64,000 nucleotides of DNA. Origin: Nanobdellota archaeon. Lineage in GTDB: Archaea; Nanobdellota; Nanobdellia; Woesearchaeales; GW2011-AR4. This document shows, piece by piece, positions 1 to 64,000 of this stretch (position 1 is its first letter; the number at the start of each line of letters is the position of its first letter). The stretch spans positions 32,001-96,000 of the forward strand of contig JBBSWH010000011.1 in NCBI GenBank assembly GCA_038046385.1, in the 5' to 3' direction. The translations under genes and the position numbers were made by a program. Under the pieces are notes generated by a model. That model was given only the letters and a program-made list of their open reading frames with translations, was not told the origin of the DNA and did no database searches.

Positions 1-29
1 GAAGGGCATTTGACATTAAAGATATTGAT

Positions 30-791
30 ATGGCTAAAAAAGCGCATTCTCCGGAGCTTATAAAAAAACAGATGCAGGAAAACGAGCAGCATGTCTCGAC
101 AGGCCAGTATCTTGGAGAATTTGTCTATGGCGCAATAGACGGCACTATAACAACTTTTGCAGTTGTTGCTGGCGCAGAAGGCGCATCTTTGAATCCGGGC
201 ATTGTTGTAGTTCTGGGATTTGCAAACCTGCTTGCAGACGGCTTTTCAATGGCATCGGGAAATTTTCTTAGCGAAAGGACACAAAGGGATTTCATAGAAA
301 AAGAAAGAAAAAGGGAAGAATGGGAAATAGAGCATGTTCCAGAAGGGGAAACACAGGAAATAAAGGAAATATTTCTAAGGAAAGGATTTAAGGGAAAAGA
401 TCTTGAAAATGCAGTTAAAATCATCACTTCAAACAAAAAAGTGTGGGTCGACACAATGATGGCGGACGAACTTGGTCTCCTTGAAAGTAAGAAAAGTCCA
501 TGGAGGACATCTTTAGCAACATATTTCGGATTTTTATTAATTGGAGTAATACCCTTGCTTGCATATGTTCTTGCTTATTTTTTTGATTTTTTCAGTCAAA
601 ACACATTCCCCATTGCAGTTGTTATGACATTCATGGCTTTGTTTGTGATAGGCGTCATAAAAAGGTACGTCACCAAAAGCAGCCTGTGGAAATCAGCAAT
701 AGAAACGGTCCTTATCGGAGGATTGGCTGCAGCAATAGCTTACTATGTCGGATTCTTTTTGGCATGGGTCGCAGGCCTTGGCGGAATATAG
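30..791 (+). CDS. VIT1/CCC1 family Fe/Mn transporter
   Basis: VYGAIDGTITTFAVVAG, LLADGFSMASGNFLS and an acidic cytoplasmic metal-binding segment. Confidence 0.92.
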   Translation: MAKKAHSPELIKKQMQENEQHVSTGQYLGEFVYGAIDGTITTFAVVAGAEGASLNPGIVVVLGFANLLADGFSMASGNFLSERTQRDFIEKERKREEWEIEHVPEGETQEIKEIFLRKGFKGKDLENAVKIITSNKKVWVDTMMADELGLLESKKSPWRTSLATYFGFLLIGVIPLLAYVLAYFFDFFSQNTFPIAVVMTFMALFVIGVIKRYVTKSSLWKSAIETVLIGGLAAAIAYYVGFFLAWVAGLGGI

Positions 792-886
792 TCAAATAAG
801 CCTTGGTGAACAAAAAAGAACATTTTTTAGGTCCCTTTTTAAAAATAAGATTTATTAATCAGATTGTTTTCACGGTAGATTATATA

Positions 887-1016
887 TTAAAAACCACATA
901 TCTATAGGTTTAGCATGAAGCGAAGCTTATATTAGAGCCAAATAAAAGTGGTTTTTAAGATGCTCGAAAATATATTATGTATATTCGCATAAAATAGTAT
1001 ATTTTCGACATATAAA
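887..1016. repeat. Double-hairpin intergenic element (family C)
   Basis: TTAAAAACCAC/GTGGTTTTTAA inverted repeat, then ATGCTCGAAAATATA...TATATTTTCGACATAT; related to 11379-11445. Confidence 0.55.
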
Positions 1017-1038
1017 ATCTAATGATTGAGGTGGTAAA

Positions 1039-1509
1039 ATGAGAAAATTAATTTTATTTTTGGTTTTTATTTTATTAATTGTAAGCGCGTGCTCAAAACA
1101 AAATCCTGAAAGCCTTGTTGGACAGGGATCAAATGTAGAGCAGGATAATCAAAACCAAGTTCAAAATGAAATGCCTGTTCCGGGAACCGATGTGCAGGAA
1201 ACAGAAGTTACAGTGCAGCCCTCAGGTGAAGCAGAAGTAAAAGAGTTCAGGATTGCAGCAAAACAGTTTGCATTTGATCCTGCAACAATTGAAGTCAACA
1301 AAGGCGACAAGGTAAGGCTTATTGTTGAAAGTGTTGACGTCCCTCATGGAATTGCACTTCCGGATTATGGAATCAAAGAAAGGCTTGACCCAGGCCAGCC
1401 AAAGACAATAGAATTTGTTGCTGACAAGGAAGGCATATTTACATTTTATTGCTCTGTCGCATGCGGCGCAGGCCACCGCGAAATGAAAGGCACACTCACA
1501 GTGAATTAA
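1039..1509 (+). CDS. Cupredoxin (CuA-type) lipoprotein
   Basis: Signal peptide with SAC lipobox; His in HGI plus CSVACGAGHREM (C-x3-C-x3-H-x2-M). Confidence 0.88.
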   Translation: MRKLILFLVFILLIVSACSKQNPESLVGQGSNVEQDNQNQVQNEMPVPGTDVQETEVTVQPSGEAEVKEFRIAAKQFAFDPATIEVNKGDKVRLIVESVDVPHGIALPDYGIKERLDPGQPKTIEFVADKEGIFTFYCSVACGAGHREMKGTLTVN

Positions 1510-1551
1510 TAATAGTTGGATTAACAAATAAATCTTCAAAAGAGAAAACAA

Positions 1552-2151
1552 ATGAAAAAATATGCTATTTTTGCTGCAATATTTTTAATTTTGGCTATTC
1601 TATTCTCAATATTTCTATTGAAAAAACCAAGCGCTGTAGGAAACCAATTAATAATAAGTGAAATAACCAATATTGAGGAGCTAAGTGTACCGGATGAAGA
1701 TGGAAACAGCAAAATCACTTTAAGCGATTTGGACAATCTGGAAATCCTCGTAAAAGGAGACAAAATAGCCGAGGAGTATTTTGAAGAACTCAGATGGATT
1801 GTAGATCACAATGGAAGCCAGCATATTCTTCACAGCACATCTTTTATGAGAGAATATATTAATACTGGCAAAGAAACATCATGTCTTCCGCATGAACTAT
1901 GGCATCTTTCTTTGTTTATCAGGCACGGAGACATAGCCTATGCAGAAGAGCATTTCCACCAATTAGATGATGAATATGAAGAATGGGCTGAAAGCGTCGA
2001 AGCAAAAAGAGAGGCATACCCTCAATATTACAAAAGCTTTGACGAGCTCAAGAAAATGAGCAAAGATTCAATAGAAAATCTTAAGAAAAAGGACTACAGC
2101 AACAAAACTCTGGATCAGCTTGAGCTTATAGGCACAATTGGACTATGTTGA
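1552..2151 (+). CDS. Membrane-anchored hypothetical protein
   Basis: N-terminal TM helix, His-rich segment (CLPHELWH), ends in Cys. Confidence 0.7.
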   Translation: MKKYAIFAAIFLILAILFSIFLLKKPSAVGNQLIISEITNIEELSVPDEDGNSKITLSDLDNLEILVKGDKIAEEYFEELRWIVDHNGSQHILHSTSFMREYINTGKETSCLPHELWHLSLFIRHGDIAYAEEHFHQLDDEYEEWAESVEAKREAYPQYYKSFDELKKMSKDSIENLKKKDYSNKTLDQLELIGTIGLC

Positions 2152-2166
2152 TTAATTTTAATTAAA

Positions 2167-3135
2167 ATGAAAAAACTGAATATTGTATTGATTGCAACGG
2201 CATTGTTTTTGATTCCAATCGTATTTTCCCAGTCTGGCCTTGAAAAAATACAGCAGTACAACCAGCAGCAGGCTGTCTTTTATCTGCAAAACCTCACATT
2301 TTTTGTTGCATTTCTCGGCGGGATGATAAGCGTCCTGCTTCCGTGCACTCTTGCCATTCTGCCTGCATTCTTCGCCTATACTTTCAAAGAAAAAAAAGAA
2401 ATCACAAAAATGACTCTTGTATTTTTTGCAGGCTTCTCGCTTATTTTTGTCATTCTTGGAATTGCTGCTTCTGTTCTCGGCCAGTCGCTTGCAACACTTC
2501 AGGTTGCGGACACAAAAGCGCTTGTATTTATCGGAGGAATTTTTCTTATCATATTTGGCATAATGACCGGACTCGGGCTTGGATTTAATTTCATAAAAAT
2601 AAACAAAAACACAAGCCACGATATTTTCGGAACATTTACTTTTGGGATATTCTTCGGGCTCGGATGGAGCGCCTGCCTTGGGCCGGTGCTTGCAGGGATA
2701 CTTCTTATCGCAGCGACATTCCAGAATTATGTTTATGCAGGACTTCTTCTGTTTGCATATTCATTGGGATTGTTTGTTCCGCTGTTTATAATTTCTATAC
2801 TGTTTGACAAATATAACCTAACGCAGAAGCCGTTCATCAGGGGAAAAGAATTTGAAATTAAAATATTAGGGAAAACATTTTTCATCCACACAACAAAAAT
2901 AATAGCAGGATTATTGCTTATCGGAACAGGAATAGTATTTATAATATACAACGGCACAAATGTAATAAACTCAGCAGATCCTTTAAGGACATCAGTTTAC
3001 GCTTATGCAATTGAAGGCAAAATATTTAACTTGCCTTTTATTGATTTTATAGGGCTGCTTGCCTTGTTTTTGTTTGTTGCTTTAGTGTGGTATTTTTTAC
3101 ATAAACAAAAGGTCCAAAAAGAAAAGGAAGAATAA
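2167..3135 (+). CDS. ccdA: CcdA/DsbD-family transmembrane electron transporter
   Basis: SVLLPCTLAILP and GWSACLGPVL Cys motifs; multiple TM helices. Confidence 0.88.
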   Translation: MKKLNIVLIATALFLIPIVFSQSGLEKIQQYNQQQAVFYLQNLTFFVAFLGGMISVLLPCTLAILPAFFAYTFKEKKEITKMTLVFFAGFSLIFVILGIAASVLGQSLATLQVADTKALVFIGGIFLIIFGIMTGLGLGFNFIKINKNTSHDIFGTFTFGIFFGLGWSACLGPVLAGILLIAATFQNYVYAGLLLFAYSLGLFVPLFIISILFDKYNLTQKPFIRGKEFEIKILGKTFFIHTTKIIAGLLLIGTGIVFIIYNGTNVINSADPLRTSVYAYAIEGKIFNLPFIDFIGLLALFLFVALVWYFLHKQKVQKEKEE

Positions 3136-3247
3136 GCCCCTGTGAACGCAAATGAACACATTTAAGCTGTAATTTGCCGAAAAAATGCCAACTAACCAAA
3201 AGTTTTTTAGGTAAACTATATATTAATGCTCAATAATCAGCAATAAA

Positions 3248-4228
3248 ATGGAAAAAAACAACGAAATTTTGGAAAAGGCAACAATGGCTTTAATGGTGCT
3301 TGTAAGCGCAATACTCACTTACACAACCTATCAGCATGCAAAAATCTCCGGCTTCAGCTACTTAACAGTAATCTCGCTTGTTTTCATACTTGCACTTATT
3401 GGGCTCGTTATATGGCTCCTTATTGACAAAACAGATTTTGATTCAAAATTACCACAAGAAAAAGTACACGAAAAGCCAAAACCACTGACTCAAATAGAAA
3501 AAATTACTTATGGGTTCGTAGTTTTTGTCGCGCTGTTGATCGTTTTCAACCAGATGCAATTATCACAGGCATCAGCCCTTCTTGGAGTCAAAAGCCCGCT
3601 TGCGTTCAAAACATCATCTTCTAAAGTCAAGCTTCAGCTGACAGGTGATCCTGTGAAGGATGCAATAGCAGTTATGATACCTACAGGAACTCCTTTTTAC
3701 GGAGACCAATTAGGAGTTTCGTTTGACGATCCTATAAAAAGCCTCACCATAATCGCAAACCTTGATCCTTCATATGGGAGAAACAAGCTTCAGTTAACTT
3801 CAACAGAAAAGGACAGGTACATCAAAATACTCACAACACCGACAATGGGATGCGAATACTGCTGCAGCGTTAATACAGCTGTTACAAAAGACGGAAGGCC
3901 AACCTGCGGATGCCAGCATTCGTGGGCAATGAGGGGATTGACAGCATATCTTATAAAAAATTATCCCGATATGACGGATCAGCAAATAATGCGGGAAGTC
4001 GCTAAATGGAAGGCATTGTTCTTCCCGAAGCAGATGGTGCAGAAATACATAGCAGAAACGCAATCAGGCCAATTTACTGCAGACATCGCATCCATTTTGC
4101 TTGATGTTGACGAAAGCAAGCTCAAGGAAATGAAAACTACAGTTGCTTCATCAGGAGATCAAAATTCAGCAGGCAATGGTGCACCTTCAAGCCTTGATAA
4201 CTTACCGGGAATGGTGGGTGGCTGCTGA
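3248..4228 (+). CDS. Membrane protein with Cys-rich domain and MVGGC tail
   Basis: Three TM helices, CEYCC, CGCQH, C-terminus PSSLDNLPGMVGGC. Confidence 0.8.
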   Translation: MEKNNEILEKATMALMVLVSAILTYTTYQHAKISGFSYLTVISLVFILALIGLVIWLLIDKTDFDSKLPQEKVHEKPKPLTQIEKITYGFVVFVALLIVFNQMQLSQASALLGVKSPLAFKTSSSKVKLQLTGDPVKDAIAVMIPTGTPFYGDQLGVSFDDPIKSLTIIANLDPSYGRNKLQLTSTEKDRYIKILTTPTMGCEYCCSVNTAVTKDGRPTCGCQHSWAMRGLTAYLIKNYPDMTDQQIMREVAKWKALFFPKQMVQKYIAETQSGQFTADIASILLDVDESKLKEMKTTVASSGDQNSAGNGAPSSLDNLPGMVGGC

Positions 4229-4279
4229 TATTATCAAAATATTTATATAAACTAAAAATTAAATAAAGGAGGACTTAAA

Positions 4280-4483
4280 ATGAACAGAAACATGGTTATT
4301 ATTATTGTACTAGCTGTTTTAGTGCTGTTGACAGCAGTGCAGGCCGTTCAACTAAACAGCCTTAAATCAAGCATAAGCAGCGGAAAAATAAGCGTGGCAA
4401 ACGCACCGTCAGCTTCATCAGGCTCAGGGGCAGAAGTGCCTTCAAGCCTTGACAACTTACCGGGAATGGTAGGCGGCTGTTGA
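4280..4483 (+). CDS. Small membrane-anchored peptide with MVGGC tail
   Basis: AGGAGG SD, TM helix, Ser/Ala linker, same 14-aa tail as the upstream gene. Confidence 0.8.
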   Translation: MNRNMVIIIVLAVLVLLTAVQAVQLNSLKSSISSGKISVANAPSASSGSGAEVPSSLDNLPGMVGGC

Positions 4484-4504
4484 TTATCATAAAGGGGGAA
4501 GAAA

Positions 4505-4705
4505 ATGAATAAAACAATATTGTTTTTAGTTTTAATTGTAGGCGTATTGTTGGTTGGATGCAGCCAGCAGCAGGATTACTCGGCTTACAACCAGCCGCAG
4601 GGACAGCAGCAGCAATATGTCGGCGGCGGGTGCGGGGTAGCTCCACAGGCTGATTATGAGGCAACTCCGGTTGGAGCTTTTGACTCATTAAACCCACAAT
4701 TGTAA
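4505..4705 (+). CDS. Small lipoprotein with VGGGCG motif
   Basis: LLVGC lipobox; operon-like spacing. Confidence 0.7.
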   Translation: MNKTILFLVLIVGVLLVGCSQQQDYSAYNQPQGQQQQYVGGGCGVAPQADYEATPVGAFDSLNPQL

Positions 4706-4706
4706 A

Positions 4707-5144
4707 ATGAATTTAAGCAAAAGGGAAAAGCGGAAGCTTAGGCAGCAGAATATAAACCCTGCAGAAGCAGTTCAGGAAGCCAAGCCGTCTTTTCACGCTG
4801 AGCCGAAGAAAAGCAGGCTGAAAATTTATTTGTCTGTGCTTGCTGGCCTTATCGTGCTTGCAATAGCTTATTCAGTTTATTCAATGGCCCAGCCGGGCCC
4901 TTATGACAATTTTGCGAAATGCCTTACAGAAAAAGGAGCTGTCGTTTACGGCGCAATGGACTGGTGCAAATACACTCAGGGGCAAAAAGCAATGTTTGGA
5001 AAATCATTCAAGTACCTGAAATATGAAGAGTTTCAGGCACTGCCGGGCATAAAACAAACCCCGACATGGGTAATAAAAGGAGTCTGGTATGAAAATGTAC
5101 AGTCTTTCGACAGATTATCATCAATAACCGGATGCAGGGTGTGA
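4707..5144 (+). CDS. Membrane-anchored thioredoxin-like protein (CxxT)
   Basis: FAKCLTEKGAVVYGAMDWCKYT and the cis-Pro loop TPTW. Confidence 0.75.
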   Translation: MNLSKREKRKLRQQNINPAEAVQEAKPSFHAEPKKSRLKIYLSVLAGLIVLAIAYSVYSMAQPGPYDNFAKCLTEKGAVVYGAMDWCKYTQGQKAMFGKSFKYLKYEEFQALPGIKQTPTWVIKGVWYENVQSFDRLSSITGCRV

Positions 5145-5151
5145 AACTAAA

Positions 5152-6309
5152 ATGGAACAAAAAAAAGAACATAGCCATCAAAAAACAAACACAAAAAGCC
5201 AGAATCTATACCTGATATTTGTGGGTCTTTCAGTTTTGCTTGCAGTAATCCTTCTTGTCAATGTTGTAATGACATACAATCTAAACAGCAGCATCAAAAA
5301 AAATCAGCAGGATGCGATTGAAAAATTAAGACCAGCCAAAATCGAAACAATAGAGCTTTCAGATTCAAGATGCACAGACTGCTTTGACATATCGCTTGTT
5401 ACAGGCGCTTTAAAGGAAACAAATGTCAATATTACCTCAGAAAAAAAGATTTTGTCAAGCTCAAAGGAAGGCAAGGAGCTTATTGCAAAATACAGCATAG
5501 AAAAGCTGCCTGCATTGGTGGTGCAGGGCGAGATAAGCAAAGTCACTGTTGAAATTTTTGACCTAAAAGACGATGCTCTTGTTTTTGCGCAGCCTGCCGC
5601 ACCTTATGTTAATGTTTCAAGCAATAACATTGTCGGAAGAGTCACTTTATACCACCTTAAAGACGCTTCCTGCGAAAAATGCGGCGATCTTTCATTCATG
5701 ATAAACGAGATAAAAGGAACCGGCGTTAAGATAACATCGGAGAAAAATATTGACATCTCTAGCGCAGAAGGAAAATCCTTAATCAGCAAGTACAGGATTG
5801 CATTTGCGCCTTCAATAGTGCTTTCAAAAGATGCTGATGCATACACAATAATGAAGCAGGCATGGCCTCAGATCGGAACAAAAGAAGCTGATGGCGCTTA
5901 TGTAATGAGAACACCTTATCCGCCGATAAAAAATCTTACAACCGGAAAAGTAATGGGAGTTGTAAAACTAATTTATCTTGCAGACAAAAGCTGCACAGAA
6001 TGCTACGACGTCAACACTCACAAGGTTATACTTACAAGCCCGCAGAGCTTTGCATTAAAAATTGATTCAGAAGAGACTTATGACATAAGCGATGCAAAAG
6101 GAAAAGCCCTGCTTTCAAAGTATAATATCACCCAAGTGCCGACAGTAATCTTGTCAAGCGATGTAAATGTTTATCCATCAAGCGCAGCGCTTAAGCAGTT
6201 TTTCTCCTCTGAAAAAGACGGCTCATTTGTTTTCAGAAAACTAAGCGCAGTAGGCGCTTACAAGGATTTGGCGAGCGGACAGATAGTGGCTCAGCAGCAA
6301 GCCCAATAA
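5152..6309 (+). CDS. Membrane-anchored protein with three thioredoxin-like CxxC repeats
   Basis: CTDC, CEKC, CTEC, each followed by 'GK.LI.KY.I...P'. Confidence 0.8.
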   Translation: MEQKKEHSHQKTNTKSQNLYLIFVGLSVLLAVILLVNVVMTYNLNSSIKKNQQDAIEKLRPAKIETIELSDSRCTDCFDISLVTGALKETNVNITSEKKILSSSKEGKELIAKYSIEKLPALVVQGEISKVTVEIFDLKDDALVFAQPAAPYVNVSSNNIVGRVTLYHLKDASCEKCGDLSFMINEIKGTGVKITSEKNIDISSAEGKSLISKYRIAFAPSIVLSKDADAYTIMKQAWPQIGTKEADGAYVMRTPYPPIKNLTTGKVMGVVKLIYLADKSCTECYDVNTHKVILTSPQSFALKIDSEETYDISDAKGKALLSKYNITQVPTVILSSDVNVYPSSAALKQFFSSEKDGSFVFRKLSAVGAYKDLASGQIVAQQQAQ

Positions 6310-6363
6310 TAATATTTTTTTATTTTTAACATTATTTTTTTAATGCAGTATACTAAATAAAAA

Positions 6364-6939
6364 ATGGGAAAAAAAGACATTGCCTTGTATTCTGTGATTT
6401 TTGTTTTGGCCATAATTGTGATGTGGCAGTGGGTTTCAAGCAGTTCAGTTATCAGCAAAATGAATTCGCAGATAACAGAAATGAACAAGGATATAGTTGA
6501 TTTCCGCCTCATGAGCGGCATTGGAGCATTGCGATCAACGCACGAGCATGCTGACATAAAAGTATACATAAACGGGCAGGCAATTGATTTTTCACAGCCA
6601 GAATACCAGCTTGCTGCAAGATATGTTCATTTTGAAGAAGGAGTAGGGGATGTTATCCATATACACGCAACAGGCATTACTCTTGGCCAGCTTTTTAATT
6701 CTCTCGGAATGGATTTTAATCAAAATTGCTTTGTTTATGAGTCTGTTTCATACTGCACAGGCAAGGACAAGACGCTGAAGTTTTACGTCAACGGAAAGCC
6801 AAGCGCAGAATTTAACAATAAACTGATAAAAGATTTTGACAAATACCTCATTTCTTACGGCAACGAAAACGATGCAGAAATCCAGAAGCAGCTTGCGTCA
6901 ATAACAAACCTTGCGCCGGAATTGAGCGCTAAAGGCTGA
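6364..6939 (+). CDS. Membrane-anchored His-rich putative metal-binding protein
   Basis: HEHAD, VHFE, IHIH motifs after an N-terminal TM helix. Confidence 0.7.
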   Translation: MGKKDIALYSVIFVLAIIVMWQWVSSSSVISKMNSQITEMNKDIVDFRLMSGIGALRSTHEHADIKVYINGQAIDFSQPEYQLAARYVHFEEGVGDVIHIHATGITLGQLFNSLGMDFNQNCFVYESVSYCTGKDKTLKFYVNGKPSAEFNNKLIKDFDKYLISYGNENDAEIQKQLASITNLAPELSAKG

Positions 6940-7010
6940 TTATTCTTCGTAAAAACTCCTGATTATTTTGCCATCAAAATGTAAGGCTCTTGTTCTTTTC
7001 ATTGAGATAG

Positions 7011-7451
7011 TTAAGACTTTTTTGATGTATTTTTAGTCAAAGTAACTGTGATAGTTTTATGGGTCACCCAATAGATAAAATAGATAATTCCCCCTATCAT
7101 TGCAGTAAACATAAACCAAAAAAGAAACGCCGGTATGTGGAACTTTCTACTCTTACTTAAAACTAAGTATCCCTTAGAATCAGAAACAACGTTATAACCT
7201 GCACTTAGGTAATCTTTTGGATTTTTAAGAGATTGATTTTGTTGATCTTCTTTTTTTTCTTTTTTGTAAATCAGATATCTAAGAAACACGCCAAAAATAA
7301 ACAACAAACCAAAAAAAATATCTAAACCTTCGTTTTCAGCTTTTGAGCCTAAAATTAAACTTAACCCCACCATACCAGGGATAAAGGAAATCCCAATAAA
7401 TTTCCATTCTAATTTTGTAAGCTTCAAATTATTTACATTAGCTATTGTCAC
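7011..7451 (-). CDS. Hypothetical membrane protein
   Basis: Three hydrophobic segments; more AT-rich than neighbours. Confidence 0.55.
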   Translation of the reverse strand: MTIANVNNLKLTKLEWKFIGISFIPGMVGLSLILGSKAENEGLDIFFGLLFIFGVFLRYLIYKKEKKEDQQNQSLKNPKDYLSAGYNVVSDSKGYLVLSKSRKFHIPAFLFWFMFTAMIGGIIYFIYWVTHKTITVTLTKNTSKKS

Positions 7452-7604
7452 AGTATATCTCTATTTTAACCCAATTTAAATAATTTTCTCTCAATTTATT
7501 AACTGATAGAATTAGTATTCAAAAAAACATAACCTTTAAATACTTCTTGAGTAATGTAAAATATATTCTCAAGGATATATGTGGTATAACTAGGGGGTTA
7601 AATA

Positions 7605-7874
7605 ATGCCGAACAAGGAAATATTCAATGTACTTTTTCGCGAGAAGCCAGCAATGATGCTCGTCGAGATAAAGAACGCAAAAGGCGAGATATATGCTTCC
7701 TCAGTAGCCAAATTGGTTGACTGCACTTATTCGCACGTTGTTAAGATTCTTCAGGAAATGCAGAAAGCAGGGCTTGTTAATTTTGAGAAACAGGGAAGGT
7801 TAAAACTTCTTACATTGACAAAAACTGGCCAGGAAGTCTCAGAAAAGATTGACGGAATAAGAGTTGCGCTGTAA
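7605..7874 (+). CDS. Winged-helix (MarR/ArsR-like) DNA-binding protein
   Basis: TYSHVVKILQEMQKAGLVNFEKQGR...LTLT wHTH; upstream TATA CCTTTAAATA. Confidence 0.85.
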   Translation: MPNKEIFNVLFREKPAMMLVEIKNAKGEIYASSVAKLVDCTYSHVVKILQEMQKAGLVNFEKQGRLKLLTLTKTGQEVSEKIDGIRVAL

Positions 7875-7879
7875 ACAAA

Positions 7880-8293
7880 ATGAAAGATATTTTTGGAAAT
7901 ACAATAAAAACTGATATTTTTGGTAATAAACCCCCTAGACCTACTGCTTCTTGCCCTAAAACTATTCGTGACCAATTAAGAGTCAAATGGTGGAAAGGAA
8001 ACTATGGGGGAACTTGTTTTTGTTGCGGAAGAAAACTAAGTTGGGAACATCACGAAGCTGGTCGTATAAAAGCCGGTGGAAGATATACTGTCCCCAATAC
8101 TCGTCTAATTTGTAAAACTTGCAATAGGGGTATGGGTAAACAAAATTTAAAAATTTATATGAAGAGAAATTTTTTAGATAGATACAACAAATATTTTCCA
8201 AAAACAGAAAAATCAAAAAAGTCCATAAGGAAAAAAATAAAAAAGAACGAGAACCAATGGGGAATAAAACCAATAAACTTACCAAAATTCTAA
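7880..8293 (+). CDS. HNH-like endonuclease domain protein
   Basis: CFCC...EAG.I..GG...N.RLICKTCN zinc-binding HNH pattern. Confidence 0.7.
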   Translation: MKDIFGNTIKTDIFGNKPPRPTASCPKTIRDQLRVKWWKGNYGGTCFCCGRKLSWEHHEAGRIKAGGRYTVPNTRLICKTCNRGMGKQNLKIYMKRNFLDRYNKYFPKTEKSKKSIRKKIKKNENQWGIKPINLPKF

Positions 8294-8304
8294 TTTAGAT
8301 ATCC

Positions 8305-9768
8305 TTATTTTATCTTCTCTTCTATAACAAACTTCCCAAGAACTTCCTTTGCGTTTGCTATAAAAAACTCTTCATGCTTTGTAGGGATAATTGCGCCAGC
8401 AGCATTCTGATGCCCTCCGGCTTCTGATTCATTGATATCTTTTATGATTTCCCCTATTATCAGCTTTAAATCAAGAGTTCCTTCAACATTATTTGTTGTT
8501 CTTAATGAAATCTTAGTATTATCCCCCTCTGCTTGCGCCATTGAAAGAATGAATGTGCTGCCAGTCATACCATTTGATTTGGAAAGGATTGAAGCAAGCG
8601 TGCCTATCATTGTTGACATTATTTGATTCTTTGCATTTATTATTACAAAATTGTTTCCCCAATGGACATCATCGCCGTGCTTGTTATCATTGTACCATCT
8701 TAATGCATTTACAATCTCTTTTTTATAATCACCAAGGCTTCTTATTGCCTGCTGCTTTATTTTCTTGTCACCCAAACAGGCGCCAATTCCGAATGAAGCT
8801 CTTCCAAGCCTCCCGCATGCATTAAGCAAGGTTGCAAACTCTTTTGCGTCCCTTGTTGGGCTTTCTTCATCTTCGTGCGGCAAGATATACACATTGCCAA
8901 GCACATCGTCCGGTTTTGTCTCACCCAATCTTTTCATGATAACTCCTGTAATCAGTTTTTTCATGTCAGAATCGTCTAAATGAACTATTTTTTTCCACCC
9001 TGACCCGTTTTTAGGGTCTATCCCGATTTCAGACAAAAATTGTATTGCTCCGCTTTCTGACCCAGAAACACCGGGAATGTAAGGATCTGTGCAGTATTCC
9101 AAAACTTTATGCAGCGGTTTTGTCTGTGCTCCAAAAATTCTCAAGCCCCGTGTAACTTGTATTTTTTTTCTTTCAACAGCTATTTTTAGAATTTCATTAT
9201 TTAACCTTAAAAATCCGTTTTTTTCCTGCATGTCTCCGTGGGCTCCAATTATTGCAATGTGGGCAAAATCTTCCATGCTCTTGTCAACAGCGCACGCAAA
9301 CCTGAACACAACACCTGCTCCGCTTATCTCTTTTCCGCCATCAATCCCGAAAAGATGGGGGTTTACAAAAACAATGTTGCCAAAATCATTTGTTTCGATG
9401 CTGTGATGATCAAGAACAAACACTTTCTTGTTTGAGAGAATCTTATTAATCTCTTTTATTACGCCTGAGCCAAGATCAGTAAATATTATGTAATTATATT
9501 GCTCTTTTGCCAATTGTTCAAGAAGAACATCATTAACTTGCTGCACTGTTGAAACAGAATACTTCCTGTTTTCTATGTTTAGAAGCCTCAGCATTATAGA
9601 ACATGCGCTTATACCATCTGCATCAAGATGGCTGATAACTCTTATAATCTCATTTTTATCAATAGCCTTGAAGGCTTCAGCAGCCTTTCTTAAACTTTCA
9701 TCAAATTGTTCATAAGGATCCAATAAAAACACCTTCTCTGTCAATAATAGCAGAATTGATTTTTGCAA
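8305..9768 (-). CDS. recJ: RecJ/GAN-like DHH-DHHA1 nuclease
   Basis: HLDADG, TDLGSG, DHH and GGH motifs; exact start uncertain. Confidence 0.9.
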   Translation of the reverse strand: MQKSILLLLTEKVFLLDPYEQFDESLRKAAEAFKAIDKNEIIRVISHLDADGISACSIMLRLLNIENRKYSVSTVQQVNDVLLEQLAKEQYNYIIFTDLGSGVIKEINKILSNKKVFVLDHHSIETNDFGNIVFVNPHLFGIDGGKEISGAGVVFRFACAVDKSMEDFAHIAIIGAHGDMQEKNGFLRLNNEILKIAVERKKIQVTRGLRIFGAQTKPLHKVLEYCTDPYIPGVSGSESGAIQFLSEIGIDPKNGSGWKKIVHLDDSDMKKLITGVIMKRLGETKPDDVLGNVYILPHEDEESPTRDAKEFATLLNACGRLGRASFGIGACLGDKKIKQQAIRSLGDYKKEIVNALRWYNDNKHGDDVHWGNNFVIINAKNQIMSTMIGTLASILSKSNGMTGSTFILSMAQAEGDNTKISLRTTNNVEGTLDLKLIIGEIIKDINESEAGGHQNAAGAIIPTKHEEFFIANAKEVLGKFVIEEKIK

Positions 9769-9822
9769 TCAATCTTCCTTTTTAATTCTTTGTTTTATAA
9801 ATATGAAATGGTTTAGCAATTG

Positions 9823-10506
9823 TTATTTTCCAAACCTTCTTTCCCTTTCATTATACCCTTTTAGGATATTAACTAAATCTTGCTTAGTAAACTCCGGCCA
9901 CAGCTTCTTTACAAAGAACCATTCTGAATAAGCGCTCTGCCACATGAGGAAGTTGCTAGTTCTTACTTCCCCTCCCGGCCTTATTACTATCTCCGGTTCA
10001 CTAGTTAAGTAAAGGTTCTTCGTTATTGCGCTTTCGTCAATCTTTGATTTTTTGCTCTTTAATGCTCTGTTGACAGCGTCCATTATCTCCTGCCTGCCCC
10101 CATATGCCAATGCAAAGTTAACAATCAGTTTTTTGTTGTTTTTTGTCTTTTTCATCGCGTCCTTCATTGCATTCTGCATCTTATTTGGGAACATCTGCAT
10201 TCTTCCGATAACATTTACTTTAACTTTATCCTTAAACATGCCTTTGCCTTCCTGAACTTCTTTGAACTTTTTCCAGAAAAGATTGAATAAATATTCAACT
10301 TCCTTTTTGTTTCTGCTGAAATTTTCTGTGGAGAAACAGTATAATGTAAGTTCCTGAATTCCAAGATTCATGCACCAATTGAAAAGTTGTTCCAGCTTTC
10401 CTAATCCGACTTCATGGCCTTTCCATGGCTGCATTCCAAGTCTTCTTGCATAACGGCGATTTCCATCAAGTATGATTGCAACGTGCTTTGGAGCTTTAGA
10501 AACCAT
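9823..10506 (-). CDS. uppS: cis-prenyltransferase (undecaprenyl diphosphate synthase)
   Basis: HVAIILDGNRRYA, FSTENF, RTSNFL, RRFG. Confidence 0.95.
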   Translation of the reverse strand: MVSKAPKHVAIILDGNRRYARRLGMQPWKGHEVGLGKLEQLFNWCMNLGIQELTLYCFSTENFSRNKKEVEYLFNLFWKKFKEVQEGKGMFKDKVKVNVIGRMQMFPNKMQNAMKDAMKKTKNNKKLIVNFALAYGGRQEIMDAVNRALKSKKSKIDESAITKNLYLTSEPEIVIRPGGEVRTSNFLMWQSAYSEWFFVKKLWPEFTKQDLVNILKGYNERERRFGK

Positions 10507-10601
10507 AAAAGAAGTAACTTTTAGAGCTTTATATAGGTTTTGAAAGCCTCAGCTTTCAAATACCTCAGAAAATATTTGATTTTCGCTAGGTTTTGACTAT
10601 A

Positions 10602-10853
10602 TCAATTCCGGTCCAGCCTTACCCTGAAAAAGAACATCAGACCGGCTGTTATAGATACTATAAACAGTACAAAAGAAGATGCCTGAATGTAATCTAATGT
10701 TCCCATGATTGTGTCTGGCTGCTTAACAACATTAGCCGTTATATCACTTGGGGGGCTAACTAGCCATATTCCGCCTATTAAAAATAATACGCTCATTGCA
10801 ACCAAAATCATTCCAATTTGTTTTGTCATTTTATGCCTTAGTAATCTTGTCAA
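10602..10853 (-). CDS. Small two-TM membrane protein
   Basis: Two hydrophobic helices; true start probably MTKQIG. Confidence 0.6.
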   Translation of the reverse strand: MTRLLRHKMTKQIGMILVAMSVLFLIGGIWLVSPPSDITANVVKQPDTIMGTLDYIQASSFVLFIVSITAGLMFFFRVRLDRN

Positions 10854-11319
10854 ACAATCCTACGAAAATTTCCTGCGGCACTTTGATGCCGGCTTCAACA
10901 AACGCCCTTGCAAGCCTGTAGCCATCGGTCTCTTCATTTTCAGGCTTAAAATCAAGCAAATTGCGCAATGTAAGCGTGCACATGTACCCCTCATTTACCA
11001 ATATGGCAGCATCCTTATTATTTTTTTGTATTTTAGACGTTTCATTTTTGACAAGAAACTCTTTGTCTATTCCAAACCTAAAAAATTCCCATTCAATAAG
11101 ATCGTGCATTATTTTGCTTTGTTCATTGCTGTCAACATATGAAGAAGAATCATTAATCTTAAAATGTTCCAAAAAATTAACATCATTTTTCATGGAAAAC
11201 CTATGGGCTCTTCCGATATACCCTTTGACTTTTTGTCTGCTGCTTTTCTTCTTCCATTCATTCTCAACTAGGTATACATACTCGTTTCCCTTAATCTTCT
11301 TAATTCTGAAAAATGCCAT
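10831..11319 (-). CDS. Hypothetical protein
   Basis: Clean ORF; basic N-terminus recalls IS1634-type N-termini but no DDE domain follows. Confidence 0.65.
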   Translation of the reverse strand: MAFFRIKKIKGNEYVYLVENEWKKKSSRQKVKGYIGRAHRFSMKNDVNFLEHFKINDSSSYVDSNEQSKIMHDLIEWEFFRFGIDKEFLVKNETSKIQKNNKDAAILVNEGYMCTLTLRNLLDFKPENEETDGYRLARAFVEAGIKVPQEIFVGLFDKITKA

Positions 11320-11378
11320 ATACTTAGTTAGGCACTATGAATTTATAAGGTTTTTGGTATAGAAAATAAATTATTTTC

Positions 11379-11445
11379 ATATGTCAGAAATATATTTTCA
11401 TATATATTTCTGAGCATGCTCAAAAATCTTTGATTTTTGACATAT
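11379..11445. repeat. Back-to-back hairpin element (family C)
   Basis: ATATGTCAGAAATATAT..ATATATTTCTGAGCAT overlapping ATGCTCAAAAATC-TTT-GATTTTTGACATAT. Confidence 0.6.
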
Positions 11446-11479
11446 AAACTATGTAATTAAACGAACTTTAAATCTAGAA

Positions 11480-11758
11480 CTACTTAATTTCTTTTGCAAA
11501 CTCTTTCTTGAACTTCTCGTTTACCTTATGGAGCCTCTGAACAGCGTTAATCAAAGCGTTCTTTGGTGTCACATCCCCGTCTGTTTCAACTATCATCTGA
11601 GGAAAGCTTATCTGAGGATGCCTTATGCTGTAAGTTGCAATCTTTACATGCTTATCATTTAGTAATTCTGATTTAAGCGCATTGCACAATGTGTGGCCAG
11701 ATCCATTTATCTCAATTATGAGCTTGTTCTTTTTGTCGTCGAGAATTTTTATTTCCAT
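11480..11758 (-). CDS. rpoL: RNA polymerase subunit L (Rpo11)
   Basis: GHTLCNALKSEL...ATYSIRHP; start re-assigned to MEIKIL. Confidence 0.92.
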   Translation of the reverse strand: MEIKILDDKKNKLIIEINGSGHTLCNALKSELLNDKHVKIATYSIRHPQISFPQMIVETDGDVTPKNALINAVQRLHKVNEKFKKEFAKEIK

Positions 11759-11847
11759 TTTGTTGATAATAAGGAAAAGAACATCATTTAAAAACCTTTT
11801 GCTGGCATAATGGAAATACAAAATCCATACTTTTTCGTCGACAAAAT

Positions 11848-12492
11848 TCACCTGTTTTTCTCAAACCTAAAGCAGCTTACATCAATTCTGTGGATTTGTC
11901 GACGGTGAAACTTCATTGTAGCCTTCAAAGGGAGCTTAAAATCCCAAATATGGGTTATTTTGGCGTTTTTCTTGGCCGAAAACCCTTCCAGAAAGGCTTT
12001 GCTCTCACTTTTGTGCAAGGAGTATACAATAGGCGCTATTTCCAGCGCTTTTTCAAGGAAAACAGCATCGTTATGCTTTATCTTTGTCCCAAAAGGCGGG
12101 TTCTGTATAACCACCTCTGCCTTTAGATTTACCTCGGTTATATCCTGGCAGATGAATTTCCCCATCTTCTCTACCGAACTCTCACTTCTCACCTTTGAAA
12201 AGCTCATTTTTGCAGTTTCCAGAGCCTTTTTGTCCATATCTACAAAGTATACCTTACCTGCGCCCAATAGTGTGGCTCCAATGCCCAAGATACCCGTCCC
12301 ACATCCAAGATCAGCTATCACTTTTCCTTCTATATCTCCTAACATATAGGCGTTCCACAGCATATGACCGGCTACTTCGCTGTCTGTAGCATACTGCTCA
12401 TGCCTCACATCTGGCTCAGCAAACCCCTTAAGGCGTGATAAAGCCACTGCAAGCTGCGATTTTGATCCTATCTGTCTCATTTTAACTCTCAC
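11848..12492 (-). CDS. METTL5-family SAM-dependent methyltransferase
   Basis: EQYAT, DLGCGTGILG, NPPFG. Confidence 0.92.
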   Translation of the reverse strand: MRVKMRQIGSKSQLAVALSRLKGFAEPDVRHEQYATDSEVAGHMLWNAYMLGDIEGKVIADLGCGTGILGIGATLLGAGKVYFVDMDKKALETAKMSFSKVRSESSVEKMGKFICQDITEVNLKAEVVIQNPPFGTKIKHNDAVFLEKALEIAPIVYSLHKSESKAFLEGFSAKKNAKITHIWDFKLPLKATMKFHRRQIHRIDVSCFRFEKNR

Positions 12493-12814
12493 TTATTACG
12501 AGTAAACTACTATTATATCATTATCTTCTATAGTGAAAATAAATATATTCATACTCACTATATACTTCCTTATTGATTGTTTATCCCTCTTTTTGCCCCC
12601 ACTTCTTATGAGCAAAACTCAGTTATTTAGGTCTGCTTATTATACTTGCTTTTTGGAAGGCAAAAATCACAAATAAACTGCCAATTTTAGACCCTTAAAT
12701 CTCTTATATTTCAGCCAAAATTTTTGCATATTTCTTTGATTTTTACACAAAAAAATTAAACTAATTTTCCTGATTTTTTATTAAAATCACTTCAACTATA
12801 AATATTTTTCCCAG

Positions 12815-12929
12815 TCCCAGCGTAGTCTTATCATATTCCCAAGACTATCCCAATATAGTCCTAAAATATATATCTTGACGACGAAAAACATTCCCATATT
12901 AGTCCTATTATAATCCCAATAAAATCCCA
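12815..12929 (+). repeat. 11-bp-phased TCCYA array
   Basis: TCCCA/TCCTA/TCTTA at 12815, 12826, 12837, 12848, 12859, 12892, 12903, 12914, 12925. Confidence 0.75.
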
Positions 12930-12973
12930 CGGAATCAAAAAATTTAAATAGATTGGGACTAAATTGGTAAAAT

Positions 12974-13630
12974 ATGTTCTGGAAAAAAGACAATTCAACA
13001 GAAAGAAAGCTTGCGCAGATGAATGAAGTTTTGAAAAAATCTTTTTCAAATGTTAAAAATGACACCCAGAATATATTCCAGTGGCTTAACTATTTTCACA
13101 GAAAAAGCATGGAGCAGGAGCAGCTCATAAAGCAGCTAAAAACAGAGCTTTCCTACATGCCAAAGACAAGGGAAGACATAAGGCGCATTGTAGACGATTA
13201 TTACTCTTTTGAGAGCATAATGGCCAAGATACGTGATTTAAGCTACAAAGTAGATCAGCTTGCTATGGTCAGAAGTGAGCAAAGGCCAATAGTTCAGCAG
13301 CATTCAGATGAATGGAAAAGTTACGTTAATGAACTCCAAAAAAGGCTTGAAAATCTTGAACATAGGAAATCGTCAATAAGGGAAAAAATAGTCAAAAAAA
13401 TCACTCGCAATTCAAAAGAGTATGTTAAAAGCATGATGCTTTCTTACATAAGAAAATATGAAAGAATTTCCGCATTGCAGCTTAAGGATATAGTGGTTGA
13501 CGAGCAGAATTTCTGCTCCAAAAGCTCGTTTTACAGGCTCCTCGAAGAGCTCGAAGAGCTGGAAGAAATAGGGGTTATCAAGGAAGGCAAGGAGAAGCAT
13601 TACGTATCAAAAGCCATTAAAAGAGTATAA
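12974..13630 (+). CDS. Coiled-coil plus C-terminal winged-helix protein
   Basis: Heptad-rich N-half; CSKSSFYRLLEEL...IGVIKEG HTH and wing. Confidence 0.75.
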   Translation: MFWKKDNSTERKLAQMNEVLKKSFSNVKNDTQNIFQWLNYFHRKSMEQEQLIKQLKTELSYMPKTREDIRRIVDDYYSFESIMAKIRDLSYKVDQLAMVRSEQRPIVQQHSDEWKSYVNELQKRLENLEHRKSSIREKIVKKITRNSKEYVKSMMLSYIRKYERISALQLKDIVVDEQNFCSKSSFYRLLEELEELEEIGVIKEGKEKHYVSKAIKRV

Positions 13631-13672
13631 AAAGAAACCTTTTTAAACCCACTAAGTTTTGCAAAGCTTGGG

Positions 13673-14215
13673 GTGAGTAAGATTATTGGAAAAATCTTTC
13701 TTAGAAACATCAGTGCAAAACTTAGTAGGACAACAAGCAACCTGAAGTCGGAATTTTCCGATATAAGGGGCGAATTTGATGAGCATTTGCAGGCTATAAA
13801 CGAGAACACCAACGAAATATCTGCAAACTATGAGCATATATGTGAAATTGAGGAAAAGCTTGACAGATTAAGCGCAAGAGTCGAACAGATTCAGATGTAT
13901 TTTGAATCAGGAGACGCTCCAAGAAACTCTAATTTTGAGGTAAAACAGCTTAATCGAAGAGAGCAGGAAGTGTTTCTTGTGATGTACACTCTAGAAGAAG
14001 AGCACGGCAATGTTACCTATGAAAACATAGCAAGCAGGCTTGGTATTTCAATAGAACTTGCGGGCTCTTATGTGACTGCTTTGATAGAGAAAGGCGTTCC
14101 AATAATAAAGCGCTACATCAACTCAAAGCCGTATTTGAAGCTTGATCCGGATTTCAAAACACTGCAGACAAAAGAAAATATTTTGCAGGTAAGTTTGGAA
14201 GAATTTGGATTCTAA
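13673..14215 (+). CDS. Coiled-coil plus C-terminal winged-helix protein
   Basis: LNRREQEVFL...VTYENIASRLGIS...YVTALIEKGVPI. Confidence 0.75.
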   Translation: MSKIIGKIFLRNISAKLSRTTSNLKSEFSDIRGEFDEHLQAINENTNEISANYEHICEIEEKLDRLSARVEQIQMYFESGDAPRNSNFEVKQLNRREQEVFLVMYTLEEEHGNVTYENIASRLGISIELAGSYVTALIEKGVPIIKRYINSKPYLKLDPDFKTLQTKENILQVSLEEFGF

Positions 14216-14276
14216 CTTTTATTTTTTTATTTGGTTTTTGAATTAAATATTTTTAGATTTGATTAAAAGTTTTTAG

Positions 14277-15092
14277 CTACAACCTATCTAAAGGACTTTT
14301 TACCTTCTTTAGCTGTTCTGTTGAAACCTTTGTGTAAATCTGCGTTGTTGAAAGATCAGCATGGCCAAGAAGCTCCTGGATGATTCTAATATCTGTTCCA
14401 TTTTCAAGAAGATGGGTTGCAAAGCTGCTCCTCAGCGCATGGCAGAAAACGCGCTTCTTTATGCCTGCTTTTTTTGCAGTTTCCTTCACGATTTTCTGCG
14501 CTTGCCTTGCGGTTATTGGTCTGTTGTTGACGGAAAAAATATAGCTGCTTTGATCCTTTTTCATTGGCATGTACACCTTTAAATGCCCTATCAAGCTGTC
14601 AGAAAGGATGATATGGCGTTCTTTATTGCCCTTGCCGTGCCTGACGCGGCCCATCTTCTCATCGAGGTCTAAATCGTCAATTTTGAGGCTTACACACTCG
14701 CTTACACGCAATCCTGAAGAATAAAGGAACTCTATGAGCAGCCTGTGCTTTGGATTTGTAGCAGCATCAATCAGCTTTCTCATCTCGTCTCTTGTGAGTA
14801 CTGTTGGCAGTTTTTTCTCTGCTTTTGGGCTTTTAACTGCGTTAAATGCCTTATTTTGAAAGATCTCGTTAAGATAGAACTTTACTGAACTTAAGGCGAG
14901 ATTTGCGCTCCTGGGGCTGTATTTTCGGTCAGAAAGCAGGTAAGCGAGGTATTTTTTGGCATCAAATTCGTTCACAGAAGAAGGTTCTTTACCTATGAAA
15001 TTAATGAAATTTTTGTTGTGATAAAGGTAAGAGCTAACTGTTTTGTTGCTGAATCCCCTTATTTTGAGCTCTGTTTCAAGCCTGTCAAGCAT
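14277..15092 (-). CDS. xerA: Tyrosine recombinase XerA/XerD-like
   Basis: SGLRVSE, GKG.KER, HALRSSFATHLL, LLGH, TTQIY catalytic residues. Confidence 0.92.
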   Translation of the reverse strand: MLDRLETELKIRGFSNKTVSSYLYHNKNFINFIGKEPSSVNEFDAKKYLAYLLSDRKYSPRSANLALSSVKFYLNEIFQNKAFNAVKSPKAEKKLPTVLTRDEMRKLIDAATNPKHRLLIEFLYSSGLRVSECVSLKIDDLDLDEKMGRVRHGKGNKERHIILSDSLIGHLKVYMPMKKDQSSYIFSVNNRPITARQAQKIVKETAKKAGIKKRVFCHALRSSFATHLLENGTDIRIIQELLGHADLSTTQIYTKVSTEQLKKVKSPLDRL

Positions 15093-15133
15093 TTTATCAC
15101 CAGTTTTTTGGAATTAAAATGTATACTAGTATA

Positions 15134-15169
15134 TAAAACTTCGCTTAATGTGTATTATACGAAGTTTTA
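15134..15169. other. dif-like Xer recombination site
   Basis: ACTTCGCTTAA-TGTGTA-TTATACGAAGT (11-6-11) within a TAAAACTTCG/CGAAGTTTTA palindrome, about 40 bp upstream of xerA. Confidence 0.8.
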
Positions 15170-15329
15170 CATTTCAAAAACATCAAAAAATAATTCAAAT
15201 TCAATTTTGTCGTCTATAAAACAAAAACTTTGCCATGTTTTAATCATTTAGGCCGGGCTATTTGGAACAAATTTAACGGGATTTTAGAAACAAATTTTTA
15301 ATATTTTAGAAAAAACAAAAAATCAAGAT

Positions 15330-15482
15330 TTATCTGTGGTATTTTTCATTGATGCTGATTGCACGCATGTCTTCAGCGCCGCACTCGTTGCATCTGTAAA
15401 GATCATACTTGGAATTTCCGCTCTGTATCATGCCCTTCTTGAGCATTTTTTCATCGCATTTTTTGCATACTGGTTCTGCCAT
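15330..15482 (-). CDS. 50-aa zinc-ribbon protein (below ORF-track cutoff)
   Basis: Hand translation MAEPVCKKCDEKMLKKGMIQSGNSKYDLYRCNECGAEDMRAISINEKYHR; two CxxC. Confidence 0.75.
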   Translation of the reverse strand: MAEPVCKKCDEKMLKKGMIQSGNSKYDLYRCNECGAEDMRAISINEKYHR

Positions 15483-15495
15483 TGTTCTTTTTCGC

Positions 15496-15954
15496 TCATG
15501 GCTTATTTATATATTTATTGTTTGGGACTAGTTTGTCGCCGACATCAATTCTGTTTTTGAATGCGAAGCCAGCGTTTGCCTCTATAACAAATTTTACCGG
15601 TTTTGAAGATTCATATACTTGGCATGGGTCTTTTTCACACGGAACTGCTGTTTTTACACTGACAATTTCCAAATTTTTATTTATGAAAATCATGTCCAAT
15701 GGGATTAGCGTATTTTTCATCCAGAATGAAACTTGTTTTTCATCATCAAAAATGAAAAGCATGCCTTCATTTTCTTCAAGCTTTTCCCTGAACATCAGCC
15801 CATTATCTCTTTCATTTTCATCGTCTGCAATATCAACATTTAGTCCAATCCATTCTTTTCCGTTGTCAATGAAAATATTTTCAGAATTTTCATCATAAAT
15901 TTTACTGCATCCAACTAAAAAAATCAGCAGAAAAAATAAAATTATTTTGCGCAT
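15496..15954 (-). CDS. DUF192 family lipoprotein
   Basis: GLMFR...GMLF...FWMKNTLIPLDMIF. Confidence 0.9.
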   Translation of the reverse strand: MRKIILFFLLIFLVGCSKIYDENSENIFIDNGKEWIGLNVDIADDENERDNGLMFREKLEENEGMLFIFDDEKQVSFWMKNTLIPLDMIFINKNLEIVSVKTAVPCEKDPCQVYESSKPVKFVIEANAGFAFKNRIDVGDKLVPNNKYINKP

Positions 15955-16947
15955 TTTTGATTAAAAATTTCGCAAGAATTTAATCTTTTTGATTAGGTTT
16001 TGCAATTATCAATAACTATATTATTTAATCTATTATTATATCAATTAAGCGTATTAATCTAATATATTAAATAGATTATTAAATATGTTTTGTTATATCT
16101 CTATTATGATATAGCTAAATTAAAGATTGTTTTAAATAATATATTTGACTCATAAACATAATTTCGATATAGAAAATAAATGTTTAGGAGTGATGTTGAC
16201 TCATAGAAAGTGAGACATAGAAGTGCAACAATGAGTGTAGTCCAAGGCAGTTTTTACACAGGTTTTCACAAAAAAGAATGATTTACGAGTGTTTACTAGA
16301 TAGGTAAAGCTAGGAATAAAATGGATTGGATCTAATCATGGTTGGTTAAGGTACATTGGAGAGCATATTGGAAGGTGGACTAATAAGTTTTTGGGCTTGG
16401 TGAGGCAGGTGGGTGGTCGGCCCTTAGGATGGATTTCCAGGTAAGGGGTGTCAAACTAAGGAGGTAGCCAAATCGGTCAGCCATTAAAATTTAGACATTC
16501 TTAACTTGCGCTCGAAGGCACCCTATAGCAGCAAAATAGGCATACTGGCAAAAATTGACTAACAAACTGCAGTTTGTATGGTGTTTAACAGCTGTAAAGT
16601 GAGTGTTAAAGATTAAGTTAGGCACTAGGTTAATGGCATGTTTTTAGGTGCTATACAGCGTATAACACTAGTTTAGGGGGATTATAGCCACTATAGGCCT
16701 ATTTTGACAGTGTCGTGGTTTTAGACCAACCGCACAATAGCCTAAAAACTACTCGTAAAACCTATTTCGAATGAATGGATTGTCATTTACCTATGCGTAC
16801 TCTATATATTGACAAGCCAATCCTAATAAGTGAGAGTTAGAAGTGTTTTTGGTGAGTGATGGGCAAATTATTGACAAATCGCATAAATCTGCGTATACTC
16901 TATTTAAAAAGGAAAAAATAAAAAAGAAGTATTTTCTCGTCGACAAA

Positions 16948-17658
16948 CTATCCGAAGTAGTTTAACTTCTTGTTATCTACAGTTTCTTGCGCTTCCTTGC
17001 TCTTCTGCAGTATTGTCTTCAGCTTCTCTTCAAACTTCTTTGCCTGCTCAAGAAGAGGCTGATAATCAAGATCTATCCCTATATACTTATCCAGCGTTTC
17101 AATAAGCTTTGCAGCAGCCTTGCTGTCCGGTATATTCAGATGGGTTTCTGCAAACAAGCAGCTTAATGGTATTTTTTCAACTCTTAAAAGCACAGCTCCC
17201 GTAACTCCCATTATTATTCCTTCTTTTAGCGCTTCCACTCCTGCTTTCTCAAACAGCTTCGAGTTCTTCTCGTTATTTGAATAGTAAAACACCCTTGATG
17301 TTTCCGTCGGCTCATTCGTTCCAACGCCTTCTAAAGAGATTATTTCTTTTGCGTTGATATCGGAAGCTAACTTCTTGATTGCTTCTGCCATCTGCCATTC
17401 ATAGTGCGTTGCAGCAGTTATTGCATGTACAATCACAATGTTGTATTTTTCATTGTAATATATTGCCAATGGCTCAACAAGCTTTTTTTCGTGTATAGCG
17501 ACGACAGCCGGCATCTCGTCAAATGACATTTTACCGATTTGCTCTGTTTTTAAATGCTCAATAAGAAATTCCGATGCAATCGTTCCAACCAATCCATACC
17601 CAGGGAATCCCTGTATAATAGTGCAGTTCTTTGGCTTTTTCCATAATTTGTATTCCAT
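16948..17658 (-). CDS. PAC2-family proteasome assembly chaperone
   Basis: GFPGYGLVGTIA and PDSKAA motifs. Confidence 0.9.
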   Translation of the reverse strand: MEYKLWKKPKNCTIIQGFPGYGLVGTIASEFLIEHLKTEQIGKMSFDEMPAVVAIHEKKLVEPLAIYYNEKYNIVIVHAITAATHYEWQMAEAIKKLASDINAKEIISLEGVGTNEPTETSRVFYYSNNEKNSKLFEKAGVEALKEGIIMGVTGAVLLRVEKIPLSCLFAETHLNIPDSKAAAKLIETLDKYIGIDLDYQPLLEQAKKFEEKLKTILQKSKEAQETVDNKKLNYFG

Positions 17659-17762
17659 TTTATCAACCTCTTTTTTTAACCGTAGATAACTTTGAATGAT
17701 TTATTGAGTTTATATATTTGATTCAAAGTTCTCTTAGAGAATTTTGACAAATTGATGATTTT

Positions 17763-18545
17763 TCAAAATTCTCCGTAAATTATCGTCCCTATCGCTTCAT
17801 TATTTAGCACATTGATTAGTACATTGTTTGCTCTTCCGTTTGCTATAACTACAATTACGCCCTCTCTTGTCGCTTTCTTCGCGGCCTCTATCTTCGCCTT
17901 CATTCCCCCAATTCCAAGGCTTGCTGATTTTCCGGCCATGCTCTCTATTCTTTTGTCTATATTTTTAACTTCTTTTATCAGCAAAGCGTTCTTATCGGCT
18001 GGATTTTTGTTGTAAAGTCCGTCTACATTTGTCAGGGCAATAAGCAAATCGGCTTTTATCTTTGTGGCTATCAAAGCAGAAAGATTGTCATTGTCTCCAA
18101 AAGAAGGGCCTATCTCGTTAATTGAAATAGGGTCATTTTCATTTATTATCGGAATTACTCCGAGTTCAAGCAGCTTTTCCATGCTGTTTCTAAGATTTTT
18201 GTATGTTTCTTTGTCTGCAATGTCGTCATACTTCAAAAGTATCTGGGCTATTTTGATATTATGTTTATCAAACAGTGACTTGTAAGTGGACATGAGTATG
18301 TTTTGTCCGACTGCAGCGCAAACCTGCTTCATTATGACATCTTTTGGCCTTTCTTTTAGCTTAAGTTCCTGCATTCCTGCGCCTATTGCGCCGCTTGTGA
18401 CAATTATAATTTCTCTTTTTTGTTTTATTTTTGCAATCTGCGAAACGAGATTCCCAATTAGCTTTAAATCTAGCATTCCTTTGTCGTCTGTCAAAGTGTT
18501 TGTTCCAATCTTGATTACAATCCTTTTTGCTTTTAAGTTTCTCAT
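17763..18545 (-). CDS. proB: Glutamate 5-kinase (no PUA domain)
   Basis: VIKIGT, TSGAI, NEND, FGDNDNLSA, GGM.AK. Confidence 0.95.
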   Translation of the reverse strand: MRNLKAKRIVIKIGTNTLTDDKGMLDLKLIGNLVSQIAKIKQKREIIIVTSGAIGAGMQELKLKERPKDVIMKQVCAAVGQNILMSTYKSLFDKHNIKIAQILLKYDDIADKETYKNLRNSMEKLLELGVIPIINENDPISINEIGPSFGDNDNLSALIATKIKADLLIALTNVDGLYNKNPADKNALLIKEVKNIDKRIESMAGKSASLGIGGMKAKIEAAKKATREGVIVVIANGRANNVLINVLNNEAIGTIIYGEF

Positions 18546-18629
18546 TGTTGTTTTATTATTTTAATTTGTTTTTATTTTATTAAGTTTAGTTAATGAGTTA
18601 TTTTTAATGTTTTTTAGTTATTGTTTTTC

Positions 18630-18748
18630 GTTAATGAGTTTTTTATTGTTTTTATTCGTTATTGAGTTCGTTTTATTGAACCATTTTTCCGTCCTTCGGA
18701 CAAAATCTTGTGCTCGCTGGCACCATAACCAGCTCGCCTATTTATTGT
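18630..18748. repeat. Hairpin element with tandem GA motifs (family B)
   Basis: Shares TTAATGAGTTTT, TTATTGAA, CCGT..ACAAAAT, GTGCTCG..CTCGCC and TATTGT with 47962-48070. Confidence 0.7.
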
Positions 18749-18755
18749 AACCTTA

Positions 18756-20039
18756 CTAAAACAATTTCTTAATTACTTTATGCGTGAACTTCTTCTTTCC
18801 GCTTGAGTAATCAGCCACAATTTGGCCTTTTCCAACTAGTTTGTACTTGTAAATAACCAACCCTTCCAGCCCAACAGGGCCTCTCGCGTGTATTTTGGCT
18901 GTGCTTACTCCGACTTCTGCGCCTTTTCCATAACGGAAACCGTCGGAAAACCTTGTTGATGCGTTCCACATCACAGAAGCAGAATCTACAAGGCTCATGA
19001 ACGTTTCTGCGTTCTTTTTATCTTCTGTTACAATAGCGTCAGTATGCTTTGAGCCGTACTTGTTTATGTGCTCAACAGCTTTATTTACATTATTGACTAT
19101 CTTGATTGACAAAATCAAATCATTGTATTCAGTTTCCCAGTCTTTTTCTGTTGCTGCTTCTGAAGATATTATCTTTCTTGTTTTGTCATCCCCTCTAAGC
19201 TCAACTCCTTTTAGTTTTCCAGCTGCTAATGGCAAAAACTTTTTTGCAATGTCCTTGTGCACAAGCAGAGTTTCCATTGCATTGCACACAGCAGGGTACT
19301 GGCATTTTGCGTCAAATGAAATGTCAACCGCTTTCTTCAAATCTGCGCTTTTGTCAACATAAACATGGCATATGCCGTCAGAATGCCCAAGCACAGCTAT
19401 CTTTGTGTTTTCCTGTACGTATTTTACGAACGCATTACTTCCTCTAGGGATTATTAGGCTGATATACTTGTCCATCTTGAGCATTTCTGCTACTTGTTCC
19501 CTTGTTTCTATCAGCTGTATAGCTCCTTTTGGAACACCGTTCTTTTCAGCAGCATCTGAAATTATCTTTACAAGAATCCTGTTAGAGTTTAATGCTTCAG
19601 ACCCTCCTTTGAGTATCACAGCATTTCCTGATTTTAAGCACAAAGAGCTTATTTGCGGCACAACATCAGGCCTTGACTCAAATATTGCTCCAATAACTCC
19701 GATTGGGCATGTAACCTGATAAAGCATTAAGTTGTTATCCAATTCCATCTGCGAGATTGTTTTCCCGGAAGGATCATCCAGCTTCGCAACGCCTTTTACT
19801 TCAGCTATTATTTCATCTATCTTGTGATTGTCAACAAGCAATCTTTTTACCAGAACGCCGCTTAATCCTGCTTTCTTTGCAGCTTCTATGTCCTTTTTGT
19901 TTGCTTCAATTATTGCCTTAGAATTCTTCTTTATTGCATTTGCTATTGCTAATAATGCTTTATTTTTTACGTTTGTTGGAAGCACAGCTAGCTTTATTGA
20001 TGCATCTCTTGCCAGTTTTGCCTGTGCTTCTATGCTCAT
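18756..20039 (-). CDS. proA: Gamma-glutamyl phosphate reductase
   Basis: IFESRP, CNAMETLL, NASTRFSDG, HARGPVGL. Confidence 0.96.
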   Translation of the reverse strand: MSIEAQAKLARDASIKLAVLPTNVKNKALLAIANAIKKNSKAIIEANKKDIEAAKKAGLSGVLVKRLLVDNHKIDEIIAEVKGVAKLDDPSGKTISQMELDNNLMLYQVTCPIGVIGAIFESRPDVVPQISSLCLKSGNAVILKGGSEALNSNRILVKIISDAAEKNGVPKGAIQLIETREQVAEMLKMDKYISLIIPRGSNAFVKYVQENTKIAVLGHSDGICHVYVDKSADLKKAVDISFDAKCQYPAVCNAMETLLVHKDIAKKFLPLAAGKLKGVELRGDDKTRKIISSEAATEKDWETEYNDLILSIKIVNNVNKAVEHINKYGSKHTDAIVTEDKKNAETFMSLVDSASVMWNASTRFSDGFRYGKGAEVGVSTAKIHARGPVGLEGLVIYKYKLVGKGQIVADYSSGKKKFTHKVIKKLF

Positions 20040-20845
20040 TTTCCCATTTCCCTGCTTCTTTTTGCTGCAGCATTTACTGTTTTAGCCAAAATATCCTTTG
20101 CTTTTAGTTTATCCAGCATCTCAAGCCCTGCAACAGTTGTTCCTCCCTTTGAAGCAACCATTGCAATAAGCTCTTCCGGAAGGATGTTGTTTTGCATTAA
20201 TAATTTTCCTGTTCCCAATGCTGTTTGAGCAGCTAATTTGTAGGATACTTCTTTTGACAGCCCTTCTTTTATCCCCTGCTTTGCGATAGCGTCTATGAAA
20301 TAGGCGAAAAAAGCAGGACCTGATCCACTTACTCCGATTAAAGCATCAATTTGACTTTCTTTTAATTGGAAAGTAATGCCTGCAGCGCTTAATAATCTTG
20401 AAACTTCTTTTACATCTTCCTTTGTTGCCAATTTTCCTTTCACAAATCCAGAAGCCATTTCTCCAACCAAACAGTTTACATTCGGCATTACCCTGATTAT
20501 TCTCTTATTCTTTAGAATATTTTCATAATGTTTTAGCTTTATTCCTGCTGCAATTGAAACTATTAACTGATTTGTTATTGTATACTTTATTTCATTTAAT
20601 AAAACGTCCATGTCCTGTGGTTTTACGCAGAGGAAAACAATGTCTGCTTTTTTTATTGCTTCTATATTACTGTTCGTCGTCTTTACATTCCTGAATTTAG
20701 CTTTTATATTTTTTAGATTCTGCTCATATTTGTCAGCAGCGATTATTTCTTTTGCAAGATTGTTGCTGTAGATGGAGCTAATCAGCGCGCTTGCCATCTT
20801 CCCTGTTCCGATAAAAGAGATTGTTTTTATTTTAGTTTCTTCCAT
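20036..20845 (-). CDS. proC: Pyrroline-5-carboxylate reductase
   Basis: FIGTGKM, RVMPN, SGSGPA, SKGGTT. Confidence 0.95.
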   Translation of the reverse strand: MEETKIKTISFIGTGKMASALISSIYSNNLAKEIIAADKYEQNLKNIKAKFRNVKTTNSNIEAIKKADIVFLCVKPQDMDVLLNEIKYTITNQLIVSIAAGIKLKHYENILKNKRIIRVMPNVNCLVGEMASGFVKGKLATKEDVKEVSRLLSAAGITFQLKESQIDALIGVSGSGPAFFAYFIDAIAKQGIKEGLSKEVSYKLAAQTALGTGKLLMQNNILPEELIAMVASKGGTTVAGLEMLDKLKAKDILAKTVNAAAKRSREMGK

Positions 20846-21413
20846 AGTAATTCCACATTGTATCTATGTAAAATGAATGATTATTCAAGATTATATGGTT
20901 CTCTTGTATTTCTTTTATTAAAGTTTGCTGTTTTTGCAATGATTCTATAAATTCATCCTCTGATAACGAAATACTGTGGATTTTGTATGGCAGCAGGTGA
21001 GAAGGATAACTAACTTTTTTGCCGGATATTAAAAACAAATCAAGATCAGAGTCTTTATCCGCCTTAAATTTGGCAAAACTCCCAAAAACAATGACTGGCT
21101 CGTTGATTTTGAGCTCTTTGAGAAAAATATTAAAATTAGGGTATTTATTAATGAAACACGATGTTCTGTACACCTCTGCCTTAAGCAAGTGCAGCTTTGT
21201 TTGGATATTGCCAAGATTCAGATTGAAATACTTGTTCTTGCCGCTTACTGAACCCTTGAGTATACTCTCTTTTTCAAGATGGTTTACCAGATTTTGCGTA
21301 GTTTTTAGCGGCAGCTTGGCAAGCCTGCTTATTTCCCTCAGATAAAACTGCCTTTTGTAATCCCCTAAGAATAATGCCAGAATCGCCAGATAACTGTTTC
21401 TTTTTAGATACAT
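20832..21413 (-). CDS. wHTH plus minimal nucleotidyltransferase (MNT antitoxin-like)
   Basis: YLREISR HTH; VFGSFAK...DSDLDL. Confidence 0.85.
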   Translation of the reverse strand: MYLKRNSYLAILALFLGDYKRQFYLREISRLAKLPLKTTQNLVNHLEKESILKGSVSGKNKYFNLNLGNIQTKLHLLKAEVYRTSCFINKYPNFNIFLKELKINEPVIVFGSFAKFKADKDSDLDLFLISGKKVSYPSHLLPYKIHSISLSEDEFIESLQKQQTLIKEIQENHIILNNHSFYIDTMWNYYGRN

Positions 21414-21432
21414 ATGTATCTTTTTAGATACA
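21395..21432. promoter_or_regulatory. Tandem palindromic operators over the MNT start
   Basis: TGTTTC-TTTTTA-GATACA and TGTATC-TTTTTA-GATACA, 20 bp apart. Confidence 0.6.
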
Positions 21433-21494
21433 ATTGGTATAAATACTTTTCTATAGTAAAAATATAAACTAAAGTTAACACCTATTAACTGAAG

Positions 21495-21532
21495 TTTGCA
21501 AGATTGTTGCTGTAGATGGAGCTAATCAACGC
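21495..21532. repeat. Copy of proC 5' sequence (20751-20788)
   Basis: 37/38 identity by eye. Confidence 0.85.
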
Positions 21533-21610
21533 AGATGTGATATCTATGGTTTTTTACAGCACTTGTGTTTTTACAGAAGCTTTAAATAAGGATACCACTT
21601 ACTAGGGACT

Positions 21611-22330
21611 ATGAATAGGGAACTCGAAAGAAGAATTGAGGAAGCATGGCAATCTCTTTCCCCGCAGCTTAGGGCTGACGTTCAAAGAGAAGTTGGATTT
21701 AATAGGGAAGATGTTTCTGCAGAGCAATTGAGAGAGATAGTTCTTGGCTATGTCGGGCCTAAATTAATGATGGTAAAATCTGAAAGGCTTGTAAGGGAAG
21801 AAGCTGACAGAATAAGGCGTGAAGTACAGGATGAAGTAAGATCAACATTGGGAGATATGCAAAGCCAATATTCTGCTTTTTTAACTCATGTATCTTCCAT
21901 TATGGAAAACCTTGTAGCATTAAAACAAATGGAAGCAACGCGTCCAACTCAAATAGCAGCCAATCCAGTTCCTGAGCAAAAATATTTCCCGCCTTCACTT
22001 TCTTATACAAACTGCATAAGGCACCATGATCCGACTTCAGAACATCCTAAGGGTGAACCAGGTCCGGAAAGATGTGTTTTAACAATTCCACAGGAAGATG
22101 GAATACACATGAGGTGCTTAGTGGCGTATGCTTCACAGAATCCCGGTGATCAGGGATTTGCCAGATTACCTTACCAAGTATTTCACGCAGAGTTATTAAG
22201 GCAAGGGGGATGTCCAAGACCCTTGAGCAGAAGCATCAGCAGAAGGCTTCCTGTAATCAGCTACCTTTTTACTAAACCGGACATTTGTCCATTAGCTGGC
22301 GGAGAAGAGATGATTGTAGGACACAAATAA
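21611..22330 (+). CDS. Hypothetical protein
   Basis: Long ORF after TATA TTTAAATA; helical N-half, Cys/His-containing C-half. Confidence 0.65.
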   Translation: MNRELERRIEEAWQSLSPQLRADVQREVGFNREDVSAEQLREIVLGYVGPKLMMVKSERLVREEADRIRREVQDEVRSTLGDMQSQYSAFLTHVSSIMENLVALKQMEATRPTQIAANPVPEQKYFPPSLSYTNCIRHHDPTSEHPKGEPGPERCVLTIPQEDGIHMRCLVAYASQNPGDQGFARLPYQVFHAELLRQGGCPRPLSRSISRRLPVISYLFTKPDICPLAGGEEMIVGHK

Positions 22331-22331
22331 A

Positions 22332-23267
22332 ATGCCACAAGATGATTTAGAAGCAGAATTGGAAAGAGCATTTGAAGGATTTCAGGCAACTAGACTAGTT
22401 GATATTATGGGTGGAACTCATAGAAGTAATCCTACTGTAGGAAGAACACCTTTAGTTGTCCTGATAGAAGATCATTCCAATCCAAATCTTGAAAATATGA
22501 TTGCTTATTTGGAAAGAAACAAAGGCAAAATGCCTTATAGTGAGTTAGTGGATAAGCATATAGAAATAGTCAGGTATTTTACACGCATAGCTCATTTACA
22601 AATTCCCGGGGTTCAAGAATTGCGTGAACAGGAGCTTGAAGCTCTTTCATCTTTATACAAGAGACAAGAACAACAGAGAAAATTAGAAGAAGTATTAGCT
22701 ATAGACAGAGCACAATTAATACACTTAAAAGAATCTGGAATCAGAATGGACGCACTTTCTCAAATACTTTACAACCATCTCTTTGCAAATGCCGGAGAAC
22801 TGGTAAGGCCGGAAGAAAGAGATAGGCTACTTAACGATTCTTCTGTTAGACTTGCAGCATTAAGATTTTATTCAAGAGAAACAGGCGAGGGCAAAGTGGA
22901 ATCTGCAAGCGGTGATGCAGGCACTCAGCTCGTAAGGCTAAATTCAAGCGCGACAGGCCTTCAAATAAGAGGTTCTAATTTGAGAGAAAAAGTTGCCGCT
23001 TATTTAACAGTAGGATACTTCTTGGGATATTTTGAAAGGCAAATAAGCGGAATACAAGCAAAAATAGAAGACACTAAGGCAAAATATGCTCCGGTAAAAT
23101 TATCTCCTGACGAAGAGCTTAAATTGAGAGAATTCGAAAGCGGCGGGCATAAAAAATACAGCCCTTCAAGCTATTTTGCAATGTATACAAATTCTGTATG
23201 GGCGCAAGTTTTACATTTTATCAGGGAATCAAAAAAAGCTGGAGCTAACGTAAACATCAATCTTTAA
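22332..23267 (+). CDS. Hypothetical helical protein
   Basis: Long ORF, tightly coupled to neighbours. Confidence 0.65.
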   Translation: MPQDDLEAELERAFEGFQATRLVDIMGGTHRSNPTVGRTPLVVLIEDHSNPNLENMIAYLERNKGKMPYSELVDKHIEIVRYFTRIAHLQIPGVQELREQELEALSSLYKRQEQQRKLEEVLAIDRAQLIHLKESGIRMDALSQILYNHLFANAGELVRPEERDRLLNDSSVRLAALRFYSRETGEGKVESASGDAGTQLVRLNSSATGLQIRGSNLREKVAAYLTVGYFLGYFERQISGIQAKIEDTKAKYAPVKLSPDEELKLREFESGGHKKYSPSSYFAMYTNSVWAQVLHFIRESKKAGANVNINL

Positions 23268-23270
23268 AAA

Positions 23271-24665
23271 ATGGCACAGGATGACCTACTAGCAAGGCTT
23301 AACAAAGCATTTGAAGAGCAGCATCAAAGAGCTAGAGCAAGGGCTGCCAAAGAAGGAAAAAGAGAATTTACGCAGGCTGATTATGATACAAACCCAGTCG
23401 TAAAATTAGCTAAAGTTTATGATTGGTGGGGAGATATTTCCCTTTCATTGGATGAAAGAGTAAGTGATCTTGAAAAAAATTTAGGCTCACTTAATTTTTC
23501 TGCAGATAACATGCGGGCTTTCCATGCTGAATTTCCAAGGCTTCAAAATGCAGAAGACGTCAAAGATAGCCCTTACGGATTCTCAAATGACAGCATTAAT
23601 TATATACTATTTATGTGTACGTTGGGAAAAATAGCTAAGTCCAAAGGCGAATATTCTTCAGATCCAGAAATTAAGCCTTTCTTTGATTCAGGAAAGTTAA
23701 TGCCGCAATTGACTTATCTTGCAACACATACCAGCAAGCCCAGAATTAAGTTTGATGGTTTGGACACCGTAGTTCTTACAGGAATTAAATGGGGAATTTT
23801 TAATGAATTTAATCATGGAAAACTGACTATTGACTGCGCTTTGCCTAACCTTTACGGAGGAGTAGGCAACAAAATGAAAGGTGGCACTATTAGAATGACT
23901 GATAAAGTTAAACCCGACTCTTTGGGCTGGAATATGGAAGGGGGTACTTTAATTTATGATGGCGATTTTACGGGTGATGGGGGTATAGGAGAAGAAATGA
24001 AAGGCGGAACAATCCAAATTAATGGCGATGTTTATAGTGATTCTAACATTGGACATTTAATGCAACGTGGTAGCATTATAATAAATGGGAGTTATATTTA
24101 CGGCAAAAACACCGCTACTTATGGAGCAGGACACGAAATGAAAGGAGGAACTATCACAATAAAAAAAGATGCAAGAGACTGCTATCAACTTGGCTGGCAT
24201 ATGAAAGGGGGTCAACTAATAGTTGAAGGCAGCGCCTATGGTAAAATAGATGTAGGAACTTGGAGTGGGCAAGGAGCTACTATCGAAATAAAAGAAGACT
24301 GCTTAGTTAAAGAAATTGGAACCCTATTAGCAGGAGGAGAAATTAAAATAGGCGGAAATGCAGAAGTGAATATAGCATCAAGCATGGAAAGTGGCTTGAT
24401 ACGCATCAGAGGCAATGCCACCAATCAATCTGATGGGGGGTATGGATACTCTCTTGGCTGCGGCATGAAAGGGGGAGTAGTAGAAATTGGAGGAGATTTA
24501 ACAGAAATATCTAGCAGCATGGAAGGAGGAACAGTCAAAATAGGCGGAAATTTTATTTATAAGGATTCTCTTATGGGTGGCGGACAGGTTTATGAAAGAG
24601 GGGTTTTAGTACCACATTTAACTTTTTTGCGCGTAGTGGGTAAGATATTAAAGTTAATAGAATAA
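23271..24665 (+). CDS. GXGXG/FwdC-like beta-helix repeat protein
   Basis: About ten G..M.GG.I.I.G repeats. Confidence 0.8.
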   Translation: MAQDDLLARLNKAFEEQHQRARARAAKEGKREFTQADYDTNPVVKLAKVYDWWGDISLSLDERVSDLEKNLGSLNFSADNMRAFHAEFPRLQNAEDVKDSPYGFSNDSINYILFMCTLGKIAKSKGEYSSDPEIKPFFDSGKLMPQLTYLATHTSKPRIKFDGLDTVVLTGIKWGIFNEFNHGKLTIDCALPNLYGGVGNKMKGGTIRMTDKVKPDSLGWNMEGGTLIYDGDFTGDGGIGEEMKGGTIQINGDVYSDSNIGHLMQRGSIIINGSYIYGKNTATYGAGHEMKGGTITIKKDARDCYQLGWHMKGGQLIVEGSAYGKIDVGTWSGQGATIEIKEDCLVKEIGTLLAGGEIKIGGNAEVNIASSMESGLIRIRGNATNQSDGGYGYSLGCGMKGGVVEIGGDLTEISSSMEGGTVKIGGNFIYKDSLMGGGQVYERGVLVPHLTFLRVVGKILKLIE

Positions 24666-24767
24666 ATAGTTTACTGCTTCTTTACAACTTCAACTTTGGC
24701 TCTTACGCCTACAAGATAATTCATAGAATCAACGACTGCAGCGTACATCCCGTTGCAGTATCTGTGG

Positions 24768-24816
24768 TTGCAAGATTGTTTTTGTAGATGGAGCTAATCA
24801 ACGCGCTTGCCATCTT
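24768..24816. repeat. Copy of proC 5' sequence (20752-20800)
   Basis: 46/49 identity by eye. Confidence 0.85.
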
Positions 24817-24849
24817 TCTAGTTATGGTAGGGGAATTGTTTTGGTTTCA

Positions 24850-26958
24850 TTATCCGTGGCCTCCTTTTTTAGACCCTCCTTTTTTAGCTATTTGGTATTT
24901 GGCATGCTCTAAAACTCCGCCCGGGCCAAGAGGATCAGTAATAAATGGCCCCCCATAATGTCTTATTCCATAATCCCAACCAGGCTCTCTTTTAAGGGCA
25001 TTTCTGGCTTTTTCAAAGCTGAAATTATTTCTCATAGTAAAATCTATCAAAAATTTTGCAAGCCCTCTTGTAGATATATGTGGGAACGGATTTTCAGACC
25101 ATTTATTTATTCCATCGGTAGTTTCATAGTAAAGCATCCTCCCCCAGTGTATATAATCGTGATTTACCGCAGCCCTGTCAAAAGCTGGATTAAGGTGTGT
25201 TGGGGTCCTAATTTCGTCTCTTAAAGTTTTCTCTTCTGTTTCCATGTCATATTTTCTAGAAATTTTTTGCTCGTCTTCCGGGGTTATTTTGGAAGGATTT
25301 CCACACCCAACTATTTTTCCATCATAAACTGTTCCAATTTTCTTTTTTGCATTTTCATCTTCCCAATTATCGAAATCCGCTTCTGTGTAGTAAATTGGCC
25401 TGAACATTATTCTGGTTTTAAGGTCTTTTGTATCAATTTTATCAAATGCATCCATAGATTGAGTTGAGTTTATTCTAAACAAGCCTGCAATGATATAATC
25501 CATGCTGGATTTTGAGTGCGGATGAAAGCGCCCGTCCCTAAAATCATCCCTGTAAGCGTCTGTCTCGTTCGATATGAAACTTATCTTATCGAGAGGCTCG
25601 ACATCCCCTATACCACCATCATGCACCCATTCATCAGGAACTTTTCTTATGTATTTTTTTAAGTATTTCTCCCCATATTTTCCTTTAACATTAATTCCTT
25701 TAGTGACCTTGTTATTCCAAACTTCTTCTCCCCCATCCTTTTCTTTTACTATTCTTATCATTCTTTCTTGCCATTTGTTCCTGCTTATCTCTGCCCACCA
25801 CCTATCTGTCAATACATACCACCCGCCATTATACTCAAAAACTTCCAGCGGCCAGTTGTTTTCATCTTTTCCGGCCTCAATTTCATCATCTCTTTTGAAG
25901 TCAGAATATTCATCCTTGAAATAAACTGCTTTCTGAATTTTTTTGCCATCTGGCCCATCAACTTTTTTTATTATATGGGGTTTTATTATTTTATAAGTAT
26001 GCGCAAACCTGATAAACATTTCTTTTGGCTTAAACTCATCGGCTAATCCTTTGCCAGCTTCTCCCTTTAATATTTCTATAATCGTGGATATAGTATCCAA
26101 TTTTTCTCCGTGGTTTAATTCTATTTCTTTAATTTCCTTAAAACTTTCCCTAAGAGTGGTCAATAATTGGGTTACAGGAGTTCTAATATTTGCCCCCATT
26201 CCAGAAGAAGAAGCGAAGTGGTCTGCTCTCGCCAATATAATTTCAAATTGAGTGGATACCTTCTCCATTTTAGAAGCACCAATTGCAACAATACTTTGCG
26301 GCCTGCCGTCTGTGAATGGAACAACTACGGGATTTGTATCAATATGCGGCAAAAATCCCAATGATCCTACTAGACTTTCCTTTTCTTCCAGAATTTTTTG
26401 GGCAATTTCTAAGTTAGCTATGTCCGGATCATCTTTTTTCAAAGACCCTTCTCTTGCAATTTTTCCTTCTATTCTGTTCTTTGTTTGTTCTGCTTCTCTT
26501 ATAATCTCTAAAATCTCCTCTTCAGTCATTGCAGATTTTTTGGTAATCTCAATAGTTCCGGTTTCTTTAAAAATGCTGGCCTCTAGTTTTGCAGCTTTAC
26601 CCTCTTTGAAGTATTCTATTAACCTATATCTGTCAGTGAAAACATGATCGCCTGGTTTCTCTTTATATTCAAATCCTTCAGCTCCAAATAGCTTTTCTTC
26701 TATTTCAGTCCAATTGGCTTCAATTTCCTGCAAAACTTCTATTTTTTTGTCATTTTTTGTAAATAAATACTTATAGTTCTCCAAAAGGGGATTAATTTGA
26801 TCTGTACTTTCTTTTGTGATATCTACCATTACCCCTTCTCTTTTTCCAAATGTACTAGCCCAAATATCGTTAAGCCTGTTATGGAACCATTGATTTATTC
26901 TCTTGCCAATGGCTTGGGTTAATGTTCCTGCTTTGGTTTCTTTTGGTGGGTCTGTCAT
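24850..26958 (-). CDS. Large soluble hypothetical protein with NPAFDR domain
   Basis: 702 aa; C-terminal motifs shared with 28825..31446. Confidence 0.75.
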   Translation of the reverse strand: MTDPPKETKAGTLTQAIGKRINQWFHNRLNDIWASTFGKREGVMVDITKESTDQINPLLENYKYLFTKNDKKIEVLQEIEANWTEIEEKLFGAEGFEYKEKPGDHVFTDRYRLIEYFKEGKAAKLEASIFKETGTIEITKKSAMTEEEILEIIREAEQTKNRIEGKIAREGSLKKDDPDIANLEIAQKILEEKESLVGSLGFLPHIDTNPVVVPFTDGRPQSIVAIGASKMEKVSTQFEIILARADHFASSSGMGANIRTPVTQLLTTLRESFKEIKEIELNHGEKLDTISTIIEILKGEAGKGLADEFKPKEMFIRFAHTYKIIKPHIIKKVDGPDGKKIQKAVYFKDEYSDFKRDDEIEAGKDENNWPLEVFEYNGGWYVLTDRWWAEISRNKWQERMIRIVKEKDGGEEVWNNKVTKGINVKGKYGEKYLKKYIRKVPDEWVHDGGIGDVEPLDKISFISNETDAYRDDFRDGRFHPHSKSSMDYIIAGLFRINSTQSMDAFDKIDTKDLKTRIMFRPIYYTEADFDNWEDENAKKKIGTVYDGKIVGCGNPSKITPEDEQKISRKYDMETEEKTLRDEIRTPTHLNPAFDRAAVNHDYIHWGRMLYYETTDGINKWSENPFPHISTRGLAKFLIDFTMRNNFSFEKARNALKREPGWDYGIRHYGGPFITDPLGPGGVLEHAKYQIAKKGGSKKGGHG

Positions 26959-26966
26959 ATTCTTAC

Positions 26967-28841
26967 CTATGCTGCTCTGTCAATTAAATTATTATTCATC
27001 CCTAATCTTTTCGGCTGTAGACTTATAATCTGGGATGAAGTTTTCCCATCATCTTTGTTTGGTTGGCCATTGCCAAGAGAAGCAAATTGGTTGGGTTTCT
27101 GCGTTAAAAATACGCCAATTTGGTCAATATAATCCTTTTTCTTTGATTCAATCTGTGCAAGACACCTTGTCGTTTCCGGCATAATAACCTCGCATATGTA
27201 GGAAAGCTCATGGAGTATTCTAAGCCCGGCAATATACTTTGCTTCTATTCTCTTTTTTACTTTTACTCCTCTCTCAGCCAGTTCGAGCGATACATAGCTT
27301 CCAAAACCGCTCCTTGTTATCGCCGCCGTGCTTGAATTATCCAGTATGCTGCCATCTGTTTTGGCAGCTCCAGAAGTTTTTGCTATGAACCCTTGCCAAT
27401 CTCCCAGCCTTTTGGCAATTTCAGCCCCGGCTCTACGTTCCTTTAAGTCTTGCGTAACCTCGTCCAATAGATTTAATTTTGCCACAAGATCCGGGATTGT
27501 CAAAACCACATTTTCGGTTAAATTTTGAAATTCCATTCTTTCATTTTCTAATTTTTTAATGAGCTGTTTTTTCTTTCTGTTCAATATTCTTAAAAATAAT
27601 TCTTTGGCTTTTGTAGAAGAATCACCCTCTAGCATTAATTTTTTCAAATCAGCAAGTGCAGTAATCTTTTGCTGCTCAAGTTGCTTTATCCGCTGTTCAA
27701 AAATTTTTATAATAGTCTGCGCAGCAGGTTGCACTACTATTTCATAAGCGCGTCTTGTCAATTGCTGGTCAAGGTTCTCCAATTCATTTTCCCAGTCAAC
27801 AGGAGCCTCGTGCTTTTTTTGTTCAAAGGCCTCCAAAACTCTTGCAAATTGCTCATTTCCAAACCTTTCCCTGACCATCCTTATGTAATTCTTGCCTTTC
27901 TTCAGGTTGTTGTAAAATTCATAGAATCCTTCCCAATTCCCTTGCGTTTCCACAGAGCGCTTGATGGCGTCTCTTGCCATTGTGAAAAATTGTATTTCTT
28001 GCATGTAAGTCAAGAGCCTTTTTATTTCCGGAGTTTTTTTCATTTCACTGACGAGATTTTCATCTTTAAAATACATGCTGAATCCTAAAAAAGAGTTTCT
28101 ATCATACCTTGATCTGCCACCATTTATGAACAAAAACCCCCTTTCTATGAAAAGTTGGATACCATAAGACATTATGTATGGCCAGCTTCTTATATCGTTG
28201 GTGCACCTGTTTAATTCTTCAACTTCTCTGTCGCTCAAGGAAACTATGGCCATTCTTAATATGTCTGCAGTTGCCTTATCGTGGATTCTGTCAACTTGCT
28301 TCATCAGTTCATCATAATGGGTTTTTACATAAGCAATAACTAGTCGAGGATTTTCCAATAATTTTGCCATTGGCTGCAAAACAGTTCCTAAATCAGTTTT
28401 CCCTCTTTGTGAAAACCCTAACGACCTCATCTCTTCTGCCAACTGACTGTCTAACTGGCTTATTTGATTTATTCTTGGATTTATTTCTGAAGCAAATTTA
28501 TCATTGTCTTTCACCAAAAGATTATATGCGCTTAATCCAAGCCTTAATGCTATCCATTTTTTATTATATCTCTCTGTCAGTCCTATTCTTTTTCCGCTTG
28601 CCGCTATACTTAATGCGTTTTCTCCAGTTTCTTTATTGGCAAGAACCGATTCCCATCTTAATATTATGTCCCATCTATTGCTTATTTGCCAAAATTTGGC
28701 AAGAAACTGACTGTAACTTGCATCAAACTCTGCGAAAATGTCTCTTTCGACTTCACTCTTGGTACTTTTTCCTGCAAATATCATAGGAATCCATCCAAAA
28801 ACCCTTCTTTTGTTTTCTGTCATTTTATTTGCTATGCTCAT
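26967..28841 (-). CDS. Large helical/coiled-coil hypothetical protein
   Basis: 624 aa; overlaps the upstream gene. Confidence 0.75.
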   Translation of the reverse strand: MSIANKMTENKRRVFGWIPMIFAGKSTKSEVERDIFAEFDASYSQFLAKFWQISNRWDIILRWESVLANKETGENALSIAASGKRIGLTERYNKKWIALRLGLSAYNLLVKDNDKFASEINPRINQISQLDSQLAEEMRSLGFSQRGKTDLGTVLQPMAKLLENPRLVIAYVKTHYDELMKQVDRIHDKATADILRMAIVSLSDREVEELNRCTNDIRSWPYIMSYGIQLFIERGFLFINGGRSRYDRNSFLGFSMYFKDENLVSEMKKTPEIKRLLTYMQEIQFFTMARDAIKRSVETQGNWEGFYEFYNNLKKGKNYIRMVRERFGNEQFARVLEAFEQKKHEAPVDWENELENLDQQLTRRAYEIVVQPAAQTIIKIFEQRIKQLEQQKITALADLKKLMLEGDSSTKAKELFLRILNRKKKQLIKKLENERMEFQNLTENVVLTIPDLVAKLNLLDEVTQDLKERRAGAEIAKRLGDWQGFIAKTSGAAKTDGSILDNSSTAAITRSGFGSYVSLELAERGVKVKKRIEAKYIAGLRILHELSYICEVIMPETTRCLAQIESKKKDYIDQIGVFLTQKPNQFASLGNGQPNKDDGKTSSQIISLQPKRLGMNNNLIDRAA

Positions 28842-31446
28842 CTTTTCCTTGCTGAAGTTTTATGCCTTCATTTAGTGTACCCATTATTTCAGCTGTATCT
28901 CCCTGGGTGCCCCTATCGTATAACCCTATTTCCAGATATTTTATTACATCCTGCATATCTTCAAAATTTCTGATGGACAGTGCTGGGATATACATGCTCA
29001 TGCCTGCTGTAGAAACAGCTGGAAGCGTATCCCATTTTTTCTTATTATTCCCTACAGCTTCCCACTTGTCGTCATAATTTTTTCTTCCGGCATATTTTAA
29101 TATTCCAGTGTTAACCAATGCTCTCCTGTCAAATGCCGGGTTCTCTGTTGATTTTAAACCTGGAGTGAATTTTATTAATTTTTCATGTTCTTTATCAAGA
29201 ACAAATTTGCCTTCATAGCTGAATTTTGGCATAAATTCTTCCCTTCCCAAAAGGTTTGGATTGTCTTTTTTAGTTTCAAGCGCTTTTATATAATCACTTG
29301 CAAATTTACTGCTGTTCCTAAACCAGCCAAACCTCATGTTTCTGATAAACCCTATCCAATCATGATTTATGTACTCCATCATGCTGTGAGGAGACTCCAG
29401 CAAATGCACTTTACCGGCAATAATCTCATCAGGATGCACTCTTCTTGGCCTTTTTCCTTCATATATATCCTCTAAAACCTCAAAATATTGATTAACTTCT
29501 AGCTTGTGCCCTTTCACTATACTTCCATCTGATAATCTGGTTCCAGGATCTACGAACTTATATTCATGCGCTGTAGCTCCATAAGGATTGCATTGATCTA
29601 ATATTAGATATCTCCATGCCTTCAATACCATATGGTTGCCATAGGCTTTAGCCCTATCGTTAAGAAGTGTATTGGAATTCTTAAGAATCTCTTTTGCCTT
29701 AGCTAATTTACTATTCTGGCGCTGTATCTCCTGTATAAAATTTTCATATTCTTTAGTTCCTGGCCTTATGGACCCTTTGATAATACCAACCATATATTTT
29801 TGAATTAATATTGCAGAGTTATTCAGCTCATCACAAAATTTTTCAGTTGCCCTGAACAAACCAACCTCTTCATTTTTCCCACTTTCACTATTGTATATTA
29901 TTCCGCCATTTCTGCAAGAATAAATCTCATCTTCCAGTTTGTCAACATCCATATATATTGAACCAATCATTGGCTCCAAAGTTTCGCATACGTGCAAAGC
30001 CTGTTCGACTTGACCTTTCTTTACATTCCAGATGTAAAATCTTTTTAAGTAATTACTTAAGGAGAAAAAAATAATTAAATTTTCTCTAAATAAATCAGGC
30101 AGTCTATCTAAAGCTACTCTTTCTTTTGGCCATGCTTTTTTATTTATACCCGTTCTTGATTGTACCTCTCCTAATTTTTTTCTGAACATTTCCCATAAAA
30201 GTACTGAATATCTATCCTTTAGGTCCTTAAATTTCCATTTCCTCTCAGCCCTGTTAACAGCCCAAACCCCTCCTCCCAGCAATAATAAAAGTATCATCAG
30301 GCTTAGTATCAGGAACCATTTCCATCCTATGTCAAAGAATATTGATAGGATGATCCCTATCCCAAGAACAATAAGTCCCCAGTTGCCTATTTTATCTCCT
30401 GTTTCCCCGCCGAATTTTTTTGCAGCAAGCAGTCCTGCTATAGCGATAAGTATGAGCCACCAGTAGCTGAACATTGTTTTTGTAATTCCTTTGCTTTCCG
30501 GCCCGGTTATGCCTATTTTGCTGGCTCCTCCTCCTGCAGGGGCACAATCAATAGGGGTTATTGTGCAAAACACAGATCCAAGAGCTCCTCTGTATTCTGG
30601 AGCATCTGCCGTGACTGCTGCAGCGGCCCATCCTACAAGTATTATTGCAATAATCCATGCAGTCCATTTGCTTGCATCACCCACTGTGCTTTTTAACGCA
30701 TCTGCAAACAACATAACAAAGAAAACTTCAGCAACCTGAATAACTGCGCCAAGCGATGCACCTTCCCTTGCCATGCTTACAGCAAATACAAATGCCAAAG
30801 CATAGCTTACTTTGTCCATACCTCCGGTAGCACCTTTTAGGAGGTATCCTCTAAAGAAGAATGAGAATAAAACAAAGCTCGATATGAATACCCATATCCT
30901 GCCGTCTTTTGTGGTCAATATCCCATTCGATCCAAACAAGAAAGCAATAAAATCCTGAACCATTCCTTGGCTCCACACCCATTGATTTCCTATTTTTACG
31001 GCAATTATCAGAGCGATTATAGCCAACAATATTCCATACCCGGTTTTTCCCTGAGGCGAGCCCAGTTTATCATTTACCTTCAGCAACCCCAATACAAAAT
31101 ACAGCACAACTCCAATCACAAACGCATTAACTAAAACAACATACCAGACATAAGTTGCAAAGAACGTTCCAATTGCTCCAGTTTTCCAAATCAAGCCTTC
31201 TCTTCCGTTGAACCACGCAACCAGCAATGCAACTAAAACTATTATCATCCAGATTGATCCTTTTTCTTTGTCATTCTTGTCTGGAACAAGTATAGCCTGC
31301 AGGATAAACATTACAGCTCCGATAACTAAAGCGTTTATTATCAAATAGTACCAGGATGACATGCCAGTTGCAGCTGTCTGCGCAAATGCTAAAGGCACCA
31401 TTAGCAAAGCCATTACAAGAATCCAAAATAGTTTATTCTTGCTCAT
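28825..31446 (-). CDS. Polytopic membrane protein with C-terminal NPAFDR domain
   Basis: Signal peptide and roughly a dozen hydrophobic helices in the first ~400 aa. Confidence 0.78.
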   Translation of the reverse strand: MSKNKLFWILVMALLMVPLAFAQTAATGMSSWYYLIINALVIGAVMFILQAILVPDKNDKEKGSIWMIIVLVALLVAWFNGREGLIWKTGAIGTFFATYVWYVVLVNAFVIGVVLYFVLGLLKVNDKLGSPQGKTGYGILLAIIALIIAVKIGNQWVWSQGMVQDFIAFLFGSNGILTTKDGRIWVFISSFVLFSFFFRGYLLKGATGGMDKVSYALAFVFAVSMAREGASLGAVIQVAEVFFVMLFADALKSTVGDASKWTAWIIAIILVGWAAAAVTADAPEYRGALGSVFCTITPIDCAPAGGGASKIGITGPESKGITKTMFSYWWLILIAIAGLLAAKKFGGETGDKIGNWGLIVLGIGIILSIFFDIGWKWFLILSLMILLLLLGGGVWAVNRAERKWKFKDLKDRYSVLLWEMFRKKLGEVQSRTGINKKAWPKERVALDRLPDLFRENLIIFFSLSNYLKRFYIWNVKKGQVEQALHVCETLEPMIGSIYMDVDKLEDEIYSCRNGGIIYNSESGKNEEVGLFRATEKFCDELNNSAILIQKYMVGIIKGSIRPGTKEYENFIQEIQRQNSKLAKAKEILKNSNTLLNDRAKAYGNHMVLKAWRYLILDQCNPYGATAHEYKFVDPGTRLSDGSIVKGHKLEVNQYFEVLEDIYEGKRPRRVHPDEIIAGKVHLLESPHSMMEYINHDWIGFIRNMRFGWFRNSSKFASDYIKALETKKDNPNLLGREEFMPKFSYEGKFVLDKEHEKLIKFTPGLKSTENPAFDRRALVNTGILKYAGRKNYDDKWEAVGNNKKKWDTLPAVSTAGMSMYIPALSIRNFEDMQDVIKYLEIGLYDRGTQGDTAEIMGTLNEGIKLQQGKDEHSK

Positions 31447-32582
31447 AGTAATTTAGCGACCTCATCAAGCATTTTATCATCAATCTCATCAAACTCATAT
31501 CCAAGAGAAGTCAGTTTAATCCACAAGCGAAGCACATTATCAGTAAAGCAGAATTTGTTTCCGTTCTTGTAAATAATATCAGTCTGTATCAGCCTTTCAA
31601 TAACGCTTTTTGTAACAGGCGCGCTTCTGTAGATCTTCTTTGCAATGTCAGTTAATCTTAATTCATCGTTTGCAACAACCTTTAGGATTGTTTTAAGAAG
31701 CGTTTGACCACGAGCCCTGTTATAATAATAGTTAAGCGAGTCATTGCAGTAATTGTAAAGTGGATTGTTCTTCTGCAGAAGTTCTATCAAAAATGCCTTT
31801 CTAGAATTCTTTATTTCTCTAAACCTTTGAGAAACAGCAATCATCGCATAATAATTACCATTGCATAAATTGAATATTTCTTCGCTTGATCCGGCATCTA
31901 TCTTGCCGGCATTCTCTTCGATAAGCAAAATAGATTCCTCTTTTTCAAGATTTTTCATCTCGTAGCATTCGAACTGCTTAAGTGAATGAAGAGACTCTTT
32001 TACAGCAGAGCTTGCTGCAATATAAGAAACATTGTCTGAGCCAAAGTTAATCAAAGAAAATACATCTTTTATCTGCGAGAAATTATTCATATCAAGAAGA
32101 TTCTCTATATTGTCCCAAACAATAAGAAATTTTTTCTTTGAATCCCTTCCGAGTGCATCTGCAAACCCGAATGCATTTTCAACAATCAGTTTTTGATTTG
32201 GCTTTATCTTAAGAAGCTCGTTTTCAACTGATTTTATCAAAGAAAAAGCAGAAGAACTATTTAACTCCCCTTCGAGTTTTACAAGATTGTCAAGAACAAG
32301 AAATTTTTTGTAATCTTTAGGTGATTTTTTTAAAAAACTAAAAGCAACATTTCCTATATACTCAACCGAAAAATTCTCTGGATTAAGACTTATCTTGGAA
32401 AAATCAACATAAACAGGAACAACGTCTTTTACATTTTTGATATGGTTCTTGATAATAGACGTTTTTCCGCATTTCCTTGGACCGAGAAGAGCTATATGCT
32501 TTCCTTCATTTTTCTTAAAATTGTTTGTATTGGTGTCTAGCAAATTCCTGTAGAAACTCCTCTTTACGTTGCTGTCGACCAA
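31443..32582 (-). CDS. Archaeal-ATPase-like P-loop protein with C-terminal wHTH
   Basis: Walker A GPRKCGKT; Walker B LIVWDN; LRLTDIAKKIYRS HTH; TTG start. Confidence 0.8.
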   Translation of the reverse strand: MVDSNVKRSFYRNLLDTNTNNFKKNEGKHIALLGPRKCGKTSIIKNHIKNVKDVVPVYVDFSKISLNPENFSVEYIGNVAFSFLKKSPKDYKKFLVLDNLVKLEGELNSSSAFSLIKSVENELLKIKPNQKLIVENAFGFADALGRDSKKKFLIVWDNIENLLDMNNFSQIKDVFSLINFGSDNVSYIAASSAVKESLHSLKQFECYEMKNLEKEESILLIEENAGKIDAGSSEEIFNLCNGNYYAMIAVSQRFREIKNSRKAFLIELLQKNNPLYNYCNDSLNYYYNRARGQTLLKTILKVVANDELRLTDIAKKIYRSAPVTKSVIERLIQTDIIYKNGNKFCFTDNVLRLWIKLTSLGYEFDEIDDKMLDEVAKLL

Positions 32583-32896
32583 TACTTCTCCGTTATACCA
32601 TTTGGGCTATATACTTAATGATATAAAAACATTTCGCTTATGATTTTATACATTTTGGTATATTATTCTTAAATTAATATACCTTTTTGTATAATTAGTA
32701 TATAAATGTTACGGAAAAGAATGGGCTATAGATTTAATTCTACTAATTGGTATATATTCTTTTTGGTATACTATCTAATTTTACGAGTGATTTTTGTAAC
32801 TACTTTAAAATGATTACAAAATCGAAAGGTTTATATACACAAATCCAAACTGGAGTAGTATATTACACTACTAAGTAGCATAAACGTTGGGGCGTT

Positions 32897-33802
32897 ATGG
32901 CTGAAGAGCACAAAGAACCAAAACTAGAAGATATTGTAAAAAATAATCATAAGCTAGATAGCCACGCGTCTGAACATAAAGAAGAAGATCATGATAATCA
33001 CAAAGAAAAACCAAAAAGTTCTATTGACAAAGTAACTGATGAAGTTCTGGATGCTGGAAAATTTCTTGGGTCATTTGCAGCAGGAATGTCTTTTCCGTTC
33101 ATGTTTTCTGGTCAGGCAAGAACAAATGCAATGATTAACGCTTATCCTCTTGCAGCAGGATCAACTGTTGAGGACAAAATGAGGGGCAAGCCGATAAATC
33201 CTGTAAAATCAATGAAAGAATCACTTGTAGGAACTTTGATGGCAAACCCGCTTGCCAGTTTGCTGGGTTACATAAATGTAGTAAGGGATTCCGTTACTTC
33301 ATATGCAGGAACACTGCCGGGCGCAGGAGCTGCTGTCGGAGCGCTTGCAGCAGGCCAGGGAATTTTTGTCGGCACTTACATGGCTATTAACCACGTTGTG
33401 CAGAACATGAGCTTCAAAGGGCTTTATGACAAAATGAAGACCAGCTATTGGACTGCAATAAAAAACACATGGAAATATGTTCTTCCATTAAGCATGTGGA
33501 ACGTTCTTTATGTTTACAAGTTCGGAATAGTTGCGCAGATGGCATACGGTTCTTTGATGTCATTCCTCTTCAGATTAGTAGGTCCAAAGGAAAAAGATGC
33601 AAACCTCAAAAATTTAGGAAAAGCCCTAAACCCTGCACCCTACATCGGAGCGACTGCAAGCGTAACTGGAAAACTAGTAAAAAACACAGTCAAAGGATTT
33701 TACGATTCAATCTATGCAATAGGATCTTCTCTAGGTGATCTGTACAAATCAACGCCAAAAGCAGCAGCGCCAGCTCCGGCAGCAGCAGGAGCGCACCACT
33801 AA
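32897..33802 (+). CDS. Membrane protein, Mpv17/PMP22-like paralogue 1
   Basis: GLYDKMKTSYWTAIKNTWKYVLPLSMWNVLY; family call is by eye. Confidence 0.6.
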   Translation: MAEEHKEPKLEDIVKNNHKLDSHASEHKEEDHDNHKEKPKSSIDKVTDEVLDAGKFLGSFAAGMSFPFMFSGQARTNAMINAYPLAAGSTVEDKMRGKPINPVKSMKESLVGTLMANPLASLLGYINVVRDSVTSYAGTLPGAGAAVGALAAGQGIFVGTYMAINHVVQNMSFKGLYDKMKTSYWTAIKNTWKYVLPLSMWNVLYVYKFGIVAQMAYGSLMSFLFRLVGPKEKDANLKNLGKALNPAPYIGATASVTGKLVKNTVKGFYDSIYAIGSSLGDLYKSTPKAAAPAPAAAGAHH

Positions 33803-33803
33803 A

Positions 33804-33974
33804 ATGAAACAGAAACTGAGCATCACAATGGACAATGAAGCAGTTCGTGATATTGAGCAGTCTATCAAGTCTGGAAAATTCAGAAACAAAAGTCATTTTG
33901 TTGAATATGCTGTAAAAAAACTTTTGGAAGAAGAAAAAAAATCAGAAGAAAAAATAATAATGGAATACCAATGA
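33804..33974 (+). CDS. Ribbon-helix-helix (CopG-like) protein 1
   Basis: MKQKLSITMD...FRNKSHFVEYAVKKLL; start re-assigned. Confidence 0.85.
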   Translation: MKQKLSITMDNEAVRDIEQSIKSGKFRNKSHFVEYAVKKLLEEEKKSEEKIIMEYQ

Positions 33975-34636
33975 GCCTAGAAAACAAAGTTGAGGACAAG
34001 GAAAGCAAAAGCTTTGCGAAAAAGGCATTTAGGCTTGGATTCAATGTAGCTGCCGCTGCAGCAACGACTGCATTGAGCATGGCAACAGTCGGAACCGTAG
34101 GTCCAATTGTAGGCGCAGCTTTTGCAGGCGGAAGCATGATTGGGCATTTGATAAAAGGAAAGCCATTGTACGAATCAACAGTTGATGCTTTGAGAACTTA
34201 TACTGGAGTAAACGCAGTAATCTGGCCAATAGTTGCACTGGGCAACGCAACATTTCCGTTAATTTCAAACGAAACAATAATTGGAAAAGCTGCAAGAACA
34301 TTGTATGCATCAACCTTATACAACGCTGCATTTGTAGGCGCTTTCAGGGGAGCAACACATCTTGTCGATAATTACCTAAATCCAGTTGGAATTGTTAAAT
34401 CAATCAAAGATAATTTCTATAATGAATGGAAAAGAATAGGGCTTGGATTCCTGCCAGGATATGCTCTTGATGCAAACGGAATCACAAATATAATGGGCTT
34501 GCCGACATTTGCTCTAAACGCGTTCCCTCTAGGATTGTACAATGCAATAAAACCAACTCCAATTGCAAAGAAATCATCTCATTCAAACTACTCTCCGGGC
34601 TATTCAACGCCATCGATGTCGCCGCATCCAGCCTAA
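33971..34636 (+). CDS. Membrane protein, Mpv17-like paralogue 2
   Basis: FVGAFRGATHLV...IVKSIKDNFYNEWK aligns with paralogue 1. Confidence 0.55.
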   Translation: MSLENKVEDKESKSFAKKAFRLGFNVAAAAATTALSMATVGTVGPIVGAAFAGGSMIGHLIKGKPLYESTVDALRTYTGVNAVIWPIVALGNATFPLISNETIIGKAARTLYASTLYNAAFVGAFRGATHLVDNYLNPVGIVKSIKDNFYNEWKRIGLGFLPGYALDANGITNIMGLPTFALNAFPLGLYNAIKPTPIAKKSSHSNYSPGYSTPSMSPHPA

Positions 34637-34637
34637 A

Positions 34638-34799
34638 ATGAAACAAAAGCTAAGCATCACAATGGACGAAGAAACAGTTCACGATATTGATAATTCTATT
34701 AGATCTGGGAAATTCAGGAACAAAAGCCATTTTGTTGAATATGCTGTAAAAAAATTATTGGAAGAAGAAAAGATAATTCTCAAGGTGGAAAATGGCTGA
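34638..34799 (+). CDS. Ribbon-helix-helix protein 2
   Basis: Near-identical to RHH 1; start re-assigned. Confidence 0.85.
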   Translation: MKQKLSITMDEETVHDIDNSIRSGKFRNKSHFVEYAVKKLLEEEKIILKVENG

Positions 34800-35634
34800 A
34801 ACTGAAAAAATTCCACTAGAAGAACATGGGAAAGAGAAGAAGGAAGAAAAAAAGAAAAAAGGCACGCTTGAAAATGTAATTGATGAGCTTTCAGGCTTCG
34901 GAAGAAAAGCTGTTGCAATAGGCGCAATAGCAGCAATGCCTCTTTCATTCCTTCCTTTCGCGCCTTCACATGTCCCAAGGGCAGCAGTTACAGCATATGG
35001 ATACGCTGCCGGCCGCGCAACAGCAAACGTGATGCAGGAAAAGCCTGCACTGGAGAAGCTTGTCAAGGTCGGAACAATAGGGGCAATAAATTCAGTGCCG
35101 CTTGCAGCAGGTTTCACAGCCCTTAACATGCTTGAAAAAGCCATGGAGCCGGTTTATGGCGGATTAGCGGCAAAAGCCGCAAAAGTTGCAGCATACGGGC
35201 TTATACAGATACCTACAGTCACAACTTTGCGTAATGCAATGGACTACGGATTAGGAAAAAAATTCAGAGAGAATTTATTGCCAAGCATAAAAAACACTTT
35301 CAAAACTTTGATAATACCTGGAATTTTCAATGTTCTTTACATATCAAAATTTGGGCTGTTTCCTCAGATGGCTGCTGCTGCTGTTTTTAGTTACCTTGTC
35401 CAGCTTACAGAATCAGTAAGGGTAGGGAAAGGAAGTTTCAAGAATCTTTACAAATCAATTAACCCAGCCCAATATATCAGGGCAACTTCCAGCGTAACAG
35501 GAAAACTTGTCAGGAATTCTACCAAAGGAATATCTGACGCAGTCTCTGCCATAGGCAGTTCTCTCAATGATTTGTACAAATCAGCTCCAAAAGCAGCAGC
35601 GCCAGCTCCGGCAGCTGCAGGAGCGCATCCTTAA
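34792..35634 (+). CDS. Membrane protein, Mpv17-like paralogue 3
   Basis: IKNTFKTLIIPGIFNVLYISKFG; tail DLYKSAPKAAAPAPAAAGAHP shared with paralogue 1. Confidence 0.6.
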   Translation: MAETEKIPLEEHGKEKKEEKKKKGTLENVIDELSGFGRKAVAIGAIAAMPLSFLPFAPSHVPRAAVTAYGYAAGRATANVMQEKPALEKLVKVGTIGAINSVPLAAGFTALNMLEKAMEPVYGGLAAKAAKVAAYGLIQIPTVTTLRNAMDYGLGKKFRENLLPSIKNTFKTLIIPGIFNVLYISKFGLFPQMAAAAVFSYLVQLTESVRVGKGSFKNLYKSINPAQYIRATSSVTGKLVRNSTKGISDAVSAIGSSLNDLYKSAPKAAAPAPAAAGAHP

Positions 35635-35681
35635 CCAAAAAAAAGATCAACTTATTTTAACAACAAGAAAAACTATAATCT

Positions 35682-36623
35682 TTAGTGCGTCCAGTCCAGC
35701 ACAGCACCCTTTCCGCCGGTTATCCATTTGTAGCATTCAAGCGCCGTCTTTGCTCCGTCGCCTGCTGCAATCACAGTCTGTTTGTAAGGAACCGGTGTTA
35801 TGTCTCCTGCAGAAAAAATGCCAGGGCACGTTGTATTGCCTCTTTCATCAACAATAATCTCTTTCTTCTCGTTGACTTTTACAAGATGAGAAACGAATGA
35901 AGTGTCAACAACATACCCTATCTCTATAAAAATCCCTTCAACTTTAAACTGCCTTCTTTCTTTTGTATTCAGATTTTCAACTTCCAATCCATCAACGTTT
36001 TTCTCTCCGATAACTTTTGTTGATGCACTATTAAGAACCAGTTCAATTTTTGGATTATTTTTTAGCTTTTCAACAGTTATTTCGTCTGCCCTGAAAGAAT
36101 CCCTTCTGTGAACAAGATAAACTTTTTTTGCAATTCCGGCTAATTCAAGAGCGCCTTCAACAGCAGAATTTCCTCCGCCTATGACTACAACTTCCCTGTT
36201 TTTGTACAGTGGAGCGTCGCATGTTACGCACGTTGAAACGCCTCTTCCGAAGAATTTTTCCTCGCCTTCTATTCCAAGGCTTTTCGGGACTTTTCCATAT
36301 GCAAGAATAAGTGCTTTGCATTCATATTCCTCTCCATTTGCAAGGCCAATTTTGAATCCGCCATCTATTTTGTCAACTTTATTCACTTTGCCCATGATGG
36401 TTTCTGCGCCAAACCCAACTGCTTCATTGTAGAATCGCTGCATCAATTCAATGCCGTTCATCGGGCCTGTGCCGGGATAGTTTTCAATGTGGCTCGTTAA
36501 ATTAGTCTGGCCGCCGATGTCCATGCTTACAATAACAGTTTTCAGTTTTTTCCTGCAGCAGTATGTCGCAGCAGTCATTCCTGCAGCGCCTCCGCCAACA
36601 ATTATAACATCATACATACTCAT
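35682..36623 (-). CDS. trxB: Thioredoxin reductase
   Basis: GGGAAG, CVTCD, GGGNSA, AGD. Confidence 0.95.
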   Translation of the reverse strand: MSMYDVIIVGGGAAGMTAATYCCRKKLKTVIVSMDIGGQTNLTSHIENYPGTGPMNGIELMQRFYNEAVGFGAETIMGKVNKVDKIDGGFKIGLANGEEYECKALILAYGKVPKSLGIEGEEKFFGRGVSTCVTCDAPLYKNREVVVIGGGNSAVEGALELAGIAKKVYLVHRRDSFRADEITVEKLKNNPKIELVLNSASTKVIGEKNVDGLEVENLNTKERRQFKVEGIFIEIGYVVDTSFVSHLVKVNEKKEIIVDERGNTTCPGIFSAGDITPVPYKQTVIAAGDGAKTALECYKWITGGKGAVLDWTH

Positions 36624-36669
36624 TTTAGAAAAGTATCAGTTTTATAAATGTTATTGTCAAATTAAATAG

Positions 36670-37059
36670 CTATGGTCCAATGTAAACAACGTTTTTTAAC
36701 CCTTTAAAATGCCGGTCTCCGCTTATTATATAACTTTGTAATTCATTTTGTTTGGATATAAGGATAGAGTCAATTAAACCAAAATCTTTGATATTTTCTC
36801 TCATTTTATGTTTTATATCTGAGGCATCCAACCAGTTGGTAATCAACACAGGCAAAATAACAGAATTTTTTTTTACAGATTTGTAAATTCTGCTAAAATC
36901 TATTCCTTTTCTTAAACAATAACTTTTTAACTCAGAAAGGCAGCACTCCATTGTTATGAATTTATTGTTTTTTTGAAACAATTTTCTTAATACTTGCCCC
37001 TGTTCTGTTCCAATAAGATACTCTATCCACCCATACGTATCAATTATATAAATCACCAT
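36670..37059 (-). CDS. vapC: VapC PIN-domain toxin
   Basis: IIDTY.WIEY...LIDS...SGD.HF. Confidence 0.88.
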   Translation of the reverse strand: MVIYIIDTYGWIEYLIGTEQGQVLRKLFQKNNKFITMECCLSELKSYCLRKGIDFSRIYKSVKKNSVILPVLITNWLDASDIKHKMRENIKDFGLIDSILISKQNELQSYIISGDRHFKGLKNVVYIGP

Positions 37060-37268
37060 AGGTCTTCATGTTCATCTTTATCTCTTTCAAATCTCGGCAT
37101 TCCTTTGAGAATACCAAAAGCATCTACTCTTTTTTCTTTCTCTATTTCTACTTTTACAATATCGCCTTCATCTATATCTTCCTGCCTTACTATGTCTTTT
37201 GGAACAATCAATGCTAATGAATTCCCCCACCTTTTTATCTTTGCTTCAGCCATGACCATTTGTATCAC
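37053..37268 (-). CDS. vapB: AbrB/MazE-type antitoxin
   Basis: KRWGNSLALIVP. Confidence 0.88.
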   Translation of the reverse strand: MIQMVMAEAKIKRWGNSLALIVPKDIVRQEDIDEGDIVKVEIEKEKRVDAFGILKGMPRFERDKDEHEDLW

Positions 37269-37331
37269 CTTTTAGTATAACTAATGATACATAAAAGTAT
37301 AACTAATATATAAATTTATCTTATAAGAAGT

Positions 37332-38837
37332 CTATTTCCAGTCCCTTAGCAATTCTACCATCAGCCTTACTGTTGCGCCGGTTGCGCCTTTCACAATAAC
37401 ACCTTTGTCTGCTTTTGCAAAAACAGTTTCTCCGATGTCAATATGTGCCCATGGAATGTCATTAACAAAATTTTGAAGGAAAATCCCGCCTATTATTGTC
37501 CCAGCGTCGCCTTCATTGCCCAGGTTTTTTAAATCAGCAATGTCACTTTTAACATCTTCATTATATTCTTCCCACAACGGCAATTCCCAGAGTTTTTCAA
37601 GGCTTTTTTCAGATGCAATCTTAAGTTTTTCAGTAATCTTTGGATTATTGCTCATGAATGGAGATCCAACGCTGCCAAGAACAATTCTTGCAGCACCTGT
37701 AAGCGATGCAATGTCAAAAATAGCTTCAGGTTTCTTTTCTGCGGCATAGGCAAGCCCGTCAGCAAGCACAAGCCTTCCTTCAGCATCTGTATTTTTGATT
37801 TCAATTGTTATTTTGTTGTACGCTGTTAAAACATCATCCGGCCTGTACGCTTCAGAGTCTATCATGTTCTCTGCAAGCGGAGTCACTGCAACAACATTCA
37901 AAGGCAATTTCAGTTTGGAGCATGCTTCGACAATGTTTATTGCTGCCAATGCGCCGCCCTTGTCGTCTTTCATGTTGATTATGAATGGATGCTGCTTAAC
38001 ATTTATCCCGCCTGTATCAAATGTTATTCCTTTTCCGACAATTGCTATCTGCTTTTTGCCGGGCGCTCCGTTATATTCCAAAATAACAAGTCTTGGTTTA
38101 TTGACACTCCCTTTTCCGACTGCAAGCAAACAATCTAGTTTCATTTTTTCTATCTGTTTTTCGTCAAATACTGTAAACTTAAGGCCATTCTTCTTTGCAA
38201 TATCTTTTGTGTAATTGGCAACATATTCCGGAGTTGCAACATTTGGCGGAGTATTAACAACATCTCTTGTGCTGTTAACCGCTTCCGAAACAATAATTCC
38301 GTATTTTACCTGCCTGTCAAAATTCTTATTTGAATTTGTTATTATCCTGACGTTTTCAAAAGAGCCGTTTTTGCCGTTGTCTTTTGTCCTGTATCCTGTA
38401 AATTTGTAAAGCCCAAGCAAAGAGCTTACTGTTATTTTTTCAACTGCATCCTCTTCATTTAACTTTCCGACAAAAGAATCAAGCACTATGCTGCAGTTTT
38501 TTATCCCGCTCGCCTTAAGCTTTTTTAATGTGTCTGCAACAACTGCAGTCATAACATTCGCGTTATATCTTTCTTCTTCTCCAAGACCGACAAGGATTAT
38601 ATTTTTTACATTGCCTCTTGCATAAACGCTTTTTGCCTCGTTTTTATCTCCCTTGAAAGTGTTTTCTTTGATAAATTCCGATATAATTCCGCTGCACTTT
38701 CCATCAAGCTCTTTAACAGGGCCTTCAAGTTTCAGCTTTCCCTTAAAAAATCCTATAATCAATGCTTCATCCTTTATCTTAGAAACATCTTCCTTGGACA
38801 CAGAAATATTTATTTTTTCCATGAAAAATATAATCAT
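37332..38837 (-). CDS. pepA: Leucyl aminopeptidase (M17)
   Basis: GKGITFDTGG, NTDAEGRLVLAD, HIDI. Confidence 0.95.
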   Translation of the reverse strand: MIIFFMEKINISVSKEDVSKIKDEALIIGFFKGKLKLEGPVKELDGKCSGIISEFIKENTFKGDKNEAKSVYARGNVKNIILVGLGEEERYNANVMTAVVADTLKKLKASGIKNCSIVLDSFVGKLNEEDAVEKITVSSLLGLYKFTGYRTKDNGKNGSFENVRIITNSNKNFDRQVKYGIIVSEAVNSTRDVVNTPPNVATPEYVANYTKDIAKKNGLKFTVFDEKQIEKMKLDCLLAVGKGSVNKPRLVILEYNGAPGKKQIAIVGKGITFDTGGINVKQHPFIINMKDDKGGALAAINIVEACSKLKLPLNVVAVTPLAENMIDSEAYRPDDVLTAYNKITIEIKNTDAEGRLVLADGLAYAAEKKPEAIFDIASLTGAARIVLGSVGSPFMSNNPKITEKLKIASEKSLEKLWELPLWEEYNEDVKSDIADLKNLGNEGDAGTIIGGIFLQNFVNDIPWAHIDIGETVFAKADKGVIVKGATGATVRLMVELLRDWK

Positions 38838-38888
38838 GAAGTGGTTTATTAATCTTTTGATTAAAAGTATTGCATAACCTTTATATAT

Positions 38889-38908
38889 AAGTTAGGATAA
38901 CCTAACTT
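38889..38908. promoter_or_regulatory. DtxR/MntR-type operator
   Basis: Palindrome AAGTTAGG-ATAA-CCTAACTT between the TATA box and the ATG of the DtxR-family gene. Confidence 0.8.
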
Positions 38909-38909
38909 T

Positions 38910-39308
38910 ATGTCCACTACAAACAGGGAAGATTACCTGCGCGCAATTTACATCCTTGAAGAGGAGAAGCACGAGATAAAGTCAACAGATTTGGCAAGAT
39001 ACCTTAATATCTCAAAACCAAGCGTCACTGAGATGGTGCAGGAGCTGGATAAAGAAGGCCTCGTATCCTACAAAAAATATTCTCCTCTAAAATTCACTCC
39101 AAAAGGAAGAAAGGCCGCGGCAAACCTTACAGTAAAGCACCGCGTGATAGAGCTTTTCCTGAAAAAAATACTTAAAATAAACAAAAAAAAAATACATAAC
39201 GAAGCGCACAGGCTGGAGCACGCATTCAGTGACGAGTCAATATCGAGATTAAAGAAGATTCTTGGAAATCCAAAAACAGACCCGCACGGAAAGCCGATAC
39301 CGGGATAG
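38910..39308 (+). CDS. DtxR/MntR family metal-dependent repressor
   Basis: EDYLRAIY, KHRVIE, EAHRLEH, DPHGKPIP. Confidence 0.93.
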   Translation: MSTTNREDYLRAIYILEEEKHEIKSTDLARYLNISKPSVTEMVQELDKEGLVSYKKYSPLKFTPKGRKAAANLTVKHRVIELFLKKILKINKKKIHNEAHRLEHAFSDESISRLKKILGNPKTDPHGKPIPG

Positions 39309-39324
39309 TTCTTTTTGAATAAAA

Positions 39325-40620
39325 ATGGAAGAAAAACAAACTCAGGTCAGGGAAACTCTTACGCAAAAACCTAAAAGAAAATTTAGGTTTTGCCCTGACA
39401 GGAATATGTTTGCATTTATGGGCTCTGGACTGATAGTCAGTGTGGCTTATATGGATCCTGGCAACTGGGGCACTGCTATAAGCGGCGGCGCAGAGTTCGC
39501 TTATGACCTTTTGTGGGTTGTGTGGATGGCGTCAGGAATGGCAATGCTGTTCCAATACCTCTCTGGCAAGCTCGGCATTGCAGGATACTCATTGCCGGAG
39601 CTTGTAAAGGAAAAGCTTGGAAAAAAATGGCTTGTTATGTTTTACTGGATCCTGGCAGAAATCGTAATAATTGCAACAGACCTTGCAGAATTTCTCGGAA
39701 TTGTCGTAGCTCTTAACATGCTTTTTGGAATTCCGCTGCTATGGGGCGCATACATTGCAATTGCAGATGTCTTATTAATACTTCTTTTGACAACCAAGAG
39801 GTTTAGAATTTTAGAATATTCATTTATCATCTTTGTAGGGGTTATAGGGTTGGCATATGTATACGAAATTTTTGTCACAAACCCTGATTACAGCCTCATA
39901 CTGCTTCATTCTGTTAAGCCTATCTTGACAAAAGAAAGCGCCCTCATTGCAGTGGGAATAATCGGAGCGACAGTCATGCCGCACGCTTTGTTCGTGCATT
40001 CATGGCTTGTAAAGAACAAGATGAAAAACCCGGCTTTCAAGAACAAGAAAAAAACCCTCAAGTATCATGTTTGGGACAATGTTCTGTCATTAATCATAGC
40101 CGGATTTATCAATGCTGCAATAATAATAATGGCAGCAGCGGCATTCCACTCTTCAGGAATAGCTGTTACAACGCTTAATCAGGCATACACAACACTAATC
40201 CCGCTGTTTGGAAAATTCGCTGCATTGGCATTTGCGCTCGCGCTTTTGTCTGCAGGAATCTCTTCTTCAGTTACGGGCACCCTTGCAGGCCAGTCTGTCA
40301 TGGACGGATTGACTGGATTTAAAATTCCATTATGGGTCAGGAGAGTTATAACAAGAGTTATTAACGTGATTCCGGTTACAATAGCTATCCTCATGGGGAT
40401 TGAGCCGCTAAAAATATTAATTCTTAGCCAGGTCGCATTAAGCCTGCTCATACCTCTTCCTTTGATACCTCTTATAATGTACACAGCCGATAAGAAGATT
40501 ATGAAAGAGCTTGTTAACAGAAAAATAACCACAATATTTGCAGTGATATTTGCTTTTGTTATACTCTGCTTTAATGTATACCTTCTTTATCAGGTGATAT
40601 TCGGCGGGGCAGGATTTTAA
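39325..40620 (+). CDS. mntH: Nramp Mn/Fe transporter
   Basis: AYMDPGN, GATVMPHALFVHS. Confidence 0.95.
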   Translation: MEEKQTQVRETLTQKPKRKFRFCPDRNMFAFMGSGLIVSVAYMDPGNWGTAISGGAEFAYDLLWVVWMASGMAMLFQYLSGKLGIAGYSLPELVKEKLGKKWLVMFYWILAEIVIIATDLAEFLGIVVALNMLFGIPLLWGAYIAIADVLLILLLTTKRFRILEYSFIIFVGVIGLAYVYEIFVTNPDYSLILLHSVKPILTKESALIAVGIIGATVMPHALFVHSWLVKNKMKNPAFKNKKKTLKYHVWDNVLSLIIAGFINAAIIIMAAAAFHSSGIAVTTLNQAYTTLIPLFGKFAALAFALALLSAGISSSVTGTLAGQSVMDGLTGFKIPLWVRRVITRVINVIPVTIAILMGIEPLKILILSQVALSLLIPLPLIPLIMYTADKKIMKELVNRKITTIFAVIFAFVILCFNVYLLYQVIFGGAGF

Positions 40621-40622
40621 AT

Positions 40623-41288
40623 TTACCTGCTTTTTGCAACTCCTATTTTCGGGCAATATTGCTTTATTGCGCATTTTGAACAGATTGGTGAATTTGTAAA
40701 GCAGACATTCTGCCCGTGAAGAACAAACAAGTCATTTAAGTCTCCCCAGTATTTTTTTGGGATTGTTTTCATCAAATCATCCATTGACTGCTCTGCGTTC
40801 TTTGTTTTAATCCATCCCAATCTGTTGCTTATGACATGGACGTGCACGTCAACTGGGATATAATCAGTTTTTTTATGCCCGTAAACCATTGTTATGGCGG
40901 CTGTTTTCTTTCCAACACCTTTTAGCGTCATCAGTTCTTCAAATGTATCCGGCACTTTTCCGTTGTGTTTTTCAAGAATGTCCCTGCAGATCCCTTTGAT
41001 TGTCTTTGATTTTGTTATGTAATAATTGCACGACCTGATTATTTTTTGAAATTTGTTCATCGGCATTTTTAGAATTTTTTTAGGAGTGTCCGCAGCTTCA
41101 AATAATTTTAAAGAAACCGGTCCTGTTGTCCTGTCCTGCGTCCTTAAGCTTAAAATGCATGAGATTAAAACCTTGAATGGGTCTTTTTGTATTTCCCCTA
41201 TTTTTGAAACAACCGGATTCTCAAAATTCTTGACTTCTTTTTTCAGAAGCGATATGATTTTGGAAATGTTTTTTAGATGGTGTTTCAT
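40623..41288 (-). CDS. nth: Endonuclease III
   Basis: HhH LKGVGKKTA, VDVH, C-x6-C-x2-C-x5-C. Confidence 0.94.
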   Translation of the reverse strand: MKHHLKNISKIISLLKKEVKNFENPVVSKIGEIQKDPFKVLISCILSLRTQDRTTGPVSLKLFEAADTPKKILKMPMNKFQKIIRSCNYYITKSKTIKGICRDILEKHNGKVPDTFEELMTLKGVGKKTAAITMVYGHKKTDYIPVDVHVHVISNRLGWIKTKNAEQSMDDLMKTIPKKYWGDLNDLFVLHGQNVCFTNSPICSKCAIKQYCPKIGVAKSR

Positions 41289-41971
41289 TTCAAAATCCTC
41301 CCGTTCTTTCTGCTCCAGAGCAATAAATCCAGCTCGTCCATGTCAATCCCGATTTTCTTCGAGAAATCCTTATATTTTTGTTCAATTTCTAAATAGTTTT
41401 TAGAGGTTAATTTTATGTTTTCATTCAAAACACCAAATTCACGCATAGAATTCATAATATGTTTATCTAAGATGGCATATCCTCTAAATCCTATATTTCT
41501 TAAGAAATGCGATGCTTCCTTCATCCCAAGGCCTTTTACATTAATAACAAAAAAGTTGCGCAGATCATTCTTGCTGTCTTTTAAGGAATCTATTTTTTTC
41601 CTCAATTCAAAGTTAATGAACTTTTTTAGATGTTCTCTAGTATAAACAATGTATTTTGGCCTTATTCTATTAAACCTATTCCCATCTAACTTCCGTGTCA
41701 TATCGTATGTGCTTCCCTTCATCAGTACATTTCGCACTTTATCCACAGATTTTAACCCTTCTTCTGCGCTGTTGTTTGCTGTGAATATGCAAAATGCAAG
41801 TTCCTCGAAAATCCTTTCATTATCATTTTTGTCAGAAGGAAGAAGCTTCAGATTATTGTCAATGTAGTGCCACGAATAAGGCTCATTGAAGAATTTTTCA
41901 AACTGAGAAAGTCTTTCCCTTATCTCATTTTTTTTGCTATTATATTCTACCTTTAGTTGTGCTGTCCCCAT
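41285..41971 (-). CDS. ogg: 8-oxoguanine DNA glycosylase/lyase
   Basis: KGLGMKEASHFLRNIG, AILDKH, C-terminal ILK. Confidence 0.92.
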   Translation of the reverse strand: MGTAQLKVEYNSKKNEIRERLSQFEKFFNEPYSWHYIDNNLKLLPSDKNDNERIFEELAFCIFTANNSAEEGLKSVDKVRNVLMKGSTYDMTRKLDGNRFNRIRPKYIVYTREHLKKFINFELRKKIDSLKDSKNDLRNFFVINVKGLGMKEASHFLRNIGFRGYAILDKHIMNSMREFGVLNENIKLTSKNYLEIEQKYKDFSKKIGIDMDELDLLLWSRKNGRILK

Positions 41972-41990
41972 AACCTTGGTATTACTTAAT

Positions 41991-42047
41991 GTTTTTTAAA
42001 GCTTGCCTTGGGTTTTAGAGGATGTATCTTGGCAAGCTTTAAACAAC
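41991..42047. repeat. 17-bp inverted repeat
   Basis: GTTTTTTAAAGCTTGCC / GGCAAGCTTTAAACAAC. Confidence 0.6.
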
Positions 42048-42155
42048 ACTCGGAGATTATGCAGTTGATTTGATTTTTTTATCACCTCTTAATAAATTCT
42101 GGTGATTCCTATATAAATATTTAATTGAAGAAATTATTCCTAAAAGAATAAATAT

Positions 42156-42656
42156 CTATTTCTTTTTCTTTCCTTTGCTCTTTTTTTCTTTTGTCCTTGA
42201 ATGTGCAATCCAAAAATATACTGCGATGAGGCCGGAGTAATTAAGCAGCATGAACCACCAAGTCCCCCAGCTTATTCCGTCAAATCTATAATTTGCCAAA
42301 GGCCATAAGAAAGGCGTGGGAAAAAACTTAGTTGAATGTGTCGGAATGTCAATCAGTATGTGTATCGGCCATCCAAGCATTGGCCAGAACCATTTTTTTG
42401 TTATTAAAAATACAATTAAGAAAACAACGGCAAAAACAATCAGGCTGTGCGTCATATTGTATGCAGAAAAAATCCAGCTTGGCAGCGATTCAAGCGCCGG
42501 TTTTCCCCTGTGAAGCGTTCCTGTTGCGATGCCAATCACAAAAAGAATGCCAAAAGACAGCAAATCCGGCAAAACCCCGAAAAATGCCCCAAGCCATGCG
42601 TATTTCTTTTTATTGAATACTGCATAAGCCCATAATCCGTGCGCTAAAGTGTCCAT
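42156..42656 (-). CDS. YdjM-like membrane metal-dependent hydrolase
   Basis: MDTLAHG, LPD, THSL, HILID. Confidence 0.8.
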   Translation of the reverse strand: MDTLAHGLWAYAVFNKKKYAWLGAFFGVLPDLLSFGILFVIGIATGTLHRGKPALESLPSWIFSAYNMTHSLIVFAVVFLIVFLITKKWFWPMLGWPIHILIDIPTHSTKFFPTPFLWPLANYRFDGISWGTWWFMLLNYSGLIAVYFWIAHSRTKEKKSKGKKKK

Positions 42657-42657
42657 T

Positions 42658-42762
42658 TTATTGTAAATTTAGTGTATTTAAATCTCACACTTCAGTGAGA
42701 AATTTACAATCTAGCAGACTCACTTATTAATTAATCGGTAGTGCGGTGAGTCTGCGTTATTT
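42658..42762. repeat. Double-hairpin element, family A copy 1
   Basis: ATTGTAAATT..AATTTACAAT plus GCAGACTCAC..GTGAGTCTGC-GTTATTT. Confidence 0.85.
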
Positions 42763-43317
42763 TTTTAATGTTGATTTTGATATTAAATCAAGAAGTAATG
42801 GGAACTTTGTAAATCCTGCTTCTTTGTTTAGGTGGCCCCCTTGAGGTATTATTCTTAATTCTGCTCCAACATATTTCGCAAGCTCTTTGCTTACATCGAC
42901 TGTGATGTACTCATCATTGTCAGAAGCAATAACAAAGAATTTTTTGCAGCCATTCTTTATTTTTTTCCAGTCGAATTTTTTGTCTGTAAAAGTTTCCAGT
43001 ATTTTGTCATAAGGGCTTCCAAGCTGCTTGTGGAACCCTGCAACAAGAAATACGGAATTTACTTTTTTATCGGACTGTTCAAGATAATTAAGAATAAATG
43101 CGGCCCCGAGGCTGTGTCCAATCAAAACAGTTTCTTCATTAATTTTGTCTTCATGTTTTTTGATTATTCTTAGCCAGCTTTCAAGTGTCTGGTTTAGGGG
43201 AGTAGGAAACTTAGGGACAATAGTGTCATATCCCTTTGTTTCCATCTTTTTCTTAAGCCATGGAAACCAGTTTCCATCAGGACTGCTGTAGACTCCGTGT
43301 ATTATTATGAAATTCAT
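42757..43317 (-). CDS. RBBP9/YdeN alpha/beta hydrolase
   Basis: IIHG...NWFPWL, GHSLG, SDND, GGHLN. Confidence 0.92.
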   Translation of the reverse strand: MNFIIIHGVYSSPDGNWFPWLKKKMETKGYDTIVPKFPTPLNQTLESWLRIIKKHEDKINEETVLIGHSLGAAFILNYLEQSDKKVNSVFLVAGFHKQLGSPYDKILETFTDKKFDWKKIKNGCKKFFVIASDNDEYITVDVSKELAKYVGAELRIIPQGGHLNKEAGFTKFPLLLDLISKSTLKK

Positions 43318-43829
43318 TTTATTTTTGCGTATAAGTAAGCATCAATATATTTGCCGTCTTTGCTGCAATGTTTTCTCAACAGCCCTTCTTTTTTGTATCC
43401 GTTTTTTACCAGCACCCTGGAAGATTTTTTGTTGAATGAAAACACAGTTGCATAAATTCTGATTAATTTTAAATTATTTAAGCCATAATCTGTCACAAGA
43501 TTTACCGCTTTTGTTATTATCCCTTTATTCCAATATTTTTTCCCCAGCCAGTATCCCATTTCTGCTTTATGGCATTCAATATGGTTGAATCCTATTCCCC
43601 CAACTACTTTTCCATTTATGTCGATTGCGAAATTAATCTCTTTTTTATTTTTTAATTTTGCTAATTTTAAATTATAATTTATCCACCATTTAGCGTCTTT
43701 TTTGGTAAATGGATGTGGAATCCTGCACGTATGCCTGTAAATATCAAAATCATTGACATTTTCTTTTAAAGATTCTTCATCGCCTTTTTTATAAAGCCTG
43801 ATTACAAACCCTTTTCCTTTCAGTTTCAT
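43314..43829 (-). CDS. RimJ/RimL-type GNAT acetyltransferase
   Basis: EMGYWLGKKYWNKGI...N..S.RVL.K.G. Confidence 0.9.
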   Translation of the reverse strand: MKLKGKGFVIRLYKKGDEESLKENVNDFDIYRHTCRIPHPFTKKDAKWWINYNLKLAKLKNKKEINFAIDINGKVVGGIGFNHIECHKAEMGYWLGKKYWNKGIITKAVNLVTDYGLNNLKLIRIYATVFSFNKKSSRVLVKNGYKKEGLLRKHCSKDGKYIDAYLYAKIK

Positions 43830-45598
43830 TTTCTTCTGATAAAATTGCTTAATGTAATCTGCTCATCTTTGTTTGCGCTTAAGTAAATGACCTGGCCTTC
43901 CTTGCTGCCCGACCTGTAAATAGAGATGCCTTTGCATCCAAGCTCATGCGCCATCATGAATATTTTTTCAATATCTTCAACTTTGGCATCTTTTGGCAGC
44001 GTAACTGTTTTTGAAATTCCATTGTCTACATACGTTTGGAATGCAGCCTGCATTTTTACGTGCCATTCAGCTTCAATGTCGCTTCCAATAACAAAAATGT
44101 TTCTTATTTCTTCCGGAATCTCCTTTATATTTTTTATAGACCCTTCCCTGTTTATTTTTTCAATTATTTCTTCTGTATAAATGCCGGAATCAGCAAGCTT
44201 TTCCTTCAGCTGCCTGTTGAAATAAATCAGGGTCTTTCCTTCTGCCGTGCTCCTGTTATAGCTTAATGCAAACAGCGGCTCGATTCCGCTTGACACATCT
44301 GCAATAATGCTTATAGTGCCGGTTGGCGCGATTGTTGTTCTTGTTGCATTCCTTAATACAGCGTGATTTCCCTTAAAATGCCTGCTTTTTTTATTGTAAA
44401 CGCTTTGATTCCATGCAGGAAAAGCGCCCCTTTGCCCAGCAATAGCTACAGAAGAATTATCTGCTTCATTTGAAATGAATTTCATAACCTTTTCAGCAGT
44501 TTTTAATGCTTCATCTGAATCATAAGCGATGTTCATCTTGATAAGCATGTCTGCAAACCCCATCACTCCGAGGCCAATTTTTCTGTTTTGCTCTACGAAT
44601 TTTCTGTTTGCCTCAAGAGGATAATTGCACATGTCAATAACATTATCAAGGAAATGCACAGCAGAACGGACAACTCCCTTTAGCCTTTCAAAGTCTACAG
44701 TCCCATCTTTGACAAAGTTGCTTAAATTAATGCTTCCCAGGTTGCAGGATTCATAAGGCAATAATGGCTGTTCTCCGCATGAGTCTGTTGATTCAATTGT
44801 TCCAAGTGCTGGCGTTGGATTGCTTTTGTTGATTGTATCAATAAAAATAACTCCGGGGTCTCCGTTAAGCCATGCATGTTCGCATAATATCCTGAAAATC
44901 CTGCTAGCGCTTTCTTTTTTTACAAACTTTTTGGTTCTGTAATTTATTAGATTGTAATCTTTGTCTTTGGCGACTGCATTAAGGAATTTGTCAGTGACTG
45001 CCAATGAAATGTTGAAATTTGTAAGTGTGTTCTCGCGGCTTTTTATTGTTATGAATTCCTCAACATCAGGATGATCCACATTCAGGATGCCCATGTTTGC
45101 TCCCCTTAAAGTGCCTCCCAATTTAATCTGGCCGGTTGCTGCGTCAAATACTTTCATGAATGATACTGGACCGGATGTGAATCCTGCGCTTTCAATTATG
45201 TCGCCTTTTGGCCTTAAGTTAGAGAAGTTAAATCCGGTTCCTGCGCCTGTTTTGTGGATTAAAGCAGAATCATGCAGCGTCATGAATATAGAGCTTATGT
45301 CATCTTCTATCGGAAGCACAAAGCACCCGGCCAGCTGCTGCAGTTTTCTGCCTGCATTTATCAGGGTCGGGGAATTAGGAAGAAAATCAAGCGAAGCCAT
45401 GAGGTTGTAGAACTCTTCTTCAGCCCTCTTTATGTTTTTTTTCTGGGATTTGTATTTTGCATCAGCCGATGCTACGTTTTTTGCAACCCTCCTGAACAGT
45501 TTTTCAGGCGTTTCAATTATCCTTCCCTTATCATCGCGCTTCAGGTATCTCTGCTCAAGAATCATCAATGCATTCTTCGATAAATGTGAGTGCTTCAT
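43826..45598 (-). CDS. nrdJ: Class II ribonucleotide reductase, short divergent paralogue
   Basis: PNSPTL, AGCFVL, TDSCGEQ, CNLGS, APTGTIS. Confidence 0.88.
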
Positions 45599-45599
45599 T

Positions 45600-45986
45600 T
45601 TATTTTACAAATTCTACCCCTTCTTTAGTTTTAAATTTTGAATCTCCGGTTAGAAAATGCATTTCCCTCTCCAAAGAAAATGCATATCCGACACAATCAA
45701 TGTAGCTTAGCTTTTCTTTTTTATTTGCGAGTTTTATTTCCATGCCTATTTTTATTGCAGTATGAGTTAAATCCACACAAAAACCCAGCCAATAGTCAAA
45801 ATAACGGTTTGCCTTTTCTTTTCCATAAACCCTGAGAAGGTGGTAGTACAATTCCATCAAATTAAATTCAGAAGTTACCAATGCAGAATTTTCATATTTT
45901 TTGTAATTTTCATTGCCGCCAATTATCTCTATCAAGGCGTATGTATCACAAAAAAAGATTTCAGTGCTCATCATATCCCTTATCAA
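45600..45986 (-). CDS. vapC: VapC PIN-domain toxin
   Basis: DTYALIE...LSYIDC...LTGD. Confidence 0.88.
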   Translation of the reverse strand: MIRDMMSTEIFFCDTYALIEIIGGNENYKKYENSALVTSEFNLMELYYHLLRVYGKEKANRYFDYWLGFCVDLTHTAIKIGMEIKLANKKEKLSYIDCVGYAFSLEREMHFLTGDSKFKTKEGVEFVK

Positions 45987-46197
45987 TGTCTTCCATCGCC
46001 TTTTGGGTAGACATTTTAAGCTTCAATGTTCCAAAGATGCTGTCAAAACTTTTTTTTGAGTCTTTAAAAACCAAAACCTTTATTTTTTCATTTGGTTTTA
46101 TTTTTTCATCCTTAATTATATCTGCCGGTATGGTTATACCTAATGAATTTCCCCATCTTTTTGGTATTGCTTCAAATTGCTCCATTTTAATCACCAC
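45961..46197 (-). CDS. vapB: AbrB/MazE-type antitoxin
   Basis: KRWGNSLGITIP. Confidence 0.88.
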   Translation of the reverse strand: MVIKMEQFEAIPKRWGNSLGITIPADIIKDEKIKPNEKIKVLVFKDSKKSFDSIFGTLKLKMSTQKAMEDIDKGYDEH

Positions 46198-46226
46198 TTT
46201 TATGTATAATTTAATTATATATAAAC

Positions 46227-46342
46227 TTATTGTAAATTCGTGGGTTTAATGCCTATACTTCAGCACGAATTTACAATCCCGCAGACTCGCCTATTAATTA
46301 CGATGCGCAATAATGCGCCGAGTGGCGAGTCTGCGTTATTTA
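46227..46342. repeat. Double-hairpin element, family A copy 2
   Basis: 14-bp stem ATTGTAAATTCGTG and 12-bp stem CGCAGACTCGCC. Confidence 0.85.
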
Positions 46343-46385
46343 TTTTTGCAATAAATTTATATAATTTAGAATAAGAGACAATATT

Positions 46386-46664
46386 ATGGAGCATCTATCC
46401 ATTAAAGACATTCATGACAGGCTGGAGCAGCTTAATGAATGGGAACTTACAGGAGATGAGCTTGTAAAGGAATTTTCGTTTGACAGCTTCAAGGAAGCAA
46501 TGAATTTTGCGCATCAGGTCGGAGAAGAAGCTGAAAGGCAGAAGCATTATCCTGTAATCATCATAAGGGGAACCCTTGTTACAATAACATTGTCAACTCC
46601 CGCAGCAAACGGAGTCACGCACGATGATTTTAAGCTCGCAAGGGCAATAGAGCAGATGGTTTAA
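46386..46664 (+). CDS. Pterin-4a-carbinolamine dehydratase family protein
   Basis: F.F.SF.EAM.F...AE...HYP...DF.LA; usual HHP/TH His residues partly replaced. Confidence 0.8.
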   Translation: MEHLSIKDIHDRLEQLNEWELTGDELVKEFSFDSFKEAMNFAHQVGEEAERQKHYPVIIIRGTLVTITLSTPAANGVTHDDFKLARAIEQMV

Positions 46665-46728
46665 TTATTTTCAAGTTCCTTATTTCATTGAAGCAGATTA
46701 AGGGCGAGTTTGTGAACTTGTAGTCAAA

Positions 46729-46929
46729 TTATTTTCTTTTTTTGTATTTTTTTCTATAATATTCTGTTTTTAGTATGTGTAAATACTCCATAATCCATCT
46801 TACTGGCCAATATTCTTTATGACCTGGTTTTGGCCAATTACCCATTCCATCAAAAGCAGGATGAGAATCTAAATAATTTTCAATTTTGTCCGTTTTCTTT
46901 TTCAGTTCTTTAATGGATAGTTTACTCAT
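46729..46929 (-). CDS. Small hypothetical protein
   Basis: ORF coupled to the upstream gene. Confidence 0.5.
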   Translation of the reverse strand: MSKLSIKELKKKTDKIENYLDSHPAFDGMGNWPKPGHKEYWPVRWIMEYLHILKTEYYRKKYKKRK

Positions 46930-46940
46930 AGAACAAAAAA

Positions 46941-47246
46941 TTAATTTAATGCGTCTTCAATTTCTTTTTGCCTAGTAGGGAACTTTTCGATTAAAAAACG
47001 AACTAATTCTTCTGGATATCCCACCAAACGTTTAAATTCAATAGTATTTATTTTTAATTCCCTAGTGCAAGCGGCTCGTATAGTACTCTCCTTCCTACCA
47101 TTTTCTTGAGCAATTTTGTATAACGCTACATCGAAAGAATTATTATCCTTAATCATTAGTTTTGATACACCTATAACATGCTTAAATTGTTCATTTGGAT
47201 TATTTCTCTCTTCAATTTTTTTGAGCAATTTATCCCAATCTTTCAT
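46941..47246 (-). CDS. Hypothetical protein
   Basis: ORF immediately downstream of cobO. Confidence 0.55.
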   Translation of the reverse strand: MKDWDKLLKKIEERNNPNEQFKHVIGVSKLMIKDNNSFDVALYKIAQENGRKESTIRAACTRELKINTIEFKRLVGYPEELVRFLIEKFPTRQKEIEDALN

Positions 47247-47255
47247 AGTCTTAAT

Positions 47256-47864
47256 CTAGTATTCAATTCCTTTTCTCGCGATAATCCCCTTCTGCCAGGG
47301 GTGCTTTACGCTTTGGACAACATTGACATAATCTGCCAATTCTATTATCTCCTGCGGAGCGTCTCTTCCTGTAAGCACAAGTTCAACTTTGCCGTGGTTT
47401 TTCAGAATATCAAGAACCTCATTTATCGGAATAAGGTTTTTTTCCAGAACGCAGTTTATCTCATCCATTATGACCATGTCATATTCTCCGCTTTTAATTG
47501 TTTTTTTCACATGCTCCCAGCCCTGCATCGCTGCATCTTTTTCCTTTATGTCCGGCTGAAATGTAAAAGTTCCTGTTTTGTCGGAGAATTCCTTAAAGTG
47601 TTTTTGCTTGTCTTTCAAGGCATCAACGCCAAACTGCTCTATTTCAAATCCCAATTTCTTTGCGCTGTAAATTTCTCCGGTAAATCCGCTCTTAAGAAAT
47701 TGTATCATGCAAACCTGAAGATTATTTCCAACAGCCCTTAATGCCAGTCCCAATGAAGAAGTTGTCTTTCCCTTTCCGTCTCCTGTTATGACATGAACAA
47801 GGCCAAGGTGATCCTTGCTGTTGTCCCCCTTTACTTTGATTGGATTCTTTATTTTCGTGAGCAT
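47256..47864 (-). CDS. cobO: Cob(I)alamin adenosyltransferase (CobO/BtuR)
   Basis: TGDGKGKTT, QFLK, MDE, LTGR, KHP...G.ARKGIEY. Confidence 0.93.
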   Translation of the reverse strand: MLTKIKNPIKVKGDNSKDHLGLVHVITGDGKGKTTSSLGLALRAVGNNLQVCMIQFLKSGFTGEIYSAKKLGFEIEQFGVDALKDKQKHFKEFSDKTGTFTFQPDIKEKDAAMQGWEHVKKTIKSGEYDMVIMDEINCVLEKNLIPINEVLDILKNHGKVELVLTGRDAPQEIIELADYVNVVQSVKHPWQKGIIARKGIEY

Positions 47865-47961
47865 TTTAGTATAGGTAACATTTTTGGCTTTAAATATTTA
47901 TCATTAGTGGATTACTTATCAGTATTGATTAAAATTATATGTAAATTTTTTAATGTTATTA

Positions 47962-48070
47962 GTTAATGAGTTTTATTATTGAAATTTAATCCCGTTCGGC
48001 TTCGCCTCACAAAATATAGTGCTCGGGTTTCGCTCGGTTGCCAGTCGCTCAACCCTCGCCAATCTATTGT
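47962..48070. repeat. Hairpin element with tandem GA motifs (family B)
   Basis: Same blocks as 18630-18748 with different inner stems. Confidence 0.7.
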
Positions 48071-48107
48071 TATAAAATAAAAATTAATTAAAAAGAAAAA
48101 AACAAAA

Positions 48108-50648
48108 CTACATGCAAAGGCCCCATCCGCATCCGGGACAGTGCAGGCATCCTTCTTTTATCTCAACTTTTGCGCCGCATTCAGGGCAGTTTTTGATTGT
48201 AGTCTTTGTCATTGGAGCAGATACTTTGTCTGCAAACACAAGGTTTCCGGATTCCTTAACAGCAGCCTGCTGTACTGGAATTGCTTGTGGAGCTGGCTTT
48301 GCTTCTTTCTCCTCCCTTGCTTTTGGCGCAACCAATACCTGATCCTTGATGCTGGAATCCCTGAACACTGTGACATCTTTGCATCCAATCTTGTAAGCCA
48401 GTATGAAACTTTGCCTCATATCTTCAAGAGTTGCATCTGCAGGGAAATTATTTGTCTTTGAGATGCTTGAGTCTACCCATCTTTGGAAAGATGCCAATGC
48501 CATTATATGCTCTTCAGGAGTTATGTCCATTGCAGTCACAAGCGCTTTTTTTATGTGCTCTGGCACATAATCGAGGCTTTGTATGCTTCCCTTGTTTTGG
48601 TTAATATCTTCCATTACTTTATCGTTCAGCAAGCCTTCTTCTCTTAAGACCTTTTCTCCTGCAGGGTCAATGTAGAAGAATTTTCCAACAGCAACGTTTT
48701 TTTCATAAACAAGGCTGTAGACCGGTTCCATTCCAGATGAACAGCCAGCTATCATTGAGATGCTTCCGGTTGGCGCAATTATTGTAGTGTATCCATTTCT
48801 TATGCCATACTTCTTCATGTCGTTGCTTATCTTTTCCCAGTTTAATTTTGCATTCCCTCTGTATGGGCCGCTTATTGGATGCCTGCCCTGCTTGTAGAAG
48901 CTCTTGTCATAGTAAGGCAAGTTCCCTCTTGCTTTCGCAAGCTCTATGCTTTCAACCTTGCTCCAGTAAGCAACAAACTCCATAAGCTGTTCCATAAAAT
49001 TCCTTCCTTCCTCTGAATTGAACGGAAGCTTTAGTTCATAAAGCAGATTTGCAACTCCCATAACTCCAAGGCCAACTTTCCTTGTCGAAAGGCTCATCTC
49101 TTCTATAGCTTTCAATGGGAAATTGTTAACATCAATCACATTATCAAGGAACCTTGTTGAGCTCATTACAACTTCTTTCAATGCATCCCAGTCAACTGTC
49201 GTTTGGCCATGCTCATCCATTCTTGCAAATGCCCATACATTGATTGATCCAAGGTTGCATGGCTCATTCGGATACAAAAGAACTTCTCCGCAAGGGTTTG
49301 TTGTTACGATTGGCCCAAGATGCTCAAAGAACGGGTTGTATTCGTTTACTTTATCGTAGAAAATAACTCCCGGTTCAGCAGATTCCCATGCCTGATAAAC
49401 AATTTTGTCAAACAATACTCTTGGGTTAACTGTCTTTACAATCTTGCCGTCTTTCGGATTAACCAATGGGTACGGCTCGTTCTTTTCATAGTGTTCCCAG
49501 AAATCTGGCATTATCAAGACGCTTATGTTAAAGTTCCTCAATGCTTTGTTTCCGTCTTTTGCTGTTATGAACTTCTCAATGTCAGGATGATTTGAGTTAA
49601 GGATGCCCATATTGGCGCCTCTTCTTATACCCCCTTGTTTGATGACTTCTGTCATTGTATCAAACAGCCTCATGAAGCTTAATGGGCCTGATGCTGTTCC
49701 GCCTGTTGAAGAAACAAAATCTCCCTCTGGCCTTAATTTTGAAAAATTGTAGCCCATTCCTCCGCCAGCTTTGAATACTATTGCTGTATTCTTTAGAGTC
49801 TCCATTATGCCATCTATACTATCTGGCACATCAAGAACAAAGCATGCGCTTCCCATTCCCAATGGATTTCCAAAATTTGCAATTGCAGGAGTATTCGGCA
49901 TGAATAGCTTCTGTGTCATAAGATTGTACAGTTCATCCAGATTTTTTTCATAATTGTCAAAGTCGCCTTTCTTAATCATGTCAAAAAATTTGCTCCACGT
50001 TACTTTCATCTGCTTGTTTCTGTTAAAGCGGTCATACATCCTCTTCACAGCTTCAAGATGGTATCTGTTCAGCTTGTACTTTCCAACACCATACTGGTTT
50101 TCATGCACAGCTGGCCTAAACTCTTCAACAATGTTGGTCTGCTGCTGGCCGCTTATGTCAAAAACTTTTGAATCATAGAATAAATCAGGAAGTGCAGCAT
50201 GCACAGCTACCCTTGTGAAAAGCTGTTTTGGAGTTTCAATCAGCTTGCCTGTTGCATCCCTTCTCAAGTATCTTGCTTTTAGGACTCTTAGAGCATTAAC
50301 ATCAAACTTCTTGTCAACTTCATCCACTTCTTCCTTTTCAAGCACAATCTGCTTTTCTTTCCTAACAGCAGCTCTCTGTTCCCTATAAAGTATGAATGCT
50401 TTTGCTGTTGTTGCATGCCCTTCTTCCATAAGCACTTTTTCAACAGTGTCCTGGATTTCTTCAACAGAAGGGGTTGTTTTTAATGCTTCCAGCCTTTGCA
50501 TGACTATATTACTAAGCTGCTGCGCTAATTTTCGGTCTTTTCCGCCAACTGACTGGGCCGCTTTCCATATTACATTTGTAATTTTTGACTGATTGAATGA
50601 AACTACGCTACCGTCCCTTTTCTTTATCCTAGAAATTTTTGATTCCAT
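48108..50648 (-). CDS. nrdJ: Class II ribonucleotide reductase with ATP cone and C-terminal Zn ribbon
   Basis: IKKRDG ATP cone, SACFVL, QGGIRRGANM, TNPCGE, CPEC..CPGC; start MESKI after GGAGG. Confidence 0.95.
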   Translation of the reverse strand: MESKISRIKKRDGSVVSFNQSKITNVIWKAAQSVGGKDRKLAQQLSNIVMQRLEALKTTPSVEEIQDTVEKVLMEEGHATTAKAFILYREQRAAVRKEKQIVLEKEEVDEVDKKFDVNALRVLKARYLRRDATGKLIETPKQLFTRVAVHAALPDLFYDSKVFDISGQQQTNIVEEFRPAVHENQYGVGKYKLNRYHLEAVKRMYDRFNRNKQMKVTWSKFFDMIKKGDFDNYEKNLDELYNLMTQKLFMPNTPAIANFGNPLGMGSACFVLDVPDSIDGIMETLKNTAIVFKAGGGMGYNFSKLRPEGDFVSSTGGTASGPLSFMRLFDTMTEVIKQGGIRRGANMGILNSNHPDIEKFITAKDGNKALRNFNISVLIMPDFWEHYEKNEPYPLVNPKDGKIVKTVNPRVLFDKIVYQAWESAEPGVIFYDKVNEYNPFFEHLGPIVTTNPCGEVLLYPNEPCNLGSINVWAFARMDEHGQTTVDWDALKEVVMSSTRFLDNVIDVNNFPLKAIEEMSLSTRKVGLGVMGVANLLYELKLPFNSEEGRNFMEQLMEFVAYWSKVESIELAKARGNLPYYDKSFYKQGRHPISGPYRGNAKLNWEKISNDMKKYGIRNGYTTIIAPTGSISMIAGCSSGMEPVYSLVYEKNVAVGKFFYIDPAGEKVLREEGLLNDKVMEDINQNKGSIQSLDYVPEHIKKALVTAMDITPEEHIMALASFQRWVDSSISKTNNFPADATLEDMRQSFILAYKIGCKDVTVFRDSSIKDQVLVAPKAREEKEAKPAPQAIPVQQAAVKESGNLVFADKVSAPMTKTTIKNCPECGAKVEIKEGCLHCPGCGWGLCM

Positions 50649-50709
50649 ATTTATCTGACCCTCCTTCGGCAAAATCTTATTTTCGCTTATTTTCACTACT
50701 TTATCGAAA

Positions 50710-50757
50710 CCACAATAGGTAGTATGTATGATGACGTCTGCATACTACAGGTAGTGG
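50710..50757. promoter_or_regulatory. Tandem NrdR-box-like sites
   Basis: CCACAATAGGTAGTAT and ATACTACAGGTAGTGG, starts 32 bp apart, upstream of nrdJ. Confidence 0.7.
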
Positions 50758-50832
50758 TTTTTTAACGCTGACCTAATATTTAAAGATTGTGTTTTTATTG
50801 TAACAATTGACTTAAAAATTTTATATAAATTA

Positions 50833-50986
50833 TAAATAACGCAGACTTGTTACTCTATATACATTTACAACAAGTCTGCGGGATTGTAAATTTATCGTGG
50901 AACAAAGTTCCGCGGATATCCGCTGAGCTTTGCTCAGCGAATACATGCAAAATCATTGGGTTTTTATACCCATGAATTTACAATAA
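50833..50986. repeat. Double-hairpin element, family A copy 3 (inverted)
   Basis: AAATAACGCAGACT..AGTCTGCG-GG-ATTGTAAATT..AATTTACAATAA. Confidence 0.85.
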
Positions 50987-51074
50987 ACTTCATAATACTT
51001 TTAAATCAAGAATTTGTAGTTGCTTTCCCTTTAAAAATCTTAGGCAAGCATGTCCAGTGGTTTTTATATGTAGC

Positions 51075-51200
51075 CTCAAAGTTAGCATCAATATGCGAAG
51101 GCATTTTATTTATCCAGCTAATATGGCAGGGGGAAGCCCCTTACGGGGATGCCATATAATCTAAACCCTGTAGACAGCCTGAGCCGATGCTAACTTTGGC
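51075..51200 (-). ncRNA. Candidate structured ncRNA of unknown class
   Basis: 13-bp closing stem CAAAGTTAGCATC/GATGCTAACTTTG; inner TATGGCA/TGCCATA and CCCC-GTAA-GGGG; upstream TTTATAAA. Confidence 0.45.
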
Positions 51201-51274
51201 AAATCCATGCCAAACGTTTATAAACCGATAAAAATACCAAAATACGTTACAAAATTCTTATTTTGTGCTTGACA

Positions 51275-51814
51275 ATGAGAACAATAAACGCAAAAGGACA
51301 TGAATTTATATCGCATCCGGTTAGGGACTCCTATGACAGAAGAGCGCAGCAGTTCAAAAACAAGATAATTTTGGCATTGGGAAAAATTGGATTGACAGAA
51401 GATGATGTTGAAATAGATCTTGAGCCTTCGGCTGTTAAATCAGCGCCTGCATCTGCAGCGTGGTACATGGAAGGGCATTATATGCATTACAGCCACAATT
51501 CACCAAGAAAATACGTTGAAAACCTTTCTGTTGTGCTAAAAGTGATTGAGCTTGAAGTTGATGCACTTATTCATGGGCGCAAGACAATACGGGATTTCAT
51601 CACAGAATTCTCTGAAGACAAAGAAGTCGAAAAGCTAAGGAAAGAAGCGCGCGAGGTGCTTGGGATTGGCGAAGATGTGCATGACCTTAACTTAATTGAT
51701 GCAAACTACAAAGCGCTTGCCAAGAAACACCATCCTGACATGCCTGATGGAGATATTGTAAAGTTCAAAGAAATCAACCACGCGCATAAGATACTAAAGA
51801 GAGAGTTGCAGTAA
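51275..51814 (+). CDS. C-terminal J-domain protein
   Basis: YKALAKKHHPD...FKEINHAH..L. Confidence 0.85.
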   Translation: MRTINAKGHEFISHPVRDSYDRRAQQFKNKIILALGKIGLTEDDVEIDLEPSAVKSAPASAAWYMEGHYMHYSHNSPRKYVENLSVVLKVIELEVDALIHGRKTIRDFITEFSEDKEVEKLRKEAREVLGIGEDVHDLNLIDANYKALAKKHHPDMPDGDIVKFKEINHAHKILKRELQ

Positions 51815-51959
51815 CTGTATTTTTCTGGATTGAGTTTAACATAGTGGGTGATTGTTCGTTTTTGTAAAGGCTGGCTTTTGTATTGTAGTATCTTTAGAGT
51901 AGTAAACAACCAAAACGTTTAAATACTTGCCATTTACTCTATATTTTAGGTGAATTGAT

Positions 51960-52316
51960 ATGGACGAAAATTTATCTGTTGAACAAAGGATAGCAAGATT
52001 CTTAGAAGCAAACGATATTACTATTATTCCCGTAAATGGGGGCGATGGAATAGAAATATTAGAGTTTGTACAACATATGACTGGCGGGACGACAAGAGAA
52101 TTAGGTGGAATATTCTATAATCGTGACGTAGGAATGACACAAGCAGCCGATGTTCCTCGTCTAGGGCAGTGCCTTCAACTCCCAGAATTTGTTGCTGAAG
52201 TTAGAAGGCCAATGTCACAACTTTTAGCACAAGTCAAGGGTGACTTTTATGCTGATCAATTAGGACCAATACATGATGCTTGTGACAAAGTAGAAGCAAA
52301 GTATGCAGGAAGATAA
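51960..52316 (+). CDS. Hypothetical protein
   Basis: TATA box, AGGTGA SD, clean ORF. Confidence 0.6.
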   Translation: MDENLSVEQRIARFLEANDITIIPVNGGDGIEILEFVQHMTGGTTRELGGIFYNRDVGMTQAADVPRLGQCLQLPEFVAEVRRPMSQLLAQVKGDFYADQLGPIHDACDKVEAKYAGR

Positions 52317-52433
52317 GGCACCTGTTTTTTCTTATTATTTTCAAATTTATATGAAATTCTGCTTTATTTTAATTCAGCTGCCAATTACAATTAACATTTT
52401 TTTGATGCAGTTAAATCAGCCTAACTATTAGAA

Positions 52434-53969
52434 TCACTCAACAATCTTCCCTAACTTGCTTAACTCCTCCCCCTCAAACATCCTTATAATCACGTCTTTC
52501 AGTTCAGTAATCTTAACGCGAGCTTGTTCTGTTGTATCTCTAGACCTTATCGTAACAGTCTCATCTTCCAAACCTTCAAAATCTATCGTAATACAGGCAT
52601 AAGCTCCAATCTCATCCATTCTTGCGTACCTTCTTCCGATTGAGCCGGAAACGTCAAAAGAGCAAGTCCATTCTTTCTTGAGCATGTTATAGACTTCTCT
52701 TGCCTTGTCAACAACTTCTTTCTTGTTAGACACAAGTGGAAACACTCCTAATTTGACAGGCGCTAATTTAGGATGAAGTTTTAAAACAACATTCTCCCTT
52801 GACTTGTCAAAATGATAAGCGTCAAACAAGAACACAAGGAAAGCCCTTTCAACACCCATCGAAGGCTCGCAGATTACATGCGGAATTATCTTTTTCTTTG
52901 TTTCCTCATCAAATATTGAAAGATCAGTTTTTGAATGCTCAATATGCTGCTTCAAATCAAAATCCGTTCTATTACTTAACCCTTGTAATTCTTTCCACCC
53001 AAAAGGAAATTCGTATTCCAAATCCCAAGTATCAAGAGCATAATGCGATAATTCATCATGAACATGCTGCCTTATCCTGAAATGATCCGGTTTGACTCCA
53101 AGATTTACAAACCACTGGTGCATTGATGCCAGCCAGTAAGCGTGCCACTTTGTTTTTATTATCTTCTTAGACAAGCATTCTTTGATTGACATTTTTTCAT
53201 GTTTCTTGCCATGACCCTGCATCTCTGCAGAATAAACATTCATTTCATGGTCAATTACATCATCAATGAAAGCGCATTCGTTTTGCTTTTCCGGATGAAC
53301 AAAATATTCTATCTCCATCTGCTCAAATTCTCTCATTCTAAAGAGAAAATCTCTAGGAGAAATTTCATTTCTGAAGGATTTTCCGATTTGCGCAATTCCA
53401 AACGGAAGCTTCATCCGTGCATTTTCCTGCACCAGTTTGAAATTTGCAAAAATAACCTGTGCAGTTTCAGGACGAAGATAAGCAACAGAACCGGAAACAG
53501 GACCGACATTCGTGGAGAACATCAAATTGAACATCTTTGGCTCTCCAAGTTCTGCATTGCCGCACTTTGTACACCTTAATTTGTGCTCTTTTATTTTTGA
53601 ATCCATATCTGAAATAGACATTCCTGCTGTCTCTATCTTCAGCTTGTCCTCTATCAAAGTGTCTGCCCTAAAACGTGCATTGCACTTCTTGCAGTCAACC
53701 AGCACATCTGTGAATCCATCAACGTGACCGGAAGCTTTCCACACAGTCGGATGGTTTACAATACTTCCGTCAATTCCGGCAATATCTTCCCTTTCCTGAA
53801 CAAAAATCTTCCACCACTGCTGCTTGATGTTGTTTTTTAATTCAACGCCCAGATGACCAAAATCATAGAATCCCGATATGCCGCCGTAAATCTCAGAGTT
53901 TGGATACACAAATCCCTTTCTCTTGCAAAAAACAGCCATATCATCAATTGTAAGCTTTTGCTTTTCCAT
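52434..53969 (-). CDS. glyS: Glycine-tRNA ligase (alpha2 type)
   Basis: LRPETAQ, FRNEISPR, REFEQME, IGRRYAR.DE. Confidence 0.96.
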   Translation of the reverse strand: MEKQKLTIDDMAVFCKRKGFVYPNSEIYGGISGFYDFGHLGVELKNNIKQQWWKIFVQEREDIAGIDGSIVNHPTVWKASGHVDGFTDVLVDCKKCNARFRADTLIEDKLKIETAGMSISDMDSKIKEHKLRCTKCGNAELGEPKMFNLMFSTNVGPVSGSVAYLRPETAQVIFANFKLVQENARMKLPFGIAQIGKSFRNEISPRDFLFRMREFEQMEIEYFVHPEKQNECAFIDDVIDHEMNVYSAEMQGHGKKHEKMSIKECLSKKIIKTKWHAYWLASMHQWFVNLGVKPDHFRIRQHVHDELSHYALDTWDLEYEFPFGWKELQGLSNRTDFDLKQHIEHSKTDLSIFDEETKKKIIPHVICEPSMGVERAFLVFLFDAYHFDKSRENVVLKLHPKLAPVKLGVFPLVSNKKEVVDKAREVYNMLKKEWTCSFDVSGSIGRRYARMDEIGAYACITIDFEGLEDETVTIRSRDTTEQARVKITELKDVIIRMFEGEELSKLGKIVE

Positions 53970-54008
53970 AATATAGAAAAATAATTAATTGGCTTATAAA
54001 ATTTTGCT

Positions 54009-54938
54009 TTAAACAGCGCTTTTCTCATGATTCAATTCTCTGTAAGACATCCAGAAGAAATAACCCACTATTGTAAAAGTAACGACTGGCGAAAACCATG
54101 AAGGAATGTGCTTCCCGAAGCTGTCAAGAAGCATTATCATTCCCAAGGCGAATATCGAGTACATCGCCCCGTTCTTCAGGTATTTGTATTTTTTGACATT
54201 TTCTATGTTGCTTACTGTTAATTGTCTTACAACCAAAGCGCCTATCCCATTTCCTATTAATATCAGCGGTATTGACAAAGTAAATGCAAAAGCGCCAAGT
54301 ATCCCGTCTATTGAAAATGTTGCGTCTATAACTTCAAGATAAAGTATCTTGCTTAAATCACTCATCTTGTTGCCTTCAATCATCCTTTTCTCAGCCTGCT
54401 CTGCATTCTCCTTGAAGCCGTGCGTTATGAAAAAAGCAGTCGAGCCGACAACAGCGCCAAATGCCATGAAAGGATTTTTTTCCATTGAAAACCACACAAT
54501 TGCTGTCAAGATTACAGAAACAACTGCAAAAAACCACACTCCCTGTTTGTGAATAAATCTTTCTCCCTGCAGCCCATAATGCTTTTCCTCAAGGAAAATC
54601 CAGTGGAAAAACAAGAATACCAGGAATGTGCCTCCTCCTGTCAGTAATATGGGAGACGACGCTTCTATGACCTCGGCTATATGAGGATCTCCGGAAAATG
54701 AGGCTGTAAACGCTTCTATCGGGCCTATCCCTGGCGTGCTTAGCCATACAATAAGCCAAGGCAACACCCCTCTGACAAGAAAAACTGCAATCAGTATTCC
54801 CCAGAGAAGAAACCATTTTCTTCCTTTTTTGGACATTGTGCCGAGAACTTCAGCGTTTATTATTGCGTTGTCCACGCTGATTATTACTTCAAAGAGGATT
54901 AATCCTCCAACTATAAATAATGCCGAAAAAAGGTCCAT
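54009..54938 (-). CDS. TerC-like DUF475 membrane protein
   Basis: SVDNAIINA, LYLEVIDATFSIDG. Confidence 0.9.
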   Translation of the reverse strand: MDLFSALFIVGGLILFEVIISVDNAIINAEVLGTMSKKGRKWFLLWGILIAVFLVRGVLPWLIVWLSTPGIGPIEAFTASFSGDPHIAEVIEASSPILLTGGGTFLVFLFFHWIFLEEKHYGLQGERFIHKQGVWFFAVVSVILTAIVWFSMEKNPFMAFGAVVGSTAFFITHGFKENAEQAEKRMIEGNKMSDLSKILYLEVIDATFSIDGILGAFAFTLSIPLILIGNGIGALVVRQLTVSNIENVKKYKYLKNGAMYSIFALGMIMLLDSFGKHIPSWFSPVVTFTIVGYFFWMSYRELNHEKSAV

Positions 54939-55016
54939 TTTTACATAATAATTATTTTAATTTAAAAGTGTTTTGTTTTCAATAACTTAATAAAACCGTA
55001 AATCTTCCTTTCTAAT

Positions 55017-56231
55017 ATGCATCCTTTTACTCATAAATACAGGCCAAAGAATACAAAAGATATAATTGGCCAGGAAGAGAATTTAACCCAGTTAAGGGAT
55101 TTTATTTTAAATTTCACAAAACACAAAAAGAATTCTGCATTTGTTTACGGTCCAAGCGGAACAGGAAAAACCTCATCGGTTTATGCGATTGCATCTGACC
55201 TGGGCCTGGAAATAATTGAAGTCAACGCATCTGATTTCAGAAATGCAGATCAGGTAAACCAGAAAGTTGGCAACGCAATAAAGCAGCAAAGCCTTTTTGC
55301 AAAAAGCAAATTAATTCTTGTTGACGAAGTTGACGGGCTATCAGGCCATCAGGACAGGGGAGGAATTCAGGCAATCATAAAACTGATAGAAGAATCAAAA
55401 TATCCTATAATTCTCACTGCAACAAACCCTTTTGACAACAAATTTTCATCATTAAGATCAAAATCCCTGATGGTTGAATTCAAAGGCCATGATTACATGT
55501 CAATCTTTGCAATTCTAAAAAACATTTGCGAAAAGGAAAAAATAAAGCATGATGATGAAACTTTAAAATCACTTTCAAGAAGATCAGGCGGAGACGCACG
55601 CGCTGCAATCAACGATTTGCAGAACATTGCAAATGAAAAAAAAGAGCTGGTTAAGGAAAGCATTTTGGAATTAGAGGACAGGCAGAAGACCGAAAACATA
55701 ATGACTGCACTGAATAAAATTTTTAAGACAACAGATCTGAAAATTGCAATTTCTGCGTTTGACAATGTTGACGAAGATTTAGACGAGCAATTATTGTGGA
55801 TAGACGAGAATCTGCCGAAAGAATACACAAAAGCAAAAGACCTTGCAGAAGCATACGATAAATTAAGCAAAGCCGATGTCTTCAGCAGAAGGATCAGGAG
55901 ATGGCAGCACTGGAGATTTCTTGTTTACATCAATGCTTTGATAACCGCTGGAATCGCTTCTTCAAAAGATGAGCGCTACAAGGAGCTTGTTTCATATAAA
56001 CCAACAGGAAGAATCTTGAAATTGTGGTGGGCAAAGCAGAAGGCCGCAAAGAAAAAAAGCATTGCAGAGAAGATTGGGACAAAGACGCACGCGTCAACAA
56101 AAGACACTTTGAAAAGCACAATGCCTTACCTTCCAGTAATGTTCAGAAACAAGGAAATGAAATCTCAGCTGATACATGAGCTTGAGCTTGACGACGAAGA
56201 AGTTGAATGGCTTGAGAAGCAGATAAAATGA
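55017..56231 (+). CDS. rfcL: Replication factor C large subunit
   Basis: KYRP, GPSGTGKT, EVNASD, DEVDG, WIDENLP. Confidence 0.94.
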   Translation: MHPFTHKYRPKNTKDIIGQEENLTQLRDFILNFTKHKKNSAFVYGPSGTGKTSSVYAIASDLGLEIIEVNASDFRNADQVNQKVGNAIKQQSLFAKSKLILVDEVDGLSGHQDRGGIQAIIKLIEESKYPIILTATNPFDNKFSSLRSKSLMVEFKGHDYMSIFAILKNICEKEKIKHDDETLKSLSRRSGGDARAAINDLQNIANEKKELVKESILELEDRQKTENIMTALNKIFKTTDLKIAISAFDNVDEDLDEQLLWIDENLPKEYTKAKDLAEAYDKLSKADVFSRRIRRWQHWRFLVYINALITAGIASSKDERYKELVSYKPTGRILKLWWAKQKAAKKKSIAEKIGTKTHASTKDTLKSTMPYLPVMFRNKEMKSQLIHELELDDEEVEWLEKQIK

Positions 56232-56563
56232 AATTCATAACATCGGAAGAGCTTGCAAATTCAAAAGATAAAAATTTATTTCTTTTGGACATAAGGGACG
56301 ATGACACATATTCTGATGGCCACATTGAAAACTCTTTGCAGATTGACGTCTACATTGAGTTAAAGTTAGGAAACATAAAAAAAGTAAAAGAAAAGTTTTC
56401 ACACCTTCCAAAAAACAAGACAATAATCACAATTTGCAACGCAGGAATCACAGCGCAAAAAGCTTCTGCAGTTCTTGAAGAAATGGGATACAAAACAAAA
56501 GTCCTTGAAGGCGGGATGATGGCATGGGGCGGGAATAATCCTGTAAAGACCGGGTTTAAGTGA
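56228..56563 (+). CDS. Rhodanese domain protein
   Basis: LDIR...GHI...ICNAG...LEGGMMAW. Confidence 0.9.
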   Translation: MKFITSEELANSKDKNLFLLDIRDDDTYSDGHIENSLQIDVYIELKLGNIKKVKEKFSHLPKNKTIITICNAGITAQKASAVLEEMGYKTKVLEGGMMAWGGNNPVKTGFK

Positions 56564-56614
56564 AGTTTTGGATAAGCTAATTAAAGAAATAATCAAATCT
56601 GGATTGTTGATACA

Positions 56615-56929
56615 TCAAGCAATAATGCTTTTAGATAATGCCCAATTTATAGTTTTTAAAAGTGATAATCTCTGTGCTTCAGCGGCGCTAAGGGCTGTTG
56701 GATTAGACTCGCTCTCATTAACAGCGCGCTCAAGTTCTCCAAAATCAACTTCAGTGCCGGGCTTTATATCAAAAACAAACATTAAGGTTCTTTGTTCAGG
56801 AGTATACTTTCTCAATAAATGCCCAAATTTTATAACATAATCCATATCCTGGGACCTCCCGTATGGTGATGGTGCATCTGATGTTGTTACATTTGGCGTT
56901 GTCATACCTTCAGGGTAATCATATTTCAT
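56615..56929 (-). CDS. Hypothetical protein
   Basis: ATG-started ORF filling the gap before valS. Confidence 0.5.
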   Translation of the reverse strand: MKYDYPEGMTTPNVTTSDAPSPYGRSQDMDYVIKFGHLLRKYTPEQRTLMFVFDIKPGTEVDFGELERAVNESESNPTALSAAEAQRLSLLKTINWALSKSIIA

Positions 56930-56988
56930 TTATAAATCTAACTTTTAGAAACAATAAAATTAAAAACCGCCAATGTAAACTTCTGTTT

Positions 56989-59409
56989 ATGGAACTTTCA
57001 AAAAACTATAATCCGAAGGAATCAGAATTAAAATGGCTGGAGTTCTGGGAAAGGGAGAAAATATATTCTTTTAACCCGGACAGTGATGCAGAAATATTCT
57101 CAATAGACACTCCGCCGCCAACAGTTTCCGGCAAGATGCACATAGGACATTCGTTCTCATACTCTCAGCAGGATTTCATCGCAAGATTCCACAGAATGCG
57201 CGGAAAGAACATTTTCTATCCCTTTGGAACAGATGACAACGGATTGGCTACAGAAAGAATGATAGAGAAAATGAAAAATGTAAAAGGCCAGTTCATGAAA
57301 AGAAAGGAATTTGTTGACTTATGCCTTAAAACACTCGAAGAGATAAGGCCAGATTTTGTTATTGACTGGAAAAGAATCGGAATAAGCGCAGACTTCAACA
57401 TCTTTTATACAACAATCAATGAGCATTCCCAAAAAACATCCCAGAATTCTTTTATTGACCTGTACAAAAAAAATAGAATTTACAGAAAAAAAGCCCCTAT
57501 AATGTTTTGCCCAAACTGCATGACTGCAATCGCCCAGGTCGAGATGAAAGATTCAGAAAGAGAATCAAATCTTGTTTACATAAAAGCAGATGTTGAAGGC
57601 ACAAATGAGCATTTGGTTTTTGCAACAACAAGGCCGGAATTGATTTACGGCTGCGTCGGTGTTTCAGTTCATCCGGAAGACAAAAGATATTCTCATCTTA
57701 TCGGAAAAAAAGTAAAAATTCCTTTAATCAGCAGAAGCGTTGAGTTGATTCCGGATGAAATGACAGATATGGAATACGGAAGCGGTGTTGTTTATTACTG
57801 CACTTATGGAGGTGTTGACTGCATAGACTGGATGATGCGCCATCCGAAAATAAGCCCTATTGATATAATGGGAACAGACGGAAGGTACAACGAGCATTCT
57901 GGAACAATAAAGGGGATGAAGAGCGGAGAAGCAAGAAAAAAAATAATTGAAGAGCTGGAAAAAGATGGCTCATTGGTCAAGCTGGAAAAAATAAAGCACA
58001 CTGTTAATGTTCACGAAAGATGCGATACAGACATAGAGTATGTATCGACGTGGCAATGGTACATAAGATACCTCGATCTTAAAGGGGATTTTATAAAAAA
58101 AGGCCGCGAGATAAAATGGTATCCCGACCATATGCGTTCAAGATATGAGAACTGGATTAGCGGCTTAAAGTGGGACTGGAACATCTCAAGGCAGAGGCAT
58201 TTTGGAGTACCGATACCGGTGTGGTTCTGTTCAAAGTGCAGCGAGATAAATGTTGCTGACGAAAAACAATTGCCAGTTGATCCGCTAGTTGACAAACCGA
58301 TTCATAAGTGCAAGTGCGGCTCAGATGAATTTATTCCTGAAAAGGATGTTCTCGACACATGGGCAACTTCATCTTTGACTCCGGACATTGCGATAGGCCT
58401 GTTTGACAAGAAAACACATTCAAAACTGTCTCCAATGAGCTTAAGGCCGCAGGCGCATGATATAATAACATTCTGGCTGTTCAATACTGTTGTTAAGAGT
58501 TATTTCCACCATAATGATGTTCCATGGAAAAACATAATGATCTCAGGCTGGGCTCTTGATCCGCACGGAAAGAAAATGAGCAAGAGCAAGGGAAATACTG
58601 TCGATCCAAGAGATGTTATTGGCAAGTATTCGGCAGATGCATTAAGGTTCTGGGCAGCTGGCTCAAGATTAGGCGACGATATGCCGTTCCAGGAAAAAGA
58701 CCTTGTGACAGGCTCAAAGTTTACAACAAAAATATGGAATGCTTCAAAGTTTGCATTCATGCACCTTGTAGACTATAATCTTGAGAAGCCTGCAAAGCTT
58801 GAAGTAATGGACAGATGGATATTATCAAAATTAAGCAAGATTGTAAAAGATGTTACAGAAAATTTTGAAAACTATGAATATTCGCATACAAAACTGGCGA
58901 CAGAAACATTCTTCTGGCATACCTTCTGCGACAACTATCTTGAACTTGTAAAAGACCGTTTTTATAACACCGAAACAAGGAGCAAAGACGAGAAAATATC
59001 TGCCCAGTACGGATTATATAATTCTCTTCTTACAGTAATAAAAATTATGGCGCCAATAATGCCGTTCATAACAGAAGAGCTTTATCAGACTTACTTCAGA
59101 AAGCACGATGGATCAAAAAGCGTTCATATCTCAAAATGGCCTGTGCTTGACATGGTTGACGAGCACGCAGAGCACATTGGTGATTTTGTGGTTGAAGTTG
59201 TAGAGTTCGCAAGAAAGAAAAAAACAGAAAAGCAGGTTTCATTAAAAACACCGATAAAGAAACTGACAATCAAAGCAAGCATAGAGGAAACAGATTTTGA
59301 AACGGTTGAAGCAGACATAAAAGCTGCAACATCCTCTGAAAACATCGTGTTTGAGCCGATGCGCGGCCACAATCCTGAGCACAAGACCGAGATAGAAATT
59401 GAGTTTTGA
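56989..59409 (+). CDS. valS: Valine-tRNA ligase
   Basis: DTPPPTVSG.MHIGH, WNISRQR, KMSKS; start re-assigned to MELSKNY. Confidence 0.96.
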   Translation: MELSKNYNPKESELKWLEFWEREKIYSFNPDSDAEIFSIDTPPPTVSGKMHIGHSFSYSQQDFIARFHRMRGKNIFYPFGTDDNGLATERMIEKMKNVKGQFMKRKEFVDLCLKTLEEIRPDFVIDWKRIGISADFNIFYTTINEHSQKTSQNSFIDLYKKNRIYRKKAPIMFCPNCMTAIAQVEMKDSERESNLVYIKADVEGTNEHLVFATTRPELIYGCVGVSVHPEDKRYSHLIGKKVKIPLISRSVELIPDEMTDMEYGSGVVYYCTYGGVDCIDWMMRHPKISPIDIMGTDGRYNEHSGTIKGMKSGEARKKIIEELEKDGSLVKLEKIKHTVNVHERCDTDIEYVSTWQWYIRYLDLKGDFIKKGREIKWYPDHMRSRYENWISGLKWDWNISRQRHFGVPIPVWFCSKCSEINVADEKQLPVDPLVDKPIHKCKCGSDEFIPEKDVLDTWATSSLTPDIAIGLFDKKTHSKLSPMSLRPQAHDIITFWLFNTVVKSYFHHNDVPWKNIMISGWALDPHGKKMSKSKGNTVDPRDVIGKYSADALRFWAAGSRLGDDMPFQEKDLVTGSKFTTKIWNASKFAFMHLVDYNLEKPAKLEVMDRWILSKLSKIVKDVTENFENYEYSHTKLATETFFWHTFCDNYLELVKDRFYNTETRSKDEKISAQYGLYNSLLTVIKIMAPIMPFITEELYQTYFRKHDGSKSVHISKWPVLDMVDEHAEHIGDFVVEVVEFARKKKTEKQVSLKTPIKKLTIKASIEETDFETVEADIKAATSSENIVFEPMRGHNPEHKTEIEIEF

Positions 59410-59458
59410 AATATTTCGACAGGTTTAAAAATAAGATTCTATTCCTACTATTGGGTGG

Positions 59459-59977
59459 TTGATAATGAGTTTAGACAGTTTAACAGGAAGAGAATTTGAA
59501 AAACAGGAAAGAAGAAGGACAAAACGTGCAAGTGATAAAGCTACACGTCCTAGCCAAATACTTTTTGGCGACCAAACTACAGAAGTTATATACGGTAAAA
59601 GATTCTCGAGTGCTAACGGCACATTTAATCCAAATAAACGTCAAATTCATAAGGTGGACGGGTTAGTTGAAGCTGTAAAAAGCCCAAACCCGAAATGGAT
59701 ATACGCAGCGGAAATCTTACAGGATTTAGGTAAGTACAAAACATCAACATTTCCAAGCACTTCTTTTTATGAAGGGTTTTTGGTGCAAATGGGTGCTATT
59801 GTTTCTCAAAGGTTGCCGGTTGTCGTTTACATAGAAAGGAATGAAAGCAAATTACCAATTGGATATTCAATAAGACCATACCAACCGCATCAAAAAGCTG
59901 TAGCTCCAGTTATTGTTGAGGCTAGTGAAGGTGAACATCAGAAACCACCTTATGTACGCGAATCACGTCGTCGTTAA
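59459..59977 (+). CDS. Hypothetical protein
   Basis: ORF with upstream TATA. Confidence 0.55.
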   Translation: MIMSLDSLTGREFEKQERRRTKRASDKATRPSQILFGDQTTEVIYGKRFSSANGTFNPNKRQIHKVDGLVEAVKSPNPKWIYAAEILQDLGKYKTSTFPSTSFYEGFLVQMGAIVSQRLPVVVYIERNESKLPIGYSIRPYQPHQKAVAPVIVEASEGEHQKPPYVRESRRR

Positions 59978-60109
59978 ACAACATCATTGAGGACTTCAGT
60001 TGGAGTATGGTTAAGACAAAATTAGATTGTATGATTCAGACTTTAAAAAAGTTTAAATATACTTAACCTAAATTATATTTTTTATATAACTTTTAGTGGA
60101 GGGTTTAAA

Positions 60110-60634
60110 ATGAGTTTAAAATTAATTTTGACAAGAAATGAGAATATGAAGCCAAAGCCTGCAAGAACAAATTCCGGAATTCATGGGAATACTGTGTTGC
60201 AGTTAGAAGAAATAGGCGGTGTGGCTTCTTCTGGAGTTCCAACTAGTTTTAATGAAGATAGAATATTAGCAGAACACAGGGAATTAAACAGGATGGCTCC
60301 TAGTTTGTTTAAGAGACATCAATTGTCAGATGTTGTTTACCTATTGGATGAGTACGGAATTGATGCAGTTATAGAAGGCTACCATGCATCACAAATAACT
60401 GGCTTTCCATTGGAATATGAAGTAATGATGTGCTCAACCCAGCCAGCAGACGATGGAAAAGATTTAATGGACCCGGACATTTTAGAAATAATGGTTCAAG
60501 ACCAAAGCAGAGGACCACTAAGCCCAACACCATGGGAGATATTTAGTCAAGGTGCTCATCGAATAGTCAAAAGAAAATCTTTGGTAGGACTCGGATTCGA
60601 GTATGGCTCAAAGCATCCTTTGGATTTGACATAA
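60110..60634 (+). CDS. Hypothetical protein
   Basis: TATA and GGAGG SD. Confidence 0.6.
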   Translation: MSLKLILTRNENMKPKPARTNSGIHGNTVLQLEEIGGVASSGVPTSFNEDRILAEHRELNRMAPSLFKRHQLSDVVYLLDEYGIDAVIEGYHASQITGFPLEYEVMMCSTQPADDGKDLMDPDILEIMVQDQSRGPLSPTPWEIFSQGAHRIVKRKSLVGLGFEYGSKHPLDLT

Positions 60635-60670
60635 TTTTTTAATTTAAAAAAATCCAAATCAAACACTTCT

Positions 60671-60997
60671 CTAAGCAGCAATATCTTCAAGGCCAAGAGT
60701 GTATTTTACTATTACTCGTTCTGCTATGTATTCTCCATTCCAGCGGAAAAAATCCGTATCACTTCTTAATCTAAGCTCACCTACTCTTGCAAATTCCTTG
60801 TTCAAATAATAATCAAAAGCCCTCATTTCAGTTTCAGATCTCTCTGGCCCGTCATTTCTTGCAATATTATTTGACCAAGTTCTGAAAGAGGCAAGGTACT
60901 TAGGAATATAATGCCTCAATCCGTTTTCATCAAGACTCTGTGGTCTTGTAAAATCCCCAAAAAGAGTACTGGGACTTGTTAATACTGGTTCTGCCAT
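60671..60997 (-). CDS. Hypothetical protein
   Basis: Starts 1 bp after the cysS stop. Confidence 0.55.
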   Translation of the reverse strand: MAEPVLTSPSTLFGDFTRPQSLDENGLRHYIPKYLASFRTWSNNIARNDGPERSETEMRAFDYYLNKEFARVGELRLRSDTDFFRWNGEYIAERVIVKYTLGLEDIAA

Positions 60998-60998
60998 T

Positions 60999-62393
60999 CT
61001 AACCCACCTTCCATCTTACACCCTCTTTTGTATCCTCAAGGATAACCCCTTTGCTTTTTAAAGTTTCCCTTATCTCATCCGCCTTTTTGAAGTTTTTCTC
61101 TTTTCGCGCTTTCTCTCTTTCATCAATCATCTTTTGGACTTCAGAGTCGACTTCTTTTTGCTCTTCAAGAATCCCAAGGACTTTGTCAAAATCCTGCATT
61201 AATCCCATAATCTTATCAGCATCGTTCTTGCCAATCTTTCCTTCCATCATCAGCGTATTTATTTCTTTTACAAAATCAAAAACATGCGACAATGCTCCGC
61301 TTATGTTGATGTCATCATCCATTTCTTTCTCAAACAGCTTCTTTGTTTTGTCAATTAATTTTACAATATCTTTATTTTCATCATTATTTTTTATCTCATT
61401 CAATTTCAGCATAAAATCATTTAATCTTTGCACAGCGCTTTCAGACGCTTTTACAGCATCTTCTGTAAAATTCAATTGCATCCTGTAGTTTGCAGACAAA
61501 AGAAGGTACCTTATCGAGCTTGCCTTGTACCCTTTTGCTAGCAAATCCCTTAAAGTGTAAAAATTGCCAAGAGACTTTGACATTTTCTTCCCTTCAACAA
61601 GAAGGTGCTCGTTATGTACCCAGTAGTTTGCAAAATGCTCGTGAGTATAAGCCTCGCTTTGCGCAATCTCATTCTCGTGATGCGGAAACACAAGATCTAT
61701 TCCTCCGGCGTGTATGTCAAAATGGTTTCCAAGATGTTTTATTGACATTGCACTGCATTCTATATGCCATCCCGGCCTTCCTTTGCCTATTTCAGTGTCC
61801 CAGAAAACATTTCCATCATCTTTATCGTACGATTTCCATAATGCAAAATCTTTTGCCTCTTCTTTTTCGTAAGAATCATGTTTTACCCTTGCGCCTTCCA
61901 TCAAATCTGCAACTTTTGTTTTGGACAATTTTCCATAACCCTTGAATTTAGAAATATTGTAATAAACGCTTCCGTCATCGCTTTTGTAAGCAATTCCGTC
62001 TTCAAGCATTTTTTTTATCATGGAAACAATTTCTTCGATATAATCAGTTGCTCTCGGAAAAACATCTGCTTTTGCTATGTTCAGCGCTTCCAAATCCTCG
62101 AAGAATGCCTTTTCATACCTTGAAGTATACTCTTTCAATGAAATTTTTTCTTTGTTCGCGCCCTTTATTGTCTTGTCATCAACATCGGTTATGTTCATCA
62201 CATGCTTGATATGGTATCCGGAGTACTTCAAATATCGCTTAAGAATATCACTGCATATGTAAGCCCTAAAGTTGCCGATGTGGGCATAATCATAAACAGT
62301 CGGGCCACAAGTATACATACCAACCATCTTGTCCTTTATCGGCTTGAAGGTTTCTTTCTTCCTTGTGAGGGTATTGTAAATTTTCAATGCCAT
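60999..62393 (-). CDS. cysS: Cysteine-tRNA ligase
   Basis: CGPTVY..AHIGN, GRPGWHIECS, FPHHENE, KMSKS. Confidence 0.96.
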   Translation of the reverse strand: MALKIYNTLTRKKETFKPIKDKMVGMYTCGPTVYDYAHIGNFRAYICSDILKRYLKYSGYHIKHVMNITDVDDKTIKGANKEKISLKEYTSRYEKAFFEDLEALNIAKADVFPRATDYIEEIVSMIKKMLEDGIAYKSDDGSVYYNISKFKGYGKLSKTKVADLMEGARVKHDSYEKEEAKDFALWKSYDKDDGNVFWDTEIGKGRPGWHIECSAMSIKHLGNHFDIHAGGIDLVFPHHENEIAQSEAYTHEHFANYWVHNEHLLVEGKKMSKSLGNFYTLRDLLAKGYKASSIRYLLLSANYRMQLNFTEDAVKASESAVQRLNDFMLKLNEIKNNDENKDIVKLIDKTKKLFEKEMDDDINISGALSHVFDFVKEINTLMMEGKIGKNDADKIMGLMQDFDKVLGILEEQKEVDSEVQKMIDEREKARKEKNFKKADEIRETLKSKGVILEDTKEGVRWKVG

Positions 62394-62425
62394 TTTGGAT
62401 TCATTGTCAAAATTCTTTAATAAGT

Positions 62426-62719
62426 TTATGATACTTGGTGCACTTCTGCAAGATAATGCGGCTTTGAACCCCTAAATAGCTGCTCAGCCAATACAACTAC
62501 ATTATAATCCCTGCCGCCAGAAACTACTCTGTGTATTCCTGGCATTGGATTGGCAGATTCTATTGCTCCTAAAATATCTGACAAAGAAATGCCGGTATTT
62601 CTTGACATCTCATTATTTGAGTTGAATGCAATTCCAGATGAATGAAAAACATTCCCTCCTGCATCCATGTAGCCTAATATTTGGTCATGGCATCCTATCA
62701 TCATGTAACTTTCGCACAT
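62426..62719 (-). CDS. Hypothetical protein
   Basis: GGAGA SD; lies between tRNA-Cys and cysS. Confidence 0.5.
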   Translation of the reverse strand: MCESYMMIGCHDQILGYMDAGGNVFHSSGIAFNSNNEMSRNTGISLSDILGAIESANPMPGIHRVVSGGRDYNVVVLAEQLFRGSKPHYLAEVHQVS

Positions 62720-62771
62720 AGTATATCATCTCCGTTGATTTTTAGTTTTATCAAGTCAAAAATAAAAAAAG

Positions 62772-62887
62772 AGCGAGGGATGGGACTCGAACCCATGATA
62801 AAGCGGGAATTGCGCACGTCATCGCCGATTTCTCGGCTCATATGGCTGCTTTGCAGCCGCTCCCCTTAGCCGCTTGGGCACCCTCGC
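62772..62887 (-). tRNA. tRNA-Cys(GCA) with 43-nt intron at 37/38 (intron ~62808-62850)
   Basis: Acceptor GCGAGGG/CCCTCGC with U73, anticodon stem AGCGG/CCGCT, T-arm ATGGG-TTCGAGT-CCCAT, relaxed BHB. Confidence 0.9.
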
Positions 62888-63330
62888 AAATGTGAGAACT
62901 ATCTAAAAGCAACAACAACCAAGGTAATAATTTATGTTCATAAATCTACTGTGATTGTGCAGGATATTTAAAACTTTAGTTTCATTCATAATTTTACTTG
63001 AATTTTGATTCTTCTGTTCTGTTATTAAAATCCACGGACATAAGGCTGCTTAAAAAATCACGTTCGCGTTCCGCAGCCTTGTCTAGGTTTATTTTTTGTT
63101 CCAATTTTAACACCTCTGGTTTTTTAGAAAAAAATTAAAATTGGCAATCAGCACATATACCAATTGTGTTTAGGACTAATAATAAGAATTCTCATCCCAA
63201 ACTTTGTGCATTTTGCCATTTCGATTATAATCATTTTTTCGTTCTTTTATTTAAATCTTTTGTTTCTGCTATAACTATTCTTGTATATTCTTATATAAAT
63301 ACTCTATTGTTAATTTTATTCCTATAAGAA

Positions 63331-64000
63331 TTAACGTTGTTTGTTTATCTCACTCAGCTGCTTAAGCAGGTTGCACGAGTCTTTCTGCTGCTGCTGCACT
63401 ATATTTTCGCATACAGAATAATCTTTCAAGTCAATTGCAAAATACATATAGCAGGAATCTTTTTTGGCGTCTGCTCCAATCAGGCTGCAGATTTCTTTGT
63501 CTTTGCCTGCTTTGGCGACGTTGTAATAGCAAAGGTCTTTTATCTTCGGATTCAATATCTGGGTGCAGTAGCTTTTGTCTGACTGTGATTCTGCAACATT
63601 GCCTATGCATGTGTCTTTATTATCCGGAACTTGCATTTTACTGCACTCCTGCATTGCCTTGTTAGGGTCAGTTTTTGCAACTGATGATGTATCTTCAGGA
63701 ACTTCTTCTGTAACCGAAGGCTTGCTTGGAACATCTGCTTCTTTCTTGCAGTCAGCAGCGCAGTTTTCATTTTCCTCGCATATGCTGTTGCCGCAGCACG
63801 GCACAATTTTTTTGTAGGAGCACTTTCCATTATCTTTAATGTCTTCCGTGCATGCATTATTATCGTTGCAGTCTATTTTTTTAACTTCTTCCTGCGGAGG
63901 CTGTTCTGAAGGCGTTTCTTTTGCATCTGCATTTTCAGTAACTTTAATCGGAAGCGTTGCAATTGCCTTTTTGCCGTCGTAAGTTGCTGTCGCCCTTAAA
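63331..64000 (-). CDS. Cys-rich probable surface protein (5' end outside window)
   Basis: Frame is open to the window edge; CNDNNACTED, CCGNSICE and repeated C..I....KD.C. Confidence 0.75.
   Translation of the reverse strand, partial: LRATATYDGKKAIATLPIKVTENADAKETPSEQPPQEEVKKIDCNDNNACTEDIKDNGKCSYKKIVPCCGNSICEENENCAADCKKEADVPSKPSVTEEVPEDTSSVAKTDPNKAMQECSKMQVPDNKDTCIGNVAESQSDKSYCTQILNPKIKDLCYYNVAKAGKDKEICSLIGADAKKDSCYMYFAIDLKDYSVCENIVQQQQKDSCNLLKQLSEINKQR

Follow-up and report, generated by a model that had tools for sequence, protein, structure and literature searches.

The window analysed here, a 64-kb stretch of archaeal DNA, carries on its minus strand an operon of four genes, which we denominate A, B, C and D, that may encode a self-regulated, lineage-restricted membrane complex: the tail of B would pair with D, C would be a third subunit, A would act as the switch, and the role of the whole would lie in the cell envelope or in host contact. 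We hold this composite reading tentatively, at a little short of even confidence. Several features were observed directly by computation, namely that B and D are paralogues, that the gene order is conserved, that the locus is syntenic, that a palindrome array, the putative operator, stands upstream of A, and that B, C and D diverge fast.

Organization of the operon

The preliminary description of this DNA spoke of four tightly coupled genes, and both the coordinates and the sizes match the translations: A (31443-32582, 379 aa) and B (28825-31446, 873 aa) have coding regions that overlap by 4 nt, B overlaps C (26967-28841, 624 aa) by 17 nt, and a gap of only 8 nt separates C from D (24850-26958, 702 aa). 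Neither the Rfam scan nor the tRNA scan of the window gave a match, and a scan for sigma-70 promoters and terminators, which is of a type unsuited to an archaeon, gave a result no better than that obtained with shuffled sequence.

Gene A encodes an AAA+-type P-loop ATPase with a C-terminal winged helix-turn-helix; its start codon is TTG, preceded by GGAG. The Walker A motif is GPRKCGKTS (aa 34-42, nt 32457-32483), and its consensus, GxxxxGK[ST], is kept in every close orthologue that covers the region. The Walker B motif usually takes the form hhhhDE; here it reads (L/W)DN(F/I)EN, that is, D-N and not D-E, in 15/15 aligned close orthologues, and in the profile alignment 2fna has VLDEAQEL where A has D-N. 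The winged helix (about aa 297-353, nt 31524-31694) is nearly invariant throughout the order and matches the Pfam family HTH_45 weakly (E 5.6e-4). Against the Pfam ATPase families, A scores barely above the cut-off for AAA_14 (PF13173; 27.9 bits, cut-off 27) and below it for ATPase_2 (PF01637; 16.9 bits, cut-off 33.2), while its family profile finds the PDB entries 2fna (E 1.9e-8, with 268 profile positions aligned) and 2qen (E 2.9e-4). Judged from these matches, A is probably a distant relative of the 'archaeal ATPase' group of PF01637.

B had been described as a polytopic membrane protein of 873 aa, and a hydropathy scan agrees: its membrane domain (aa 1-399, 30250..31446, minus strand), the N-terminus of which is signal-like, contains about 10-11 hydrophobic segments. 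The same scan found no hydrophobic membrane segments in C or D. Behind its membrane domain B has a tail (aa 412-857, 28876..30213, minus strand) whose probable location is the cytoplasm. Two observations point to this: the sequence after the last membrane segment of B is rich in K/R, and where B is split the separate tails, which carry no signal peptide, either lack membrane segments altogether or keep a hairpin of two helices with 7-11 K/R in 30 aa after it.

C, which belongs to no known family, has a conserved core at about aa 160-400 and separates B from D wherever the locus is complete; the preliminary description called it helical, of which the only hints are Pfam matches that are weak, of the coiled-coil type and confined to single members. 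The idea that C could be a third paralogue of B and D was rejected, with an hhalign probability of 0.05-0.13%. D consists of an N-terminal half (aa 1-304, 26047..26958, minus strand) made mainly of long helices and small sheets, with a helical hairpin at about aa 116-299, and of a C-terminal alpha/beta domain (aa 305-702, 24853..26046, minus strand), the 'NPAFDR domain' that it has in common with B.

B and D are paralogues

The preliminary description called B and D paralogues on the strength of four motif pairs, all of which we found in the translations. That description fell short of the full relationship: the match to D takes in the entire soluble part of B. BLASTP aligns the two proteins over 71 aa (E 3e-4, 32% identity), and hhalign, comparing 18 B orthologues with 20 D orthologues, gives a probability of 99.6% and an E of 3.6e-24 over 425 columns, aligning B 412-857 to D 16-670. 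The tail of B is, then, a paralogue of nearly all of D. Indeed, an HMM built from the C-termini of D alone matches 17/18 B orthologues plus one B fragment, and nothing else among 457 ORFs. The motifs of the B tail are RFGWFRNSSKFASDYI, NPAFDRRA, YAGRKNY and LPAVSTAGM; those of the D C-terminal family are HTYK, GLDENGxPLEV, RDDxRDGR(Y/F)HPHS..DY, NPAFDR, HWGRxYY, NP(F/Y)PHxSTRG and WDYGxR. The conserved acidic, basic and histidine motifs among them (RDDxRDGRYHPHS, AFD, WGR) could form an active site. We classified 156 family proteins (the query's own copy, 15 search hits and 140 further representatives) into 105 that are D-type and lack membrane segments and 51 that are B-type, 29 of these having at least 3 membrane segments.

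The domain had been reported as unrecognised, and so it has stayed: it could be assigned to no family already characterised, and B, C and D fit no Pfam, NCBIfam, PADLOC or PDB family. At E <= 0.1 any one Pfam family turned up in at most 2 members of a set, the sets comprising 61 members for B, 24 for C and 33 for D; NCBIfam gave no match for B or D; and the best E values in profile searches of the PDB were 0.2 for the shared-domain alignment, 0.024 for C, 0.05 for B, 0.055 for D and 0.22 for P0001 alone. The D domain was modelled with high confidence (pLDDT 94.1, pTM 0.90), and structure searches with this model returned no structural neighbour, a result that does not in itself prove a new fold. 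Searches of the ESM Atlas with D and with the membrane part of B gave feature scores of 0.76-0.80 with TM-scores <= 0.27, and are therefore uninformative. Among viral contigs, 52 pattern matches yielded 0 relatives.

Complex prediction suggests that the two paralogues meet. The C-terminal domain of D (305-702) together with the end of the B tail (600-873) scored 0.81, 0.52 and 0.78, the runs having at least 35% of their contacts in common and a partner pLDDT of at least 53. In the calibration of the predictor, this mark was reached by 58/80 solved complexes and by 2/110 mismatched pairs, counts that are only roughly valid here, where the analysis used its own alignments. The predicted interface involves D residues 360-361, 366-368, 569-576, 587-590 and 611-615, which lie in or beside the motifs common to B and D. 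The prediction joins the B tail and D in a heterodimer through these motifs, a pairing that is new here; the pose may merely mirror a dimer typical of the family, because both chains are paralogues. The 'hetero-oligomeric membrane machine' of the preliminary description gains in silico support from this pair (median score 0.78, against a best of 0.00 in three controls), and its support extends to the B tail and D only.

A conserved palindrome array upstream of A

Upstream of A lie six copies of a 16-bp palindrome, TATACC-N4-GGTATA, each with 10-11 of the 12 specified bases (32594..32770, minus strand). They are placed in a 314-bp AT-rich region and flank TATA-like boxes; the final copy lies between a TATA-like box and the start codon of A, at a distance of 12 nt from the latter. 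Six of the 8 sites with at least 10/12 in the window belong to the array, which, across the genome (1.28 Mb), is the sole cluster of at least 4 sites (>=9/12) within 300 bp. Sites at >=11/12 total 8 in the genome, 2 of them in the array. A palindrome of at least 10/12 was present within 300 bp upstream of A in 25/25 loci, these being the members of the 47-locus set described below that have enough upstream DNA, and also in 9/9 variant loci that lack D, the background being 0.219 sites per kb. The array of six copies and the conservation of the palindrome are new here; the preliminary description names neither the array nor the likely part of A as a regulator. It is probably the operator to which the winged helix of A binds.

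Two other readings start from this array. According to the first, which we judge improbable, the operon is purely a signalling module, with B as the membrane sensor, C and D as adaptors, and A as the output transcription factor, its ATPase state being set by the complex. The winged helix of A and the conserved operator array fit such a module, as do the 4-nt overlap of A with B and the D-N Walker B motif, which points to slow hydrolysis and to a role as a switch. However, A has a clear cluster of target sites only at its own promoter, and a sensor that targets solely itself would have no output; moreover, some 2200 residues of conserved partners are much for adaptors.

The second reading treats the array as a centromere- or origin-like site held by A, with B, C and D fastening that DNA to the membrane so that it can be segregated, taken up or controlled in its replication. 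Origin boxes adjoin orc1/cdc6 and centromere repeats adjoin partition genes, and here a unique palindrome array lies beside a gene for an AAA+/winged-helix protein, whose profile weakly matches ORC4 (E 0.0067, profile positions 12-70, the P-loop region only). We nevertheless consider DNA handling very improbable: the last palindrome occupies the usual place of a repressor site, none of the 10 Pfam matches of A at E <= 1 is a Cdc6/ORC family, the ATPase is not of the ParA type, and the composition profile, which led us to reject a replication origin at the array, shows no skew change there beyond coding-strand effects.

Distribution, synteny and divergence

The four genes occur together elsewhere, which bears out their treatment as a unit: A-B-C-D is colinear in 28/47 species-level loci, and 13 more are interrupted by contig ends. 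All 47 loci, in the genomes searched, fall in one order of Nanoarchaeota/Woesearchaeota. Homologues of D were found in 19/24 other genomes of the genus, and the operon is present in a single copy in this genome, with the same neighbourhood (proC, proA, proB, PAC2) in at least 9 related loci. The module is probably vertically inherited. Gene A was absent as a recognisable gene from three loci (L059, L069 and L078) that have at least 2.8 kb of upstream DNA. Literature searches found no description of the operon.

Set against A and the genes on either side, B, C and D have diverged much faster: identity to the window's copy is 56-69% for A (same-genus orthologues), 57-78% for the flanking genes and 21-44% for B, C and D. 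The architecture also shifts, with B split in 17/39 loci that hold it and D ranging from about 550 to 1100 aa. Fast divergence of cytoplasmic proteins is unexpected for a housekeeping scaffold, and this counts against the membrane-complex reading.

Such a pattern would fit a conflict or defence module, with a sensory or regulatory ATPase and with hypervariable B, C and D proteins acting on viruses or rival cells in an arms race. The low identity of B, C and D next to well-conserved flanking genes, the split forms of B, the variable length of D and the presence of another protein, X, in the place of D in sister lineages are all consistent with this, as are the weak PADLOC matches of A (PDC-S01, E 8.1e-5; mad8, E 1.1e-3), which involve the P-loop only. 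However, PADLOC-DB 2.0 gives 0 families for B and D at E <= 1, and for C only Drt5 (E 1.6e-3), through a coiled-coil-like stretch; Pfam searches found no nuclease, protease, pore or other effector domain; and this is a single-copy operon with a constant chromosomal place among housekeeping genes across the genus, whereas defence systems are usually patchy and island-borne. The defence role that had been proposed as one option is therefore not upheld by these results, and we regard it as quite unlikely.

Sister operons without D

In all nine D-less loci (9/9), A is followed by B', which comprises the membrane domain only and is matched by the B HMM in all 9 (E 1e-16 to 1e-29). The third position holds a protein recognised by the C profile in 4/9 and an unrecognised soluble protein in 5/9, and after it comes at least one polytopic membrane protein. 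In 4/9 one such protein carries a Glucosaminidase, SLT, Peptidase_M23 or OmpA domain. The exchange of D for a membrane protein that in some loci has a murein hydrolase or murein-binding domain is new here. The N-terminal domain of X also occurs downstream of D, on the same strand, in 16/29 of the loci with at least 3 kb after D; in this genome X is on another contig (C19:6327-8699), beside its own MarR-type regulator, S.

Some further links were sought and rejected. Murein domains were found on 0/19 X proteins beside A-B-C-D operons. Control of the S-X pair by the palindrome of A was dismissed, as the site was present upstream of S in only 1/16 loci and upstream of X in 0/21 related loci; so the single 11/12 site upstream of S on C19 is probably there by chance. 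Murein hydrolases near the operon in this genome were likewise discarded as candidates: a single SLT protein was found, on contig C6, and searches of the genome for M23 and Glucosaminidase found neither. The host-contact or envelope role raised in the preliminary description is thus indirectly favoured by the murein-targeting domains of the D-less sister operons (4/9); the place of X on another contig in this genome, the murein-free X proteins beside A-B-C-D operons and the lack of the palindrome upstream of X count against it. The conduit also raised there is a further candidate role.

Discussion

Taking these results together, we favour the reading of a membrane complex put forward at the outset, which may be set out as follows. 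The module, found only in one order of Nanoarchaeota/Woesearchaeota, would build a complex on the membrane's cytoplasmic side. B would be its polytopic membrane protein, whose cytoplasmic tail pairs with the soluble paralogue D through the large shared alpha/beta domain; 'NPAFDR' and the neighbouring motifs would line the contact and, on this reading, would be kept for assembly rather than catalysis. C may be the soluble third subunit, from another unrecognised family. A would bind the palindromes before its own gene and set the expression of the operon, probably as an ATP-dependent switch. The ancient core would consist of A, the membrane domain of B, and C, with the D-type domain added later in a single subclade; the fourth gene of sister lineages would instead encode X, a second polytopic membrane protein, often with a murein hydrolase or murein-binding domain. 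Such domains on X in the sister lineages suggest that the complex most likely serves the cell envelope, for example by anchoring or driving surface proteins used in partner-cell contact.

A bolder version can be formulated, which we think unlikely but worth stating. The operon would be the membrane and cytoplasmic engine of an undescribed envelope apparatus of the Woesearchaeales, built from families and a fold of about 400 residues found nowhere else, governed by an AAA+/winged-helix switch on a dedicated operator array, and coupled to surface-exposed membrane proteins that would cut or hold on to bacterial murein in sister lineages; these episymbionts would use it to attach to bacterial hosts or to breach them.

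It is an open question how DPANN archaea keep hold of their hosts and exploit them, and for most of their lineage-specific genes no function has been predicted, according to Castelle et al. 2021 (PMC8204110). The operon offers a testable unit in this respect: four genes in one order, a regulator with a precise, putative target of 16 bp, a heterodimer predicted down to its contact residues, and a genomic link to the murein-targeting membrane proteins of sister lineages. In a recent survey of archaeal proteins, well-folded proteins without a known fold were rare (<0.1% of the dataset), and DPANN gave only 6 of the final candidates (PMC13607799). The D domain, of about 400 residues, with a pLDDT of 94 and no structural match, would count among these rare cases, and its structure would be well worth determining. 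If its function proved mundane, the value of the finding would drop to the annotation of a new family of about 350 sequence clusters.

Comparison with known systems

The operon resembles several known systems, and differs from each. (i) The DPANN lineage-specific families of unknown function treated by Castelle et al. 2021 (PMC8204110) are similar to B, C and D in being restricted to these archaea, unannotated and often membrane-bound. The same source reports murein-hydrolase proteins of Woesearchaeota and Pacearchaeota, which fit with the Glucosaminidase, SLT, M23 and OmpA domains on X in the sister operons; however, the available part of its main text does not describe this operon, the paralogy of B and D, or the operator, and the window's operon carries no murein domain. 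(ii) The archaeal ATPases of PF01637 and PF13173 (2fna, 2qen) are similar to A in the P-loop, in overall length and in the C-terminal winged helix. Their solved examples have no assigned function, their PDB titles being 'hypothetical protein' and 'Walker-type ATPase'. They differ from A in the Walker B motif (D-E in 2fna, D-N in A), and A is set apart by a putative operator array of its own and by its invariable B-C partners. (iii) Archaeal repressors of the MarR, TrmB and Lrp types bind palindromes just downstream of the TATA box, and the array is similar to their sites both in having a palindrome between a TATA-like box and the start codon and in presenting several cooperative-looking copies at the promoter of the regulator itself. 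Those repressors, however, are small winged-helix dimers, whereas A, presumed to be the regulator in this case, is an AAA+ protein of 379 aa and is predicted to bind the array.

Operon layout and genomic setting

The four genes lie on the minus strand: A, the P-loop/winged-helix ATPase (31443-32582; 379 aa, with a TTG start after GGAG), B, the polytopic membrane protein (28825-31446; 873 aa), C (26967-28841; 624 aa) and D (24850-26958; 702 aa). The coding regions are tightly packed, with overlaps of 4 nt at the A/B junction and 17 nt at the B/C junction, and a spacer of 8 nt between C and D. The operon occurs once in the source genome (1.28 Mb in 19 contigs, an estimated ~85% complete), of which the window forms part of contig C11, and the named relatives of its products are hypothetical proteins from 'Candidatus Woesearchaeota archaeon'. 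In related genomes the neighbourhood is kept, the operon being followed by proC, proA, proB and a PAC2-family gene. Within the genus, identity to the window is 56-69% for A and 57-78% for the flanking genes, and only 21-44% for B, C and D. The locus looks like a core chromosomal gene set with very fast-evolving products, unlike a mobile island. With a single copy in so stable a neighbourhood, and with nothing returned for B and D by PADLOC, we consider it unlikely that the operon is a conflict or defence module.

Two features of the surroundings deserve mention. Between D and the nucleotidyltransferase/proC genes, three co-directional plus-strand ORFs (239, 311 and 464 aa; 21611-24665) match no Pfam family and have no homologue among 36 related loci (L002-L037); in relatives, proC or the nucleotidyltransferase gene lies much nearer to D, and the trio looks like a genome-specific insertion. 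On the other side, a 301-aa plus-strand gene (32897-33802), with a weak Mpv17/PMP22 match, diverges from A and shares its AT-rich control region; it is kept as the divergent neighbour in locus L009, a similar gene adjoins the operon in L010, and two more loci give weaker matches.

The soluble part of B is a copy of D

The preliminary description had paired four motifs between B and D, all of which we found in the translations, and the likeness proved both real and larger than first reported. A direct BLASTP comparison of the two proteins gives E 3e-4 across 71 aa; with orthologues gathered from 20 related loci, a profile of 18 B proteins matches one of 20 D proteins with a probability of 99.6% (E 3.6e-24, 425 columns), aligning B 412-857 with D 16-670, so that B carries, over its entire soluble part, a copy of D tethered to the membrane. 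When only the C-termini of D were used to build an HMM, it recovered 17 of 18 B proteins and one B fragment, and no other ORF among the 457 searched. Three residues are invariant in an alignment of 37 domains: the D of AFD, the G of WGR and the G of (T/S)xG; further positions (R, D, G, H, Y, A, F, R, Y and D) are at least 90% conserved. C is related to neither B nor D.

The domain had been called unrecognised, and so it stays: for B and D there is no match in Pfam, NCBIfam or PADLOC, and those for C are at chance level; when the members are scanned singly against Pfam, no family recurs in more than 2 proteins, out of 61 for B, 24 for C and 33 for D; and no PDB sequence matches the profiles of the domain, B, C or D below E 0.02. 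Structural models of full-length D (33 sequences; pLDDT 86.0, pTM 0.78) and of D 305-702 (90 sequences; pLDDT 94.1, pTM 0.90) found no structural neighbours, a lack of match that does not amount to proof of a new fold. Long helices make up most of the modelled N-terminal half of D, and their hairpin matches are only generic. In the literature searched we found no description of the A-B-C-D operon; the supplementary tables of PMC8204110 may list these families.

Predicted topology and pairing

A K/R-rich stretch follows the last helix of B, D has no signal peptide, and where B is split its tail piece either carries a two-helix hairpin with 7-11 K/R in the 30 residues after it or lacks any membrane segment; from these sequence features we infer that the D-type modules are probably cytoplasmic.

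The suggestion that the products form a hetero-oligomer gained support in silico for the B tail with D. Co-folding of D 305-702 with B 600-873 scored 0.81, 0.52 and 0.78 in three runs (median 0.78, against 0.00 for the best of three controls), with at least 35% of contacts common to the runs and partner pLDDT of at least 53, a prediction in favour of B-D binding; the calibration, by which 58 of 80 solved complexes and 2 of 110 mismatched pairs reach the mark, is rough, since custom alignments were used. Confident contacts involve D 360-361, 366-368, 569-576, 587-590 and 611-615, and B 652-655, 775-783 and 807-809. As these fall in or beside the GLDENG/EV..G loop, the NPAFDR-flanking residues and the NP.P..S motif, the model suggests that the common motifs were retained for assembly; because the chains are paralogues, the pose may instead reflect a dimer typical of the family. 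A role purely in signalling can also be envisaged, and we rate it as slightly less probable than defence.

Distribution and gene order

Searched against 1.84 billion cluster representatives, the domain profile matches 348 proteins at E <= 1e-3, of which 328 reach E <= 1e-10; in all proteins of at least 500 aa among the best 150 of the 348, the domain is C-terminal. A set of 156 family proteins was sorted by type, consisting of the query's own copy, 15 matches from another search and 140 further cluster representatives: 105 are D-type, with no membrane segment, and 51 B-type, 29 of the latter having at least three. In an even sample of the phylum the domain is present in 10 of 401 genomes, all within the window's order, and within the genus D is matched in 19 of 24 other genomes, the five others being 62-89% complete, so that D may have been missed in them. 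Viral contigs yielded no relative.

Scanning 185,579 species genomes with a pattern that detects only D proteins retaining the RDDxRDGR motif yielded 47 loci, and the genes do co-occur elsewhere: A-B-C-D is colinear in 28 of the 47, B being intact in 16 of these and split in 12. A contig end cuts 13 loci, a recognisable A is absent from three despite at least 2.8 kb of upstream sequence, and the C profile fails in three, where a gene-sized gap remains; B is split in 17 of the 39 loci that hold it. By record title, 22 of the loci are Woesearchaeota, 7 Nanoarchaeota, 3 Nanoarchaeia and 1 'archaeon'; the other 14 (L038, L044, L045, L048, L051, L054, L060, L066, L067, L071, L072, L075, L076 and L077) are labelled 'uncultured Methanosarcinales archaeon', a title that seems odd for the Woesearchaeota-type gene content.

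Gene A and its probable operator

The preliminary description had missed an array of palindromes upstream of A. Six copies of TATACC-N4-GGTATA stand at 32594-32770, inside a 314-bp region upstream of A, the last between a TATA-like box and the start codon; the rest of the 64-kb window holds only two more of equal quality, and no second cluster of at least four exists in the genome. Every locus with enough sequence has the palindrome upstream of A (25 of 25), as do all of the more distant ones (9 of 9), against a background of 0.219 sites per kb. A has an almost invariant C-terminal winged helix and would bind these palindromes and regulate its own operon. A DNA-tethering machine seems to us quite improbable.

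Two of the genome's eight best palindromes (11/12) lie on another contig, C12, at 47711 and 50892, just upstream of a 911-aa ORF and of a 169-aa ORF leading into a giant 4415-aa protein with a bacterial Ig-like (Big_13) domain; they may be chance occurrences in AT-rich spacers.

The A family profile matches two solved members of the 'archaeal ATPase' group, 2fna (E 1.9e-8) and 2qen (E 2.9e-4). The Walker A of A is GPRKCGKTS, and its Walker B (aa ~157-162) reads D-N, then (F/I)-E-N, in 15 of 15 close orthologues aligned; this D-N, in place of the D-E of 2fna, suggests weak ATP hydrolysis.

Sister operons and a possible link to the envelope

Of the 401 sampled genomes, 19 encode an A homologue, and the D-type domain is missing from 10 of these 19. 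In the nine D-less loci examined, A is followed by a protein, B', matching only the membrane domain of B (E 1e-16 to 1e-29), then by a C-profile match (4/9) or a soluble protein without one (5/9), and next by at least one polytopic membrane protein, X. We read A with its putative operator, C and the membrane domain of B as the ancient core; the D-type domain would be a gain of one subclade, where it exists as a B fusion as well as a separate protein.

Murein-targeting domains are present on X proteins in four of the nine (L085, L089, L090 and L093): Glucosaminidase (E 2.4e-11), SLT (7.6e-5 and 2e-4), Peptidase_M23 (1e-12) or OmpA (4.5e-9). In three, a Glucosaminidase, SLT or OmpA domain sits at about aa 235-370, and L085 encodes a 937-aa protein with SLT at aa 267-337 and Peptidase_M23 at aa 848-934. 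The overall pattern resembles an exchange of domains on a shared membrane scaffold. Some of these operons continue with 1300-1600-aa proteins bearing FHA or metallophosphatase domains.

Of the 29 A-B-C-D loci with at least 3 kb after D, 16 also encode the N-terminal membrane domain of X downstream of D and on its strand, often preceded by a 174-aa MarR-type winged-helix regulator, S; the S-X pair recurs there in many relatives (L012, L013, L017, L024, L027, L060, L075 and others). In the window's genome the pair lies off the operon's contig, at C19:6327-9201 (locus L094), followed by a GT4 glycosyltransferase gene; this X is a 791-aa ORF (~780 aa from the first start codon), polytopic, with Thr/Pro-rich linkers. 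The link between operon and envelope or bacterial cell walls is no more than suggestive, since X proteins beside A-B-C-D operons carry murein domains in 0 of 19 cases, S-X lies elsewhere here, and the palindrome was not found as a conserved feature upstream of S or X in the related loci scanned.

Our preferred reading, held tentatively and at a little under an even chance, is an autoregulated, cytoplasm-facing membrane complex supporting envelope or partner-contact functions. The envelope link of the sister operons fits an idea put forward in PMC8204110, namely that Woesearchaeota use murein-degrading proteins on bacterial partners.
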